In this document: positions 1 through 64,000 of the stretch, one piece after another | How the letters are laid out: each line of letters starts with the position of its first letter | How positions within the stretch are numbered: position 1 is the stretch's first letter | Source: Acidimicrobiia bacterium | Lineage (GTDB): Bacteria > Actinomycetota > Acidimicrobiia > Spongiisociales > ZC4RG35 | Direction: 5' to 3' | DNA: 64,000 nucleotides | Assembly: GCA_965203555.1 (NCBI GenBank) | Contig: CBDBCY010000004.1 | Coordinates: 2,208,001-2,272,000, forward strand | The notes under the pieces: model-generated | What the model was told of the DNA's origin: nothing | The model's input: only the letters and a program-made list of their open reading frames with translations | Database searches by the model: none | Translations under genes and position numbers: made by a program

Positions 1-126
1 ATCCTGGCGCATGACCGGGCGCTGGTGGATTACCCGGGCGTCGACGCCGTACGATCCCAGTATGCGATGCTGGCTCTGATGGTGGTTTTGACGATGCTTG
101 CCCTATTCATACTTACTGCCGGGTGA
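1..126 (+). CDS. 3' end of a membrane protein (partial, runs off the window)
   Basis: Frame 1 reads ILAHDRALVDYPGVDAVRSQYAMLALMVVLTMLALFILTAG then TGA at 124-126; C-terminal hydrophobic helix. Confidence 0.7.
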   Translation: MLAHDRALVDYPGVDAVRSQYAMLALMVVLTMLALFILTAG

Positions 127-287
127 TGGTGGCCGTTGCTCACATTCTGGGAGAGGGCGCCGTCGATGAGTTCGTTGCCTCCGGCCTGGTGCTGGTGGGC
201 CTGGTGTGGCTATTGCGCCGTTCGGAGCGCAAAGCGCGCCGGCGGCGTCAGGAGATGGAAGAGAAATCCCGCGGATCACAGCAGTAA
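126..287 (+). CDS. Small (53 aa) single-pass membrane protein, missing from the ORF track
   Basis: ATG overlaps the upstream stop (TGATG); MVAVAHILGEGAVDEFVASGLVLVGLVWLLRRSERKARRRRQEMEEKSRGSQQ has a hydrophobic stretch then a basic tail; TAA at 285-287. Confidence 0.6.
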   Translation: MVAVAHILGEGAVDEFVASGLVLVGLVWLLRRSERKARRRRQEMEEKSRGSQQ

Positions 288-351
288 TCCGGCCGGCGGA
301 TTCCTTGCCATCCGCCGGTGATCAGAGGGGTTACGTGGTCGTGTATCCTCA

Positions 352-1566
352 GTGGCGGATATGAGTGAGTACTTAGCGGCGGCGGCGGCGGTTCTCAACG
401 CTCCGGAAGAACTGGTTCTGCGGTCGGCGGAAGCGAAGGCACAGGCTCTGGGGGGCACCGCCGATGATTATCTGGCGGCGTGGGGAGGAGGCAAGGCCGC
501 TCCAGCGCCGGCTGCGCCCGTACCGGCTGCGCCCGTACCGGCTGCGCCCGCTGCGGCCCCGCCGCCGGCGGTCAAAGCCCCAGAACCTGTTCCGCAGACC
601 TTCCCGGCGCCCGTCGAGGCACCCGCGGCGGCGGCAGTCGCCGTCCAGCCGGAAGTGACGGCGGCGGTCGTGGAAGAGCCTCCTGCACCGCCGGTGGATC
701 CCGCGCCGCTTCGGGTTCGACGACGGCTGGGGGGCCGACTGGGAGCCATAACAGGTGCGGCGATGGGGCTGGTCAGCCTGGTGGCCCTGAGTCCCAGGCT
801 GGCTGCACGCGCCGACACCCTGGGTGAGGAGGGACCTTTCTCTCCCTCCTTGATCCTGAGCCCCAACCAGGCGGTCATCGGGCTGGTGGTGCTGTTCGGT
901 GTGTACGGGGTGATTGTGGCGCTGTTTACCACCGCGGCGGTGGGGTGGCATGGCCCAGGCATGAACATCGTGGAGGGCCGAGGTTCCATCCTGGTCGGAG
1001 GGATGCTGACGGGCTTTCTGATCGGAGGGGCTGCGGGCGGGGTAACCACCGGAATGTTCGGGACCCAGATTGCCGGCGCCGAGGAGGTGGAGGTGTCAGT
1101 TGTCGCCGGTCTGGCGGCGGTGGTTGCTGCCGGAGCTGTTCTGGGTTGGGCGGTGGGTCAGCTATCACAGGTATTGGGCATTCCCGAGGGGATGGCTGGC
1201 GCCGAGGGCGAGGAAGCCGAAGTGGTGAGGTTCCGATTGAAATCCGCCGTGGCCCTACCGGTCGTCGGAGTGGTGATCATTGCGGTGTTGGTGCTGCCGG
1301 CTGCCTATCTGTTCCTGAGTTTCCCTGGTTGGGCGCCCATCATGGGATCGGTGGTCGCCGCCAGCATTCTCACTTTCGCTGGTCTTTCAGCCTCCCGACC
1401 GGGGATGCGTGTCACCCGGGGAGAGTTCCTTCTGGCCGCTGCCGGGATTGGCGTGGTGGTTTTCATCCTCTTTGCGGTGCTCAATACGCAGGGAGCGGGC
1501 CACTCCGAATCGGAGGACGACCACGGCGTTGAGGCCGAGGCGATCGAGGCGGTCTTCTCCCACTGA
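352..1566 (+). CDS. Multi-pass membrane protein of unknown function with small N-terminal helical domain and Pro/Ala linker
   Basis: 404-aa ORF (ATG at 361 is an alternative start); helical N-terminus, PAAPV-rich linker, about 7 hydrophobic segments, acidic/His tail. Confidence 0.8.
   Translation: MADMSEYLAAAAAVLNAPEELVLRSAEAKAQALGGTADDYLAAWGGGKAAPAPAAPVPAAPVPAAPAAAPPPAVKAPEPVPQTFPAPVEAPAAAAVAVQPEVTAAVVEEPPAPPVDPAPLRVRRRLGGRLGAITGAAMGLVSLVALSPRLAARADTLGEEGPFSPSLILSPNQAVIGLVVLFGVYGVIVALFTTAAVGWHGPGMNIVEGRGSILVGGMLTGFLIGGAAGGVTTGMFGTQIAGAEEVEVSVVAGLAAVVAAGAVLGWAVGQLSQVLGIPEGMAGAEGEEAEVVRFRLKSAVALPVVGVVIIAVLVLPAAYLFLSFPGWAPIMGSVVAASILTFAGLSASRPGMRVTRGEFLLAAAGIGVVVFILFAVLNTQGAGHSESEDDHGVEAEAIEAVFSH
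508..550 (+). repeat. 15-nt coding tandem repeat (ccggctgcgcccgta), nearly 3 copies
   Basis: Copies at 508-522, 523-537 and partial 538-550, encoding PAAPV repeats. Confidence 0.85.
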
Positions 1567-1648
1567 GACTGGCGTCTCGTTCAGGCCGGGGATCGGGAAG
1601 ATTGTCTTTTGCGGAGACAGAAGATCTGCTCGCTCCCGGGCGGTTGGA

Positions 1649-4225
1649 TTAGGGACCAGGACGGAGCAGCAGAGTGGATTCGGCCAGGGACTCCACCGTG
1701 TCCCGGTCCCAGGGGAAGGGCTGCATCTCCCCGGCCGCCCAGGGTTCCAGGAGGTCGTCGTAGTGTGGGTGGTAGGCGTGGCCTGACTGACCGGGGACAT
1801 GGATAGACAGAGACGAGTCGGGGTCCCCGAGGTCGACCACCATCCGGAACGACGGCACCCCCTCCGTCTCGTAGCCCTCCGGGGCGATCCACTGAGTGGC
1901 GTTGACGATCGCCGATCCTCCCGAGACATTGTTGCTGCGCCGGTTGAAGACGGCTTCGATCAGCGACACGCCCGATTCGCCCAGGCTGGAGTTGTTGAAG
2001 ACACCGGTATGGATGTCGCCCCATCGCCAACGCTGCGGATCGTCGCCCATCAAGTCGGTCAACTCGCCATGGGCCTGTTCCAGGGCCTGATGCAGCACCA
2101 GGTCGCGGGTTTCCCGGAGTTCGGTTCCCGCCAGGTCCCACCAAGGATCGTCGGGGGATTCCACCAGGGCCTTCATCACCTCCACGAACCGGCTTCCACC
2201 GTGCGCCTCATGGCCTTCGGGAAGCTCGTCGAAGGTGAGAGCCAGGAGATGGCGCCAGGTGGCCGCATAGGCGGCAGCCGCCGGACTGTCGGAGTCCATT
2301 TGTCCTGGTCGCTCTCCCCGCATCCATCCGGTCAAGAGTTCTTGCATCACTGCCGCCTCCTGGCTTCGGGCCGGTAAGGCCGTCAATGCAGGGACCAGGA
2401 AGCCGGCGGCGGGATCCTGGTGGTCGAACTGTATTGCGCTCATCCCCGCGGTGTCCAGCGGGAGAGAGTCAACCAACAGCTCGTGGATGCGCCGGGCTCG
2501 GTACCCGTAGTGGAAGTCGCTGCCGATATGGCGGACCAGGTCGGGCCGGGCGAGGGGCTGGTTGGCGGCCACCACCATCCCGGAGGAGGGATTGAACAAC
2601 CAGGGAAGGGTCTCGAAGGGCCAGAAGCCCTGCCAGTCGTATTCGCTCTCCCAACCCGGCGCCGGGTAGCGTCCGTCGCCTGTTCCCCGGATGGGGATCA
2701 GCCCCGTGGCCTGGTAGCCGATGTTGCCGTCCGCATCGGCGTAGACGATGCTAAGGGGCGCCATGTCGAAGAGCGCAGCCGCTGACCGGAACTCCTCCCA
2801 GTTCCGCGCCAGGACCATTCCCAGCACCGCGTCCATGTTGCGGGTGGTTTGCAGGGCGGTCCATGCCAGCGAAGCAGCGTAAGGGTCAGGTAGCTCCACC
2901 ACTCCGTTACCTTCCAGTTCGTCAACGGGTTCGTATATCCCCGAGATCACCGGCCCGTGGTGGGTCTCTCGGATTGTGATTTCCACCGGATCGGCGTTGG
3001 CTACCTGGATGGTCTCGGGGCGGGTGGACATGGGAACCCACTTGCCGTCCACCTCGTACAGGAGCGGATCTTCGGGATGAACCCGCTCGATGAAGAGATC
3101 GGAGACATCCCCTCCCAGATTGGTGAATCCCCAGGCCAGAAAGCCGTTGTGCCCGATGGTGACCAGAGGTGTGCCCGGCAGGCTGAACCCCGCCACTTCC
3201 ACCGGGCAGGAGGTGCTCACAGGCTGGCAGTGGAGACCAACCCGGTACCAGATGGAGGGGATCTGGGCCCCCAGATGGGGATCGTTGGCGAGGAGCGGCG
3301 CACCGGACACGGTGTGCTCACCCGAGACCACCCAGGAATTGGAGCCTCGGCCCCGATTGTCTCGGACGAGCCCGACCCGGTCGGCGCCCACGGGAAGGAC
3401 TTCAGCCTCCTCCAGGGCGCCGGAGGCTTCCCGAACCGACGGGGAAGGCAGCGGTGCGCCGGTCGGCAGCGGCGGCGGCAGGTCCCATTCGGGGACGATC
3501 ACCGGGTGGTCCTCGGGGTATGCCGGCCAAAGTTGGGAGACCCGTTCGGACGGAATCCATTCCGAGAGCACTGCTCGCTCGAGTTCGGAGACGATGTTGG
3601 TTCGAAGGTCCCAGGCCACCACCTTGGCGAAGGCCAGGGTGTCGGTGGGTTTCCACGGCGCCGGCCGGTAGTCGGGGTTCTGGATTCCCAGGAAGGCGTA
3701 CTCCAGGCTGATCTCCCATTTCCCTCGGTCGACCAGGTAGGCGTTCACGCCTCGGGCATATGCGTCCAGCACGGTCTGCATACGGGGCGAGAGTGCCTGG
3801 TATTCACGGGCCGCCACCTGTTCCCATCCCAGGGTTCGCAGGAAGATGTCGGCTTCCACCTGGGCCTCGCCGAACATCTCAGCGGTGCGACCGGTGGCCA
3901 CGTGCCGGTAGAAGTCCATCTGCCAGAAACGATCCTGGGCCTCCACGAAACCCTGCGCCATCGCCAGGTCCGAAAGGGTGGATGCGTAGATGTGAGGCGT
4001 CCCGTGACGGTCCCGGATCACGGTGGCCTCCCCAGCCAGGCCCGGCAGTTCTATCTCCCCGTCCACCTGGGGAAACGAGCGGCGGACCACCAGAAGTCCG
4101 GCGACGGCCACCAGAACTATGAGAAGCGCCGCCCACGGGCCGATGAGTCTCAGCAGGCGAAGCGGGAGAGGGCGGCGCCTTCTGGGAGGGGGCGGGGGAT
4201 CGGTGGAAGCCCGGGGGTCCTTCAA
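1649..4225 (-). CDS. Penicillin acylase family (Ntn-hydrolase) protein, membrane anchored
   Basis: RDRHGTPHIYA, AQDRFWQMD, autoprocessing site GSNSWVVSG, LLANDPHL, C-terminal PGQSGH; N-terminal TM helix. Confidence 0.92.
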   Translation of the reverse strand: MKDPRASTDPPPPPRRRRPLPLRLLRLIGPWAALLIVLVAVAGLLVVRRSFPQVDGEIELPGLAGEATVIRDRHGTPHIYASTLSDLAMAQGFVEAQDRFWQMDFYRHVATGRTAEMFGEAQVEADIFLRTLGWEQVAAREYQALSPRMQTVLDAYARGVNAYLVDRGKWEISLEYAFLGIQNPDYRPAPWKPTDTLAFAKVVAWDLRTNIVSELERAVLSEWIPSERVSQLWPAYPEDHPVIVPEWDLPPPLPTGAPLPSPSVREASGALEEAEVLPVGADRVGLVRDNRGRGSNSWVVSGEHTVSGAPLLANDPHLGAQIPSIWYRVGLHCQPVSTSCPVEVAGFSLPGTPLVTIGHNGFLAWGFTNLGGDVSDLFIERVHPEDPLLYEVDGKWVPMSTRPETIQVANADPVEITIRETHHGPVISGIYEPVDELEGNGVVELPDPYAASLAWTALQTTRNMDAVLGMVLARNWEEFRSAAALFDMAPLSIVYADADGNIGYQATGLIPIRGTGDGRYPAPGWESEYDWQGFWPFETLPWLFNPSSGMVVAANQPLARPDLVRHIGSDFHYGYRARRIHELLVDSLPLDTAGMSAIQFDHQDPAAGFLVPALTALPARSQEAAVMQELLTGWMRGERPGQMDSDSPAAAAYAATWRHLLALTFDELPEGHEAHGGSRFVEVMKALVESPDDPWWDLAGTELRETRDLVLHQALEQAHGELTDLMGDDPQRWRWGDIHTGVFNNSSLGESGVSLIEAVFNRRSNNVSGGSAIVNATQWIAPEGYETEGVPSFRMVVDLGDPDSSLSIHVPGQSGHAYHPHYDDLLEPWAAGEMQPFPWDRDTVESLAESTLLLRPGP

Positions 4226-5046
4226 CTGTCGGCTTCCGCCGCGGGAGTCCGGCGCAGACGGCGCTCAATGGAGTCCCAGTCCCGCTCGGCGGCGATCCAT
4301 TTGAACCAGATCACGACGATCGTTGCCCACAGTATCAAGCCGCCGCCCAGTTTCATTATCAACCCCGCCACCTGCAGATCAGTGACGCTCGATATTCCGA
4401 AGGAGGTTGCCGAGTCGACGTAGGAGGGATACAACGGTGTGCGGCTGAACGTCAGAAAAGATGCCGGCACGGTGGGGATGATGGAGTGCAGGAACAGGAT
4501 GAACATCCGCAAGGGCGGGTTCAGCCGGGGAATCAGAGGGGTGGGACTCACCACGGGGAGCCATACCAGGACCGCCGTGGCGAATAGCCAGAGGTGGGCC
4601 AGGAAATGGAAAACACTCGAAGAGACCATCGCCTCCACGATGGGTCGCCAGTGGAGCCCGGCCAGGCTCAGGTGGAAAAGGAAGAAGGCGGGCAGTGGTC
4701 TGCTCATTTGACGTAGCACGGCCAGGGTCCGGGAAGATTGGAGAAGGTGTTCGGCCATCCACCGGGGGGTTCCCATCAGCATCAGCGGCGGGATGACCAG
4801 CGCCACCAGCATGTGTTCGATCATGTGGAGGCTGAAGAAGACCTGCTCCGCCAAATCATGGAAAGGCCAACTGGCGCTGGCAGCCAGGATCGCCAAGGCC
4901 CCGAACCACAACCCGCGTTGGCGGGACGTGGCGGCCGGCATATTGGGCGCCACCAGGGGGCGGACGCGCCATTCAGCGTGGAGAAAGATCACTCCCAGCG
5001 CCCCCACCACCGCCAGGACATCCCAGTGAGGATGCCAAGGTGGCAA
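4222..5046 (-). CDS. ctaG: Cytochrome c oxidase (caa3-type) assembly factor CtaG
   Basis: FSLHMIEHML, PPLMLMG, DLQVAGLIMK motifs; multi-TM; directly follows oxidase subunit IV. Confidence 0.85.
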   Translation of the reverse strand: MPPWHPHWDVLAVVGALGVIFLHAEWRVRPLVAPNMPAATSRQRGLWFGALAILAASASWPFHDLAEQVFFSLHMIEHMLVALVIPPLMLMGTPRWMAEHLLQSSRTLAVLRQMSRPLPAFFLFHLSLAGLHWRPIVEAMVSSSVFHFLAHLWLFATAVLVWLPVVSPTPLIPRLNPPLRMFILFLHSIIPTVPASFLTFSRTPLYPSYVDSATSFGISSVTDLQVAGLIMKLGGGLILWATIVVIWFKWIAAERDWDSIERRLRRTPAAEADS

Positions 5047-5050
5047 GTTG

Positions 5051-5371
5051 TCAGCTTCCCAGCGCTATGACGCCGAAGGTCAGCAGCACCACCGCATACA
5101 GGGCCATGGCCAGGACGAATCCGGCGGTGAAGAACTTGGACAACGTCGAACTCTCGAAACGCAGGTGCATGTACCACCCAACCACGATCACGAATTTGAA
5201 GAGGGCCAGGATGATCAAAAGGGGCGCGTCCCAGCCGCCCATGTCCGCCGCCTCGTTCACATAGAACAGCGCCACTTCGATGATGGTCAACACCGCCAGC
5301 AGGACTGCAATCTTGACGTATTGGAGCGGGGTGGGATGGTGGTGTTCGCCGGGGTGGACGGCCATCCTCAA
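5051..5371 (-). CDS. ctaF: Cytochrome c oxidase subunit IV family
   Basis: 106 aa, 3 TM, LAVLTIIEV and KFVIVVGWYMHLRFE motifs; position in operon. Confidence 0.85.
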   Translation of the reverse strand: MRMAVHPGEHHHPTPLQYVKIAVLLAVLTIIEVALFYVNEAADMGGWDAPLLIILALFKFVIVVGWYMHLRFESSTLSKFFTAGFVLAMALYAVVLLTFGVIALGS

Positions 5372-5994
5372 CCCACTCCCGCCGGTGTGCCGGCCAACAG
5401 GTACACGACGGTGAAGATCACGATCCAGATTATGTCCACAAAGTGCCAGTACAGGCCCACCAACTCCAGGTTCAGACCGGAGGCTTCCGACAACTCGCCC
5501 TGGCGGCGGGAGATCCCGTAGAGGGTGAGCAGCATCAGGACTCCCAGCAGCACGTGAAAGCCGTGGAAACCGGTAAGAAGATAGAAAGCCGAGGCGGCCG
5601 GGTTGGTGGTGAGCTTCATTCCACCAACTGTGACGAACTCGGTGAATTCGAAGACCTGCCCGCCCAGGAAAACCGAGCCGAGCATGGCGGTGGCCAGAAG
5701 CCAGGTACGGGTGGCGTGCTGGTCGTGGCGGGCCAGGGCATTATGCGCCAGCACCATGGTCAGGGAACTCATCAGCAGGGCAAAGGAGGAGAATGAGGTG
5801 AACGGGATGTCGTATATCTCGGCCGGATAGGGTCGGGCAAAGCCGGGCTGTCCCTGGTACAGGAGATAGTTGGTGATGAGAGCGCCGAAGAACAGAAATT
5901 CGGAACTGAGAAACACCCACATCCCCAGCTTGCGGTGATCGATGCCGGTTGACTCGTGCTGGTCGTGATGATCCATGGTGGCCGCTGCGTCCAT
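5368..5994 (-). CDS. ctaE: Cytochrome c oxidase subunit III
   Basis: GMWVFLSSEFLFF, TGFHGFHV, GLYWHFVDIIW motifs. Confidence 0.95.
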   Translation of the reverse strand: MDAAATMDHHDQHESTGIDHRKLGMWVFLSSEFLFFGALITNYLLYQGQPGFARPYPAEIYDIPFTSFSSFALLMSSLTMVLAHNALARHDQHATRTWLLATAMLGSVFLGGQVFEFTEFVTVGGMKLTTNPAASAFYLLTGFHGFHVLLGVLMLLTLYGISRRQGELSEASGLNLELVGLYWHFVDIIWIVIFTVVYLLAGTPAGVG

Positions 5995-8030
5995 CAGGAG
6001 TGATCTCCGTAAGACGAATACCCGGCGCCTGACGGCTCGCCGGCGTGATCGTCGTCATGCTCGTCGTGTGGTTCTTCCAATGGTTCCATGCTCCAACCAA
6101 AGGCTGACGCAGCAACCACCAGCACCCCGACCAGGATCAGGAGTTTCCCCACCAAAGAGGTGTGGTAGATGATTCCCCATCCCACCAGGGGTATCCCCGC
6201 CGCCAGCATTATCGGGTAGTAAGAGGGAGCGGGAAGATGGATGGGGTGGGGCGGGTTGACCCCGGTTTCCACCAGGTCGGCCAGTGTCTCCTCCGCCTCC
6301 GGTCTTCGGACCGGCCTCCCCTCGGAATCTGCACTGTACTTTCGGTGCCAGAAGTCGTCCAAAGAGGTGATCGTGGGCGACACTCCGAAGTTGTACTCGG
6401 GTGTTGGATTGGGAGTTGTCCACTCGACGGTGCGGGCATCCCAAGGGTCGATTCCCGACGGCTCGCCGTGCTTTTTGGAACGCCACCAGTTGTACATGAA
6501 AACGAGCACACCGGCGCTGATGATGAAGGCTCCCACCGTGGCCACCAGGTTCCAGAAGTCGAATCCGGCCTCGGGCGGGTAGTAGGCGGTGCGGCGCACC
6601 ATGCCCTGCAAACCCAGCCAGTGCATGGGAGCGAAAGTCAGGTTGAAGCCGGCGAACAATGTCCAAAAGTTGATTTTCCCCAGCCGTTCGCTGAGCATTC
6701 GTCCCGTGATCTTGGGAAACCAGTAGTAAAGACCGGAGAAGATACCGAACACCGCCCCTCCAAACAGCACATAGTGGAAGTGAGCGACGATGTAATAAGT
6801 ATCGGTCTGCTGCCAGTCGGAGGGAACGACGGCATGGGTCACGCCTGATAGGCCTCCAATGACGAACATCGCCACGAACCCGATGGCAAAGAGCATGGAG
6901 GTGGTGAAATGTAATCGACCCCCCCACATGGTCCCCATCCAGTTGAAGATCTTCACGCCGGTGGGAACTGCGATCGTCATGGTGGAGAGGGCAAAGGCAG
7001 CCTGCGCCACCGGGCTGATGCCTGACGAGAACATGTGATGGGCCCAGACGCCGAATCCCATGAAGGCGATGGCTGCCCCGGCGATCACCACTGCTGCATA
7101 GCCGAAGAGGGGCTTGCGGCTGAATACCGGCAGGACCTCGGAGACGATCCCCATGGCCGGGAGGATCAGGATGTAGACCTCGGGATGGCCGAAGAGCCAA
7201 AAGAGATGCTGCCACAGGATGGGATCGCCGCCGGCCTCCGCCACGAAGAACAGACTTCCGAACTGGCGGTCGAAGGTAACCATGAACAGAGCGATGGCGA
7301 TGATGGGAAGCGAGAAGAGCAGGAGAAGGGCCACCACCAGGCTCATCCACACGAACACCGGCATCCGCAGAAGCCGCATGCCCAGCGCTCGCATGTTGAA
7401 TATGGTGACGATGAAATTGACCGACGAGATGAGAGACGCCAACCCCAGGAACTGGACGCCCAGCGCCCAGAAGTCCATGGCCGTGCCAGGGGAGTAGAAC
7501 GGCCCGGCGTTGGGCTGGTACCCGAACCATCCTCCATCCGGCATTCCGCCGAGGATGGTGTTGTCGGCGGGGTCGAGGTTCCCAGGCACTCCCTCCACCC
7601 CGGCCGGCGCCGCCGGATCGCTGAATATGAGCACCGAATAGAGGAATATCCCCCCGAACAGGAAAATCCACCACGACAGGGCGTTCATCCGGGGAAAGGC
7701 CACGTCCCGGGCGCCGATCATCAATGGAAGCAGATAATTGATAAAGGCGGCCGAGATGGGCATGACGAACAGGAAAACCATGGTGGTGCCGTGCATCGTG
7801 AACGCGGCGTTGTATTCGGCGGCGGTGAGGAAGGTGCTGTCGGCGGCGGAGAGTTGGATGCGCAGCAGAAGGGCCTCGATTCCTCCCACCAGAAAGAAGA
7901 TGAAAGCTGCGTACCCGTACATGATCCCGATCTTCTTGTGATCGGCGGTGGTGATCCATGACCAGAACCCGGTGGTGGACCGGGGCCTACGGAATATGGT
8001 CGTCGTGGGGCGCTCGGCGGTGGCGGTCAT
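5994..8030 (-). CDS. ctaD: Cytochrome c oxidase subunit I (A1 type)
   Basis: DHKKIGIMY, TMHGTTM, FGHPEVY, WAHHMF, AHFHYV ligands; D-channel (ARDVAFPRMN) and K-channel (PTGVKIF) residues; two extra C-terminal helices. Confidence 0.97.
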   Translation of the reverse strand: MTATAERPTTTIFRRPRSTTGFWSWITTADHKKIGIMYGYAAFIFFLVGGIEALLLRIQLSAADSTFLTAAEYNAAFTMHGTTMVFLFVMPISAAFINYLLPLMIGARDVAFPRMNALSWWIFLFGGIFLYSVLIFSDPAAPAGVEGVPGNLDPADNTILGGMPDGGWFGYQPNAGPFYSPGTAMDFWALGVQFLGLASLISSVNFIVTIFNMRALGMRLLRMPVFVWMSLVVALLLLFSLPIIAIALFMVTFDRQFGSLFFVAEAGGDPILWQHLFWLFGHPEVYILILPAMGIVSEVLPVFSRKPLFGYAAVVIAGAAIAFMGFGVWAHHMFSSGISPVAQAAFALSTMTIAVPTGVKIFNWMGTMWGGRLHFTTSMLFAIGFVAMFVIGGLSGVTHAVVPSDWQQTDTYYIVAHFHYVLFGGAVFGIFSGLYYWFPKITGRMLSERLGKINFWTLFAGFNLTFAPMHWLGLQGMVRRTAYYPPEAGFDFWNLVATVGAFIISAGVLVFMYNWWRSKKHGEPSGIDPWDARTVEWTTPNPTPEYNFGVSPTITSLDDFWHRKYSADSEGRPVRRPEAEETLADLVETGVNPPHPIHLPAPSYYPIMLAAGIPLVGWGIIYHTSLVGKLLILVGVLVVAASAFGWSMEPLEEPHDEHDDDHAGEPSGAGYSSYGDHS

Positions 8031-8103
8031 GTGAGAGTATCCGGCACAGAGACCATGAAGGGATTCTCCTTCCGGGCGGGTCGGGCAAGGGACAAGTTTA
8101 CGG

Positions 8104-9183
8104 TCACTGCAGGGTATCCAGCCAGACGATCAGATCTTCTATCTCCTGGTGGGTCAGGTCGAGGTTGGGCATGAACGACCCGGGTTTGACCCCCGGCGGA
8201 TTGGCCAGCCATTCGCGGAGACCGTCGGATCGGGATTGCCCTTCGCGTGGCAGGATCGCCCCGGCGAACACGTTCCGGGAGGCAAAGTGAGTGAGATTCG
8301 GGCCGTTGTAAAGGTCGTCGGCCACCAGATTGGTGCCCGCAGAATCGGACCCGTAGTCGACGGTGTGGCACTGGGTACAGCCTTGTTCCTGGAAGACCTT
8401 CAAACCGGCCGCGGCCGGAGTATCGGGTTCGGGCGGCACGGCAAGTTGTTGCTGAGCGGCGGCCCAGGCATCGAAGTCGGCCTGCGTCATCGAGACCACC
8501 CTGGCCCGCATCAACGAATGGGAGAGTCCGCAGAACTCGGCGCAATGTCCCCAATATTCGGCCGGCTCATCCGCCTTCAACTTGAGGGTGGTTTCCTGGC
8601 CGGGAACCAGGTAGCGCTTGCCCATCAGATGAGGGACCCAGTAGTTGTGAAGAACGTCCGCCGAAGTCATGTAGGCGCAGACTTCCCGGTCGACGGGAAT
8701 CGCCAGGACGCTCCCCGTCTCGATTCCCAGGTCGGGGTACCGGTACTCGAACCACCACTGGTGTCCGATGATTTCCACCGGCATAGCGTCGTCGTCACAT
8801 TCGGTCAACTCGAACACACCCTGCACCGTGGGGATGGCGATCACCGTCAGGATAAGGGCGGGAATGATGGTCCAAGTTATCTCCAGCTTGTTGTTCCCGT
8901 GGATCTGACGTGGCTCCTTGCGGCCTTTCCGATCCCGGAAGAGCAGGACGATGAGCAGTATTCCCCCCTCGACCACCACGAAGATCACCACCGCAATCCA
9001 GAACACCTGCCAGAAGATTGCGTCGATCCTCTCGGCGAAGGGCCCGGCCGGTTCGAAGGTGGTGAGGGGAGCGTCTTCGATCTCCACCAGGCTGCAGGCA
9101 GCCAGGCTGAAGATGGTTAACGAAAGAACCGTCCCCCACTTGACGAATGGTCGTGTAAGCCGCCTCACCTGCCGCCAGATCAT
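8104..9183 (-). CDS. ctaC: Cytochrome c oxidase subunit II with fused cytochrome c (caa3 type), lipoprotein
   Basis: Lipobox LAAC, IHGNNKLEITWT, HQWWF, CuA motif DVLH...CAEFCGLSHSLM, heme c motif CTQCH; start uncertain (ATG 9183 preferred over 9243). Confidence 0.95.
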   Translation of the reverse strand: MIWRQVRRLTRPFVKWGTVLSLTIFSLAACSLVEIEDAPLTTFEPAGPFAERIDAIFWQVFWIAVVIFVVVEGGILLIVLLFRDRKGRKEPRQIHGNNKLEITWTIIPALILTVIAIPTVQGVFELTECDDDAMPVEIIGHQWWFEYRYPDLGIETGSVLAIPVDREVCAYMTSADVLHNYWVPHLMGKRYLVPGQETTLKLKADEPAEYWGHCAEFCGLSHSLMRARVVSMTQADFDAWAAAQQQLAVPPEPDTPAAAGLKVFQEQGCTQCHTVDYGSDSAGTNLVADDLYNGPNLTHFASRNVFAGAILPREGQSRSDGLREWLANPPGVKPGSFMPNLDLTHQEIEDLIVWLDTLQ

Positions 9184-9300
9184 ATCGGTCGAATGATACG
9201 ATCCGATGCTTCCGTTCCCAATCCGGCCGGGTAGCCGAACCAAGGCTGTGAGCGCTCACCACGACCTGGGTCATCCCGGCTTGCTACGCTGAAAACGAAG

Positions 9301-10311
9301 ATGTTGAATGGCGACGCCCAGGCTTTGGTGAAGCTGGAAGATGTGGTCATGCACTATGCGGTCAGGATGGAGGGGATGGTTGGTGGTCGCCGCCAATTGA
9401 GAGCGGTGGACGGGGTTAGCTTTTCCATCTCCGAGGGCGAGGCCCTGGGACTGGTGGGGGAGTCCGGATGCGGCAAGACCACGGTGGCAAAGCTGATGAT
9501 GCGCCTACTCACGCCCACCAGCGGCCGGGTGGTGTTCATGGGACGGGATATCACCGACTTGGGAAGACGGGAGATGCGACCGCTGCGTCGCCACATGCAG
9601 ATCGTTTTCCAGGATCCCTTTGCTTCTCTCAATCCGGGCATGAAAGCCGGAGAGATCGTGGCCGAGCCCCTGGTGGTTCACGAAGGTCGACGTCCCGTGG
9701 CCGGAAGAGTCACAGAGCTGTTGGAATTGGTGGGATTGCACCCCGGGGACGCCAACAAGTATCCCCACGAGTTCTCCGGAGGGCAACGCCAGCGGATCAG
9801 TATTGCCCGTGCCCTGGCGCTTCGGCCGAAACTCTTGGTGTTGGACGAGCCCGTGTCGGCTTTGGATGTCTCCATCCAGGCCCAGATCATCAACCTCTTG
9901 ATCGAATTGAAACAGAACCTGGGTCTGGCTTATCTCTTCATCGCTCACGATCTGTCCGTGGTGCGTCATGTGTGCGAGCGGGTGGCCGTCATGTACCTGG
10001 GAAGGATCGTGGAGTGGGGTGATCGCGAGGAGGTCTTCAATCGGCCCTGTCATCCGTACACGCAGGCCCTGGTTTCGGCGGTACCGGTTCCCGAGCCGGC
10101 CTCCCGAGCGGAACGTAGCCGCATCCTTCTTACGGGAGATGTGCCAAGCCCTCTCCATCCTCCCTCCGCTTGTAGATTCCGGACCCGGTGCTGGAAAGCG
10201 CAGGAACTCTGTTCTGAAGAAACGCCCTCGCTGGAACATCGCATAAATGGAAGCGGGAAAGCGGCCTGTCACTTTCCCGAGCAGTTGGAAACAGCCGCCA
10301 CGCACCCATGA
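9301..10311 (+). CDS. Oligopeptide/dipeptide-family ABC ATP-binding subunit (DppF/OppF-like)
   Basis: GESGCGKTT, FSGGQRQRI, LDEPVSALD, C-terminal HPYT...CRFRTRC...ACH domain. Confidence 0.95.
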   Translation: MLNGDAQALVKLEDVVMHYAVRMEGMVGGRRQLRAVDGVSFSISEGEALGLVGESGCGKTTVAKLMMRLLTPTSGRVVFMGRDITDLGRREMRPLRRHMQIVFQDPFASLNPGMKAGEIVAEPLVVHEGRRPVAGRVTELLELVGLHPGDANKYPHEFSGGQRQRISIARALALRPKLLVLDEPVSALDVSIQAQIINLLIELKQNLGLAYLFIAHDLSVVRHVCERVAVMYLGRIVEWGDREEVFNRPCHPYTQALVSAVPVPEPASRAERSRILLTGDVPSPLHPPSACRFRTRCWKAQELCSEETPSLEHRINGSGKAACHFPEQLETAATHP

Positions 10312-11237
10312 TCCGACTGATCACCGCCCATCTGGAGGTAAGGGTGGACGAAAGCAGGGGCGCCGAGATCGTCTGGCTGGGGCGACCAGGGGGTCGCAAT
10401 CGCTTGGCGTGGATCGACTCTGATTGGCCTTTACGCGCCTCGGCCGGGGCGTCCTATTACTCCTCCGACCTGGATTGGCTGTCGGAACACCGGGGTGGGT
10501 GGCAGGAGATGTTTCCCAATGCCGGCGCAGGTTGCACAGTGGATGGCATTACCCATCCTGTTCACGGCGAGGCATCCCTGGCGCCCTGGGAAGTTGTGGA
10601 CTCTTCGGGTGAAGGTCAGGTCACCCTTCGATGCCATACTCACACTCCGCTGGTTCTTGTCCGGAAAATGAGGCTTGATCCCCAATGCCCCCGGCTCGAC
10701 TTGGAGGAGGAGATTCACAACCCGTCAGGTATGGACTTTTCCTACCTGTGGGGTCACCATCCGGCATTCGAAGCGCCGCCGGGTACCCGGCTGTCGATGC
10801 AGGGACCCCGCTTGGAAGTTCCAGGGTTGGGCGTGCCCGAGGACGACCTGTCCCCGGGAGGCCCGTTTTCGTGGCCTTGGGCGCAGGGTAGAGAGGGTGA
10901 GCCGATCGATTTGAGCGAGATGCCACCCCAGGCTGTTGAGCGTTTGGCCTATCTCACCCATGTTCCCGAGGCGGCATGCCACATCCTGCGACCTGATACG
11001 GCAGATCGGTTGACCTTCGAATGGTCGGCGGACGCCTTCCCGTATGCCTGGTTGTGGATAAACCGGCATGCTTCGCGTTTTCCCTGGTTCGGCCGACTCA
11101 GTTCGATGGCGGTGGAGCCGGTGAACGCCTGGCCGGCCAATGGGCTGGCTGCCGCCATGGAACGGGGACAGGCGCCGGTGCTGCGGAGAGGGGAGACGCG
11201 CCAAGGCTGGTTGAAGGTGTCGATCAGCGATCTTTAG
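10308..11237 (+). CDS. Galactose mutarotase/aldose 1-epimerase-like (DUF4432-like) protein
   Basis: GGWQEMFPN, HGEA, WGHHPAF, AVEP motifs; ATGA overlap with the ATPase gene. Confidence 0.75.
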   Translation: MIRLITAHLEVRVDESRGAEIVWLGRPGGRNRLAWIDSDWPLRASAGASYYSSDLDWLSEHRGGWQEMFPNAGAGCTVDGITHPVHGEASLAPWEVVDSSGEGQVTLRCHTHTPLVLVRKMRLDPQCPRLDLEEEIHNPSGMDFSYLWGHHPAFEAPPGTRLSMQGPRLEVPGLGVPEDDLSPGGPFSWPWAQGREGEPIDLSEMPPQAVERLAYLTHVPEAACHILRPDTADRLTFEWSADAFPYAWLWINRHASRFPWFGRLSSMAVEPVNAWPANGLAAAMERGQAPVLRRGETRQGWLKVSISDL

Positions 11238-11254
11238 AGCAAGGAGGACATGAT

Positions 11255-12079
11255 ATGGCAAGTCAGGTGGACGTGTACAGCGCAGGACTCGACCATCCCG
11301 AGTGCGTGGCTATCGATCCGGACGGCCGGGTCTGGGCGGGCGGAGAAGCGGGCCAGGTGTATGTGATCGATCCCGAGTCGCGCCAACCAGAAGTGATCTG
11401 CCAGTTGAAGGCTATGGCTGCCGGCCTGGCGTTCGACCGCCATGGCTATTGCTACGTCTGCAGCCAGGACAACACCATCGTCAGGGTTTCCGCCTCCGGA
11501 GAGTGGGAGGTGTTCTGTGACTCGGTGGAGGGTCGTCCCCTGAGAGGACCCAATTTCCCGGCGTTCGGCCCCGACGGGAGCCTCTACGTATCGGGCTCCG
11601 GGGACTACCCGGGACCCACCGGCGAGATCTACCGCATCGATCCCACGGGGGACGCTCGTGTATTCCACTCCGGTCCCTTCTACTACGCCAACGGTTTGGC
11701 CATCGATCAGGACGCCAAGTACCTGTACGTGGCCCAGACCGCCACCGACGATGTGGTGCGGATTCCGCTCGACGGTTCGGGAGCCCCGCCGCAGCAGGTG
11801 TGTCTCCCCGGAGCGCTGCTGCCAATGCCGGACGGACTGGCCTTCGACGCCGATCAGAATCTGTACGTGACCTCCTTCGGCGCCAGTGCTCTAGAGCGCA
11901 TACGTCCCGACGGGGCAGTCGAGCTGGTCGCCCAGGACGAGCGGGGCCTGACCATGAACCGGGTGACCAATTGCGCCTTCGGAGGCCCGGACCTCGGGCT
12001 ATTGTTCCTGGCCAATCTGGGAGGATGGCACATTTCTGTGATGACCCCGGACACCCCCGGCCAACCCCTGTTCAAATAA
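11255..12079 (+). CDS. SMP-30/gluconolactonase family beta-propeller
   Basis: DHPEC, GPNFPAF, ANGLA, PDGLAFD, TNCAFGG; AGGAGG RBS at 11242-11247 supports ATG 11255 rather than 11021. Confidence 0.9.
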   Translation: MASQVDVYSAGLDHPECVAIDPDGRVWAGGEAGQVYVIDPESRQPEVICQLKAMAAGLAFDRHGYCYVCSQDNTIVRVSASGEWEVFCDSVEGRPLRGPNFPAFGPDGSLYVSGSGDYPGPTGEIYRIDPTGDARVFHSGPFYYANGLAIDQDAKYLYVAQTATDDVVRIPLDGSGAPPQQVCLPGALLPMPDGLAFDADQNLYVTSFGASALERIRPDGAVELVAQDERGLTMNRVTNCAFGGPDLGLLFLANLGGWHISVMTPDTPGQPLFK

Positions 12080-12104
12080 CCGGCACTTTCCTCCACCAAG
12101 GGGC

Positions 12105-12587
12105 TTGTGTTTGCGCAACATGCGAAACTGGCGGGCGTCCCTGATCGAAGAAGGCAATCGCGGTGTCCTCATTCACCCCCTCGGAACGATGGTGGCTATA
12201 GCGGGGACCACCTTCTTGCGGGATCCCCGCTTCCGTCACGGCTCTCCTGTGACGTTTGTCAATCACTTGGCGTTGAGGGAGTGGGCGCTGGAGTTTGCTC
12301 TATTCTCCGATCGCGTCCTGGTACCTCAAGGGCAGGGAGTGTCTTGGACCTTCCGGTCGCGGGGCCGGTCTCTTAGGGAAGGACAACCACCATTGCAAGT
12401 CTGGCCTTCCAAAAGACAAGGGGTGGTGGACAACCCTCCCCATCGCGGGATCCTTCTTACGGGTGATCCAGAGGTCGATGCTTTTTATTTGATTTCCTCT
12501 TTCTATGAATGGTTCGGGATCCCGGCGGCTGACCTTTCCGAAGCTAAAGAAGGCCGTGTCTCGGCAGAGGAAATCCTAAGGGTATAG
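12105..12587 (+). other. Possible hypothetical ORF or gene remnant
   Basis: 160-aa ORF filling the gap before vapB; C-terminal half looks protein-like, no recognisable motif, weak start. Confidence 0.3.
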
Positions 12588-12595
12588 CGAGGAAA

Positions 12596-12614
12596 GTCTC
12601 ACGCGTGATACACT
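12596..12614 (+). promoter_or_regulatory. Putative operator palindrome and -10 box of first vapBC
   Basis: Perfect palindrome TCACGCGTGA (12599-12608) next to TACACT (12609-12614), 7 nt before the ATG. Confidence 0.5.
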
Positions 12615-12621
12615 GTGGGGA

Positions 12622-12858
12622 ATGGCGGAGGTGACAACTCGCGATCTGCGAAACAGTGGAGGCGTGGTGCTCGACCGTGTCCTCGCTGGCGAGCGTCTTA
12701 CTGTAACCCGGTCCGGACGTCCCGTTGCCGAACTTCGACCTCTGCCCCGTAGAGGACCTGACCCAGCGACTTTGCTCGGTCGGTGGCGCCATTTGCCCCA
12801 TCTTGATCCGGTAGCCCTGAGAGAGCACTTAGACGAAGCAATCGATCCATCCCTGTGA
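12622..12858 (+). CDS. vapB: Phd/YefM-family antitoxin
   Basis: VTTRDLRN...VLDRVLAGERLTVTRSGRPVAELRP signature; GTGA overlap with PIN gene. Confidence 0.9.
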   Translation: MAEVTTRDLRNSGGVVLDRVLAGERLTVTRSGRPVAELRPLPRRGPDPATLLGRWRHLPHLDPVALREHLDEAIDPSL

Positions 12859-13280
12859 CCTCTTCCAGCCGGGGCGTGGGCATCCTCGACACAAATACGG
12901 TCATCTTGCTCCCTCGCCTCTCGAACCCGGATCTGCTTCCCAAAAGACCCACGATTACTGCCATCACGCTCGCGGAACTCTCTGTCGGGCCTCTCGTTGC
13001 CGCCACTCTCACCGAACAAGCCGATCGTCAAGCCCACCTCCAACAGGCGGAGTCCGACTTTGACGCTCTACCTTTCGACCAAGCATCGGCCAGGGCTTTC
13101 GGTCGCGTGGCGGCGGACCTCCGCGCGGCCGGTCGAAAGACCTCCGCCCGAGCCTATGATGCTTTGATTGCAGCCGTAGCCGTCGCCAACGGCCTTCCTC
13201 TGTTCACGACCAACCCCGATGACTACCGCGGGATAAGTGAACTTACCGTGGTTGCTGTGCCCCATCCCGATCAACGGTAA
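12855..13280 (+). CDS. vapC: PIN-domain toxin
   Basis: ILDTNTV, TLAEL, YDALIAAVA, TTNPDDY acidic residues. Confidence 0.92.
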   Translation: MTSSSRGVGILDTNTVILLPRLSNPDLLPKRPTITAITLAELSVGPLVAATLTEQADRQAHLQQAESDFDALPFDQASARAFGRVAADLRAAGRKTSARAYDALIAAVAVANGLPLFTTNPDDYRGISELTVVAVPHPDQR

Positions 13281-13320
13281 GTAGAGCTGTTTACTTGAAA
13301 GACCTGGAGTCACCAATCGT

Positions 13321-15747
13321 CTAACCGCGCACTCGATGTCCGCCCGGATCGAACAGGGGAGTGGGCTGAACGATAGCGCTCCTCAGATCTCCGATGATCT
13401 CGATCTCAAGCGGCGTCGAAGGACGAGACAGGTCAGCCGGTACGTAACCCAAAGCCACTGAGCGGTTGACAGTGTGGGCATAACCGCCCGAGGTCACCCA
13501 GCCGACCACTTTCCCTTGGCGCCAGATCGGCTCGTCGCCCACCACGTCGGCGTCGTCGGCATCGACCACCATGGTCACAAGTCTTCGACTCGGACTCTTG
13601 TCCCATTCCAGTTGAGCGGCCTCGCGACCTATGAAATCACCTTTGTCGAGGGCCACGAAGCGGGACAGGCCGGCTTCGGCAGGACCGTAGATGGGCCGAT
13701 ACTCCCTGGCCCAGGAGCCATATCCCTTCTCCAGGCGCAAAGAATCGAGTGCCCGCAGCCCGAAGTCGCGGATGCCGTGGGACTCACCGGCTTCCTTCAG
13801 GAGTCCGTAGAGCCCGCGAAGGTTCTCGGGGCCGACCCAAATCTCGTATCCCAGGTCCCCGGTGTAGGTGAGCCGCCCGATCAGGGCGGGAATCATCCCG
13901 ACATCCATGGCCTTGATGTCCATGAAACGGAAGGCGTCTGGTCCTACGTCGTGCTCTGTCACGGACGCCAGCACGTCCCGGGATGCCGGGCCGGCTATTG
14001 ACAAACCGACCATGGTCTGCCCCAGGGGAGTCACCCTGACCGCCCCGTTTGAGGGAAGGTTCGAGAGGAACCAACGCATGTGGTAGTCCTCGGCCGGGCC
14101 CGAGCCGAAAATCAGAAAGTGGTCCCCCAGATTGGCGAGAGTGAAGTCACCTATCAGTTTTCCCTGATGGTTCAACATGGGACTGAGAGTGATCCGGCCC
14201 GGTGGCGGGACTCGGTTGGTCAGCATCCGGTCGAGCCACGACGGGGCTTCTTCTCCTTCCACCCGGTACTTGGCGAACCCCGAGGTCTCCGTTATGCCCA
14301 CCCCGTTACGGACCGCCGCGCACTCGGCCGCCACCACCTCGAAGGCGTTGGAACGGCGGAAGGTGATCTCCTCCGTCGGCTCCTTTTCCGGGTCTTGGAA
14401 CCAGAGTGCGACTTCCAAGCCGAAGGAGGCCCCCCACACCGCATTGGATTGCGTATAAAGATCGTATAGGGGACTGGTGTGAAGCGGGCGGGCGGCGGGG
14501 AGTTCCTCGTTGGGAAAGGTGATCTTGAAACGACGGGAATAGTTCTCCCTCACCTTGGCGTTGGTGTATTCCATGGTGGCCCAGTCTCCGAACCGGGAGA
14601 CGTCCATCGCCCAGATGTCGAAGCCGGGGTCTCCTTCGGTTATCCAGTTGGCCAGCGCCAAACCAACCCCGCCCCCCTGGCAGAAACCGGCCATAACCCC
14701 AACGGCCAGCCAGAAGTTTCGAAGACCTTTCACCAGACCGATGCAGGGGTTGCCATCGGGGGAGAACACGAATGGACCGTGTACCGCGGTCCTGATGCCG
14801 GCTTCGGACAGGGCGGGGTAACGGGCCAGTCCGACTTCCAGTTCAGGGGCTATCCGATCCAACTGTGGCGGCAATAACTGCCTCCCGAATGACCAGGGCG
14901 TCTTCCGGGGCGACCACGGCCTGTGGTCCTGTTCATAGGTGCCCATCAGAATGCCGCCGGATTCCTCTCGCATATAGATCTCGCCGCCGAAGTCGACCAC
15001 GATCGGAAGTTCTGTGGCCGCGGACCTCCGGTATTCGGTCACGGCCGGGACCGGTTCGGTGACGATGTACTGATGAGCCATGGCAAGGAGGGGAAGTTCC
15101 AGCCCGACCATCCGTCCCACCTCCCGGCCCCACAGACCCCCGGCGTTCACCACGTGCTCGGTGTGGATGCTTCCCCGACTGGTACGGACGTCCCATGTGC
15201 CGTCCGGACGCTGCGAAAGGGCCTCGACCATCGTGTGACGCATCACGTTGGCCCCTCTGATCTGGGCTGCCTTGGCGTAGGCCGACGTAACCCCCGTGGG
15301 ATCGACATGACCCTCGTGCTTCCCCCACATGGCCCCCAGAAAGTGAGAAGGGTCCATGAGCGGGAATATCTCGGCCGCTTCCCGCGCCGAGATGAGTTCG
15401 GTCTCCATCCCCACGTACCTCCCCCGGGCATGCGCCATCTTCAGCCAGTCCATCCACTCCGGGGAATCAGCCAGTTGTAAACCTCCGGTCATGTGGATAC
15501 CGCAGTCCTGTCCGGACTCCCTCTCCAGTTCGGGGTACAGTTCCACGGTATATCGCTGCAGATCGGCCAGGTAGACGTTCCCGTTGATGGTGTGGATCTC
15601 TCCGGCGGCGTGCCAGGAAGATCCCGCCGCCAACTCAAGACGCTCTACCAGTGTCACATCGGTCCAGCCGGCCCTGGCCAGGTGATAGAGGACCGAGCAG
15701 CCGACCACGCCCCCGCCTATCACTACCACCCGGGCCTCAGATTTCAA
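13321..15747 (-). CDS. FAD-dependent GcvT-family oxidoreductase (dimethylglycine/sarcosine dehydrogenase-like)
   Basis: VIGGGVVG FAD motif, SSWHAAG, central FAO_M-like region, C-terminal aminomethyltransferase domain (SLRLEKGY, VTSGGY); 808 aa. Confidence 0.9.
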   Translation of the reverse strand: MKSEARVVVIGGGVVGCSVLYHLARAGWTDVTLVERLELAAGSSWHAAGEIHTINGNVYLADLQRYTVELYPELERESGQDCGIHMTGGLQLADSPEWMDWLKMAHARGRYVGMETELISAREAAEIFPLMDPSHFLGAMWGKHEGHVDPTGVTSAYAKAAQIRGANVMRHTMVEALSQRPDGTWDVRTSRGSIHTEHVVNAGGLWGREVGRMVGLELPLLAMAHQYIVTEPVPAVTEYRRSAATELPIVVDFGGEIYMREESGGILMGTYEQDHRPWSPRKTPWSFGRQLLPPQLDRIAPELEVGLARYPALSEAGIRTAVHGPFVFSPDGNPCIGLVKGLRNFWLAVGVMAGFCQGGGVGLALANWITEGDPGFDIWAMDVSRFGDWATMEYTNAKVRENYSRRFKITFPNEELPAARPLHTSPLYDLYTQSNAVWGASFGLEVALWFQDPEKEPTEEITFRRSNAFEVVAAECAAVRNGVGITETSGFAKYRVEGEEAPSWLDRMLTNRVPPPGRITLSPMLNHQGKLIGDFTLANLGDHFLIFGSGPAEDYHMRWFLSNLPSNGAVRVTPLGQTMVGLSIAGPASRDVLASVTEHDVGPDAFRFMDIKAMDVGMIPALIGRLTYTGDLGYEIWVGPENLRGLYGLLKEAGESHGIRDFGLRALDSLRLEKGYGSWAREYRPIYGPAEAGLSRFVALDKGDFIGREAAQLEWDKSPSRRLVTMVVDADDADVVGDEPIWRQGKVVGWVTSGGYAHTVNRSVALGYVPADLSRPSTPLEIEIIGDLRSAIVQPTPLFDPGGHRVRG

Positions 15748-15771
15748 GTGGAAACCTCTTGCAGAAACCGG

Positions 15772-16521
15772 TTACCCTCCAAGCGGGCTACCCGGCAGAA
15801 AGTCCTTGGAGAGTTCGGGCATGCCTTTGATGAGGCCTACCCCCAGCATTATGAACCAGACGTTTCCCAGCACTATGGCCACGGCGAAAATCCAAAAGAA
15901 GATGTCAACCAGGCCTGCAAACGGACTGATGACAGTTACGAACACCAGTGATACAAAACAACACAGGACCATCAGCAGCGACACGACTATGTAGTAGTTG
16001 GACCGGATTCTGAACAAAAGGCCCACGCCAATCCCCATCAGCCCCAGCAGTACGGCATAGAAACCCATGAGGCTGATCCCGTTCTCCGTGGCCAGCACTG
16101 TTATGGCTACCAGGTTCAGGAGTTGGGATTGATCGGGACCGGCGCCGGCGCCCAGGCCATTTTCCAAAGTGTGGACAGCCGCATAGACCATTCCCCTCTC
16201 GATAACGACGATGACGGTCCCTACCGCCAGGGACATCACACCGAATCTGGTGATGGTGTCGCCGGCGCCTTCACCCTGCGCTGCTCGTCGAAGAACGAAT
16301 ATCCCATATAACTGCATTATGGACCCGAGAGCACTCAGGGTCATCGTGAAGAAACTGAGCGAGGCCCCTTCGTGCAGGACCCGGCTCCACTCGATGTAAT
16401 CAGTTGTGTCCACCCGGTCGACCAGGGCGGCACCGGGGGTCAACGCATAGGTGCCGAGGATCAGAACGGCGCTGATGATCAGAAAGAAGCCTCCGATCCT
16501 GTTCTGGGGGGTCGTTACCAC
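15772..16521 (-). CDS. Hypothetical multi-pass membrane protein
   Basis: 249 aa with about 6 hydrophobic helices; co-oriented just upstream of the GcvT-family gene. Confidence 0.7.
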   Translation of the reverse strand: MVTTPQNRIGGFFLIISAVLILGTYALTPGAALVDRVDTTDYIEWSRVLHEGASLSFFTMTLSALGSIMQLYGIFVLRRAAQGEGAGDTITRFGVMSLAVGTVIVVIERGMVYAAVHTLENGLGAGAGPDQSQLLNLVAITVLATENGISLMGFYAVLLGLMGIGVGLLFRIRSNYYIVVSLLMVLCCFVSLVFVTVISPFAGLVDIFFWIFAVAIVLGNVWFIMLGVGLIKGMPELSKDFLPGSPLGG

Positions 16522-16702
16522 GTTGGTTCCTCCTGGAAGACAGGGTGTGCTGCCATATGAAAGAGAAAAGCTACCACATCGGCCTACCCTGATATATTCC
16601 GGTCAAGGCATCTTGTTCGCCATTGCCGGAGAGATAGGACGGGGAAACTCTCTGCCATTGACAGGTAGGAGTGCTCTACGCCTCGTCTTTCATCCCGCGG
16701 GA

Positions 16703-17470
16703 TTAGGGAGTACGTATTTGGACGGTTACGCCGCCGTCCACCACCAGGGTGTGGCCGGTGATGAAACCGGCGTCATCTCCGGCCAGGAATGCCACCGCCC
16801 CCGCGATGTCGGCGGGTTTTCCTCGTCGGCCCAGCGCATGAAGGGCGGAAACCGAGGCGGCGAATTCTTCCGGATTGTCCACGCGGGCCAGCACTCTCTC
16901 CCAGGCGGCGGTGTCGATGAACCCCGGAGCGACGGCGTTCACCCGGATTCCCTTCGGTCCCAGTTCCAAGGCCAAGGTTCTGGTGAGACCGATTACTCCG
17001 GACTTGGAAGCCGTGTAGGCGCCGTAATCGGGGAAGGTGTACCAGGCCATGACCGAGGCTATGTTGACGATGCTGCCTCCTCCGGAGCGCTCCATGAGGT
17101 CGGCGGCTGCCTGGGCTGAAAAAGCGACACTACGAAGATCGACTGCCAGGCACCTGTCCCATGCGGCGACGGTCATCTCCCAAAGGGGCTCGTTGTAGTC
17201 CAGTCCGGCGTTGTTGACCAGCACATGCAGAGCATCCCACCGGTCGGCGACTGCCGCCACTATCTGCGGGAAGGCGTCGGGTTCGCCGATGTCCGATTCG
17301 AGGAAGAATGCTTCCCCACCGACATCATTTATGTGGTTGACCACCTCTTCGCCCCCCTCAACGTTGATGTCGACCACCGCCACTCGGTAACCATCCGCCG
17401 CCAACCGGAAGGCGCATTCTCTCCCTATACCGGCGGCGCCGCCGGTGACGACCGCCACTGCATGTTTCAT
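16703..17470 (-). CDS. Short-chain dehydrogenase/reductase
   Basis: TGGAAGIG, VNNAG, YTASK, VNAVAPG; start MKHAVAVV overlaps the permease stop (TAATG). Confidence 0.93.
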   Translation of the reverse strand: MKHAVAVVTGGAAGIGRECAFRLAADGYRVAVVDINVEGGEEVVNHINDVGGEAFFLESDIGEPDAFPQIVAAVADRWDALHVLVNNAGLDYNEPLWEMTVAAWDRCLAVDLRSVAFSAQAAADLMERSGGGSIVNIASVMAWYTFPDYGAYTASKSGVIGLTRTLALELGPKGIRVNAVAPGFIDTAAWERVLARVDNPEEFAASVSALHALGRRGKPADIAGAVAFLAGDDAGFITGHTLVVDGGVTVQIRTP

Positions 17471-18354
17471 TATCTGATCGGTTCTCCTTTCGATCTCGGA
17501 TCGATCACGTCTCTTAGCCCGTCGCCCAGGAGGTTGGTAGCGAACACTGTTATGGCCAGCGCCACGCCGGGGAAAAACGCCGTCCACCACGAAAGGGCAA
17601 GGAATTGGCGTCCGTCCTGGATCATTGTTCCCCACTCCGCGGTGGGTGGTGGAATACCCAGTCCCAGAAAGCTCAGCGCCGCTCCGGCCAGGATGGCCCC
17701 GGCCACGTGAATGGTCATCATCACCAGGATGGGCGGGAACACCCGGTAGATGATATGGCGGAACATCACCCGTCGGTCGCTGGCGCCGATCGCCACGGCG
17801 GTCTGCACGAAAGGGGCCTCCTTGGCCTGGATTACCTGGCCGCGGGCCATGCGGATATAGAACGGGATCCCCGACAGCCCCAGGGCCAGGGAGACGCTCC
17901 ATAACCCCGGTCCCAACACTGCCACCACCGTCAGCGCCAAGAGGATGGGAGGAAACGCCAGGGCGAGATCCACGAAGCGAGTCATCAGCAAGTCGGCCCA
18001 CCTCCCGTAGTAACCGAGGACCATTCCCGCCGTGGTTCCGATGAGTGAGGAGATCAACATGGGCACCACCCCCATGATCAGCGAGGGTCGGGCTCCGTGG
18101 ATCACCCGGCTGAACACGTCCCGCCCCAGTTGGTCGGTGCCCATCCAATGTTCGCCGCTGGGGGGTTGCAGAGCGTTGACCGGGTCGGTGTCGACCGGAT
18201 CGAAGGGCGCCAGCCAGTCTGCGAAAACGGCTGCGATCAACACCAATGCGAAGAGCGTTCCACCCACTACCACCGAACGATGGGATATGAGTCTCCTCCA
18301 TACCCCGACAGTGGTCTCGGTCAGGGGAGCGGGCGTGGGAGCGGCGTCAAGCAT
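17470..18354 (-). CDS. ABC transporter permease (DppC-like)
   Basis: HWMGTDQLGRDVFSR, EAA-like loop, LSFLGLG...EWG. Confidence 0.95.
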   Translation of the reverse strand: MLDAAPTPAPLTETTVGVWRRLISHRSVVVGGTLFALVLIAAVFADWLAPFDPVDTDPVNALQPPSGEHWMGTDQLGRDVFSRVIHGARPSLIMGVVPMLISSLIGTTAGMVLGYYGRWADLLMTRFVDLALAFPPILLALTVVAVLGPGLWSVSLALGLSGIPFYIRMARGQVIQAKEAPFVQTAVAIGASDRRVMFRHIIYRVFPPILVMMTIHVAGAILAGAALSFLGLGIPPPTAEWGTMIQDGRQFLALSWWTAFFPGVALAITVFATNLLGDGLRDVIDPRSKGEPIR

Positions 18355-18357
18355 CTG

Positions 18358-19287
18358 TCAGGTCGTTCCCAGTTTGACTCGCGGATCCAGGACCCGGTAG
18401 AAGATATCCACGATCACGTTGATCAAAACGAAAATGGAGGCCAGGATGAGAATGGATCCTTGCAGAACTGCCAGTTCCCGTTGCAGGATGCTGTCCACCA
18501 CCAGTTTCCCGACACCTTGGCGTCCGAACAGTGTCTCTATCACCACCGAAGCACCCAGCAGGTTCCCTATCTGCAGCCCGATCATCGTCACAACCGGCAC
18601 CAGGGCATTGCGCAAGCCGTGTCTCCAGGTCACCCGTGAGTCCGAGGCGCCCTTGGCGCGGGCGGTGGTGATGTAATCCTGTTCCAGGGACTCGATCAGG
18701 CTGCTTCTCACCAGGCGGGCAAGAATGGCTGCTTCGGCCAGGCCCAGAGTGAGTGCAGGTAGCACCAACCCGTCGAACCCTCCGGAACTGAGGACCGGAA
18801 ACCATCCCAGGTTGACCGCGAACAGGATTATCAACATCAGCCCCAGCCAGAACTGGGGGATGGACAGTCCCAGCACCGCGGTCCCCATGGCCGCCGTGTC
18901 AACCAGGGTGTTGCGGCGCCGGGCGGCAAGCACCCCCAAGGGGACTCCGATTACCAGCGCGACAATCATGGCCGCCCCCACCAGGATGAGGGTGGAGGGG
19001 ATCTGGGCGCCGATCAGTCCGATCACCGAACGGCCGGATATCGAGCGGCCCAGGTCGCCCTGCACCAGTCCCGCCAGATAGTCACCCAATTGAACGATGA
19101 CGGGCCGGTTGAGTCCCAGGGCCTCCCGCATCATCTCCTGCTGCTCGGGGGAGAATTTTGCTCCGGCCGACATCTGGGCGGAGACGGCGTCCCCCGGTAT
19201 GAACTGCATGAGCAGGAAGATCAGGGTGGCGACGCCGACCAGCACGGGGATGGTCAGAGCCAGCCGACCGACTATGTATCTCAGCAC
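18358..19287 (-). CDS. ABC transporter permease (DppB-like)
   Basis: PGDAV, GDLGRS, DYITTARAKG, HGLRNAL, LDPRVK. Confidence 0.95.
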   Translation of the reverse strand: MLRYIVGRLALTIPVLVGVATLIFLLMQFIPGDAVSAQMSAGAKFSPEQQEMMREALGLNRPVIVQLGDYLAGLVQGDLGRSISGRSVIGLIGAQIPSTLILVGAAMIVALVIGVPLGVLAARRRNTLVDTAAMGTAVLGLSIPQFWLGLMLIILFAVNLGWFPVLSSGGFDGLVLPALTLGLAEAAILARLVRSSLIESLEQDYITTARAKGASDSRVTWRHGLRNALVPVVTMIGLQIGNLLGASVVIETLFGRQGVGKLVVDSILQRELAVLQGSILILASIFVLINVIVDIFYRVLDPRVKLGTT

Positions 19288-19311
19288 TTTTTTCTAATCA
19301 GTCCCATCCCG

Positions 19312-19381
19312 GACAGGCCCCGGGCGGCAAAGGTTGGCGCCTCTGCCGCCCTGGTGTCTTCTGTGCGACACCAAGCCTGTC
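19312..19381 (-). promoter_or_regulatory. Branched intergenic RNA structure between binding-protein and permease genes
   Basis: Outer pair GACAGGC/GCCTGTC encloses stems GGGCGGCA/TGCCGCCC and TGGTGTC/GACACCA. Confidence 0.6.
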
Positions 19382-19396
19382 GGATTTCGATCATTG

Positions 19397-21325
19397 CTAC
19401 TGGCTCAGGGATGCTCCTGCGAAGTACTTGTAGAAACCGGTGCCGTCCACCGAGAACCCGCTCAGGGCGTCGGAGAACGCCGTGAAGAAGTGCAACTCGA
19501 TGATGGGGACCATGTAGGCCTGATCCATCATGTAGCGCTGGAATTCGGAGAGGATCTCGGCGCGCTTGCCGATGTTGGTCTCCACGGAGGCGGCTTCCAG
19601 GAGGGCGTCCACTTGCGGGTCATCGATGTGCCCGACGTTGATGTTGCCGGGGCCGATTGACGTGGAGTGGAAATCCCGGTAAATGGTGGCCGGGGAGCCG
19701 AACACGTCACCCATCGATGGGAGTGCGAACTGGGTCTCACCGGTCACCGTGTAGTAGCCGCCACCCTCGTGGGTGATGACTTCGGCGTCGAAGCCGATGT
19801 CATTCAACTGGGCCTGCAGAAGGTCGACCCACGGGTTCCAGCTGGCATTCTCGATGATCTTGACGCTCAGCGTTTCATCACCCTTGCGGCGGATACCGTC
19901 ATCACCCAATGCCCAGCCGGCCTCCTCGAGCAATTCGACGGAGCGAGCGGGATCAAGCGGGTAGTAGGTCTCCACGATCGGGTCGTACTCGGCAAAGTCG
20001 CTGGAAAGCGGACCGTACGCGGCCGGCGCCCGTCCGAAGAACACTGCCTGGACGATGGCGTCCTGGTCAACCGCGTGCAAGATCGCCTGGCGCACCCGGA
20101 TGTCCGAGGTGGGCGAGATGTTGGGGTTGATGGCGTTGGCCTGCGGCATGCCGGGCAGGGAGAAGCCTTCCACCGTTATGCCGTCGAACGCCTCCAGGGG
20201 GGCGATGTTCTGGAAGGGAACCAAGTCCAAGAAGTGTATCTCGCCGGTGGAGAGAGCAGCGGTGCGGGCCTGCTCGTCCGGTATGTACCGGAAGATCACC
20301 CGCTCGACCCGGGCCGGACCGGTGGTCCCGTAGAAAGAGAAGGCGCCCCAGGTCCAGTCGGGGTTGCGCACCATGGAGATGTGACTTCCTTCCACCCACT
20401 CCTCGAAGACGAACGGACCGGTGCCGATCGGCTGCCGGCCGGCGTCGTCGCCGAGCGCTTCCACTGCCGCCGCATTGGTGATGGCGGCGCCGGGAGCTGC
20501 CAGGTCGATGAGGATGTCGGGCACGGGCTTGGAGAAGACCAACTTCACCGTGTTGTCGTCTATGACCTCGGTGTCCTGGTAGTTGGTGGCGAGCAACGCG
20601 GTCTGCGATCCGGAGACGTCGCCCTTCAGCCGGTCAAAGTGAGCCTTGACCACTTCGGCGTTCAGGGGATCACCGTTGTGGAAAGTAACTCCCTCTCGCA
20701 GTGTGAAGGTGATCTCGGTGGCGTCGGCGCTCTGGCTCCAATGGGTGGCCAATCCGGGATGGATCTGCATTCCTTGCCCCAGGATGACCAGCGTTTCATA
20801 GATCTGGGCTACAACCGCCATATCGTTGACGGACAGGGCTGCGAAGGCATCAAGCTGTAAGGGTTCCTGGTTGGTGCCGAAGACGACGGTTCCTCCGCCC
20901 ATCAACTCCTCGATCTGCATCTGGGCTTCGTCGACCTGCTTCTGCGATTCCTCGGCCTCCATTTGTGCTTCTTCGGCAGCCTGGGCGGCTTCCATGGCCG
21001 CCATTTCGGCTTCCTCTGCTGCTTTCATCGCCTCGTCCAAGGCTGCCTGGGCCTCTTCGCCACCAGCTGCGGCCTCAGCCTGGGCCTCCTCCAAGGCCAT
21101 TTGCGCTGCTTCAGCCTCAGCCTGGGCTGCGTCCAAGGCTGCTTGAGCGGCTTCGGCTTCGGCCTGTGCCTCTTCGGCTTGGGCTTGTGCTTGTGCCGCC
21201 TGGGCTTGTGCTGCTGCAGCTTCGGCCGCCGCTTCGTCGGCCGCGCTGTCGTCGCCGCAGGCGGTGGCGATCAGCGTCAAAGCGATAATGATGCCGAGCA
21301 GTGCGCGGCCGGATAGTCTCTTCAT
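19397..21325 (-). CDS. ABC substrate-binding lipoprotein, family 5, with long N-terminal Ala/Glu/Gln helical segment
   Basis: Lipobox ATAC, LREGVTFHNG, PIGTGPF, VRQAILHAVD. Confidence 0.95.
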   Translation of the reverse strand: MKRLSGRALLGIIIALTLIATACGDDSAADEAAAEAAAAQAQAAQAQAQAEEAQAEAEAAQAALDAAQAEAEAAQMALEEAQAEAAAGGEEAQAALDEAMKAAEEAEMAAMEAAQAAEEAQMEAEESQKQVDEAQMQIEELMGGGTVVFGTNQEPLQLDAFAALSVNDMAVVAQIYETLVILGQGMQIHPGLATHWSQSADATEITFTLREGVTFHNGDPLNAEVVKAHFDRLKGDVSGSQTALLATNYQDTEVIDDNTVKLVFSKPVPDILIDLAAPGAAITNAAAVEALGDDAGRQPIGTGPFVFEEWVEGSHISMVRNPDWTWGAFSFYGTTGPARVERVIFRYIPDEQARTAALSTGEIHFLDLVPFQNIAPLEAFDGITVEGFSLPGMPQANAINPNISPTSDIRVRQAILHAVDQDAIVQAVFFGRAPAAYGPLSSDFAEYDPIVETYYPLDPARSVELLEEAGWALGDDGIRRKGDETLSVKIIENASWNPWVDLLQAQLNDIGFDAEVITHEGGGYYTVTGETQFALPSMGDVFGSPATIYRDFHSTSIGPGNINVGHIDDPQVDALLEAASVETNIGKRAEILSEFQRYMMDQAYMVPIIELHFFTAFSDALSGFSVDGTGFYKYFAGASLSQ

Positions 21326-21483
21326 CTTCCTCTCCTGTTCATTAGGGAAGCAAGGGCTAGTTCATCGGGCGGGCGCGGGCCGGCGCCACCACGACCATGG
21401 TTCCCCAAGATACCCCGACATTTGTGGTCAGGCAACCGAAACCCGATGTTGAAATGGGCCGGCGAGAGGTAAACTCAGTGAAG

Positions 21484-21502
21484 AGACGCGTCTGACTAGT
21501 CT
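21484..21502 (+). promoter_or_regulatory. Putative operator palindromes and -10 box of second vapBC
   Basis: AGACGCGTCT (21484-21493) and GACTAGTC (21494-21501), the latter overlapping TAGTCT, 7 nt before the ATG. Confidence 0.5.
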
Positions 21503-21509
21503 GTTATCC

Positions 21510-21785
21510 ATGGCTATTGTCTACTCAACCTACGAAGCCAAGGCACGGTTCTCCGAGTTACTGAGACTGGTGCGGGAAGGTCAGACGGTCACCGTCTCCT
21601 ACCGGGGAGAACCTGTCGCCGAGGTGAGACCAATCCGGCAGGCGCCCAAAAGCATCCTCGAGCGACTCGATGATCTGCAGCGCCGCGGTATTGTGGTTCC
21701 CTCCCAAGGGGGCCGGGCGCCCCTTCATCCGGTGGTACGCCGGGAGGGCGCCCTTGACCGTTTCCTGGCTGAGCGTGATGGATGA
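21510..21785 (+). CDS. vapB: Phd/YefM-family antitoxin
   Basis: YEAKARFSELLRLVREGQTVTVSYRGEPVAEVRP. Confidence 0.9.
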   Translation: MAIVYSTYEAKARFSELLRLVREGQTVTVSYRGEPVAEVRPIRQAPKSILERLDDLQRRGIVVPSQGGRAPLHPVVRREGALDRFLAERDG

Positions 21786-22180
21786 GTGTTGCATACATCG
21801 ACACCTCGGCTGTGGTGGCTGTCGCCTTTCATGAGCCGGGTGCCCGCGCCGTTTCCGGTATGCTGGTTAAGTTTTCTCGTCTCATCTCTTCGAATCTCTT
21901 GGAAGCCGAATTGCGCGCCGCTTTCGCTCGAGAAGATGTCCAAGTTGAGGACCGTCTTCTGTCTGGGATCGATTGGGTCTTACCGGATCGACCGCTCTCT
22001 TCCGAATACAGGGCGATATTGAGTGTGGGCCGCCTGCGGGGCGCCGACCTGTGGCATTTGGCCACCGCCCTATATATCAGTAGAGAGCCCGCTCGCATCT
22101 CGTTCATTACCCTCGACAAAGCTCAACAGGCGGTAGCCGCAAGGCTTGGATTCAATTCCCCGACGATGTCTCCGCAGTGA
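21782..22180 (+). CDS. vapC: PIN-domain toxin
   Basis: AYIDTSAV, EAEL, RGADLWHLATAL, TLDKAQ; ATGA overlap with antitoxin. Confidence 0.9.
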   Translation: MSVAYIDTSAVVAVAFHEPGARAVSGMLVKFSRLISSNLLEAELRAAFAREDVQVEDRLLSGIDWVLPDRPLSSEYRAILSVGRLRGADLWHLATALYISREPARISFITLDKAQQAVAARLGFNSPTMSPQ

Positions 22181-22183
22181 AGT

Positions 22184-23197
22184 CTACGCGGTTTCGGCGA
22201 GGAAGTGGCAGGCGCTGCTTTGCCCACCGCCCAGCGAAACCAATTCCGGGACCTGATCTCGGCAAGGTTCCCGCCCTCCCGATAGGGAGCATCGGGCGTG
22301 GAAAGCGCATCCGGCGGGTCGTGCGGCCAGGGTTGGTGGAACTCCCGGGATCGGCTGCAGGTGTTCCAATTTTCCATCCAGTCTGGGAAGACTGGTGAAC
22401 AGTCCAATGGTGTAGGGGTGGCGAGGCCGGTGGAAAATGGTCTCCACTGTTCCGGTTTCCACAATCCTTCCGGCATACATGACAGCCACCCTGTCCGCCA
22501 CTTCAGCGATCACCCCCAGATCATGTGTGACCAGGATCATCGACGCGCCGGCCGCTCCGCAACCGGCAGCCAGCACTTCCAGGACCTGAGCCTGAATGGT
22601 GACGTCCAAGGCAGTGGTGGGTTCATCGGCAATCAGGACAGAAGGCTGATTGGCGATGGCTACGGCGATGACTACCCGCTGCCTCATGCCCCCCGACAAC
22701 TCGTGGGGAAACTGGCGATAGCGTTGGCGAGGATGGGGGATACCCACCAGATCGAGTAGTTCAACGGCCCTTTCCCGGGCCTCGGAGCGAGAGGACCCAT
22801 GAATTCTGAGCGCCTCGGTGATCTGGCGCCCCACCCGCATCACCGGATTGAGTGAGGTCATGGGATCCTGGAAGACCATGGCGATTTCTTTGCCGCGGAC
22901 TTCTTCCAACTCTCCATCGGAGAACGTCAGCAGATCCTGGCCTTTGTAGAGGACCCGGCCGCCATCGATTCGGGCGTTGTCGGGAAGGAGTCCCACTAAT
23001 GAGGAGACCGTGACGGTTTTTCCCGATCCGGATTCCCCCACCACCCCCAGGATGTCACCCGGTTGCAGGGCGAAACTGACGTCTTCGATAGCAGGGAGCA
23101 CCCCGGAGTGGGTTTCGAATGAGATCGACAGGTTCCGCACCTCCAGAAGGGGCTGCTTGTCCACGGATGAGGTGTGGGGTGCGGACGGTCCGGACAC
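22184..23197 (-). CDS. Oligopeptide/dipeptide-family ABC ATP-binding subunit (DppD/OppD-like)
   Basis: GESGSGKT, FQDPMTSLNP, LSGGMRQR, ADEPTTALDVTIQAQ, HPYT domain. Confidence 0.95.
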   Translation of the reverse strand: MSGPSAPHTSSVDKQPLLEVRNLSISFETHSGVLPAIEDVSFALQPGDILGVVGESGSGKTVTVSSLVGLLPDNARIDGGRVLYKGQDLLTFSDGELEEVRGKEIAMVFQDPMTSLNPVMRVGRQITEALRIHGSSRSEARERAVELLDLVGIPHPRQRYRQFPHELSGGMRQRVVIAVAIANQPSVLIADEPTTALDVTIQAQVLEVLAAGCGAAGASMILVTHDLGVIAEVADRVAVMYAGRIVETGTVETIFHRPRHPYTIGLFTSLPRLDGKLEHLQPIPGVPPTLAARPAGCAFHARCSLSGGREPCRDQVPELVSLGGGQSSACHFLAETA

Positions 23198-23200
23198 GGC

Positions 23201-24610
23201 CTACTTCAGCCCACCGCTGTCCGCCAGGTCCGTCAGGAGCATGGCTGCCTCCCTCTCCAGAATGGACGCCGCCTCCGACGTGTAAGCCGTCGCCCAGTTT
23301 GGTTCGTAACCTCCCCGTTCGAACTCCTCGGCAGTGGGAACGTACCCGGTGTGGCCGTTCGAGTATCCCGCCATGTGGGTGTATTCGAAGGGGGAGGCAT
23401 CCCTTACCCGCACTCCGATCTCTGCGAAGGGCTCGCCGGGAAAGCCCAACAGTGCCACCGAGTCGATCCTTATTCCGTGCACCGTGGTGGGCAGGTGGGT
23501 TCTCCCTCTGACCAGCTTCGCCCAAATCGAGCTGATGATGACCCGCCGGGCGCGGTATCGAGCTTCCATCACCTGTTCCTCCGGCGCCCCGGTCCTCTCC
23601 AACTCCAGGAAGCGTCGGGAGAGGCTGTCCGCATGGGCTTCCGCCAGGTCGGGATCCTCGGTGGGGCGGACGGGCATCTCTATGTTCCGTTCCGCGACCC
23701 TGACCAAGGGCTCCCGGTCCGGAAGCGGCTCATCCACCCAGATACCCAGCGGGGCGCCCGACTCGACGATGCCGGCGAACCTTCTTCGGGTGGGACGGGT
23801 GCGGATGCCGGTGAAAACCTTGGCCGCCTCGGCGCCCAGCATGGTCCCCATCCGCTCGGCGGCGCCCAGGTCGCCGGTCAGAGCTTCAGTGGTCATCATG
23901 TTCCCCGCGCACCCCTGCAGGTAGAGACAGGCCGCGCCGGTCAACTCCTCGACCACCCGTTTGGCCACCCCGGGGAAGTCGGGGCTGAGCAGACGATTCT
24001 GATAGGCCAGGACGATCGGATGAGCGGCGTAGCAAACCAAAGCGGCGAGAGGGTTCTCGTCGAGATCGTCAAAACGCACCACCATTACCCGGCGGTCGGC
24101 GAAGCCGTCGACATTCTGTCCCACCACCAGTTCGCCGGTTGGCGCCCGGAGTCTGCGGTTTACTGCGATGTCGCTCTCACCCCACCCCGCGGCCAGCCGG
24201 GCGGGCCGCAGAGCAGCCTTGGCCTGACGGGTTGCGCCCAGGGTCTGCGACCAGACTGTCTCCCGGTAGCCCGGCACCAACTCGTGGCCTCCCCGGCCCG
24301 CACGGGATCCCATCAAGTCCGACCAAACCGGTCCGGCATGGGTGTGGGTGTAAGAGACCCTTACATTCCTGGGGTCGATGCCCAGCACCCCGGCCACGTC
24401 ACTCCGGATGCGATCGGAATCCTTCACCGTTACATCCCCCAAGTCGTAGTCCAAAATGGCGAAGGTCTGGGTCTCACCCTCCACCACCAGCACGGTTATG
24501 AACAGGTCCAGGTGCACGCCCTCGGCCCGATGGTGAGTCTGCGCTCCCCAGCCGGCGTGTTCGATCCCGATCGGCGGCGTGATGACCGCGCGGCCTACTC
24601 CTACTCTCAT
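23201..24610 (-). CDS. Neutral/alkaline ceramidase-like metallohydrolase
   Basis: GRAVITPP, YTHTHAGP, YAAHP, SPDFPG, QGCAGN, PGEPF, GYSNGHTGYVPT motifs. Confidence 0.8.
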   Translation of the reverse strand: MRVGVGRAVITPPIGIEHAGWGAQTHHRAEGVHLDLFITVLVVEGETQTFAILDYDLGDVTVKDSDRIRSDVAGVLGIDPRNVRVSYTHTHAGPVWSDLMGSRAGRGGHELVPGYRETVWSQTLGATRQAKAALRPARLAAGWGESDIAVNRRLRAPTGELVVGQNVDGFADRRVMVVRFDDLDENPLAALVCYAAHPIVLAYQNRLLSPDFPGVAKRVVEELTGAACLYLQGCAGNMMTTEALTGDLGAAERMGTMLGAEAAKVFTGIRTRPTRRRFAGIVESGAPLGIWVDEPLPDREPLVRVAERNIEMPVRPTEDPDLAEAHADSLSRRFLELERTGAPEEQVMEARYRARRVIISSIWAKLVRGRTHLPTTVHGIRIDSVALLGFPGEPFAEIGVRVRDASPFEYTHMAGYSNGHTGYVPTAEEFERGGYEPNWATAYTSEAASILEREAAMLLTDLADSGGLK

Positions 24611-24714
24611 GCTGCTACTCCCACACTGCCTCGGTCAATCGGTTGGGGCCACTACTCAACGGCACGCAATGCCCTTTCGTAGGGATGGGAAGGAGGATAC
24701 CGAGCGGCGTCCGT

Positions 24715-25497
24715 TCATTGCCGTGGCGGCCAGTCGAGCTTCTTGGCAGTCAACCCCCCGTCCACTTTGAGGGTTTCACCTGTAATGAAACCGGCGCGAG
24801 GCGAGAGCAGAAACGCGATCGCTTCGGCCACATCGGTGGCGGCGCCGAAACGCAGTTGGGCGTGGAGCGCGTCCGCGGCGGGCTTGGACAACCTGCCGCT
24901 CTCGATCGCCTCCCGCGCCAGGGGCGTGTCGATGAACCCGGGCGCCACCGCGTTGACCCGGATACCCAGGTGGGCCCACTCGGTGGCCAGGGTTCTGGTG
25001 AGGGCGCTCACCCCTGCCTTGGCGGCCGCGTACGGAACCCGGAGCGGCCAGCCGAAGAACTCCGCCACCGATGAGAGATTGACCATTGCCCCACCCTGGT
25101 GCGCCATCATGTGTCTTCCGGCTGCCTGGCACCAGTAGAAGGTCCCAGACAGGTTGATGTCGAGCACTTTCTTCCAGTCTTCGGGAGTGAAGTCAGCACT
25201 CGCGCAACCCAGTTGGATCCCTGCGCAGTTCACCAGGCTCCGCACCGGAGTGTTCCAGTCTTCGATCTCCCGCATGGCCCGGCTGACGCTCTCCGGCCGT
25301 GAGACATCGCACAGCACCTCCAGCACCCGATCGGGCCCGTACTTATCGATGAGCGGGGAAGCGTGGTCGGGTCGGAGGTCGACCGCCGCGCACAAGGTGT
25401 GGGGATTCTCCTCCAGAAGGGTGGCCGCCACCGCCGATCCGATACCTCCGGCAGATCCGGTTACGATGGCGACCCCGGAGGAGGGATCATTGCTCAC
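24715..25497 (-). CDS. Short-chain dehydrogenase/reductase
   Basis: TGSAGGIG, VNCAG, YAAAK, ITGETLKVDGG. Confidence 0.93.
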   Translation of the reverse strand: MSNDPSSGVAIVTGSAGGIGSAVAATLLEENPHTLCAAVDLRPDHASPLIDKYGPDRVLEVLCDVSRPESVSRAMREIEDWNTPVRSLVNCAGIQLGCASADFTPEDWKKVLDINLSGTFYWCQAAGRHMMAHQGGAMVNLSSVAEFFGWPLRVPYAAAKAGVSALTRTLATEWAHLGIRVNAVAPGFIDTPLAREAIESGRLSKPAADALHAQLRFGAATDVAEAIAFLLSPRAGFITGETLKVDGGLTAKKLDWPPRQ

Positions 25498-25907
25498 GGC
25501 GTGGTTGTCCCGTCAGCCAGCCAGCGAACCTCTGAGCCGGGAGGGGCGTAGAACCACAGCACGGTCATGCCGTCGGGTCCCGAGTGGGTCTGGTGGGGAC
25601 TGTTGGAAGGTGTGAAAAGGACGGTTCCCTTCTCCATTGGATGTGGCTCCCCGTCGATGTCCACCCAGCCCGATCCCGAAAGAATCACGGCCACTTCCTC
25701 CGCCTCGTGGGAATGGGGGACGGTTGCAAAGTCCGGGGGTAACGAGGAGGTCCCCATCACTATCTTGGCCGAGTTGCCCAGTTCGGGAGATGCCTTGACC
25801 GCCATTGCCCGGCCCTCGATCAGCCGACCGTCTCCCTCTCGGCCTGCCAGGGTGTTCTCGATCGCCTCGGTCAGCTCCGAGAGCGTCCATTTGGGAACGT
25901 CGCTCAT
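25494..25907 (-). CDS. Cupin-domain protein
   Basis: PHSHEAEE and PSNSPHQ cupin metal motifs; overlaps the SDR start. Confidence 0.88.
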   Translation of the reverse strand: MSDVPKWTLSELTEAIENTLAGREGDGRLIEGRAMAVKASPELGNSAKIVMGTSSLPPDFATVPHSHEAEEVAVILSGSGWVDIDGEPHPMEKGTVLFTPSNSPHQTHSGPDGMTVLWFYAPPGSEVRWLADGTTTP

Positions 25908-26061
25908 CCTGTCTCTCCGCTATATATGTCGTTAGGTGTGTTTTTGAGGCTAGTTGTCAGGGAGGAGAGAAGAGGCGACATGACGGGGCCTGTTTTGGGT
26001 CCACTGTTGATGTTGCCTTGCCGGCGGATCAACGGCTTTCGTCATCGGGTAGCCTCATAGG

Positions 26062-26991
26062 GTGATGGCGACGATCGCCTACCCACCCATTCCGGTATGG
26101 GAAATCGGGCCCTTGAGGTTTTCCCTGCACGGAGTTTTCGCCGCGGTGGGTTTCTTCGCGGGTTTTTGGTTGGTGGCCCGCATGCTGGAAGCAAGAGGTT
26201 TCGATCCGGCCGGATTCCACTCGTTGGCGGTCTGGATACTGGTGGGAGGGCTGCTGGGGGCCCGCCTTCTCACCGCGCCTGCCGCCCTACTGGACGGAGC
26301 GGGGTTGGAGGCGCTCAACCCGGTGGTGGGCAACTACTCGATCATGGGAGGATTCGTGGGGGGAATAGTGGTGGGAGTTTGGAGAATTCGCCGTCTCAAT
26401 CTTCCTCTCCTGCCGATTCTTGACTTGGCGGCCTTCGGCCTGGCAGCGGGCACCTTCGTGGGTCGGATTGGCGACCTCGCCATAGTTGAGCATCTTGGCC
26501 GGGCAACTGAAGCCGCCTGGGGCTATGAAGTGCGACCCGGCTATGACCTGGCGCCCCAGCACAACGGGTTGGAATGTACGGTGGCAGAGGCAGGCCCGGA
26601 TGGAGTCTGCGGGATCTACCACCATGTCGCCTTGTATGACATGCTGGGCGCCGGGGTGCTCCTGCTGGTGCTGTGGCTGGTATACGGAAAAGCGCCGTTG
26701 CGGTACGGCCAGGTGTTTTCTTTGTGGGTCGTGTGGTACGGCCTCCAGAGGTTTGTGCTGGACTCGCTCAGGTTTGGGATGGGAGACGCCACGCTCGGAG
26801 GATTCACCTGGAATCAGGTAAGCGCACTCGGTGGTGCGGTGGTGGGGTTGGCTCTCTGGATGTGGTTTGGCAAGCGCCGGCCAAGGGTTTCCTCCGAGGT
26901 GGATGAGGGTATGGGGGCCGTGTCCACGGGTACTTCCGAAGAGAACTCACCAGTGGAGGACCATTTGCGCCATCCGCCCGATGCGGAGTAA
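26062..26991 (+). CDS. lgt: Prolipoprotein diacylglyceryl transferase family protein
   Basis: GGLLGARL, SIMGGFVGG, GRIGD, RFVLDSLR, NQ motifs; multi-TM. Confidence 0.85.
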   Translation: MMATIAYPPIPVWEIGPLRFSLHGVFAAVGFFAGFWLVARMLEARGFDPAGFHSLAVWILVGGLLGARLLTAPAALLDGAGLEALNPVVGNYSIMGGFVGGIVVGVWRIRRLNLPLLPILDLAAFGLAAGTFVGRIGDLAIVEHLGRATEAAWGYEVRPGYDLAPQHNGLECTVAEAGPDGVCGIYHHVALYDMLGAGVLLLVLWLVYGKAPLRYGQVFSLWVVWYGLQRFVLDSLRFGMGDATLGGFTWNQVSALGGAVVGLALWMWFGKRRPRVSSEVDEGMGAVSTGTSEENSPVEDHLRHPPDAE

Positions 26992-27003
26992 GATTTTCTT
27001 GGG

Positions 27004-27066
27004 ATGTTGGCAGAAGGGTTTGACCGCTATTTCGTCTTTACCGGGCCCCGGCTCCGGTGGGCATAG
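27004..27066 (+). CDS. Putative aromatic-amino-acid leader peptide MLAEGFDRYFVFTGPRLRWA
   Basis: ATG 27004 to TAG 27066; Phe at codons 6, 10, 12, Tyr at 9, Trp at 19; -10-like TAAGAT at 26989-26994. Confidence 0.7.
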   Translation: MLAEGFDRYFVFTGPRLRWA

Positions 27067-27093
27067 CGCGGACCAATAACCGGCAAGCGCCTG

Positions 27094-27122
27094 ACCCGGA
27101 GCCCGGCTCCGGGTTTTCTTTT
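27094..27122 (+). terminator. Intrinsic terminator of a putative attenuator
   Basis: Inverted repeat ACCCGGAGCC/GGCTCCGGGT followed by TTTCTTTT, about 40 nt before the next start; its 5' arm can alternatively pair with GGCTCCGG at 27050-27057. Confidence 0.8.
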
Positions 27123-27160
27123 GCCCGAGGCCGGTTCCCGACATAAACAAGCTAAGAGGT

Positions 27161-28216
27161 GTGGCAGTGGAGAGACAAGCAACCAGGGAAAGCCGATCAA
27201 AACGCACCGTGGTAAAGGTGGGGGAGACCAGAATCGGACGCGATCCGTTTCCGGTGATAGCCGGACCCTGCGCAGTGGAAAGCGAAGAACAGATCAACAC
27301 GGTGGCGGAAACCGTGGCCGACAATGGGGCTTCGATCTTGCGGGCGGCGACTTACCGGCAGGGTCACTCTCCCTACTTCTTCCGTGGTTTGAGACTTGAG
27401 GGAGCGAAACTCCTGGCCGAGGCGGGAAGGCGGGTGGACTTGCCTGTGGCAATGCCGATTATGGAAGAGCGGGAATTGGAGGAGGCGGGCGATCTGGTGG
27501 ATCTGCTGGAGATTCACCACGGGTCCATGCAGAATTTCGAGTTGCTGAGGGTGGCCGGTCGATCCCAGAAGCCGGTGATGCTTCGTCGCGGCTCCTCTGC
27601 GACACTCGACGAATTCCTGTGGGCGGTCGAGTACCTGATGGCCGAGGGTAACGACCAGGTTATTTTGGTGGAGCGAGGCATCCGCACATTCGGAGCGGGC
27701 CATCGCGACACGCTTGACATCACCGCAGTCCCGCAATTGAAGGAGATCTCCCACCTTCCGGTGCTGGTTGATCCGAGTCACGCTTCCGGGGGCGCTGAGC
27801 GAGTTCCACCATTGGCGCTGGCGGCCCAGGGAGTGGGTTCGGACGGGCTGATCGTCGAAGTCCATCCCGAGCCTGCCAAGGCGAAGACCGAGGGCCCTCG
27901 TCAGTTAGACCTAGTGGAGTTCGCCGAGTTGATGGTGCAGTTGGGAATCAGCCGGCTTCGTTCGAGGATCGATCTGGTGGATCGGGAGATCGTGCGACTG
28001 CTGGCCCGCAGGCAGCGGCTTTCGCTCAAGATCGGCCGCGCCAAGGCCGATCGGGGTTGGCCGGTTCAAAGTTCCCGGCGAGAAACGGTGTTGTTGGACG
28101 CGGTGCGTGAGGAAGCTGTCTTGAACGAACTCGACCCGGACCAGATCGAGGAACTGTTCAATGTGGTGCTGGAAGGATCGCGCCAGGCTCAACAGGATAT
28201 GCGTTCGGATGGGTGA
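27161..28216 (+). CDS. Type I-beta DAHP synthase-fold domain (degenerate active site) fused to C-terminal AroQ chorismate mutase
   Basis: IAGPCAVES, MQNFELL, ERGIRTF, VDPSH, IVEVHP; C-terminal LRSRIDLVDREIVRLLARR...IGRAK...RE...SRQAQ. Confidence 0.88.
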   Translation: MAVERQATRESRSKRTVVKVGETRIGRDPFPVIAGPCAVESEEQINTVAETVADNGASILRAATYRQGHSPYFFRGLRLEGAKLLAEAGRRVDLPVAMPIMEERELEEAGDLVDLLEIHHGSMQNFELLRVAGRSQKPVMLRRGSSATLDEFLWAVEYLMAEGNDQVILVERGIRTFGAGHRDTLDITAVPQLKEISHLPVLVDPSHASGGAERVPPLALAAQGVGSDGLIVEVHPEPAKAKTEGPRQLDLVEFAELMVQLGISRLRSRIDLVDREIVRLLARRQRLSLKIGRAKADRGWPVQSSRRETVLLDAVREEAVLNELDPDQIEELFNVVLEGSRQAQQDMRSDG

Positions 28217-28299
28217 GGCTGACTAACGCTCTTCACAGGATCGCCCGGGTCGGCTAGCATTTTCACCGGGTCGGCTTCGGATGCGGTCGGCCAAGCCAC

Positions 28300-28372
28300 G
28301 GCCCCGTCGTCCAGCGGCCTAGGACGCCGGCCTTTCAAGCCGGTAACGCGGGTTCAAATCCCGTCGGGGCTA
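28300..28372 (+). tRNA. tRNA-Glu (anticodon TTC)
   Basis: Acceptor GGCCCCG/CGGGGCT, anticodon arm CCGGC-CTTTCAA-GCCGG, T-loop GGTTCAAATCC; CCA not fully encoded. Confidence 0.96.
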
Positions 28373-28405
28373 CCGCTGCTGCGAGAGCGTCCAAGCGGGG
28401 ACGGT

Positions 28406-30064
28406 CTATTCCGACGCAGTTGTAACGTAGTGGGTTCCTCGCTTGGTGCCTCGCATTTCCAAAACGCCCGCCCCGAGGAGTTCTTTCAGCAGACCCAGCG
28501 CTTGAAAACGGGAAACCCCTAGTCGTGAACGCAGGGACCGGTTCGTTACGGGACCCTCTCTTGCCATTTTTAGCACCTCGGACCTCATTTCGCTTTTGTT
28601 CAGGGGTACCCGGGAAGGGGGCGTTATCGTGCGAGCGAGACGGTACCGTGCTCCTCCTTTGATGCCGTCTTGTTCCAGGAAGCCCGCATCGCGTAGCCTG
28701 TGAAGGCTCTGGCGGGCATTGTGGCTATCAACATCGAGCAACCGTCTAGTGTAGGCGTTGGTTAACTCGGCACCGCGGGCGGCCTCGACCAGGACGCGCC
28801 GATCTACTGCTCTGAGTTGGCCCCGGGCCTCCTGTTCTCGTACCCATGCCCGTTCTTCTGGAGCTACGGGACTCTCGATGGGCAGGCGGACCGTCACATG
28901 ACCGGTTGTTTCTTCGGCAAAGACAGGCTCGGCTCTGAGGTCTGCAGCCATTTCGTCGAAGATGACCCGTATGCCACGACCAGCATCCTCGGCCATGCGA
29001 AAGTGGCGCAACGTTTGGATAACGACCCTGTTCCTTGCGGAATGCGATGTTCGGAGGTTGTCTATGGTTATTGGGTCTATTAGGCCACCAGGGGAGGTGA
29101 CCTCAACTCCTTGAGGTGTCACGTGGACTTCGACTGCCGACCCTGACAGCTGGTAGTCACGATGGGCGACGGCATTGGCCAAGGCCTCTCTTACTGCCCT
29201 GGTGGGAAGGCGGGGCAATTCGTAGGCATTGAGACCTACCACAACGAAGTCAATACCGATCTGCTCCACTATCCAGGATGTTGCTTCTCGCACCTGGTGG
29301 GCAGGGGTCCCTGATATTACGACTCGCCGGTCGTACTCCTGGGCCCCCTGTTGGTAACGAAAAAGCTCAATGTAACATTTACCGAGGGATTGTGGTGCTT
29401 CTGGGACAAGGTAGAGGGCACCGGCATGGGTCAAGGCGACATCGTGACCCTGCTGCATGGCCAACCGGCGTTGGATCAGGACATCCGAGAGGGCTGCTCC
29501 GTGCTTTGGCCCGATTTCCAGAGCTGTGCATAACTCAATGGCGAGAGTGGGGTCGACATCATCAATAGACCACCGTGATGGTCCGCTGTCAAACCCTAGA
29601 AGTGATCGTTGGTTCATCAAGCGCCGGAGATGTTCTCCCTTGAGTGCCAGGTTCTGCTTTCCCCTGCGGACCAAAGGCCTGCCGTCCGAGGTTTGAGCGA
29701 TGCCCTGCCGCCGGTCTGCAACGGAGATGACCGTAAGGCGGACCTCCCCTACCAAGACCTCATTCAGCTTGACCTGTCCTGGCGACTCGATCTCGTTGAT
29801 GGTCTCCCAGAGGTCCTTCTCTAGCCCCGCATCGAGGGGCTTGTCGATAGGCTGTCCTTGTCTATTGACTCCGATCATGATCACCCCGCCCTCGGCGTTG
29901 GAAAAGGCCACAATGGCCTCTTGGATCGGCTTGCGGCTTGATCCCGACTTCCACTCCACATGCTGGCCCTCGTCAGGGAACTGCTCTGCGAACTCTTCCG
30001 CAGTCATGAAGAGCGTTTGGTCTATGCGCTCAACCCATCGCCAAATATATGCAGGACTTCTCAC
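28406..30064 (-). CDS. AlbA_2 (Schlafen-like) domain + HATPase_c_4/RecG-C-like + winged-helix protein
   Basis: EGQHVEWKS...IVAFSNAEGGVIMIGV; REALANAVAHRDY, SPGGL, RN, EDAGRGI; two C-terminal wHTH-like repeats; start 30064 or 30007. Confidence 0.88.
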   Translation of the reverse strand: MRSPAYIWRWVERIDQTLFMTAEEFAEQFPDEGQHVEWKSGSSRKPIQEAIVAFSNAEGGVIMIGVNRQGQPIDKPLDAGLEKDLWETINEIESPGQVKLNEVLVGEVRLTVISVADRRQGIAQTSDGRPLVRRGKQNLALKGEHLRRLMNQRSLLGFDSGPSRWSIDDVDPTLAIELCTALEIGPKHGAALSDVLIQRRLAMQQGHDVALTHAGALYLVPEAPQSLGKCYIELFRYQQGAQEYDRRVVISGTPAHQVREATSWIVEQIGIDFVVVGLNAYELPRLPTRAVREALANAVAHRDYQLSGSAVEVHVTPQGVEVTSPGGLIDPITIDNLRTSHSARNRVVIQTLRHFRMAEDAGRGIRVIFDEMAADLRAEPVFAEETTGHVTVRLPIESPVAPEERAWVREQEARGQLRAVDRRVLVEAARGAELTNAYTRRLLDVDSHNARQSLHRLRDAGFLEQDGIKGGARYRLARTITPPSRVPLNKSEMRSEVLKMAREGPVTNRSLRSRLGVSRFQALGLLKELLGAGVLEMRGTKRGTHYVTTASE

Positions 30065-30371
30065 GAGAGCCCATCCTAGCCGCCCGCTACTATAATTGCA
30101 TCATAAAAAGGGTTCAAAAGCGGGATTTTCTTTGTCAATTTTCTTGGATATGTTGCCTTTCTTCAAATCCAGGCATCAATTATTGCGCAAGAGTTATGTG
30201 GCACTTGTGGTAATGTAGAGCCTCTTCCCCTTTTATTTTTAAATCTAACATATTTCTTCTATTTTCCTTGGAACTCAAACATTTCGTTGAGAACGATTGG
30301 AGTCCTCGAAGAAGAAATTGGAGGGCTTTACATGACGCCTTTCGGTACTAGAGTCCTGGATGTCTCCCTAG

Positions 30372-30911
30372 ATGTCAGTACCGCTTTACAACCGTTTCTT
30401 GGCCGTGCTGGTCCTGATGGCCCTGCTGGTGGTGGTGGCTTTGATGTTCCGGCCCGTGAGGCGGGCGGCGTTGGGGCTGGGAATGGGAGAATCGTGGCGA
30501 TGGCTGGCGTTTGGGGTAGCGGCGCTGGCCACGGCCGGGAGTCTGGGTTTTTCGGAGGTGATCGGCTATGAACCGTGCGAGTTGTGCTGGTACCAGCGGA
30601 TCGCCATGTATCCGATGGTGGTGATCTTCGGGGTGGACTTGATGAGAAGCGGGGCGAGGACCCGCCGTTACGCGTTGCCGTTGGCCGCGGTCGGATTGGT
30701 CATCAGCATCTATCACTATGTGCTGCAGGTGTTTCCCGCCGCGGGGGCCGGAGTGTGCGGGACGGGAGTGTCATGTTCGGCCCGCTATGTCGAAGAGTTC
30801 GGGTTCGTCTCGATCCCGTTCATGGCCGGGGTGTCATTCGCCCTGATTATCGCTATTCTTCTGACCTTGGGTCGACCGGTTGTGACAGGAGTGCAAGCTG
30901 ATGACGGCTAG
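30372..30911 (+). CDS. dsbB: Disulfide bond formation protein B (BdbC-like)
   Basis: PCELCWYQRIAMYP, second Cys pair CGTGVSC, SIPFMA. Confidence 0.92.
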   Translation: MSVPLYNRFLAVLVLMALLVVVALMFRPVRRAALGLGMGESWRWLAFGVAALATAGSLGFSEVIGYEPCELCWYQRIAMYPMVVIFGVDLMRSGARTRRYALPLAAVGLVISIYHYVLQVFPAAGAGVCGTGVSCSARYVEEFGFVSIPFMAGVSFALIIAILLTLGRPVVTGVQADDG

Positions 30912-31569
30912 AGGGCAGAAGGCCAGGAACCAAAGAAAGTGGTTGATTATCGGAGGGGTGGCGGCGGCCGTTCTGATTGCCGGCCTGGTGGCTGTCTTCA
31001 CGGTTACCGGCGCCGAACCAGAGCCGGTGCAGGTTACGGTGACCGGGGATCCCATTCCGATCCTGGCAGGAAATGCTCCCGTGGGGCAGGACATCGCCTT
31101 CGGTTGGGATTCTCCGACCTTGGCCGGGTCGGACTGGATTGGCAACCCCGTGACTATCGATCCCGCTGACGGGCGTCCCAAACTGATCGTGTTCCTGGCG
31201 CACTGGTGTCCTCACTGCCAGGCAGAGGTTCCCCAAGTCCAGGCATGGCTCAACGAGACCGGCGGCAATCCAAATGTCGACATCTACGGTGTGGCAACTT
31301 CGATCAACCGCTCCCGTCCCAACTGGCCTCCGAGCGACTGGTTGGAACGAGAGGGTTGGACTCCGCCCACCGTGATGGACAGGAACAACAAGGCGGCCAC
31401 GGCGTTTGGCCTGTCGGCCTTTCCCTATTGGGTGGCCGTGAACCCAGAAGGCAAGGTTGTGTATCGCATCGCCGCAGGGATTGGCATCGAAGGGTTGCTT
31501 AGCCTCCAGCATCTGGCGCAGCAGACCATGGAGGAGTTGCAAGGCTTAATATCGCAGAACCAGAGTTGA
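30901..31569 (+). CDS. Membrane-anchored TlpA/DsbE-like thioredoxin-fold protein
   Basis: FLAHWCPHCQAEVP, AFP cis-Pro loop, N-terminal TM; overlaps dsbB. Confidence 0.9.
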   Translation: MTARGQKARNQRKWLIIGGVAAAVLIAGLVAVFTVTGAEPEPVQVTVTGDPIPILAGNAPVGQDIAFGWDSPTLAGSDWIGNPVTIDPADGRPKLIVFLAHWCPHCQAEVPQVQAWLNETGGNPNVDIYGVATSINRSRPNWPPSDWLEREGWTPPTVMDRNNKAATAFGLSAFPYWVAVNPEGKVVYRIAAGIGIEGLLSLQHLAQQTMEELQGLISQNQS

Positions 31570-31583
31570 TCTGGCCGGATACC

Positions 31584-32030
31584 TCAGCGCTGGTCGTCGA
31601 GACTATTGATTTTGGCTAGGCGTCGCAGGTAGGAATTCTTGCGGATCAGTCTGCTGTCGAGGAAGGTCTTGGCCAGTTCCTCGGCGAGAGCGGGACCGAT
31701 CACTCGGCTTCCCAGGCAGAGCAGGTTCATATCGTCGTGCTCGACCGCCTGCCGGGCGGAATAGGTGTCGTGGGCGATCGACGCCCGGATGCCCTTGACC
31801 TTGTTTGCGGCCATGGACGCTCCCACCCCGGAGCCGCAAATCATGATTCCCCGTTCGGCTCTTCCCTCCACAACAGCATGGGCGACGGCCACCGCGTAAT
31901 CGGGATAGTCAACCGAATCAGAGGTATGGGCGCCCAGATCGAAAACGGTGTGACCCTGGCTGGTGAGGAAGCCGGTGAGTTGTTGTTTCAGAGAAAATCC
32001 TGCATGGTCGGCGCCGATCGCCACCCTCAT
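31584..32030 (-). CDS. rpiB: Ribose 5-phosphate isomerase B
   Basis: GADHAG, DYPD, ICGSGVGASMAANKVKGIRA, EHDDMN. Confidence 0.95.
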   Translation of the reverse strand: MRVAIGADHAGFSLKQQLTGFLTSQGHTVFDLGAHTSDSVDYPDYAVAVAHAVVEGRAERGIMICGSGVGASMAANKVKGIRASIAHDTYSARQAVEHDDMNLLCLGSRVIGPALAEELAKTFLDSRLIRKNSYLRRLAKINSLDDQR

Positions 32031-32157
32031 AAGTCTCTCCTGTCGGGAAGGCTTTCTAAGAGAGGCTAACGGCCGAGCAACGGATTTCTGAGCAACTGGA
32101 CCGGCGAGGCGCGAGAGTGCTCCGATTCCGGCGGCTCATCTTCGTACAATCAATGTC

Positions 32158-33447
32158 GTGACCGATGAGATTGTTGTGGAGGGTGGGGTTCCCTTGCGAG
32201 GATCGGTGGGCGTGGTGGGGGCTAAGAACGCGGTGCTCCAGCAGATCATCAGCACCCTGCTGTGTGCGGGATGGCACCGTCTTTCCAATGTACCGGACAT
32301 AGCGGATGTGCGAGCTTTGATACTCGTGCTGGAACATCTGGGCGTCAAGTCCGAGCTTTCAGGGAGGGACTTGGCCATGGTCGTACCCGAGCGTGTCAGT
32401 GTGAAGGCGCCGCTCGAGTTGGTCCGGACCATGCGGGCTTCCATCTTGTTGTTGGGACCGCTCTTGACCCGGTTCGGTGAGGCCCAGATCCCTCTGCCCG
32501 GCGGGGACGACCTGGGCGCCCGTCCGGTGGACATGCATTTGAACGGCCTCCGGAAAATGGGCGCCAAGTTGGACCTGGTGCATGGAGTGCTGGTGGGAAA
32601 GGCGCCGAGGGGTCTTACCGGACAGGAGATGGAATTGCCTTTCCCGAGTGTCGGCGCCACCCAGAATCTGATGATGGCTGCGGTTATGGCCAAGGGGGAG
32701 TCGGCCATTATCAATGCGGCCCGCGAACCTGAAATAATAGATTTGGGCAACCAGTTGAAGAAGATGGGCGCCCGGCTTACGGGTTTGGGAAGCCCCATAA
32801 TTCGTGTCAAAGGCACCAGGAAGTTGCAGCCGGCGGCGCACCGGGTGCTGCCTGATCGGATTGCGGCGGGCACGTATGCAATGGCGGGGGCGATCACCGG
32901 GGGGGAGGTAACCATCACCGGATGTGAACCCTCCCATCTTCGTATGGAACTGGCCAAGCTGGAGGCGGCCGGCTGCGAGGTCGAGAGGGGGGAGGGATGG
33001 CTCCGTCTGGCAGGCCCTGCGCGTCCTCTGTCAGTGGATTTCGCAACCCTTCCCTATCCGGGTTTTCACACGGATCTTCATCCTCAGATGGTATCGGTGC
33101 TCTCGGTTGCCGACGGCACCGCGGTCATCACCGAGAACCTCTATGACGGACGCTTCCGGTACGTTGGGGAATTGGCTCGCATGGGCGCTGACATCTACAC
33201 CGAGTGGCAGCATGCGGTGGTGCGAGGCGTGGAAAGACTGTCGGGATGCCCGGTTGTGGCGACCGACATACGGGCAGGAGCGGCCCTGGTAATCGCCGGT
33301 CTGGCGGCCGACGGCGTCACCTCCATTGCAGGGGTGGAACACATTGACCGCGGATATGCTGATCTGGTGGCCGATTTGACAGGTTTGGGCGCATCCATTG
33401 AGCGAAGGGATTCCGAGGACGGCGGGCTACGGCTATTCGGCTGGTAA
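32158..33447 (+). CDS. murA: UDP-N-acetylglucosamine 1-carboxyvinyltransferase
   Basis: GAKNA, MRAS, LPGGDDLGARPVDMH, SVGAT, AAREPEI, DIRAGA, HIDRGY. Confidence 0.96.
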   Translation: MTDEIVVEGGVPLRGSVGVVGAKNAVLQQIISTLLCAGWHRLSNVPDIADVRALILVLEHLGVKSELSGRDLAMVVPERVSVKAPLELVRTMRASILLLGPLLTRFGEAQIPLPGGDDLGARPVDMHLNGLRKMGAKLDLVHGVLVGKAPRGLTGQEMELPFPSVGATQNLMMAAVMAKGESAIINAAREPEIIDLGNQLKKMGARLTGLGSPIIRVKGTRKLQPAAHRVLPDRIAAGTYAMAGAITGGEVTITGCEPSHLRMELAKLEAAGCEVERGEGWLRLAGPARPLSVDFATLPYPGFHTDLHPQMVSVLSVADGTAVITENLYDGRFRYVGELARMGADIYTEWQHAVVRGVERLSGCPVVATDIRAGAALVIAGLAADGVTSIAGVEHIDRGYADLVADLTGLGASIERRDSEDGGLRLFGW

Positions 33448-33498
33448 CTTTCGGAATGATCCGTTTACGATGCGGGTTGTAGGTACTAAGAGGCTGAG

Positions 33499-33789
33499 AT
33501 GACCGAGACAATCCTGGAACTTCCCAAGCGAGCGCCCGATTCCAAGAAGACGTCCGCTCCCCGCATCGATTTGAGTCTTCTCCAATCTGCGCTCGACTAC
33601 ATCCGTCCGGCAGTGCAGGCGGATGGAGGGGACCTCATTCTGCTGGGAGTGGAGGACGGAGTGGTGAACATCCAGATGGTGGGCGCTTGCGGAGGGTGTC
33701 CGCTGTCGATGATGACTCTCAAGGCGGGGATCGAGCGGATCCTCAAGGCCAAGGTGCCGGGAGTCCTCTCGGTCCAAGCCGAGGCCTAG
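33499..33789 (+). CDS. NifU/NfuA C-terminal domain Fe-S carrier
   Basis: IRPAVQADGGD, GACGGCP...TLKAGIE. Confidence 0.92.
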   Translation: MTETILELPKRAPDSKKTSAPRIDLSLLQSALDYIRPAVQADGGDLILLGVEDGVVNIQMVGACGGCPLSMMTLKAGIERILKAKVPGVLSVQAEA

Positions 33790-33796
33790 GCGGCGA

Positions 33797-34591
33797 TTGG
33801 CTTTAGTGGGCATCCATCGCCCGGAACTTTCCCGTCTGTTGGACGATCTTCGCAGAGGCGATCGTCGCGCCCTGGCTCGGGCCATAACCCTGGTGGAGAA
33901 CCACCTGCCCGCCCACCCCGGTATAAGAGAGATGTGGGAGTCTGCTCTGGTGGAAGACCACCGTTCTGCGCGCCTGGTGGGTATCACCGGCCCCCCGGGG
34001 GCGGGGAAGAGCACCCTGGTCTCTTCTCTGGTGGAATGCATTCGGGAGGCAGGTCTGACGGTGGGAGTGGTAGCTGTGGATCCGGCCAGTCCACTCACCG
34101 GAGGGGCCATGCTGGGGGACCGGATTCGCATGCAGCACCATTTCACGGATCCAGGGGTGTTCATCCGTTCCATGTCCACCCGCGGTCATCTTGGCGGAGT
34201 GGCCAGGGCGACGCAGGCGGTCACCGAGTTGCTGGCTTTGGCAGGATTCGGCGTGGTGTTGGTGGAGACGGTGGGAGTGGGGCAGTCGGAAGTGGAGGTG
34301 ATGCGGGTGACCCCCACGGTGGTGGTGGTCGTGAATCCCGGCATGGGAGATTCGGTGCAAGCGGACAAGGCCGGTCTGTTTGAAATAGGAGGGGTCTTTT
34401 GCGTCAACAAAGCCGACCAGGACGGCGCCGACCGGGTGGTGAGGGTGCTCCGCCAGATGCTCTCTATGGGCTATCGCCCCGGTCCCGCCCCGCAAGTGCT
34501 CAAGACCATCGCCACCGAAGGTGAGGGCGTTCCTCGACTTTGGGAAGCTATTGTTTCCTACGGCGACCGCCTCTCAGCCGGGACACAATGA
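33797..34591 (+). CDS. meaB: Methylmalonyl-CoA mutase-associated GTPase (MeaB/ArgK)
   Basis: GITGPPGAGKSTL, AVDP, GGAMLGDRIRM, ETVGVGQSE, VNKAD. Confidence 0.92.
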   Translation: MALVGIHRPELSRLLDDLRRGDRRALARAITLVENHLPAHPGIREMWESALVEDHRSARLVGITGPPGAGKSTLVSSLVECIREAGLTVGVVAVDPASPLTGGAMLGDRIRMQHHFTDPGVFIRSMSTRGHLGGVARATQAVTELLALAGFGVVLVETVGVGQSEVEVMRVTPTVVVVVNPGMGDSVQADKAGLFEIGGVFCVNKADQDGADRVVRVLRQMLSMGYRPGPAPQVLKTIATEGEGVPRLWEAIVSYGDRLSAGTQ

Positions 34592-34663
34592 GGTTGCGCC
34601 GTCAAGTCCCCAACGACTTGGGCGCCGCTCGTCCGGTACAAATGAGGGGTTACCCGGCCGGGA

Positions 34664-35548
34664 TCAGGTCCATAAGGCGGAGGTGAAAGCCAGGCTCAGC
34701 GCTACCCCCATCTGTAACCGGGACGTAGCTTTGAGGACGCTGATCAATGCCACACCGTGGGCGCCCGCCAATACGGCTCGCAAAGGGACAGCAGCCAAAG
34801 GCGCCAGCACGAGTGTGACCAGGGTTGCCGGCGGGGTTATGCCCAAGGCGGCGGCGCCGGCTGTCGCCACGAAGGAGACTCCCACCAGTACCGCATAGAA
34901 GATCCTGGAGCGAGGCGCCCCCATCATCACCGCCAGGGTCCGCTTTCCCGCTCTGGCGTCGGTCTTGATGTCCCTCAGGTTGTTGGCGACCAGGATGGCG
35001 GATGCCATCGTCCCCATCGGGATTGCCAGCGCCCAGGCGGCGGCCGGAGCGGTCATGTCGTGCACGAATCTGGTACCCACCGTGGCCACCAACCCGAAGA
35101 AGACAAATACGAACAATTCGCCCATTCCCCGATATCCGTACGGCAGGGGCCCACCCACATAGGTGAACATGGCCAGCACGGAAAGCAGGCCTACCCACAC
35201 CAGTATCCACCCGGCGATCAGGACCAGGTACAAACCCGCCAAAAGCGCAACCGCCACCGATGCCCAGGCCGCGATCCACATGTTCCGGGGAGAGATGACG
35301 CCTTCGGCCACCATCCGGCGGGGGCCTACCCGGTCGGCGGTGTCGGCTCTTCGGGCTGCGTCGGAGACGTCGTTGGCGAAATTGGCCGCTACCTGGATAG
35401 CCACTCCCACAACCAGGGTCATCCAGAAAGCGTCCCATCTGAATACCCCGTCCCCGACGGCCAATCCGGTCCCTACCGTGACCGGCGCCACCGAAGCCCA
35501 CAGAGTATGAGGCCGGGCGGCGGTTTTCCAGGCTTGGAAACGGGTCAA
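34664..35548 (-). CDS. menA: 1,4-dihydroxy-2-naphthoate polyprenyltransferase
   Basis: ARPHTL, NFANDVSD, DRVGP, NNLRDIKTD...GKRTLAV; start placed at TTG 35548 to avoid a long overlap with menB. Confidence 0.93.
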   Translation of the reverse strand: MTRFQAWKTAARPHTLWASVAPVTVGTGLAVGDGVFRWDAFWMTLVVGVAIQVAANFANDVSDAARRADTADRVGPRRMVAEGVISPRNMWIAAWASVAVALLAGLYLVLIAGWILVWVGLLSVLAMFTYVGGPLPYGYRGMGELFVFVFFGLVATVGTRFVHDMTAPAAAWALAIPMGTMASAILVANNLRDIKTDARAGKRTLAVMMGAPRSRIFYAVLVGVSFVATAGAAALGITPPATLVTLVLAPLAAVPLRAVLAGAHGVALISVLKATSRLQMGVALSLAFTSALWT

Positions 35549-35564
35549 CCGGGAAGAGGAGCTG

Positions 35565-36464
35565 CTAATAGTGCCAGGGGAATTCATCGAAGCGGGGTCG
35601 CCGCTTCTCCAAGAAAGCGTCTCTTCCCTCCGCCGCCTCGTCGGTGCCGTAGCCCAACCGGGTGGCTTCCCCGGCAAATATCTGTTGACCGACCAGGCCG
35701 TCATCTATGAGGTTGAAGGCATATTTGAGCATCCTCTGGGCAGTCGGGCTCTTGGAGGTGATGATCCGGGCCCACTCCAGAGCAACCTCCTCCAACCGCT
35801 GGTGAGGTATGACATCGTTCACCATCCCCATCTGCTTGGCTTCTTCGGCCCGATAGTCCATACCCAGGAAAAAGAGCTCCCGTGCCCGCTTCTGGCCGAT
35901 CATCCTGGTCAGGTAAGCCGATCCGTAGCCGGCGTCGTAGCTGGCCACATCGGGATCGGTCTGCTTGAAGATGGCGTGTTCGGCACAGGCCAGAGTGAGA
36001 TCGCATACCACATGCAAGCTGTGTCCTCCGCCCACAGCCCACCCCGGAACCACCGCCATCACAACTTTCGGCATAAACCTGATAATGCGCTGTGCCTCGA
36101 GGATGTGAAGTCTCCCCAGGCGAGCGGGATCGATGGATGGGCTATCCTCCCCGCCGGCGTACTTGTATCCGTCCCGCCCCCTTATCCGCTGGTCTCCGCC
36201 GGAGCAGAACGCCCACCCCCCGTCCCGAGGAGAGGGTCCGTTGCCGGTGAGCAGCACGCAACCGACGCGGCTCCACTGCCGGGCGTGCTCCAAGGCGGTG
36301 ATCAACTCGTCAACGGTGTGGGGCCGGAAAGCGTTCCGCACTTCGGGACGATCGAAGGCAATTCGCACCGCTGCAGTCCCAACCGCGCGGTGATACGTGA
36401 TATCTGTGAAAGAAAAGCCCGGTACAATTTCCCAGGCTGAGGGGTCATAATGCTCCGAAACCAC
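35565..36464 (-). CDS. menB: 1,4-dihydroxy-2-naphthoyl-CoA synthase
   Basis: RPEVRNAFRP, FCSGGDQRIRG, VGGGHSLHVVCDLT, EGRDAFLEKR. Confidence 0.97.
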   Translation of the reverse strand: MVSEHYDPSAWEIVPGFSFTDITYHRAVGTAAVRIAFDRPEVRNAFRPHTVDELITALEHARQWSRVGCVLLTGNGPSPRDGGWAFCSGGDQRIRGRDGYKYAGGEDSPSIDPARLGRLHILEAQRIIRFMPKVVMAVVPGWAVGGGHSLHVVCDLTLACAEHAIFKQTDPDVASYDAGYGSAYLTRMIGQKRARELFFLGMDYRAEEAKQMGMVNDVIPHQRLEEVALEWARIITSKSPTAQRMLKYAFNLIDDGLVGQQIFAGEATRLGYGTDEAAEGRDAFLEKRRPRFDEFPWHY

Positions 36465-36508
36465 GTCAAAGACGAGGTTACTTCGGAGACCACCCGGCGA
36501 TCAATTAG

Positions 36509-37750
36509 ATGACGACCCCCGCCAGGAGGGCCGCGATGCAGATTCTGATGGCAGACAGGTTTCCCGAGGCGTTCCTGCCGCAAATAGAGAAGCTTGGCTT
36601 CCAGTGCCACCTCCGCCCCGATCTCAAGGACTCGGCGCTGCGGGAGGCTCTGGCAGGTATGCATGTTTTGCTGGTGCGTTCCACCAGGATCACCGACCAC
36701 ACATTGGAGTGCGCCACCGATCTGGGGTGGATCATCCGCGCCGGCGCCGGCTACAACACCATCGATTGCGAGGCCGCCGCCCGCCGGGCCATATGGGTGT
36801 CCAATGTTCCGGGTCGCAACTCGATTGCGGTAGCGGAATTGACCGTGGGTCTGATCCTCGCTGTCGACCGACGCATACCGGACAACGTGATCGCTATCCG
36901 CCAAAAACAATGGCGCAAGAAGGACTTCTCCAAGTCCCGCGGGCTGCTGGGCAAGACACTGGGCATCGTGGGAATGGGCCGGATCGGTATCGAGGTGGCC
37001 AGACGGGCCCATGGGTTCGGTCTGAAACTGCTGGCCGTGGAGAAAACCCGTTCGCTGGAGATGAGGGAGCAGATGGACGAGTTGGGGGTGACCTCGGTTT
37101 CCCGACTGGAGGACCTGTTCGCTGCCTCGGACATAGTCACTCTCCACGTACCGGCCACCCCGGCCACGGCAGGTATGGTCTCCGACGACTTGCTGTCCCG
37201 AATGAAGCCGGGCAGCTTTTTGATCAACACCTCCCGGGCCACGGTCATCGATGAAGCAGCCCTCCTCCGGGCCCTTGATCGACAGGACCTGTGGGCGGGA
37301 GTAGATGTATTCGCCGACGAGCCGGCTTCGGCGGGGGAGTCTTGGGACTCTCAACTCGTGAGTCATCCCCGGGTATACACGACCCACCATATCGGGGCGT
37401 CCACCCTCCAGGCACAGGACTCCATTGCATCAGAAGTGGTGAATATGTTGGGGGATTATGCCCGAGGCCGGGTGCGCAACGTTGTGAATCTGGGAGTCCT
37501 CCCTCCCAGTGGGACTTTTCTCACGATTCGTCACATCGATCGGGTGGGAGTGCTGTCCGCAGTCCTGACGGCCATCCGATCATTGGGGCTCAACGTCCAG
37601 AACATGAGCAACCAAATCTTCAGTGGTGCCGGAAGCGCGGTGGCGGTTATACAGGTTCAAGGAAATGCGCCGGACAACCTGGTCTCCGAGTTGGAGAGCT
37701 TGCCCCACATTATGGGAGTGGCAGCCCACCACAGCGGAGACTCGGGATGA
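36509..37750 (+). CDS. serA: D-3-phosphoglycerate dehydrogenase-like protein with C-terminal ACT domain
   Basis: RAGAGYNTID, GIVGMGRIG, INTSR, DVFADEP, HIGAST; ACT HIDRVGVL; start may be 36536. Confidence 0.8.
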   Translation: MTTPARRAAMQILMADRFPEAFLPQIEKLGFQCHLRPDLKDSALREALAGMHVLLVRSTRITDHTLECATDLGWIIRAGAGYNTIDCEAAARRAIWVSNVPGRNSIAVAELTVGLILAVDRRIPDNVIAIRQKQWRKKDFSKSRGLLGKTLGIVGMGRIGIEVARRAHGFGLKLLAVEKTRSLEMREQMDELGVTSVSRLEDLFAASDIVTLHVPATPATAGMVSDDLLSRMKPGSFLINTSRATVIDEAALLRALDRQDLWAGVDVFADEPASAGESWDSQLVSHPRVYTTHHIGASTLQAQDSIASEVVNMLGDYARGRVRNVVNLGVLPPSGTFLTIRHIDRVGVLSAVLTAIRSLGLNVQNMSNQIFSGAGSAVAVIQVQGNAPDNLVSELESLPHIMGVAAHHSGDSG

Positions 37751-38928
37751 ATGCCTGGCTGAGGCCGGCCCAGGCTCGGCTGGTCTCTCCCGAGTATGCA
37801 TGGCGGGTGGTTTCTCCCGATTACGACGCCCTCACGCCCTACGAGCGCTACCGGTGGGCTTCGGAAAACCCCGACTCGTTCTTCAACGCCTTTACTCCTT
37901 CGGTTAGCTGGCCCAACCGCTCCTTCCGCCAACTGGTGAAACAGGCGGCCGATTACCTGGACGGTCAACTCCAAAAGGGCGCCTTCGGTCCGTTGCTGGA
38001 GGGCCTGTTCATCTATCGGATCACTGACAAGGAGCACCAACAGACCGGAGTGGTGGGAGACGCCCCGGTGGCAGCCATGCCCCGACGGCTGATTCCTCAC
38101 GAGACAACCCGCACCGATCGGGAGGAAGAACTGTACAACTACATGGCGGAAGTGCCGTACAGTTCAAACCCGATGAAGTTGGGTTACCAGCCTCGGGAGG
38201 GTATCCACCGGATAGTGGAGACGATCTGTCGAGAGACACCCGACGTGTCGGTCACGCTTGAGGACGGCGCTCAACACCAGGTCTGGGTGGTACCCGAACA
38301 CGCGGCAGCGGGACTGCTGGGGGAGTTTGCCCAGGTTCCCAAGGCTTACATTGTGGACGGCCACCACCGGGCCGCCGCCTCGGTCCGTCATGCAGATCGG
38401 TGCGGGGCCGACGAGAGGCATCCGGCCGGAAGGATGCTGGTCGTGGCTGTCCCGACCAACCAGCTTCGGATTGACCCCTATCACCGTTGGATGTCCGAAG
38501 AGGTGTCGGCGGAGCACTTGGAGGGAAAGCTCGGGGGGGTGAGGACCGAGGCGCGGGCGGCGCGCCGAGGGGAGGCGGTAGCGGTGACCGCTGAAGGTTG
38601 CTGGTCGATCGCATTGTCACCCCGGCAAGGCGAGATGGACGCCGCCGCCCTCTACCGAACGGTACTGAATCCACTGATGGGAGTAACGGACGAGCGAACC
38701 GATTCACGGATGGACTTCATCGCGGACCGGGAAGGCCTAAAGAAAGTCATCGACCGGGTGGCAGAACACGGCGGCGTCGGGTTCATGTTGGCGCCCGCCT
38801 CCATACGCCAGGTGATCCACGCCGCTGACCGTCAGGAGGCGCTTCCTCCCAAGGCCACCTTCTTCGTTCCCAAGCCCCGATCAGGTTTTTTCTTATCCCC
38901 TCGACACGGAGACGTGCTTCCTGATTAG
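37747..38928 (+). CDS. DUF1015-family protein
   Basis: PHETTR, YIVDGHHR, LPPKATFFVPKPRSG; ATGA overlap with serA defines the start. Confidence 0.85.
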   Translation: MNAWLRPAQARLVSPEYAWRVVSPDYDALTPYERYRWASENPDSFFNAFTPSVSWPNRSFRQLVKQAADYLDGQLQKGAFGPLLEGLFIYRITDKEHQQTGVVGDAPVAAMPRRLIPHETTRTDREEELYNYMAEVPYSSNPMKLGYQPREGIHRIVETICRETPDVSVTLEDGAQHQVWVVPEHAAAGLLGEFAQVPKAYIVDGHHRAAASVRHADRCGADERHPAGRMLVVAVPTNQLRIDPYHRWMSEEVSAEHLEGKLGGVRTEARAARRGEAVAVTAEGCWSIALSPRQGEMDAAALYRTVLNPLMGVTDERTDSRMDFIADREGLKKVIDRVAEHGGVGFMLAPASIRQVIHAADRQEALPPKATFFVPKPRSGFFLSPRHGDVLPD

Positions 38929-38953
38929 GAAGCAACCGAGAGCTGAGCGCCGG

Positions 38954-40114
38954 TCACAGTTGTTCCCACAAGCCTCTCGCGGCCATATCAATGACGGTCC
39001 ATGCCATTGTGACCGCACCGTCGAAAATGGCTCGATGTCCTTCTGCGGTGATGGTCTGCCGGGTGAAGCCGGGCTGGTGATTGCCGATCGGAGCGCAATT
39101 GAGGGAGAGCATGGGGTGGATTGAGGGGACCTCGAGGGAAACGTTGCCCATATCGGTGGAGCCGGCTTCCGAGGGGGAGAGGTCGGCGCCGCGACCGAGA
39201 GGCCTCCCCAGAGCTTCGGAGTTGGCGGCATACAACTCTGTCAGCAGGGGATTGCTGATCAACTCGGTGTATCCGTGGCCCAAGGTCTCGACCTCGACCC
39301 GGCATCCGGTGGCCGTAGCCGCAGCCTCGAAGCAGGACACTACTCGCCCTTTCAACACCTCCAGTCGCTCGAATTCCAGGGATCTCACATACCACTTGGA
39401 CCGGGTTAGGGCCGGGACGATGTTGGGCGCCTGGCCCCCCTCGGTGATGATGCCGTGAATCTTGTCGGTGGGCAGTATGTGCTGGCGGAGGGTGGAGAGG
39501 TTGACGTAAGCCTGAACGAATGCGTCGAGGGCATTCAGACCTCGGTGGGGATATGCGGAGGCGTGGGCTTCCTTGCCGTGGTACGTCACGTCCAGTTGGG
39601 TGATGGCGAGAAAGGGAGCATCCACCACATCCCGGGGTGAGGGATGGATCATCATGGCCGCCGAAGCCCCCGCGAATGCCTGGGCGTTGATCAGATCCAC
39701 CTTCCCGCCATAGGCTTCCTCGGCCGGCGTGCCCAGCACGGTGAGCCGAAAGCCGAGCGACTCGACCAGGGGACGCAGAGCCAATCCGGCGCCCACCGCG
39801 GCCGAGGCGATGATGTTGTGACCGCAGGCATGGCCGATATCGGGGAGTGCGTCATATTCGCAGCAGATAATCAATTCTGGACCTTCGGTTCCGGCCCGGG
39901 CCGCGAAGGCGGTCTCCAGGCCGTAGGCGGGATACTCCACCGAGAACCCGTATCCCTCCAGCACTTGCGCGATCCGCCGGGAGGAGTCGTGTTCTTGATA
40001 GGCCAGTTCGGGATGGTCATACATCCAGCGGTTCAAGTTTTCCAGACGAGGTTGCTCATCAGCGACTCGTTCTTTGGCTTGTTCCTTCAGGACGGCAAGT
40101 GCCTGCTCGCTCAT
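38954..40114 (-). CDS. M20D family amidohydrolase (ACY1L2-like)
   Basis: HPEL, EYDALP, GHACGHN, GTPAEE, GSTDMGNVS. Confidence 0.92.
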   Translation of the reverse strand: MSEQALAVLKEQAKERVADEQPRLENLNRWMYDHPELAYQEHDSSRRIAQVLEGYGFSVEYPAYGLETAFAARAGTEGPELIICCEYDALPDIGHACGHNIIASAAVGAGLALRPLVESLGFRLTVLGTPAEEAYGGKVDLINAQAFAGASAAMMIHPSPRDVVDAPFLAITQLDVTYHGKEAHASAYPHRGLNALDAFVQAYVNLSTLRQHILPTDKIHGIITEGGQAPNIVPALTRSKWYVRSLEFERLEVLKGRVVSCFEAAATATGCRVEVETLGHGYTELISNPLLTELYAANSEALGRPLGRGADLSPSEAGSTDMGNVSLEVPSIHPMLSLNCAPIGNHQPGFTRQTITAEGHRAIFDGAVTMAWTVIDMAARGLWEQL

Positions 40115-40253
40115 GACTGCAGTCTCCTCTCTGGTTTCGGGGAGGCTAAGGTGCTGGTCTATCGCTGTCCAGCCAGATTACCAAGGAGACCGGATCCGCT
40201 CTCTGTCTCACTGCTTCGGGGTGGGCTAACCTCGGTTCGGTGGGAGCGATTTG

Positions 40254-40721
40254 ATGGATTTGTCGGAGATGGGACTTTCCGGGCTGAAGCCCTCGGTCGA
40301 GTTCGCCTTTCTGGCCGATGCAGTCCAGGTGGTGGGAGGAAAGCTGTTCGCCCTGGGGGGTGGTTGGGATCAGTTGCTGGTCAGCCGTTTTCCGACTCGG
40401 CACTCGTCGATGGGTATAGGAATGCGCATCACCTTTCCATGGGGTTGGGACAAGTCTCCGGTGAGTATGGGAGTCGATCTCCAGGACGAGGACGGAAGGA
40501 GCATCCTGGGAAAACGGATGCCGCACCGCAAACTTCCGGTCAAGTCACCTCCCGGATTCTCGCCAGGTTCCGTATTCGGATATCCGATGGCATTCACTTT
40601 CAACTCCCTGCCTTTCGAGGCGGCCGGTGACTATTCATTTGTGATCTATTTGGATGATGAGCCTGTGCATCGCCTGAGATTCACGGTGCGGGAGCGCAAG
40701 AGACGCTCGCCCCGCCAATGA
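40254..40721 (+). CDS. Hypothetical beta-rich protein (DUF6941-like)
   Basis: AFLADAVQVVGGKLFALGGGW and LPFEAAGDYSFVIYLD; overlaps the next gene; start uncertain. Confidence 0.7.
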   Translation: MDLSEMGLSGLKPSVEFAFLADAVQVVGGKLFALGGGWDQLLVSRFPTRHSSMGIGMRITFPWGWDKSPVSMGVDLQDEDGRSILGKRMPHRKLPVKSPPGFSPGSVFGYPMAFTFNSLPFEAAGDYSFVIYLDDEPVHRLRFTVRERKRRSPRQ

Positions 40722-41350
40722 ATGCCGGGGGAGCGGCTGGAATAGAGGCGGTGCTGTTTGATCTGGGGGGCGTGGTCTTCGACTCTCCGTTGCACAGGAT
40801 CGCGGCCTTCGAGGAGGACCAGGGTCTTGCGGCAGGTACGGTGGGGCAGATCGTGACGGCTGCGGGCAGTGATGGCGCCTGGGCTCGCCATGAACGGGGA
40901 GAGATCGACTACGAGGTCTTCGTCAAGTTCTTGCGAGAAGAAGCTCGAGAATGGGGAGTGGACCTGGACGTTGCGGAGATGATGAGGCGAATCGAATCCG
41001 ACATCGGGACTCGGCCTCAGATGTTGGAAGCGGTCCGCCGCCTGCGGCGCAACGGCGTCGCGGTAGCCGCTGTCACCAACAATTGGAAGGGGTTGATGAC
41101 ACCTGCGGTGGATCGGCATTTCGACGTTGTCGTCGAGTCCTATTTGGAGGGAGTGCGCAAACCCGAGCCGGAAATCTACCGGCGAACTCTCGCCCGGCTG
41201 AGAGTGGCGCCGCGCCAGGCAGCGATGCTGGATGATATAGGCGCCAACCTCAAGACCGCCCGGAACATGGGCATGTCGACCATCAAGGTGACTGACCCCG
41301 ACGCCGCCTTGGAAGAACTGGGAGCGCTGGTGGGGCTTTCGCTTCTCTAG
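40718..41350 (+). CDS. HAD-superfamily phosphatase
   Basis: FDLGGV, TNNW, RKPEPEIY, LDDIGANL. Confidence 0.92.
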   Translation: MNAGGAAGIEAVLFDLGGVVFDSPLHRIAAFEEDQGLAAGTVGQIVTAAGSDGAWARHERGEIDYEVFVKFLREEAREWGVDLDVAEMMRRIESDIGTRPQMLEAVRRLRRNGVAVAAVTNNWKGLMTPAVDRHFDVVVESYLEGVRKPEPEIYRRTLARLRVAPRQAAMLDDIGANLKTARNMGMSTIKVTDPDAALEELGALVGLSLL

Positions 41351-41368
41351 GAAAGGAATGCCTTTCAA

Positions 41369-42502
41369 ATGACTCTTCCTCCACTGCCCATCGCATACCG
41401 GGACCAGTTCTGCGAACCTGCGGGTTTCATGAATTCGGCAGCCATATCGACAGTTTCCCGACTTGTACAGAGCCGAGTGGCCGCCTACGAAACGGACTTG
41501 TGTTCCGGGACCAAGAATCTGAGCATCCTGCTGATGGAGGCTATGCAGCAGGGCCGGCAGGCAATCGCCGAGCTTTTGAATGTGGAGGCGTCCAGGGTGG
41601 GCATAACCCACAGCACCGGAGCGGCTCTATTCCATGTGGCTTTCGGCTTGAGGGGCGGAAACGTGGTGGCGCCGGCGGCCGAGTTCCCCACCAACCTCTA
41701 CCCGTGGATCCGCGCCAGGGAAGCGGGTTTGGTCGATGAGGTGCGACGGGTCCCGCTGCCGGACCATCGTCTCACCGTGGACCACCTGCGGCCTTTCATC
41801 GACCCCTCCACCAGGGTGGTGGCCGTCAGTCATGTGGATTTTGCCACCGGGTACCGGACGGACCTGGGGAAACTGCGTGAAGCCTTCCCGGCGCCGTTGC
41901 TGGTGGTGGACGCCATCCAGTCTCTGGGAGCTTTCGAGGTGGACGCCACCGCCGCCGACGTGGTGGCCGCCGGCAGCCACAAGTGGCTGAGAGCGGGATT
42001 CGGCGGAGCGGCCATGATCGCGTCTGATCGCGCCATGGAGCGCTTGGAGACCACTCTCACCGGATGGCTGGGGGTGGTCGATCCCTTGGACTTCGAGGCT
42101 CCACCTCCCCATCTTCCCTCTCCCACCGCCTCCCGCTACCAGATGAGCAGTGAGCCGGTGATGGGGGCGGTGGCGCTGCGTGCCGCCTGCGAAGTGATCG
42201 AGATGGCCGGTCTGGAAGCTGTCAGCCGGCACATCTCGGCAGCGATGGACCGTCTGGAAGAAGAACTGGGCAGGTCGGGATGCCAATTGCGGAGACCATG
42301 GAAGAGTGACGAGGAGAGGGCGGGGATTCTCACCTTCCAAGTCCCGGGACAGGCATCGGCGCCGATGGTGGAGTCACTCCGTGAACGAGGAGTGGTGCTG
42401 GCCGATCGAGCCGGATGGCTGAGAGCCTCCCCCCATGCCACCACCACCGAAGAGTCGGTGGCCAGACTCCTGGAGGTGCTGTCATCCTTCCTGCGCCGAT
42501 AG
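41369..42502 (+). CDS. Class V PLP-dependent aminotransferase/desulfurase-like enzyme
   Basis: EFPTN, SHVDFATG, VDAIQSLG, SHKWL, RASPH. Confidence 0.9.
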   Translation: MTLPPLPIAYRDQFCEPAGFMNSAAISTVSRLVQSRVAAYETDLCSGTKNLSILLMEAMQQGRQAIAELLNVEASRVGITHSTGAALFHVAFGLRGGNVVAPAAEFPTNLYPWIRAREAGLVDEVRRVPLPDHRLTVDHLRPFIDPSTRVVAVSHVDFATGYRTDLGKLREAFPAPLLVVDAIQSLGAFEVDATAADVVAAGSHKWLRAGFGGAAMIASDRAMERLETTLTGWLGVVDPLDFEAPPPHLPSPTASRYQMSSEPVMGAVALRAACEVIEMAGLEAVSRHISAAMDRLEEELGRSGCQLRRPWKSDEERAGILTFQVPGQASAPMVESLRERGVVLADRAGWLRASPHATTTEESVARLLEVLSSFLRR

Positions 42503-42629
42503 GGAACAGCGCGCACCCTCCCGTGTGGCGATCGTCGAGCAACCGGCGCATTTCCCTCTTGAAAGCCTTTTGGTTTCCGGTCGACCGATCGGAGCAACCG
42601 GCAAACCTACAATTCGATTCGAGCGCATC

Positions 42630-43070
42630 ATGAGCCATCCAAAGCCTGATCTCGCCGATCCCAGCACGTGGCCGTTCGACGACTACGACTACTGGCTGGA
42701 GAACCATCGCGAGCCGGAGGTGGATATGGAGGATCCCCTGCCCACCGTGGACGACGCGGTGCGCTTGGCCGCGGAGGTTGCCCAAAAGGCCAAGGAGGTT
42801 TACAGCGAGAGGCTGGGTCGGGTGTGGCTGCACGGTTCCCGGGCCCGGGGTGATCACCTGCCCCAATCCGACCTCGACCTCGTGTTGGAAAGAGACCGCC
42901 TGGAAGAGGGGTTCAGCCATATCGACGACGAGTTGCTGCGGTATCAGCAGGAACTGTTGCTCGACCGGATGGTGTGGGTGCAGACCTGGTTTATCGAGCA
43001 TGGTCGATGGGACCGTCTTGACGATTACCAGCTAAAAGGGGTCCGACCGTACGCCATCCGGGTGCTGTGA
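42630..43070 (+). CDS. Minimal nucleotidyltransferase (MNT antitoxin-like)
   Basis: HGSRARGDHLPQSDLDL (GSx10DxD); ATG 42630 preferred, TACAAT at 42608-42613. Confidence 0.85.
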   Translation: MSHPKPDLADPSTWPFDDYDYWLENHREPEVDMEDPLPTVDDAVRLAAEVAQKAKEVYSERLGRVWLHGSRARGDHLPQSDLDLVLERDRLEEGFSHIDDELLRYQQELLLDRMVWVQTWFIEHGRWDRLDDYQLKGVRPYAIRVL

Positions 43071-43471
43071 TGAACAACGGTGAGACCGCCTGGACGCAGA
43101 TGAGAAGAGCGCTGTCCTTCCTGGAGTATGCGGACGACGATCTCCACTCCGGACGCTGGGCGCGCGCTATCTCCAGTTCCTACTACGCAACCTTCCACGC
43201 GGCCAAGGCAGTCCTGGCCTGGACCACAGCCACAGCCAAGACCCATGGCGGGGTGAAACGGTTGTTCTCAAAACACGCGGTGAAGCATTCGGATTTTCCC
43301 TCCGAGGTGGCCGGAACGTTGGGCCGGTTGGAGCAAATGCGCTTGACCGCCGACTACGACGCGGTGGAATGGGAGACCTTCACCATAAAGCAGGCCAGAG
43401 ATGCCACCGACGAGGCGCGGTCCTTTGTCGAGGAAGCCGAGAAGTGGCTGCAGCGTAGGGAGGGGATGTGA
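43067..43471 (+). CDS. HEPN-domain protein
   Basis: SYYATFHAAKA, KTHGGV, RLTADY; overlaps the MNT stop. Confidence 0.88.
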   Translation: MMNNGETAWTQMRRALSFLEYADDDLHSGRWARAISSSYYATFHAAKAVLAWTTATAKTHGGVKRLFSKHAVKHSDFPSEVAGTLGRLEQMRLTADYDAVEWETFTIKQARDATDEARSFVEEAEKWLQRREGM

Positions 43472-43492
43472 GGGTTAGCCCGTCTTGACGGT

Positions 43493-44470
43493 TCATCCGT
43501 TGCTATCTACAGCAGGGTAGGGCGGCAGCTCTGAGACAACGTCCGAAGTCGCCTTTACCAACTCTGCCATGAACTCGGCGAGTTTCTGAGCGGTAAGGTG
43601 TTGTTCTGTTTCTTCGCTATTCCATCCGCCCTCAAGACTCCGGATCAGCTTGGCGGCTTTTCGATCGGGTTTGTGATCTTCCTTGAGGGACAGATTTGTG
43701 GGGAGGCGGTCCTGGAATTCTTGGAGATAGCTCTGATTTCCTTTTGCGTTGGGCCCATCTACATACAGATCCACGTATGTTTTATGCTTGTTGCTTCTAA
43801 TCACCCAAGTTGTGTAGGTTGCCAAGGGTACCTTCACAGATGCCCAATGGCTCTTCGGTATCGACGTGTACTGCCAAACATCGAAAGATCGACAGGCTGC
43901 CGCAACCTGAGGAAGGATCAAGCCCCAGTAGGCCGCTAATTTCCTGTCCTGGACCGAATCGGCTTGACGAGCGGCTTTCGCCCGCTGTGACAGTTCCGAC
44001 GGCCCCACAATCTGGGTAAACATCGGCGCGGGCCGTGAGTTGTCAATCTTTATGGCTTCGACCTGAAACAGGTAGGCGTCGATGTTGGCATTGTCGTTGA
44101 GCCACTGGATGGCCTTGGCATGTTCAGGACGCGCCTTTCCGGCAATCCAGATCACTTTGTCTGCCTGGTATGCGGCCAGGTACGTCAGCAATTTGCCGAG
44201 ATGATCGTGGTCGGTGCCTTCCAGTTGGTTTTCGATGACCACCTTGCCGGGCTCGCCGCGATCGGTGCTGGAGTCACCCACGATATCCACCGAGAATCCG
44301 CCGGCGGCCGCCTCGCGCTCGATTGAGTCGGGATCTATGTCGAAGGGCAGGTTCTCGTTGAGCAGGTCGATATTCCCGGCTAACCAAGGGGTGAAGTCGT
44401 TGGCTTCGTGGGGCCAGACGGTGCGTAGGGCCACCCGCTCCATCTGACCCAGTTCGATTCGCTCTCCCAT
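43493..44470 (-). CDS. PD-(D/E)XK nuclease-like protein (DUF4268-associated type)
   Basis: LRTVWPHEANDFTPWL, VDIV...VIENQLEGTDHDHLGKLLTY; divergent C-terminal domain. Confidence 0.8.
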   Translation of the reverse strand: MGERIELGQMERVALRTVWPHEANDFTPWLAGNIDLLNENLPFDIDPDSIEREAAAGGFSVDIVGDSSTDRGEPGKVVIENQLEGTDHDHLGKLLTYLAAYQADKVIWIAGKARPEHAKAIQWLNDNANIDAYLFQVEAIKIDNSRPAPMFTQIVGPSELSQRAKAARQADSVQDRKLAAYWGLILPQVAAACRSFDVWQYTSIPKSHWASVKVPLATYTTWVIRSNKHKTYVDLYVDGPNAKGNQSYLQEFQDRLPTNLSLKEDHKPDRKAAKLIRSLEGGWNSEETEQHLTAQKLAEFMAELVKATSDVVSELPPYPAVDSNG

Positions 44471-44482
44471 GGTCGGGCCAGT

Positions 44483-44926
44483 TTAGATAGCTACGGCGTC
44501 GTCCAATTCGGCGACCTGTTCGGCTAATTCCGGGAGCGGAAGGGAGTCGCTCACTGTTGCCTGCTCCGGTACGGAGGCGGTGGGGACCGGGTGGTCGGCG
44601 ACCCAGATCACCCTTCGCACCCCTGCTTCCGCAACGGCTTGCGCCCACTGCTCGAAGAGTTCACGGGCGTCGGATGCAAAGGAAATCTCCCGGCCGTCGT
44701 GGGCGGCCTGGCAGACCAGGACCGCGGTGTGGCAGCGAAGGCAGGCGCCTGACACGTGCGAGGTATCCGAGACATCACCCAACGCCACCTTGATGCCCCG
44801 CTCCTTGAGCCGCGCTCCATGCGAAGGCTCGGAGACAAATGCTCTCACTTCCCGATCGGGACCGGCCACCCGGTCGATGATCCGCTCCCCGATGGCAGTG
44901 TCGGCCCCGACCACGATCACCGGCAT
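44483..44926 (-). CDS. Short NAD(P)-binding Rossmann-fold (NmrA-like) protein
   Basis: VIVVGADTAIG, VALGDVSD, GVRRVIW. Confidence 0.75.
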   Translation of the reverse strand: MPVIVVGADTAIGERIIDRVAGPDREVRAFVSEPSHGARLKERGIKVALGDVSDTSHVSGACLRCHTAVLVCQAAHDGREISFASDARELFEQWAQAVAEAGVRRVIWVADHPVPTASVPEQATVSDSLPLPELAEQVAELDDAVAI

Positions 44927-45032
44927 CCCGATGGCTCCCTACCGAAGGTCTTCTGGCTGTTCAATCCGGTATCCGGGTTTTTGACATAGGCGATTTCCGT
45001 TAGGTTAATGGTTTCCTGGCATCGGGGGGCCT

Positions 45033-48000
45033 TTGGAGAAATCAGGTCTAGTCAACAAACCGGGTCACCGCTTCCATCATGACGCCTGCGGGGTGGGATT
45101 GATCGCGGCCCGCAATAGAACGCCTTCCTTCGGGATGACCAGGTTGGCGGTGGAATGCCTGGTGCGGCTCGATCATCGCGGCGCCAGGACCGCCGACGGC
45201 ACGGGCGACGGCGCCGGCATTTTGACCCAGGTTCCCCACCGTTTGCTGAGAAGGCATCTGACCGGCATCGGAATCTCCCCACCCGAACGCCTGGGTGTGG
45301 TCATGGCATTTCTCCCTGCACGCGATACCGAGGCCGGGGAGGAGGTCGTCACGGACGCCCTGGCGCAGGAGGGCATTTCCTTCCTGGCGTGGCGTTCCGT
45401 TCCCAACGATCCCGAGGTGCTCAGCCCTCGCGCCCGAGGTTTGATGCCGGTGATTCGCCAGGCTCTGGTGGAGGTCCCCGAGTATCTCGATTCGGAGGAA
45501 TTCGAGAGGAGGATGCTGCTGGCCAGAAAGCGCATGGAGAGGGAGGGTGAGGGCCTCGAATCCTTCTCGATTCCCAGCGCCTCGGCCGGTACCGTGGTCT
45601 ACAAGGGCCTTTTCACCGCCAAGCGGATCAGTGATTTCTACTGGGATCTGATGGATCCCGACTTTGAGACCTCGTTCGCCATCTTTCACCAGCGGTACTC
45701 GACCAACACCTCTCCTGCCTGGGAGATCGCCCAGCCCTTCCGGTCTCTGGCTCACAACGGGGAGATCAACACCATCTCGGCTAACCGGAGTTGGATCAAG
45801 GGGCGGGAACGCAACGCAAGATCGGAGATCTGGGGAGACCGGTTGAAGGACCTCCGGCCATTCGTGCAGGCCGGCCTCTCGGACTCCGCCAGCCTGGACA
45901 ACGTATTCGAGATACTGTTGCGCTCCGGTCGGTCGTTGGCTCATGTCAAGGAAATGCTCATTCCGCCCGCCCTGGATCGATCCTTCACCCTCAAGTCCGA
46001 GATCCAGGACTTCTACGAATACCACGCCTCTCTGACGGAACCCTGGGACGGCCCGGCAGCGGTGGCGGTCACTGACGGGATCTCGCTTCTGGCCGGAATG
46101 GACCGCAACGGATTGCGTCCGGCTCGTTGGACGATCACTCCCGACATTCTGATAGTGGCTTCGGAAGCAGGCGTATGCCCCGCCGAAGAGGCAAAGGCGG
46201 AGCGGACCGGGCAACTGGGACCGGGAGAGGCTCTGCTCTTTGATGGGCGCAGTGGCGAGATCCGTTTCAGCGACGAGATACGCTCTGAATTGTCACAACT
46301 CCACCCCTACGGGGAGTGGACCCAGCACCAAACTCTGTACGTCCAAAAGCCATTCTCGGCCCAGGTCCGCTTCGAGTTGGAACATGAGCGGCTGTGCCGG
46401 GTTTTCGGATACACCGCCGAAGAGCGGCGCTTGATTCTCACTGAGATGGCACTGGGGAAGAGCCCTCTTGGATCCATGGGCAATGACACTCCTCTGGCTG
46501 CCTTCTCGGGACGTCCCCGCCGGCTGAGCCACTATTTCCATCAACTCTTCGCCCAGGTGACCAATCCCCCCATGGACCCCATCCGGGAGAAGGCGGTGAT
46601 GTCGCAACGCACCTATCTGGGAGGACGGGGGTCGTTCCTGGAAGATACCTACCGGCCATTTGCCCGCATAGAGCTGATGTCCCCGGTGCTTTCCCTGGCC
46701 GAGTTGGAGACTGTGGTCAGATCAGGCGATTCTCGTCTTTTCTCTCATTGGATTCCATGCGTTTGGCCGGTTACCGAGGGCCGGGGGGGGATGAAACGAA
46801 GGTTGGACGAGATCTGCGAGGAGGCGGTGCAGGCGACCGAACAGGGGGCCAGCATCATTGTCCTTTCCGATCGGGAGGTGGATGCAGACCATGCCCCCAC
46901 TCCCATGATGCTGGCGGTGGGGGCGGTCCACAAACGCCTGATAGAGACAGGGCTTCGGCTGCAGGTCTCCATAGTGGCCGTGTCCGGGGAAACCCGGGAC
47001 AGTCACGATCTGGCCTGCCTGGTGGCTTACGGCGCCTCGGCCGTGAACCCGTACCTGGCTATTCGTGAGGTCATGCAGATGGCCCGTGACCGGGTGTTGA
47101 AGGTGAATCCGGTGGAAGCCCAGGAGAATTACCGAAACGCTTTGCAGAACGGTCTGTTGAAGGTGATGTCCAAGATGGGGATCTGCACGGTTTCGGCATA
47201 CCGGGGAGGCGAATTGTTCGAAGCCCTGGGTCTGGATGCGGAGGTGTTGGAATACGCCTTTCCCAACACGCCCAGCAGGCTTTCGGGCCGCAGCTTCGAT
47301 CACCTCGCTTGGAATGTGCTCAGATTGCACTCGCAGTACGGGTCGGGAGTGGAGGCGCCGGGCGGTTTCTACAAACAGCGGGGCCGGGGAGAGTTCCATG
47401 TAACGAGCCCCAGCGTGGTGCTGGCCCTGCAAAAGGCCGCCCGGGCAGGGGACCATCACAATTGGGATCGCTACCTGCAAACCATCCAGCGCAGACCGGT
47501 AACTCACATACGGGACTTGCTCACCTTCGTGGAACGAACTCCGGTGCTGCTGTCGGAAGTCGAGCCGGCCGAGGAGATCATGCGCCGCTTCGTCACCTCG
47601 GCGATGTCTCACGGCGCGCTTTCCAAGGAAGCGCACGAAGCCTTGGCCCAGGCGATGACCCTGATCGGCGGGAATTCCAACTCCGGAGAAGGAGGGGAAG
47701 GCACCGACCGGTACGACACGCCTCGCAACTCTTCGATCAAGCAGGTCGCCAGCGGTCGGTTCGGGGTTACGCCCGGTTATCTCCACTCCGCCAGCGAACT
47801 GCAGATCAAGATGGCGCAGGGTTCCAAGCCCGGGGAAGGAGGCCAGCTACCCGGCCATAAGGTATCTCCGGAGATTGCCCGCCTGCGCCACACCAAACCG
47901 GGGGTGACTCTCATCTCCCCTCCGCCACACCACGACATCTATTCCATCGAAGATCTTGCCCAACTCATCTACGACCTGAAGACCTTCAAGCCGTCGGTGA

Positions 48001-49424
48001 GGGTCTCGGTAAAGCTGGTGTCCGAGCCTGGTGTGGGGACCATTGCCGCCGGAGTGGTCAAAGCCCAAGCCGATGTGGTGCTCATCTCCGGCGCCGAGGG
48101 AGGAACCGGCGCCTCGCCGCTTGAATCCATAAAGCACGCGGGTTCTCCCTGGGAACTGGGATTGGCGGAAGCACATCAGACATTGATGGCCAACGGACTG
48201 CGGGAAGGAGTACGGTTGGAGACCGATGGAGGGTTGCGGACCGGACGGGATGTGGTGATCGCCGCCTTGCTGGGAGCTGATCGCTTCGGGTTCGGGACTT
48301 TGCCTCTACTGGCGTTGGGCTGCAAGATGGTGCGGCAGTGCCATCTGAACACCTGTCCGGTGGGTATAGCCACCCAACGAGAAGATCTGCGGGCCAAGTA
48401 CACCGGGAAGGTGGAGCAGGTGGTGGCGGTCTTCGAGCTATTGGCCGAGGAAGTGAGGCGTTACCTGGCCCTATTGGGCGCTCGACGCCTGGGGGAAGTG
48501 GTCGGACGGTCGGATCTGCTGGCACCGGTGGACCATTCCCTGGCTGCCAGTCTCGGCCCTCTGCTGGTGCGATCCGATGCTCGGCGACGACATCCGGGAT
48601 TCCGGGTGTTCAGAGTTTCCAATCTGTCCCGGCGGCTGGCCGAGGAGGCCGAGGAGGCAATCGAGACTGCCACCCCGATTCGCCTCTCCTACCCCATCTC
48701 CAATACGGATCGAACGGTTGGGGCTCGCCTGTCGGGGATGGTGACCGACCGGTGGGGAGAGAAGGGTTTGGAGGAGGACTGTGTCTCGGTGACACTTTCG
48801 GGAACGGCGGGACAGAGTTTCGGTGCATGGCTGGCGCCGGGCATCTCCCTACGACTGGACGGAGTGGCCAACGATTACGTGGGCAAGGGTATGGGAGGCG
48901 GCAGGATTGTAGTGGCGCCGCGGCGCAGCCCACACCATCCCGACGCCTCGGTCCACGCCGCCGGCAATGCCGTGTTGTACGGCGCCACCGGAGGGATGCT
49001 GTTCATTTCGGGAACCGTGGGACAGCGGTTTGCGGTCCGGAATTCGGGAGGAACCGCGGTGGTGGAGGGCTGCTCTGACCACGGATGCGAATACATGACC
49101 GGGGGGAGGGTAGTGATTCTCGGTCCGGTCGGAGGCAACTTCGCGGCGGGAATGACCGGGGGGGTGAGTTACGTATGGGATCCGGAATTCCGGCTTCAGG
49201 GTTTTTTGGCCGATACCTCTCCGGCGGTGCGCCGACCAACCAGCCAGGACCAGGAAAACATTCGTGACCTGGTACTGCTCCATCTCCAACACACCAACAG
49301 CCCGGTTGCAAGGCAGGTCTTGGAATGGTGGTCGCGAGAGGCAAGTCGTTTCTGGGTCTTGGAGGCCGCCCGCCGGGTCCCGCTCGGTCCCACGCAGCCA
49401 CTGGTGGCGTCGGTCCGTCCCTGA
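45033..49424 (+). CDS. gltB: Glutamate synthase large subunit
   Basis: DACGVG amidotransferase start, HQRYSTNT, HNGEINT, AQGSKPGEGGQLPG, CKMVRQCHLNTC, GXGXG domain; 1463 aa. Confidence 0.98.
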   Translation: MEKSGLVNKPGHRFHHDACGVGLIAARNRTPSFGMTRLAVECLVRLDHRGARTADGTGDGAGILTQVPHRLLRRHLTGIGISPPERLGVVMAFLPARDTEAGEEVVTDALAQEGISFLAWRSVPNDPEVLSPRARGLMPVIRQALVEVPEYLDSEEFERRMLLARKRMEREGEGLESFSIPSASAGTVVYKGLFTAKRISDFYWDLMDPDFETSFAIFHQRYSTNTSPAWEIAQPFRSLAHNGEINTISANRSWIKGRERNARSEIWGDRLKDLRPFVQAGLSDSASLDNVFEILLRSGRSLAHVKEMLIPPALDRSFTLKSEIQDFYEYHASLTEPWDGPAAVAVTDGISLLAGMDRNGLRPARWTITPDILIVASEAGVCPAEEAKAERTGQLGPGEALLFDGRSGEIRFSDEIRSELSQLHPYGEWTQHQTLYVQKPFSAQVRFELEHERLCRVFGYTAEERRLILTEMALGKSPLGSMGNDTPLAAFSGRPRRLSHYFHQLFAQVTNPPMDPIREKAVMSQRTYLGGRGSFLEDTYRPFARIELMSPVLSLAELETVVRSGDSRLFSHWIPCVWPVTEGRGGMKRRLDEICEEAVQATEQGASIIVLSDREVDADHAPTPMMLAVGAVHKRLIETGLRLQVSIVAVSGETRDSHDLACLVAYGASAVNPYLAIREVMQMARDRVLKVNPVEAQENYRNALQNGLLKVMSKMGICTVSAYRGGELFEALGLDAEVLEYAFPNTPSRLSGRSFDHLAWNVLRLHSQYGSGVEAPGGFYKQRGRGEFHVTSPSVVLALQKAARAGDHHNWDRYLQTIQRRPVTHIRDLLTFVERTPVLLSEVEPAEEIMRRFVTSAMSHGALSKEAHEALAQAMTLIGGNSNSGEGGEGTDRYDTPRNSSIKQVASGRFGVTPGYLHSASELQIKMAQGSKPGEGGQLPGHKVSPEIARLRHTKPGVTLISPPPHHDIYSIEDLAQLIYDLKTFKPSVRVSVKLVSEPGVGTIAAGVVKAQADVVLISGAEGGTGASPLESIKHAGSPWELGLAEAHQTLMANGLREGVRLETDGGLRTGRDVVIAALLGADRFGFGTLPLLALGCKMVRQCHLNTCPVGIATQREDLRAKYTGKVEQVVAVFELLAEEVRRYLALLGARRLGEVVGRSDLLAPVDHSLAASLGPLLVRSDARRRHPGFRVFRVSNLSRRLAEEAEEAIETATPIRLSYPISNTDRTVGARLSGMVTDRWGEKGLEEDCVSVTLSGTAGQSFGAWLAPGISLRLDGVANDYVGKGMGGGRIVVAPRRSPHHPDASVHAAGNAVLYGATGGMLFISGTVGQRFAVRNSGGTAVVEGCSDHGCEYMTGGRVVILGPVGGNFAAGMTGGVSYVWDPEFRLQGFLADTSPAVRRPTSQDQENIRDLVLLHLQHTNSPVARQVLEWWSREASRFWVLEAARRVPLGPTQPLVASVRP

Positions 49425-49502
49425 GCAGGGAATTCGCGGATGCGACATCTCCCGCGGGGTGGTACCATTTGAAAGACCAACGGTCATTGGTGAAAGAGGT
49501 GA

Positions 49503-50918
49503 GTGGTGGCAACCGTCGATATTGATTTGGGCGCCTACAAGCTGGGATGGCATGATTCCGAGGAAGACTATGTCTTCAAGCCCCAGAAGGGGCTGTCGGA
49601 GGAGATCATCCGACAGATGTCGGCCATGAAAGAAGAGCCGGAGTGGATGCTTAAATTCCGGTTGCGGGCCTACAAGCGATTCCAGGCCAGGCCTATTCCC
49701 ACTTGGGGTGGGGGAGGCTTGCTCGACGAGATCGACTTTGACAACATCTACTACTACGTCAAACCCACCGAGGAGCAGGCCGACACTTGGGACATGGTTC
49801 CCGAGGAGATCAAGGACACCTATGAGAAGTTGGGGATTCCGGAGGCGGAGCGTAAGTTCCTGGCCGGGGTGACCGCTCAGTACGAGTCGGAGGTCGTGTA
49901 CCACCGCAACCGGGACGACCTTGAGGAAATGGGTGTGCTGTTCTGCGACATGGACACCGCGGTCCGCGAATACCCCGACCTGGTGCGAAAGTACTTCGGG
50001 ACAGTCATTCCGCCCAACGACAATAAGTTCGCTGCCCTCAATTCGGCGGTTTGGTCGGGCGGTTCTTTCATCTACGTGCCCCCGGGTGTGCATGTGGAAC
50101 AACCGCTTCAGGCCTATTTCCGCATCAACTCCGAGAACATGGGCCAATTCGAGCGGACCCTGATCATTGTTGACGAGGGCGCCTACTGCCACTACGTGGA
50201 AGGTTGCTCGGCGCCGCTGTACACCACCGATTCGCTCCACTCGGCAGTGGTGGAGATCGTGGTGCTGCGCGGAGGCCGGTGTCGCTACACCACCATCCAG
50301 AACTGGTCGAACAACGTGTTCAACCTGGTCACCAAACGAGCCGCCGCCTACGCCGACGCCACCATGGAATGGGTCGACGGCAATTTAGGATCGAGGCTTA
50401 CTATGAAGTATCCGGCGGTCTGGTTGATGGAGCCGGGCGCCCACGGGGAGGTACTGTCGATCGCCTTCGCCAATTCGGGCCAGCACCAGGATGCGGGGGC
50501 CAAGATGGTGCATGTCGCCCCCGACACCACGTCCACCATCGTTTCCAAATCCATCTCCCGGGCCGGCGGCCGGGCGGGATACCGGGGGCTGGTCAGAGTG
50601 GAACCGGGAGCGGAGCGGTCGAAGAGCTTCGTCCGCTGCGATGCCCTGATCCTGGACGAAGAGTCACGCTCCGACACCTATCCGTACATGGAGATCGAGG
50701 AAAACGACGCCGAAATCGGCCACGAAGCGACCGTCTCCAAGGTGGGGGAGGAGCAGTTGTTCTATTTGATGAGCCGAGGGCTCACCGAGGACCAGGCCAC
50801 ATCGATGGTGGTGGCCGGGTTCATCGAACCGATCGTGAAGGAACTCCCCATGGAGTATGCGGTCGAGATGAACCGGCTCATCGAGTTGAACATGGTGGAG
50901 GCAGGCGCCATCGGCTGA
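49503..50918 (+). CDS. sufB: Fe-S cluster assembly scaffold SufB
   Basis: [47 protein letters not shown]. Confidence 0.97.
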
Positions 50919-50930
50919 CCGGGGCGGGAT

Positions 50931-51206
50931 TCAGGCCGAGTGACGGTGGCGGTTGTCACGTCCGCTCAGCAGGTTGAGCAACGCCACAAACAGTGCTGCG
51001 CCGAGAATCGCCCAGATCACCGGGAAGTCCGCCACCTCCCACAGGGTGGGCCATCCCAGCAGGCCAGCCAGCCAGGAACCCAGCAGGGAACCGATCCAGC
51101 CCAGGGCGATGGATGCCCAGCAGCCCGTCGATTGACGACCGGCCAGCCGGGCGCCGATCGCCCCGGCCAACGCCGCGATCACTACCGACAGCAGGAAACC
51201 GAACAT
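50931..51206 (-). CDS. GlsB/YeaQ/YmgE (transglycosylase-associated) small membrane protein
   Basis: MFGFLLSVVIAALAGAIGARL...IALGWIGSLLG...AILGAAL; ATG at 51206 inside the longer listed ORF. Confidence 0.85.
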   Translation of the reverse strand: MFGFLLSVVIAALAGAIGARLAGRQSTGCWASIALGWIGSLLGSWLAGLLGWPTLWEVADFPVIWAILGAALFVALLNLLSGRDNRHRHSA

Positions 51207-51251
51207 GGGACATACCTTAACCCAACGGGTACCTAATCTCGGCCAATAGAG

Positions 51252-52742
51252 ATGTCTTGGCGCAGGCTCTGGGTCCGCAGGTTGCTTACCTTGATGACGC
51301 TGGGGTGGGTTCTGTGGATGCTGTGGCTGATCTTTGACGACGACCAGCCCTTCGTTCTCTATGTACTGGACCGCGACGGCCTGGGATTGGGGGATGTCAC
51401 CGTACTCCGTGACGGGGAGGTGGTGAAAGTCACCGACCTTGAGGGATCGGTTGAGCTCGATTGGGCGCCGCACGGGCGGCGGTATGTGCTGGTGTCCCCC
51501 GGCCACCTACCGAAAACGGTTACGGTGGCCGGCCCGCCCCAGGACTCGATGGTGGTCCATCTCCGACCGAGAACGCTGCGGGGCAGGGTGACGGACTCGA
51601 ATCTGGTTCCGGTGGAGGGAGCTCTGGTCAGCGCCGGATCGACCAGGACTTTCACGGACGCGGACGGTTATTTCTTGTTGGAGAAGGTGGAGGAGGGTGA
51701 GGTGGAAGTGACCCGTCCGGCTTGGATCCCCACCTCCTACCAATGGGACGGGGGTCCCGGTGACGCACAGTTGACAATCGAACCCCTGGTAATCAGAGCG
51801 GCTCATGTTTCGGGAGAAGTTGCCGGAGACCGGCTGAAGTGGGACGCGATGGTCAGGTTGGTGCAAGATTCGGAACTGAACGGTGTGATGCTGGACATCA
51901 AGGACGAAACGGGACAGGTCTTTTATAACTCTCAAGTGGAATTGGTCCGGCAGGTGAGGGCCGTGAATCCTCAATACGACCTGGCCGGGCTTGCGGATCA
52001 ACTGGAACGGTTGGACATCTATTTGATCGGGAGAATCGTGGCTTTCCAAGACCCCATCGCCAGCATCAGAGCGCCCACCAGCGCAGTGTGGGACTCATAC
52101 CTGGGGCAGCCGTACCGACAGGGTGATCAGTATTTTTTGGATCCCACAGATTCTCAAGCTCGCGCCTATGCCTTGGCCTTGGCTGTGGAGGTGTGTGAAC
52201 TGGGGGTGGATGAGATCCAGTTCGACTACATTCGCTTCCCCGACTCCCGGCGGCCATCCGCCACTTTCGATGGACCGATCGACCCCGATTCCCGGGTGGA
52301 GACCATCACTTCCTTCCTGGAGGAGGCCCGCGCCCTGCTCTGGCCGATGGGTTGTGCAGTGGCGGCCGACATCTTCGGGTTCCTGACTACCGTGCCCGAT
52401 GACGGCGGAATCGGGCAACAGTGGGAGAGAATCACCGAGGTGTTGGATGTCGTGTCTCCCATGTTGTACCCCAGCCACTACGACGATGGGTGGTATGGAT
52501 TCGACCGGCCCAATGATCATCCGGGCGGTGTGGTGAAGTCCGCCCTCGAGGACGCGGTGGCGAGGATGCACACCGCAGTGGTCATCCGTCCCTGGCTCCA
52601 GGACTTCGGTCATCGGGACGACCAGGTTCGGTCTTCGATCAACGCGGCGGAGGATTTCGATCTCGGCTGGATGCTGTGGAATCCGGTCAGCGAGGTGTCG
52701 GTGGGAGCGCTCAAGTCCAATAGTGAAGAGACCGGCGGCTGA
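51252..52742 (+). CDS. Membrane-anchored putative glycoside hydrolase (DUF4015-like) with N-terminal beta-sandwich domains
   Basis: LDIKDETG, GRIVAFQDP, DEIQFDYIRFP, GIGQQWE, SPMLYPSHY, RPWLQDF. Confidence 0.85.
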   Translation: MSWRRLWVRRLLTLMTLGWVLWMLWLIFDDDQPFVLYVLDRDGLGLGDVTVLRDGEVVKVTDLEGSVELDWAPHGRRYVLVSPGHLPKTVTVAGPPQDSMVVHLRPRTLRGRVTDSNLVPVEGALVSAGSTRTFTDADGYFLLEKVEEGEVEVTRPAWIPTSYQWDGGPGDAQLTIEPLVIRAAHVSGEVAGDRLKWDAMVRLVQDSELNGVMLDIKDETGQVFYNSQVELVRQVRAVNPQYDLAGLADQLERLDIYLIGRIVAFQDPIASIRAPTSAVWDSYLGQPYRQGDQYFLDPTDSQARAYALALAVEVCELGVDEIQFDYIRFPDSRRPSATFDGPIDPDSRVETITSFLEEARALLWPMGCAVAADIFGFLTTVPDDGGIGQQWERITEVLDVVSPMLYPSHYDDGWYGFDRPNDHPGGVVKSALEDAVARMHTAVVIRPWLQDFGHRDDQVRSSINAAEDFDLGWMLWNPVSEVSVGALKSNSEETGG

Positions 52743-52800
52743 GTACCGTCCCGCCTGTTCTGGTGGGGATAGCCCTGATCTCAGGTTGACTTGGCGGCGA

Positions 52801-53769
52801 TCACTCGCCGAATTCGGGTAGCACCCACTCGGCCAACCATTCCAACTGTTGCATGTAGCCGCTGAATCCCAGTCGGACATCGAGGATTACCATCTCAAGG
52901 CCCAACTCAGCGAAGGTTTCGATGGAGCGCAAACAGTCGGACCGGTCTCCCGCCACCAACAGTCCATCCAGGTCGTCGACAGTGTCGAACCCCCCCGAGG
53001 CAGGAGTCACCCAATGTCGGGCGCCCGCCGAACTGACACCCAGAGCCTTGATGTCTATGGAGTCCCTGGCCCGGCGCCGATCCGGGTCAGCCAGCACCAG
53101 AGGGATGGTTCCCAGCAGGATCTGCTTTTGCTGTTCTTCGCACAGTCGGTCAATGTATGCGAGTCGATCTTTCAAGGTGTCGATGGGAATCCGACCCGGA
53201 ATCCATCCGTCCGTGAGGGTGACCGCTCGTCGCGCGGCTGCGCGGGTGCTGCCCCCGTAAAGAAAGGGGATGGGCGCCAAGGGCTTGGGTCTGAGGGTGA
53301 AGTCCTGGAACTGGAAGATCTCTCCTTTATAGGAGACGTTGTCTTCTTGCCAGACCCGCCGACAGATATCCAGAGTTTCGCCGAGAATGGGGATACGACG
53401 ATCCTTGTCGAGCCCCGCGGCCGCGAATTCGGCCTCGTTGCTGCCAAGTCCCATCCCGGCCATAACCCGTCCGTTGGAGAGAAAACTGAGTGTTGCCAGG
53501 TTCTGGGCTAGTTTCAGGGGCCAGCGGATCGGAATCAGCACCGCGGTTCCCAGCATCATCCGGGCGGTGACCGAGGAAAGGGCCGCCAAAGTCAAAAGCG
53601 GCTCCAAGAAGGTCCGGTCTTCTCCTTCCATTTCGTGAGGCTTCCACACCAGGTGATCGCGAACCCACAGCGAATGAAAACCCATCTGTTCTATTACTGG
53701 TGCGTTGTCAATCAGCGTTTCCCTGGATGTCCACTGGCCGAAGTGCGGCGCCAGCACACCGAATTTCAT
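52801..53769 (-). CDS. Luciferase-like (LLM) oxidoreductase
   Basis: GFHSLWVRDHL, LGTAVL, GRVMAGMGLG, LRPKP, DGWIP. Confidence 0.9.
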   Translation of the reverse strand: MKFGVLAPHFGQWTSRETLIDNAPVIEQMGFHSLWVRDHLVWKPHEMEGEDRTFLEPLLTLAALSSVTARMMLGTAVLIPIRWPLKLAQNLATLSFLSNGRVMAGMGLGSNEAEFAAAGLDKDRRIPILGETLDICRRVWQEDNVSYKGEIFQFQDFTLRPKPLAPIPFLYGGSTRAAARRAVTLTDGWIPGRIPIDTLKDRLAYIDRLCEEQQKQILLGTIPLVLADPDRRRARDSIDIKALGVSSAGARHWVTPASGGFDTVDDLDGLLVAGDRSDCLRSIETFAELGLEMVILDVRLGFSGYMQQLEWLAEWVLPEFGE

Positions 53770-53829
53770 TAGCTCTCTCCTCGATATTCCCAGGCCCTCA
53801 GATCGAGGGGTCGTCCACTAATGAATCGG

Positions 53830-55266
53830 TCAAGACCGAGGCTGTAGGTAGAGGCCCGGGTGCATATCGGCAGGTCGGTCGGTGGCCGGTTTCTGGGGGA
53901 CCCCGGCGATGTACCGACCGTATCCAGGCTCTGCGGTTACCTCGCCGTCCCGGAAGATGACCGCTCCACGCAACATGGTCATCACGGGCTTGCCTATAAA
54001 GTCGCGCCCGTGGTATGGAGTCCAGTTGCTCTTGCACTCCATCTGCCCGTCTTGAGGCTGGTAGGCCAGATCGGGATCGACGATGACCAGATCGGCGTCC
54101 GATCCGGGTTGCAGCGCCCCCTTCCGTGGATAGAGGCCCAGGATCCGGGCGGGCGCCTCGGTCAGGGCGTGCACCAGCCGACTCAGACGAAGGTTTCCGG
54201 CCTGTACGTCCGACAGCATCAAAGAGAACAGGTGCTCGTAGTGCGGTGATCCGAACGGCCCGATCAACGGATCCTCCTCCATGAGGGTTAGGTCTTCCAG
54301 CAGGTGCGGAGCGTGATCAGAGTCGATGATGTCGATGACGCCGCTGTCCAGCGCTTCCCAGATGGCGGCCATCCGATCGGGGTCGGTGGTGACGGCGCCC
54401 CCCGGAATGGCCCGGGCCCCCTGGCGCTGGATGTCTTCTTCCCGCAGGTGGAAGTACTTGGGGTCGGTGGCGACCGTGACAGGAACCCCGTCGGCCTTGG
54501 CCTGGGCAAGGAGGCGCAGGCTGCCGGGAGCATGGGTGTGGACCACCTGCATCCGCATGCCGGTTTCTCTTTGCACCTCCAGCAGGATTGCCACCGCCAG
54601 CCGCCAAACGACGTCCCGGGTATAGACATCGCTGAAAGTAAAGATGTCTCCCGGTTTGCCTTTGGCAACTTCCCGGTGATAGAGGCTCTCGAAGAGGGTC
54701 TGGGCGAAGGGATGCACCACGCACAGCAAACCCGTCTCCGCAATGGCCTCAAAGGTCTCCAGCAATCGGGCGGGGTCGGCGATTGCAAGCCGCGGATCGT
54801 GAGGGTATCCGCCAGTGACCTGGAAGAACTTGAAGCCGGTCGCTCCTGCCTTGGCCATTTTGGGGATCTCTTCCAACTGGGTCGGGCCGACGAAGTGACC
54901 CCAGTCGACTACGCACAATTCGTCGGCCACCGCCCGCTTCTCTTCGAACAGTTCCACGGTCACGGTGGGGGGTTCAACATTGGGCATATCCACAAAGGTG
55001 GTGTAGCCTCCGGCCGCCGCCGCCCGAGAGGCGGTGAGAAAGTCCTCTTTCTGCTCGTACCCGGGAGAGCGGGTATGGGCGTGAAGATCGATGAGCCCGG
55101 GGAGTACCCACTTTCCTTGCGCGTCCATCTCCCGGTCAGCCGAGACAGGACTGGAAGGATCCAATAACGCGGCGACCTTTTCTCCTGAAATCAGCAGGTC
55201 GGCCTTCATTCCTCCAGAAGACGTCTGGATCGTCCCGCCCCTGATTCTGGTGGTTGTTTCGGTCAT
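53830..55266 (-). CDS. Cyclic amidohydrolase (dihydroorotase/allantoinase family)
   Basis: PGLIDLHAH, AAAGGYTT, DMPN, GFK, SDHAPH, KGALQPGSDADLV. Confidence 0.9.
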   Translation of the reverse strand: MTETTTRIRGGTIQTSSGGMKADLLISGEKVAALLDPSSPVSADREMDAQGKWVLPGLIDLHAHTRSPGYEQKEDFLTASRAAAAGGYTTFVDMPNVEPPTVTVELFEEKRAVADELCVVDWGHFVGPTQLEEIPKMAKAGATGFKFFQVTGGYPHDPRLAIADPARLLETFEAIAETGLLCVVHPFAQTLFESLYHREVAKGKPGDIFTFSDVYTRDVVWRLAVAILLEVQRETGMRMQVVHTHAPGSLRLLAQAKADGVPVTVATDPKYFHLREEDIQRQGARAIPGGAVTTDPDRMAAIWEALDSGVIDIIDSDHAPHLLEDLTLMEEDPLIGPFGSPHYEHLFSLMLSDVQAGNLRLSRLVHALTEAPARILGLYPRKGALQPGSDADLVIVDPDLAYQPQDGQMECKSNWTPYHGRDFIGKPVMTMLRGAVIFRDGEVTAEPGYGRYIAGVPQKPATDRPADMHPGLYLQPRS

Positions 55267-55434
55267 CTGCGCTGCTGTCCTTTCTTGTGCGGAATGCCGA
55301 CGGGTGGGATTCCCGCAAGTGTTACACGCAAAGCTCTACCTGCTCAAACGTCTCGAAGGGTAACTATCAGCGTCCTTCTTTGTCAATACCCTCGTATCAA
55401 GCCAGTGTGACCTACCGTTGCAATCGTACCGGTA

Positions 55435-56655
55435 TCACTCCCGGCGGAGCGGCGGCAACTGACCGATGATTCCTGCCAGGAGGGCGGCGCGGGAGACGAG
55501 ACTGTCAAGTTGGATATATTCGTTGCGGGTCATCAGGTCGCCGCCCACCGGGCCCAGCCCATCCAAGGTGGCGGCTGACGGGCTACGAAAGGAGACGCTG
55601 CCCGCTGCCGCCGACTCGAAGGCATCGATTCGGATAGACAGGTCCCTTCCCACCCGTTCCGCAATGGAAAGCAGCAGTTCGGTACCGTGGTCTGGCCGGA
55701 CCCCCGGTCGATGATTGTGGGCTAGCAGTTCCACCGTGACTCCGCAGTCCTGTTCCACGGTCCGGGCAAGGGAGCGCATGCGGGAGGTCACAGCCTCCCA
55801 ATATTCGGGACCGCGAGTCCGGATGTCCACCACTGCCGAGGCGTGAGCGGGGGTAATGCTGCGCCGTCGACCTGCCTTGGCCATTGTCACCGTGATGTAG
55901 GTGCCTTCCTCCTCATTGGTGAGACGATTGAATCCGATGACCAGTCTTGCCAGGCCGTCGAGGGCGTTGCGGCCCTGGGCGTGGGCGGACCCGGTGTGCG
56001 ATTCCCGTCCTCTCAGGATCAGTCTGCCCACGCCGATGTGTCCGCGCCCGGACATGAGCTTGCCGCCCTGGCGGGCACACTCCAGACCCAGGCACCAGTC
56101 CGCTCCCACTCCCGCCTTTTCGACGGTCTGGCGGGACCCGAGACTGCCGGCTTGTTCATCTCCGGATAGGACAACGGCGACATCGGGTAGACCTACCTCC
56201 AGGTGGCGCAGGGCCTGCAAGGCGGCGACCATCACCACCAGCCCTCCCTTCATGTCCGCCACCCCCGGGCCGAACACCTTTCCACCCTCGATTCGAAAGC
56301 CGCCGCCGGTCGGACTACCGGGCGGGAAGGCCGTGTCAAGATCTCCCAGCAGGAGAAGCCGGCCATGTTGCTCTCCCCTCCGAAATCCTGAGTGGGTGGC
56401 CCCCAATTGGCTGTATGGGATACTGGGCGACATCAGCTCCGCCAGCCAATCGAGGGACTCGGGAAGGGGACGCTGAGCAACCTCCGTGAAACAGAACCCG
56501 AGGGGGCTCAATTGCTCGATAACCAAAGAGGCGACTCTGGCTACCCCGGCGGGTTGAGCGGCGTGACTCTCGGTGACAACCAACTGCCCGAGCAATTCCA
56601 CCAATGCGGTCTGGCGCTTCTCCAGCCAGGCTTGGGCCAACGGTCCTATCTTCAT
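55435..56655 (-). CDS. M20 family (glutamate carboxypeptidase-like) protein with non-canonical metal ligands
   Basis: GDLDT, GPGVADMKGG, GDEQAGS, GRESHTG, LDGLGPVG. Confidence 0.85.
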   Translation of the reverse strand: MKIGPLAQAWLEKRQTALVELLGQLVVTESHAAQPAGVARVASLVIEQLSPLGFCFTEVAQRPLPESLDWLAELMSPSIPYSQLGATHSGFRRGEQHGRLLLLGDLDTAFPPGSPTGGGFRIEGGKVFGPGVADMKGGLVVMVAALQALRHLEVGLPDVAVVLSGDEQAGSLGSRQTVEKAGVGADWCLGLECARQGGKLMSGRGHIGVGRLILRGRESHTGSAHAQGRNALDGLARLVIGFNRLTNEEEGTYITVTMAKAGRRRSITPAHASAVVDIRTRGPEYWEAVTSRMRSLARTVEQDCGVTVELLAHNHRPGVRPDHGTELLLSIAERVGRDLSIRIDAFESAAAGSVSFRSPSAATLDGLGPVGGDLMTRNEYIQLDSLVSRAALLAGIIGQLPPLRRE

Positions 56656-56721
56656 TCCTGCCCAGATTACGTGAGGTGCCCGAATGTAGAATCCGCTCGG
56701 ACATCAAACAGGAGTGGCTGA

Positions 56722-57747
56722 ATGGCAAAAGCGACAGAGTTCGGAGTCCGGCTTCCGGTGGCAGGACCCTTGGCGAATACCGCGGACATCCGACGGTCGG
56801 CCGTGCGTTGCGAGGAGTTGGGCTACGACGCGGTTTGGGTGCACGACTTTTTGGCTTGGACCACCTTTCAGGATCGCTACCACGTCTCTTGCGGTTCCCG
56901 CGAGGCAGTGGAAGCTGCTGACTCTCCTCCCGTTTTTTTCGAATCGCTGACCAACATGGCTTTCTTGGCGGGGGTCACCAATCGGATCCGCATCGGAGTA
57001 GCGGTCCTGTGTCTTCCCTACCGGAATCCCCTGGTAGCGGCTAAGCAAGTTGCCAACATCGACCAACTGAGCAACGGTCGCGTGATTTTTGGGATCGGCA
57101 CCGGAGCCCCCAAGAGCACCCACAATGTCGATTTTGAGGTGCTGGGAATTCCCCGTAAGACGAAATATCACGTTACGAGGGACTACCTGCGGGCTATGAA
57201 GACCATCTGGACCGAGGACTATCCCTCTTACCAGGGTGAGTACTTCAGTTTTCCCGAGACCGAGATCTGGCCGAAGCCGGCGCAAAAGCCTTACCCTCCG
57301 ATCTGGACCGGTGGCCACGGACCCACCGCCATGGACATAACCGCCGAGTTTTCGACCGGGTGGATCCCGCCCTGGATCCCACCTGATGAGTACCCGGGTC
57401 GTATTCGAAACCTGGACAGGCTTGCTGTTGAGAAGGGGCGGGGAGGAACCGAATTCGATATCGCTACCGAAGTGTATGTTTCCCTGGCCGAAACCAGACA
57501 GGAGGCGGTCTCCAGCGCCCAGAAGACCCTCGGGGTCCTGACCGAAGGGTTTGATCACACGGCCACCCAAGAGGCCATCCAAGCAGCGGGATTGATCGGA
57601 AGCGCCGACGACGTTGGCGAGAAGATCGGTCGTTACGTGGAAGCAGGCGTCAACCACTACGAGATGAAGTTCGTCTATCACACGGTTGATCATCTGCTTG
57701 AACAACTCGAACACTTTGCTGCGGCGGTGGCGCCTGCCTTCCGCTAG
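56722..57747 (+). CDS. Luciferase-like (LLM) oxidoreductase, probably F420-dependent
   Basis: EELGYDAVWV, LPYRNP, DQLSNGR, PKPAQKPYPPIWTGG. Confidence 0.9.
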   Translation: MAKATEFGVRLPVAGPLANTADIRRSAVRCEELGYDAVWVHDFLAWTTFQDRYHVSCGSREAVEAADSPPVFFESLTNMAFLAGVTNRIRIGVAVLCLPYRNPLVAAKQVANIDQLSNGRVIFGIGTGAPKSTHNVDFEVLGIPRKTKYHVTRDYLRAMKTIWTEDYPSYQGEYFSFPETEIWPKPAQKPYPPIWTGGHGPTAMDITAEFSTGWIPPWIPPDEYPGRIRNLDRLAVEKGRGGTEFDIATEVYVSLAETRQEAVSSAQKTLGVLTEGFDHTATQEAIQAAGLIGSADDVGEKIGRYVEAGVNHYEMKFVYHTVDHLLEQLEHFAAAVAPAFR

Positions 57748-57795
57748 CCGGGGAGGCGATACCTGGCGGCATAACCCGGAAAGAATGCCTTACTC

Positions 57796-58689
57796 ATGAA
57801 GACGTTGAGCTTTCCTTCCCCTGCCGGAGTTACCCTGGCGGCGGACCTGTATCTTCCCTCCGGAGACCCGCCTCCCAGTGGGCATCCGGTGGTGGTGGTG
57901 TGTCTGGGATGGGGGAGCGTCAAGGAACTGATGCCCCAGTGGGGGGATGCTCTATCTTGTGCGGGCTTGGCGGTGTTGATCCCTGACTACCGGGGATTCG
58001 GCGCCAGCGGTGGGGAACGGGGCCGCTGCTTTCCTGACGAGCACGTTGACGACATCCGGGCGGTGATGGGCTATGTGGAGAGAAGGTCTGACCTGGACAC
58101 CGGACGACTGGCATTGCTGGGGGTGAGTTACGGCGGGGCCGTGGCGGTGGCGGCAGGGGTTGACAGTCGCTGTCGGACCGTCATCTCGGTGGTGGGTTAT
58201 GGAAGTGGGGAACGTCACCTTGCGGCGGTGCGGACACCGGAGCAATGGAAAGTCTTTAGCGGCCGGCTGGCAGAGGACCGCCGCCGTAGATGCGACGGAA
58301 TCCCCAGTGAGATGGTGGACCCTGATGAGATACTGCTCCGGGACCGAGAAGCCCGAGAGTGGCGACAGCGGGTGGAGCGACAGTACCCCCACATGGCGTT
58401 TGTCACCACCCTGGAGTCGGCCGAGAAGATAGTAGCCTTCAGTCCCGAGCTAACCCTGCCTTACGAGCCGTCCAAGCCTGTCATGTTTATCCATGCCGGA
58501 GGAGATGCGATGATTCCAGTGGAAGAATCACGACGTATGTGGCAGAGATCGAGAGAACCCAAGCGATTGGTGATTATCCCTGGCATCGGTCACCATGAAG
58601 TACATCATGGTGACGCCTTTCGGCAGGTCATTACCGAGGTGAGCGACTGGTTGGAACGCTACCTGACCGCAGGTTCCGATGGCTGTTAG
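57796..58689 (+). CDS. Alpha/beta hydrolase
   Basis: DYRGFGASGG, nucleophile elbow GVSYGG, Asp (GGDAMIP), His (GIGH). Confidence 0.9.
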   Translation: MKTLSFPSPAGVTLAADLYLPSGDPPPSGHPVVVVCLGWGSVKELMPQWGDALSCAGLAVLIPDYRGFGASGGERGRCFPDEHVDDIRAVMGYVERRSDLDTGRLALLGVSYGGAVAVAAGVDSRCRTVISVVGYGSGERHLAAVRTPEQWKVFSGRLAEDRRRRCDGIPSEMVDPDEILLRDREAREWRQRVERQYPHMAFVTTLESAEKIVAFSPELTLPYEPSKPVMFIHAGGDAMIPVEESRRMWQRSREPKRLVIIPGIGHHEVHHGDAFRQVITEVSDWLERYLTAGSDGC

Positions 58690-59644
58690 GTTCGCGACTC
58701 GTTTCGGGCTTGTGCTCCCCCATTTCGGCGCCGATCCGCAGGTATCCGAGATGCTGGAGGTGGCGCAGTTGGCAGAGGAGGCTGGATTCGACTCCCTGTG
58801 GGTACGGGACCGCTTGGCGGCGGGGGCCCCGCACGGATTGCTGCTTGAGGCGGGCGGCACTACTTTTTTCGAGCCCCTCCTGAGCCTGGCCGCGGTGGCC
58901 GCGGTAACCCGACGGATCACTTTGGGTACGGCGGTGTTACTGCCCAACCGCCATCCCCTGCGTGTGGTGCAGGAGGTTGGGACCCTCTGGCGCCTGGCCG
59001 AGGGCCGGTTGGCGATTGGACTGGGGCTAGGCGTGGGGCCGAAGAACTTTCAATCGCTGGGGTTGAGCTATGGGAGCAGAGTGGAATTGTTCGAAGAGAC
59101 AGTGAAGGCTTTGCGGGACGCCACTTCGGCCAGTGCCGAGGTGGAGATCGATCCGGTGCCTGGCGAGCAACTGATGCTCTACTACGGGGGTGTAAGTCGA
59201 GCGGCGGTGCGCCGGGCCTTCGAGCACACCGACGGATGGATAGCCGGACGTCTTCCTCGCGATACGTTTTTGGCGCGTATGGAATTGGCCGGTCGTTACC
59301 GCGCCAAGACGGGGCGCCGTCTGGATGTCGCCAGCATGCCTATCACTCTGGTCGACTCGGGAGATGGGAGGCATCTGGATGCCGCCCGGGCGGCTGTCAG
59401 CATGCTGGCCCGCAGTGCCGAGGGCGCCACCGATTGGATCAAGCCGCCTTCGGGTCGGTTCGAAACCGTCGAGGATCTGGCCGGTCTGCTGATCACCGGC
59501 TCTCCGGCGCAATGCGCGGAACAGACAGCCGAGATGCTCAAGTCCGGCGTGAAACATCTGATCTTTGATCTTCGACTTGTGTTCGCTGACTGCCACCGAC
59601 AGGTAACCATGTTGGCGGAGGAAGTGCTCCCGGCGCTTCGTTGA
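58679..59644 (+). CDS. Luciferase-like (LLM) oxidoreductase
   Basis: AGFDSLWVRD, LGTAVLLP, GRLAIGLGLG, DGWIAG. Confidence 0.88.
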   Translation: MAVRFATRFGLVLPHFGADPQVSEMLEVAQLAEEAGFDSLWVRDRLAAGAPHGLLLEAGGTTFFEPLLSLAAVAAVTRRITLGTAVLLPNRHPLRVVQEVGTLWRLAEGRLAIGLGLGVGPKNFQSLGLSYGSRVELFEETVKALRDATSASAEVEIDPVPGEQLMLYYGGVSRAAVRRAFEHTDGWIAGRLPRDTFLARMELAGRYRAKTGRRLDVASMPITLVDSGDGRHLDAARAAVSMLARSAEGATDWIKPPSGRFETVEDLAGLLITGSPAQCAEQTAEMLKSGVKHLIFDLRLVFADCHRQVTMLAEEVLPALR

Positions 59645-59785
59645 CGACATCTATAACTGCAAGGATTGACTCCCTGTTTTTGAGGCCCGCTGTGAGATCA
59701 GGTGCTAGGGTTGCCGAAAAGATGCCGGCGAATGGCGAAAGCTGGATCCGGTCGGTAATAACTATTTATGCGGAAAGGTTTCTAT

Positions 59786-60913
59786 ATGAATCGTCTAAGG
59801 ACACTTCTTGCGGCGTTGGCAGTCCTGGCACTGATCGCGGCCGCTTGCGCAGACCCCTCCACTGACGAAGCAGCAGATGACGGAGGGGTGGATCAAGTCT
59901 TCTTCATTCTCGACTGGGTACCCAAGGGCCAGACGTCTCCCTTCTACGTGGCATTGGACAAGGGATTTTGGGCCGAGCGCAACATTGCGGTGCAGATCAC
60001 CCGTGGCTACGGGTCCGGTGACACCTCTGCCCGTATCGGACTGGGCGAGGGTGACTTCGGGTTTGCCGGAGTTGGCGCAGTGATGCGTACCATCAGTGAA
60101 GGGTTGCCGTTGGTTGAGATCGCAGCCATCGCCTCCACCGCCCCCACCGCGGTGTATGCGGGGCCTGACGCTGGAGTGAGTGGTGACGACCCCTCCAGCT
60201 TGGTGGGTCTGCGGGGCGCGGTTGACGCTGGTGATGAGAATGACCAGTTGTTCAAGGCCTTTGCCGGCTCGGTGGGGATCAGCTACGACGACATCGATTG
60301 GCAGTACGTAGACGGCGCCGGAATCGGCTCCATAGCCACCGGACAGGCCGACTTCGTCATGGACTGGATCACCAACCTGCCCGAGTGGTGGCTGGCCGAT
60401 CCGCCGATCGAGCCCGACACTTACTGGGTGGGCCGCGCCGTGGACATCTACGGCAACGGTCTCATCACCCGTCCCGAGATGCTGGAAAGCAATCGTGATC
60501 TTGTCAGGCGGTTCATCGAGGGCGCTCTGGCCGGGTACGAGTACGTGATCGAAGGCGGCGTAAGCGCTCACAACGAGTCCATCGACGCTCTCTTCAAGTA
60601 CAACCCTGAGTTGGAGGAGCAGCCCAATGCCCGTGAGTTCCACCTCGGTAACCTGCAGTTGTTCCTCACGCTGATGCTCACCGAGGATGTTCGGGACGAC
60701 GGAATCGGCTACTTTGATCCGGACAAGAAGCAGCGAAGCCTCGACTTCATCAACGACTACCTGCTGGATGCGCCTTTGACCCTTGATCAGGCGTTTATCT
60801 CCGATCTGATCATCGACAGCGGTGACGTGCCTATCGACGACTTCGACGCGGCCCGCGACGCGCTCGCCACCGTGCTGGGCAGGTCTAATCCGCTCACCCC
60901 ATTCCTGGGCTGA
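59786..60913 (+). CDS. NMT1/THI5-like ABC substrate-binding lipoprotein
   Basis: Lipobox AAAC, LDW, FYVALDKGFW, GYGSGD, YGNGL; GAAAGG upstream supports ATG 59786. Confidence 0.88.
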   Translation: MNRLRTLLAALAVLALIAAACADPSTDEAADDGGVDQVFFILDWVPKGQTSPFYVALDKGFWAERNIAVQITRGYGSGDTSARIGLGEGDFGFAGVGAVMRTISEGLPLVEIAAIASTAPTAVYAGPDAGVSGDDPSSLVGLRGAVDAGDENDQLFKAFAGSVGISYDDIDWQYVDGAGIGSIATGQADFVMDWITNLPEWWLADPPIEPDTYWVGRAVDIYGNGLITRPEMLESNRDLVRRFIEGALAGYEYVIEGGVSAHNESIDALFKYNPELEEQPNAREFHLGNLQLFLTLMLTEDVRDDGIGYFDPDKKQRSLDFINDYLLDAPLTLDQAFISDLIIDSGDVPIDDFDAARDALATVLGRSNPLTPFLG

Positions 60914-60931
60914 GCGAGGTTCATTAGGTAA

Positions 60932-60973
60932 AGGTTGTCCGGAACCTGCTTGGTAGTGGGTTCCGGACAACCT
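60932..60973 (+). promoter_or_regulatory. Intergenic stem-loop after the binding-protein gene
   Basis: 15-bp perfect inverted repeat AGGTTGTCCGGAACC / GGTTCCGGACAACCT, no long U tract. Confidence 0.7.
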
Positions 60974-60995
60974 CCCTTGTAAGAAATACTCTCGG

Positions 60996-61796
60996 ATGGG
61001 TATAGAACTCCAGGATCTGGGTAAGGTTTTCCAAACCACCGATCTCACAGTGGAGGCTCTGCGGGACATCTCTGTAACGGTCTCCGACAGCGAATTCGTA
61101 AGCATCATCGGACCTAGCGGATGTGGTAAGAGCACCTTGTTGCGCTTGGTCTCAGGTCTGATTCCGCCGACCCAAGGTACGGTGTCCATTGATGGTGTTC
61201 CGGTTCAGGGTCCCGCGGGAAACATCGGTTTCGTCTTCCAGGCCCCCACCTTGCTGAAGTGGCGCACCGTGTTCAAGAACGTGATGTTCCCCTACGAGGT
61301 GCTGGCTTCCCAGAAGCGAGCGATCATGTCTCGCCAGGAGTACGAGAACCGGGCCGAACTGTTGCTGAAAATGGTCGGGATCGAGGACTTCCGCGACGCC
61401 TATCCCAAGCAACTCTCCGGCGGGATGCAGCAGCGGGTGTCCATTTGCCGGGCGCTTCTCCATGACCCGACCCTCCTTTTGATGGATGAACCGTTCGGCG
61501 CATTGGACGAGTTCACGCGGGAGCGTATGAACGAAGAGTTGATGCGTATCTGGAGGGAGACCCAGAAGACCGTGCTGTTCGTGACCCACCACATTCCGGA
61601 GGCGGTGTTTCTATCGGATCGGATCCTGGTGCTTTCGGCCCGCCCTGGCACCATTCTTGGAGAGATTGTTGTGGATCTTCCCCGCCCACGCATCGCTGAG
61701 ATGCGCGACAGCGTTGCATTCCTGGAGCAGGTGGTGATCACCCGCCGGATGATCGGCACAGCCGATGGAGGTGAGAACTCCAAGGGGTCCTTGTGA
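60996..61796 (+). CDS. ABC ATP-binding subunit (TauB/SsuB type)
   Basis: GPSGCGKST, LSGGMQQR, MDEPFGALD, VTH. Confidence 0.95.
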   Translation: MGIELQDLGKVFQTTDLTVEALRDISVTVSDSEFVSIIGPSGCGKSTLLRLVSGLIPPTQGTVSIDGVPVQGPAGNIGFVFQAPTLLKWRTVFKNVMFPYEVLASQKRAIMSRQEYENRAELLLKMVGIEDFRDAYPKQLSGGMQQRVSICRALLHDPTLLLMDEPFGALDEFTRERMNEELMRIWRETQKTVLFVTHHIPEAVFLSDRILVLSARPGTILGEIVVDLPRPRIAEMRDSVAFLEQVVITRRMIGTADGGENSKGSL

Positions 61797-62599
61797 GTTC
61801 CCGAGTGAGCGAGACGGCTGCCGAAGCGGTAGCCCCTGTTCTGGGCAGCAAGACGGGGCGTATCCGTCGGTTCCTCGATCCCATTGTCTTTGCCCTTTTC
61901 TTCATAGCAGCTTGGCAGGCATTCATCTGGATCACCGGGTTCCATTCGGTTGTACTGCCGCCGCCTTCGAAAGTATGGGGGGTGCTATGGAACCAGGGAG
62001 ATTTCTTGGTTGGCAACATGCTCACCACCGCGGTAACCATCGGCTGGGGGTTCTTTCTGGGAGGGGTGATGGGGTTCGTGTCCGGGGTGCTGATCAACCA
62101 CTTTGAAGGGGTGAAAAGAGCGATCCACCCCATCCTGGTGTCCCTTTATGTGATCCCCAAGGCGGTGTTCATACCGCTTTTCATCCTTTGGTGGGGGGTG
62201 GGGTTCGAATACAAACTGGTGGTCACGGTCCTTCTTGCATTCTTCCCGGTGACCGAGAACACTATCACCGGACTGAACGGCGTGGAACTTGAAATGGTGG
62301 AACTCACCCGGTCACTGCGGGGTAGCAGGTGGTTTGGATTCCGGAAAGTCTCATTGCCGTTCGCCCTGCCTTTTGTGCTGGCCGGGCTGCGCATTGCGCT
62401 CACCGAGTCGTTCATCGGGGGAGTGCTGAGTGAGATACTGGTTCCGGGTAGCACTGGCATCGGTTCCCGGATCGTGGAGGCGGCTGCGTTTTCCAACACC
62501 GAGTTCATTATCGCCTCCATCATGGTGATCGCCGCCTTCGGGGTTGTCAGCTACTTTTCGTTTCTCTGGCTGGAGCGGAGGTTGACGTTTTGGGTGTAG
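61793..62599 (+). CDS. ABC permease (TauC/SsuC type)
   Basis: LPPPSKV, IPKAVFIPLF, LPFALP, TGIG. Confidence 0.92.
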   Translation: MSSRVSETAAEAVAPVLGSKTGRIRRFLDPIVFALFFIAAWQAFIWITGFHSVVLPPPSKVWGVLWNQGDFLVGNMLTTAVTIGWGFFLGGVMGFVSGVLINHFEGVKRAIHPILVSLYVIPKAVFIPLFILWWGVGFEYKLVVTVLLAFFPVTENTITGLNGVELEMVELTRSLRGSRWFGFRKVSLPFALPFVLAGLRIALTESFIGGVLSEILVPGSTGIGSRIVEAAAFSNTEFIIASIMVIAAFGVVSYFSFLWLERRLTFWV

Positions 62600-63405
62600 A
62601 AAACAACCTCGCCCCTGGCCGGTCGGCCTGGCGATTGGAGAGGGCCGGTCGGCGCCTCCTGTATCACTGGCCGTTGCTGGCGGTGCTGGTAGGGATCGTC
62701 GTTTTCTGGATCGTGATGATCGAATGGCGGGATTTCCATCCGATCGTGCTGCCCCCACCCGAATCGGTTGTTGAAGCGCTGATCGAGAACCGGGTCGAGT
62801 ACGTGGAGGCGGGGTTCGTCACTTTCTATGAGATGATTCTTGGTTTCATGGCCGGCGGAGCACTGGGGTTCTTCTCAGCGATCGGGATCTTTTATTCACC
62901 CTTCTTGCGGCGCTCCCTCTATCCGTTGTTGTTGGGGTTCCGAATCGTTCCCAAAGTGGCTTTCGTCCCGCTGTTCCTGGTCTGGTTCGGTATCGGTGTG
63001 GGCGTGAAGGTGGCCCTGGCCAGCTTCGCGATCTTCTTTCTCATCCTTATCCAGACCGGTCTGGGCCTGGCTGGCGTGGATCCGGCGCTGGTCGAGCTGG
63101 GCCGGTCGCTTAGGATGAGCGAGTTTGCCCTGTTGCGTCGGATCCGTTTACCGGCTGCCCTTCCTGCCATCATGGTGGGGGTGAAGCTGGGGATTACCTA
63201 CGCTCTCACCAACGTCGTGGTAGCCGAAATGGTGGTGGCTACCGAGGGACTGGGTTTTCTGGTGGTGGAGGCCCGGTCCTTTATCAAGACCCACGAGATG
63301 ATTGCCGCCATCTTCGTGGTTGCCTTTATCGGCCTCATAGTGTTCGCCGCTGGTTTGTGGGTGGAGCGCAAGACGGTCTTCTGGTACATGGAGGCTGACC
63401 AGTAG
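62590..63405 (+). CDS. ABC permease (TauC/SsuC type)
   Basis: LPPPESV, VPKVAFVPLFLVWFG, LPAALP, VVAE, GLG. Confidence 0.92.
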   Translation: MGVENNLAPGRSAWRLERAGRRLLYHWPLLAVLVGIVVFWIVMIEWRDFHPIVLPPPESVVEALIENRVEYVEAGFVTFYEMILGFMAGGALGFFSAIGIFYSPFLRRSLYPLLLGFRIVPKVAFVPLFLVWFGIGVGVKVALASFAIFFLILIQTGLGLAGVDPALVELGRSLRMSEFALLRRIRLPAALPAIMVGVKLGITYALTNVVVAEMVVATEGLGFLVVEARSFIKTHEMIAAIFVVAFIGLIVFAAGLWVERKTVFWYMEADQ

Positions 63406-63431
63406 GTAGAGGACCGCGTGGGCGGGCCGGT

Positions 63432-63998
63432 TTAGGACCGGGGTAGGGCCTTGATCGCCAAGGAGAGGGGCGCGGGACGGGTACAGGTGCTTTCCACGTC
63501 AACATGGGCGCCGGATTCCGCTGCCTCCGCAATGGACAGGGCGATGTCCAGCACATGGTAGGCGACTTCGGCTGCTACCCGATGGGGACGGTCGTCGATG
63601 ATCCCTCGGGCGAGGTCCTCTACCCCGATACCTCGCAGTCCGGGGATGGGCTCTGAGGACCGGAAAGTCGTCCAAGGCACGTTGCGTTCCAGATCGAGCA
63701 TGGCCTTCTCCTCCTCGCCGTACTGCCTTATTTGGGGGGTTCCCGACCACAGATCGGGATCGGTCGTGCTGAGGGTGCCCTTGGTCCCGTACACCTCTAT
63801 GAAAGGCAGCCGGGTGGCCTGGACGTCGAACGTGGCGAGTAGGGGTCCGCTGATGCCGGACTCGAACTCGAGGATCGAAGTGATGTAGGTGGGAGTTTCC
63901 ACTTTGATCCGGGCGCCGTACTGCTCCGGCGAGGTAATCATCCGCTCCCCGAAGGTGATCCGGGAAATGGCTGCCACCCTGGCCATGGGACCGAGAAG
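63432..63998 (-). CDS. Gfo/Idh/MocA family oxidoreductase, C-terminal part (start beyond the window)
   Basis: Frame open to the edge (LLGPMARV), VETPT, IEVYGTKGTL, RGIGVEDL, AYHVLD. Confidence 0.85.
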   Translation of the reverse strand, partial: LLGPMARVAAISRITFGERMITSPEQYGARIKVETPTYITSILEFESGISGPLLATFDVQATRLPFIEVYGTKGTLSTTDPDLWSGTPQIRQYGEEEKAMLDLERNVPWTTFRSSEPIPGLRGIGVEDLARGIIDDRPHRVAAEVAYHVLDIALSIAEAAESGAHVDVESTCTRPAPLSLAIKALPRS

Positions 63999-64000
63999 AT

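Follow-up and report, generated by a model that had tools for sequence, protein, structure and literature searches.

A chorismate mutase fused to an apparently inactive, selectively maintained DAHP synthase barrel in Acidimicrobiia

The window, by which we mean the whole 64,000-nucleotide stretch of Acidimicrobiia DNA that was analysed, carries on its forward strand a gene in which a degenerate type I-beta DAHP-synthase barrel is joined to an AroQ chorismate mutase (CM). The features of the locus are listed below, with the evidence for each in parentheses.

26062..26991, + strand: lgt (prolipoprotein diacylglyceryl transferase), directly upstream and on the same strand (Pfam LGT)
27004..27066, + strand: leader mini-ORF of 20 codons plus stop, MLAEGFDRYFVFTGPRLRWA, with three Phe and a Tyr in a seven-residue span (sequence read)
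27040..27104, + strand: proposed antiterminator, a helix between the 3' part of the leader (GGCUCCGG at 27050-27057) and the terminator's 5' arm (ViennaRNA fold)
27093..27124, + strand: intrinsic terminator, a 10-pair stem (7 G-C) with a 3-nt loop, then TTTTCTTTT (terminator scan)
27154..27159, + strand: Shine-Dalgarno sequence AAGAGG (sequence read)
27161..28216, + strand: fusion gene joining a degenerate type I-beta DAHP-synthase barrel to an AroQ CM (intact ORF of 351 aa from the listed start, or 349 aa from 27167)
27224..27943, + strand: barrel domain, residues 22-261, whose substrate sites are altered (Pfam, structure alignments and homologue alignment)
27956..28195, + strand: AroQ CM domain (residues 266-345) with its catalytic residues kept (Pfam, 1ecm alignment and homologue alignment)

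The GTG at 27167, two codons downstream of the listed start, is likely to be the real start of the fusion gene, because of the position of the Shine-Dalgarno sequence and because the consensus N-terminus of the homologues is MERK. Pfam matched DAHP_synth_1 (PF00793) to residues 22-261 (E 1.7e-54, 185 bits) and CM_2 (PF01817) to residues 266-345 (E 6.3e-18, 65.2 bits against a cut-off of 27). The single chain thus runs barrel, linker and C-terminal AroQ, which matches the layout of C-terminal CM-linked DAH7PS. The protein scored above the NCBIfam equivalog cut-offs of TIGR01361 (282.3 versus 267.75) and NF009239 (298.1 versus 279) and below that of NF006421 (307.9 versus 335). Its AlphaFold2 model had a mean pLDDT of 89.6, with 1vs1_A as the best Foldseek match (rmsd 1.5 A over 261 columns) and three long helices at 251-350, consistent with the CM_2 helical domain. 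RNA-library contigs over 26000-28400 reach 26005-26172 and the tRNA region and not the fusion gene, and are uninformative either way on expression.

The sequence between lgt and the fusion gene suggests that the fusion gene is controlled by attenuation through a Phe/Tyr leader peptide. A small aromatic-rich ORF precedes the fusion in 27 of 30 regions (the window, 15/15 close relatives and 11/14 order-level fusion loci), and as a control for the leader score, only 12 of the 486 tiles of the window score as high. The terminator is nearly invariant across 16 aligned close sequences; the scan found 1 against 0.6 expected in shuffles. ViennaRNA gave the antiterminator helix −28.6 kcal/mol in a fold of 27040-27104, and in the free whole leader it paired the GGCUCCGG segment with the Phe/Tyr codon region instead. 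From these folds, the leader may alternate between terminator and antiterminator pairings. Leader-peptide attenuators are a known feature of amino-acid operons such as E. coli pheA and trp. The leader described here shares with them a short ORF rich in regulatory codons and an intrinsic terminator, and its predicted folds would follow their 1:2 / 2:3 / 3:4 pairing logic. It differs from them in having no Rfam family match: the highest-scoring hit over 26900-27250, anti-hemB, reached 17.9 bits where the cut-off is 49.5. The element is confined to this order of Acidimicrobiia.

The gene lgt lies directly upstream in 15/15 close relatives and in 7 of 11 degenerate order-level loci (L006-L008 and L010-L013), and it was not seen in the limited flanking sequence of L009, L018-L020, L017 (intermediate) and L014-L016 (canonical fusions). 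It is a conserved neighbour of the fusion gene by position only. We also considered whether lgt might tie the locus to the trp operon and dropped the idea, as there are no trp genes nearby.

To define the state of the barrel active site, we used residue-by-residue alignments to the solved type I-beta DAHP synthases 5j6f, 1vs1 and 3nvt, with residue roles taken from the available text of PMC6362186, whose numbering is offset by one from that of the fusion protein. Every motif substitution that the earlier note had read from the sequence was seen in these alignments: GGAYKPRTSPY has become AATYRQGHSPY, QIGARN has become EIHHGS, LLKRG has become MLRRG and SD has become TE, with the altered sites at R66, Q67, G68, H69, E117, H120, G121, S122, R142 and E244. 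The residues kept are C37 (GPC), R61, R172, H207 (DPSH) and E233 (EVH). The PEP-binding set is incomplete, with K66 changed to Arg, R121 to Gly and K142 to Arg, and with R61 and R172 present; in the available text of PMC6362186, the Arg at position 121 (fusion numbering) is a completely conserved PEP binding site. The Arg-Thr of KPRT that contacts the phosphate of E4P is gone (R68 to Gly, T69 to His). Three of the four metal ligands remain, and these are the Cys, His and Glu that the note had named (Cys37, His207 and Glu233); the Asp is replaced by Glu244. A barrel altered in this way would probably lack DAHP-synthase activity.

We then compared 120 homologues, which are 57-93% identical to the fusion protein and come from many independent assemblies. 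The KPRT Arg (position 68) occurs in 0/120, and the GARN Arg (position 121) is Gly in 112 and Ala in 8. The conservation check proposed in the note therefore found both Arg residues absent throughout. The LLKRG Lys (position 142) is Arg in 120/120, and the metal Asp position (244) is variable, with Glu in 47, Ser in 20, Asp in 19, Asn in 16 and others. In this set, which is the window's own subclade, C37 is kept in 118/120 and H207 and E233 in 119/120 each, while R61, R142, R172, R175 and the derived Glu117 are found in all 120. The positions conserved at 98% or more are C37, R61, E117, R142, R143, R172, R175, H207 and E233, and those that vary freely are the E4P loop (positions 67-69), position 119 and the Asp244 position. 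At the level of sequence, this confirms that the substitutions are a clade-wide pattern and more than chance or strain decay.

For the mutase domain, a gapless alignment to E. coli CM (1ecm) placed R267, R284, K295, R307, E308, S340 and Q344 at catalytic positions, which we take to be R11, R28, K39, R51, E52, S84 and Q88 of the E. coli enzyme. The catalytic set of E. coli CM comprises R11', R28, K39, D48, R51, E52, S84 and Q88. Seven of the eight are thus present, and the D48 position is occupied by Ser304, which is variable in the clade. Of the seven, the first six are kept in 120/120 homologues and Q344 in 119/120, in agreement with the note's reading that the AroQ domain keeps these residues.

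Selection was estimated from 120 pairs in 16 genomes. The dN/dS was 0.065 for the fusion barrel, 0.063 for the barrel of the canonical paralogue and 0.163 for the CM domain, values that are rough since dS is near saturation (about 1.1). Purifying selection on the altered barrel, which the note had asked about, was therefore found at a level equal to that on the working paralogue, and the data support retention of the barrel by selection of that strength.

Another intact DAHP synthase was present in 30/30 of the degenerate-fusion genomes checked, namely the bacterium's own genome, 15/15 close relatives, 12/12 other genera (canonical motifs) and 2/2 with a type II enzyme. The search for a separate enzyme elsewhere in the genome, also suggested by the note, thus succeeded; this synthase has an N-terminal ferredoxin-like domain and adjoins tyrA. 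The fusion was the sole CM_2 match in 28/28 genomes (own, 15/15 close relatives and 12/12 other genera), and AroH was not found in the own genome. The fusion gene appears to encode the bacterium's only chorismate mutase. One genome (G161) has two fusion copies. A related genome (G110) has a free-standing small CM and a type II DAHP synthase and is without a type I barrel, which implies that some backgrounds can do without the barrel.

In the barrel phylogeny, the order's 32 degenerate fusions all group in a single clade (SH-aLRT 92). Together with four canonical fusions (L014, L015, L016 and P0122) and one intermediate (L017), they fall within a 37-row clade (SH-aLRT 95). Both active sites are intact in these canonical relatives (L014-L016 and P0122), whereas the barrel site is lost in the window's fusion. 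The tree places the origin of the degenerate barrel among the canonical DAHPS-CM fusions of this Acidimicrobiia order. In the sister lineages the barrels of L018 and L019 are without the Cys, His and Glu and have His in place of the Lys, those of G038 and G142 are more degenerate still, and in that of P0124 Ser replaces the Cys and Gly the His; all four metal ligands are lost in some lineages of the degenerate clade. The replacement residues are not the same from one lineage to the next, which is what disuse of the site would produce. An all-against-all search of representatives gave mostly canonical DAHP synthases, because the degenerate clade collapses into few 50% clusters; it also supplied P0122, P0124, P0247 and P0270.

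Taken together, the comparative evidence supports the core inference of the earlier note, that an intact mutase is joined to a non-working barrel under selection, because the loss is clade-wide, the descent is from canonical fusions, a separate DAHP synthase is present, the fusion is the sole CM and the dN/dS values are equal. We consider it probable that the barrel is non-catalytic and is kept to support or regulate the CM. The fusion would be the cell's chorismate mutase, at the branch point to Phe and Tyr, with its AroQ domain permanently joined to a barrel that does not make DAHP. The lineage would have started from a DAHPS-CM fusion active in both functions, a type that persists in sister families of the order. 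With a separate, feedback-regulatable DAHP synthase providing redundancy, the residues that bind PEP and E4P could be lost from the fused barrel. The barrel itself has been retained, most likely because the mutase depends on it, as analogy with characterised fusions suggests, and it would serve as a non-catalytic activating or organising partner of the dimeric mutase. Its part could be that of a sensor, an activator or only a scaffold. Expression would be set by the ribosome-sensed Phe/Tyr leader-peptide attenuator.

As a point against this reading, the near-invariant metal and PEP-side residues and the invariant Glu117 of the window's own subclade, the two conservative Lys-to-Arg changes and the enzyme-like constraint are easier to reconcile with retained ligand binding, or even some catalysis, than with a bare scaffold.

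We also put forward, tentatively, a more specific proposal: that the barrel is a DAHP-synthase pseudoenzyme acting as a built-in allosteric module for the CM, either as a half-site sensor or locked in an activating conformation. In the sensor version, a metal and a small anion would be sensed via Cys/His/Glu and the Arg61/Arg142/Arg172 half-site. In the locked version, the Gln-to-Glu117 and Lys-to-Arg142 changes would hold a "substrate-bound-like" state, with the Glu carboxylate replacing the anionic groups of PEP among the arginines. If this is true, the order preserves a series from bifunctional enzyme through pseudoenzyme-activated mutase to free mutase beside a type II DAHP synthase.

Ligand sensing by the barrel is also a refinement of the main reading in its own right. 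The ligands would be a metal plus a small anion, candidates for the latter being PEP, phosphate, prephenate or another carboxylate, or an aromatic amino acid within an enlarged pocket. They would bind at the metal site and PEP half of the old active site in barrels of the window's subclade, and occupancy would tune the fused mutase, as PEP, Mn and E4P do in Prevotella. The clean separation of conserved and variable sites and a barrel dN/dS as low as in a true enzyme favor this, and the available text of PMC8408635 offers a precedent for substrate-driven activation from barrel to CM. However, the PEP-site Arg at position 121 is Gly or Ala in 120/120 with a Glu introduced beside it, and the sister lineages have lost metal ligands and other pocket residues yet retain the fusion. 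Sensing therefore cannot be the function common to the clade, and we regard it as possible but rather unlikely.

The earlier note had offered a choice between a pseudo-enzyme barrel and one with a new substrate. The comparative evidence supports the first, and the sister lineages without the metal ligands argue against a new metal-dependent substrate for the clade as a whole. A neofunctionalised barrel would catalyse some other reaction, also metal-dependent, on a substrate with less negative charge, and the three kept metal ligands, the invariant derived E117 and R142 and the enzyme-like selection in the subclade would fit such a role. We nonetheless find it improbable, as the replacements are not common across the degenerate clade (RR, KR or HR at 142-143; DPSH, LPSH, DPAP or NPAP; Cys to Thr, Val, Ser or Gly), no conserved neighbor hints at a new pathway (the conserved one being lgt), and the Phe/Tyr-codon leader fits a mutase function.

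That the barrel is still a DAHP synthase, with its substrates bound by unusual residues, is less probable again and strikes us as very doubtful. The fold is intact by model and Foldseek, the TIGR01361 and NF009239 cut-offs are passed and homologues are named 3-deoxy-7-phosphoheptulonate synthase in public sources, but five of the substrate-contact residues given in the available text of PMC6362186 have been altered together, the residue at one metal-ligand position varies, every genome checked has an intact DAHP synthase besides the fusion, and same-clade relatives are without the metal site altogether. Recent decay, sequencing error or an assembly artefact can be rejected with near certainty, in line with the note's argument against random decay, since the frame is intact, 120/120 homologues from many independent assemblies share the pattern, the barrel dN/dS is 0.065 and the fusion gene is also covered by DNA contigs of two other studies.

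A non-catalytic barrel kept for its mutase would matter because DAHP synthase-CM assemblies are a model system for allostery arising from domain fusion. To our knowledge, all characterised DAHP synthase-CM assemblies have an active synthase. A disabled synthase half under enzyme-grade selection beside the sole mutase would offer a clear-cut case of a metabolic pseudoenzyme, and a natural separation-of-function variant with which to ask how the barrel serves the mutase. All four states (canonical, intermediate, fully degenerate and barrel-less) coexist in the order, which makes the path reconstructable and testable. Given the equivalog passes and the name "3-deoxy-7-phosphoheptulonate synthase," metabolic reconstructions of sponge-, coral- and marine-associated Acidimicrobiia would count DAHP synthases wrongly and may overlook the sole chorismate mutase. 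A search of the openly available literature found no paper on DAH7PS pseudoenzymes, catalytically inactive DAH7PS with CM, or Acidimicrobiia CM.

Among known systems, the fusion resembles Prevotella nigrescens PniDAH7PS and Porphyromonas gingivalis PgiDAH7PS-CM in its order of barrel, short linker and AroQ CM and in its length (Pgi, 366 aa). As described in the available portions of PMC8408635 and PMC12202928, the barrel and CM of the Pni and Pgi enzymes are mutually dependent and the barrel raises CM efficiency; in these Prevotella/Porphyromonas C-terminal fusions it lowers the mutase Km about tenfold and transmits allosteric activation. The separated Pgi CM has a Km of 207 uM versus 19 uM in the fusion (PMC12202928), and the Pni CM is activated through the barrel (PMC8408635). 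Unlike the window's fusion, those enzymes are truly bifunctional; here the PEP/E4P-binding residues are lost and a separate DAHP synthase does that job. The Bacteroidota-type fusions L106-L108 of our genome scan are only about 27% identical. The available text of the Pgi paper (PMC12202928) calls the fusion specific to periodontal pathogens, whereas canonical and degenerate C-terminal fusions both occur in Acidimicrobiia.

The best sequence matches of solved structure are the N-terminal CM-linked DAH7PS of Geobacillus, Bacillus and Listeria (5j6f, 3nvt/3tfc), with barrels about 43-45% identical. The roles are reversed there, with a CM-like domain regulating an active barrel, and the available text of PMC8408635 describes the Geobacillus CM activity as unaffected by DAH7PS substrates.

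A degenerate type I-beta DAHP-synthase domain in frame with a CM-bearing protein also occurs in Shewanella oneidensis AroQ-PheA, whose C-terminal aroA(I-beta) "pseudogene" was called "bizarre" and left unexplained in the available part of Song et al. (2005, BMC Biol, PMC1173090), which treats the domain as a dead remnant and contains no selection analysis. The order there is CM-PDT-ACT-barrel as opposed to barrel-CM here, and the origin is separate on the tree; P0247 and P0270 are degenerate P-protein fusions similar to the Shewanella type.

In Mycobacterium tuberculosis, the weak AroQ mutase becomes >100-fold more efficient on contact with DAHP synthase, according to the available text of PMC4281200. 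The partner in the Mycobacterium tuberculosis/Corynebacterium pairs is an active type II enzyme bound non-covalently, in contrast to the fused, inactive-looking type I-beta barrel described here. The inventory of G110, a type II DAHP synthase with a free small CM, is exactly of the Mycobacterium tuberculosis/Corynebacterium type.

The fusion protein is closest, among solved structures, to the type I-beta DAHP synthases 5j6f, 1vs1, 3nvt and 1rzm, and its AlphaFold2 model (mean pLDDT 89.6) lies 1.5 A from the Aeropyrum enzyme (1vs1_A) over 261 columns. The gene and its domains are as follows.

27161-28216, forward strand: fusion ORF, intact frame, 351 aa
Residues 22-261 of the fusion: DAHP_synth_1 barrel (Pfam, E 1.7e-54)
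Residues 266-345 of the fusion: CM_2 chorismate mutase (CM) domain (Pfam, E 6.3e-18)

The listed GTG start at 27161 is only one base 3' of the Shine-Dalgarno AAGAGG, while an alternative GTG, at 27167, is normally spaced from it and agrees with the MERK N-terminus of homologues. Just 3' of the gene lies a tRNA-Glu(UUC) (28300-28374, forward strand), adjoined by a 552-aa AlbA_2/HATPase_c_4 gene (28406-30064, reverse strand). This last gene occupies the same spot in just 3 of 15 close relatives (L040, L042 and L046) and appears to be a variable insertion next to the tRNA.

Printed alignments to solved type I-beta structures bore out every barrel substitution listed in the earlier note: KPRT is replaced by RQGH, QIGARN by EIHHGS, LLKRG by MLRRG, and the metal Asp by Glu. 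For a type I-beta enzyme, PMC6362186 gives C, H, E and D as metal ligands; R60, K65, S/A119, R120, K141 and R171 as PEP binders; and R67, T68 and D243 as E4P binders, in a numbering one lower than that of the window protein. Read against these roles, the alignments have one metal ligand and five substrate contacts altered. The ligands Cys37, His207 and Glu233 are retained. The AroQ domain, which had been claimed to be intact, aligns without gaps to E. coli CM (1ecm), with R267, R284, K295, R307, E308, S340 and Q344 falling on the catalytic positions R11', R28, K39, R51, E52, S84 and Q88. The D48 position is the sole catalytic difference.

A protein search returned 7434 matches, and the best 120 (57-93% identity) all carry PF00793 and PF01817 under source names of Acidimicrobiia or Actinomycetota. 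The KPRT Arg occurs in none of these 120, and in place of the GARN Arg 112 have Gly and 8 have Ala, so the proposed conservation of the substitutions within a clade held for both Arg losses. The LLKRG Lys is Arg, and the Gln of QIGARN is Glu, in 120/120. The metal Asp position varies (E in 47, S in 20, D in 19, N in 16, others), while C37 is kept in 118, H207 and E233 each in 119, and R61, R143, R172 and R175 each in all 120. Six CM catalytic residues are likewise present in 120/120, and Q344 in 119/120. Judged from these alignments, the degenerate barrel is a feature of the clade and no accident.

Selection was estimated by the Nei-Gojobori method as medians over 120 pairs from 16 genomes. 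With dS close to saturation (about 1.1 for the fusion and 0.84 for the paralogue), the values are rough: dN/dS was 0.065 for the fusion barrel and 0.163 for its CM domain, and the canonical paralogue's barrel, compared across those genomes too, gave 0.063. The purifying selection foreseen for the barrel is thus seen at the level of its canonical counterpart, and by this measure the fusion barrel is clearly not drifting.

The separate DAHP synthase anticipated elsewhere in the genome was found. The window's genome (95% complete) encodes a second type I match of 337 aa with canonical motifs and an N-terminal ferredoxin-like regulatory domain, followed by prephenate dehydrogenase; it has no type II enzyme. 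This paralogue occurs in 15/15 close relatives (85-92% identity; KPRT, GxRN and LKRG present) and, again with canonical motifs, in 12/12 degenerate-fusion genomes of other genera. Two genomes, G038 and G142, are without it and have a type II enzyme instead (691-698 bits). Another DAHP synthase was therefore present in 30/30 degenerate-fusion genomes checked. About 645 kb separates the fusion from the canonical enzyme in the window's genome; in several relatives (G074, G028, G138, G018) the two share a contig, with only 20-30 kb between them. In this order, the ferredoxin-like-domain enzyme (L001:1258-2271, L142-L155) reads R[IV]GTRN, with Arg where Gln is usual, and DVH, with Asp at the metal Glu. 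Because a working paralogue also replaces that Gln, the Gln-to-Glu change in the fusion is alone less diagnostic than the Arg losses.

The sole CM_2 match in the window's genome is inside the fusion, as it is in 15/15 close relatives and 12/12 genomes of other genera, a census of 28 genomes. Prephenate dehydratase is present in the window's genome; no AroH-type CM was found there.

Scanning 151 genomes of the class, we found full-length barrel-CM matches only in the window's own order, in 17 of 36 other genomes plus the window's. Their sequences show a graded series, from canonical to fully eroded.

Barrel-CM fusions of the order, by state of the barrel
G130, G126, G078 and the homologue P0122: canonical; KPRT, QxGxRN, LKRG, DPSH, EVH and SDG all intact
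G138: intermediate; KIRR, QVGASN, EQGIR
Window's type: EIxSGx and RR
G066, G106, G098, G114, G028, G094: second degenerate type; KPRT Lys lost, LKRA kept, DPSH changed to LPSH
G018, G122 (family f3): all four metal ligands lost
G038, G142 (family f3): eroded beyond G018 and G122

We built a barrel-only maximum-likelihood tree of 70 rows (quick IQ-TREE run, SH-aLRT support only) from the window protein, the canonical paralogue, every sixth of the best 120 homologues, 28 locus ORFs and 20 picked representatives, leaving out the fragment L020. The order's 32 degenerate fusions form one clade (support 92), nested in a larger clade of 37 rows (95) that also takes in the intermediate and the canonical fusions. 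Measured from the node of this larger clade, canonical fusions have path lengths of 0.23-0.34, and degenerate fusions 0.88-1.23. G038 and G142, absent from the tree, are nearest to the degenerate loci L018 and L019 (51-54% identity).

Other architectures were also seen. Within the window's family, most of the other genera have, in place of the barrel-CM fusion, a CM_2-PDT-ACT-DAHP_synth_1 protein of about 700 aa with fully canonical barrel motifs (L021-L030, e.g., L022:184-2271). Two representatives, P0247 and P0270, are CM-PDT-ACT-barrel fusions of about 670-680 aa with degenerate barrels (in P0247, Cys to Asp, DPSH to NPCD, EVH to NIH and LKRG to LERG); their clade is separate from the window protein's, so the loss here is independent. 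In P0121 and P0123 the barrel is partly duplicated in tandem, restarting at GPC after ERGIR or after SAEYIM, either by internal duplication or as an assembly chimera.

What might such a barrel do? In the Porphyromonas fusion the CM has a Km of 19 uM, which rises to 207 uM once the domains are separated (PMC12202928), and in Prevotella substrate binding by the barrel activates the CM (PMC8408635). In characterised C-terminal fusions, the presence of the barrel thus matters for mutase performance. The preserved half-site, made up of the metal ligands and the PEP side, may still let the window's subclade sense a ligand. Sensing is favored by how cleanly invariant positions separate from free ones in the best 120 homologues; the lost key Arg and the wholly eroded site in sister lineages speak against it as a clade-wide function. 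For the order as a whole, we favor a retained contribution to the mutase. Here an active fusion would once have existed alongside a regulated DAHP synthase encoded separately; catalysis by the fused barrel, made redundant, would have been lost, and selection would have kept the barrel for what it contributes to the mutase.

The gene is preceded by a putative attenuator.

27004-27066: 20-codon leader ORF MLAEGFDRYFVFTGPRLRWA, between lgt and the fusion gene
27093-27124: terminator, 10-pair stem plus T-run, 3' of the leader ORF

A comparable mini-ORF rich in aromatic codons lies ahead of the gene in 15/15 close relatives and at 11 of 14 order-level loci, canonical fusions included; it was not found at the other three (L010-L012). 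Among control tiles, 12/486 scored as high. When the leader RNA is folded free, the 3' part of the leader is taken up by the Phe/Tyr codon region, leaving the terminator to form; with that region masked, it pairs instead with the 5' arm of the terminator (-28.6 kcal/mol). The modeled folds give classic attenuator logic and would make expression depend on the supply of Phe/Tyr, as would suit a chorismate mutase.

In the literature outside subscription journals, we found no published account of barrel-CM fusions whose barrel is degenerate, nor of these Acidimicrobiia proteins. The case, made from sequence, should be of solid interest to the shikimate-pathway allostery and pseudoenzyme fields. 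Among the closest known systems, the Pni/Pgi fusions are bifunctional. Another is the mycobacterial CM-DAHP synthase complex, whose inventory recurs in G110 of family f3: a type II DAHP synthase (C6:888984-890294) and a free CM frame of 114 aa (C5:221225-221479) that shares 46% identity with the CM domain of the window's fusion, type I barrels being absent. A third is the “pseudogene” domain of Shewanella AroQ-PheA-aroA(I-beta), on which there is a single remark from 2005 (PMC1173090), one that the degenerate P-protein-barrel fusions P0247 and P0270 match.
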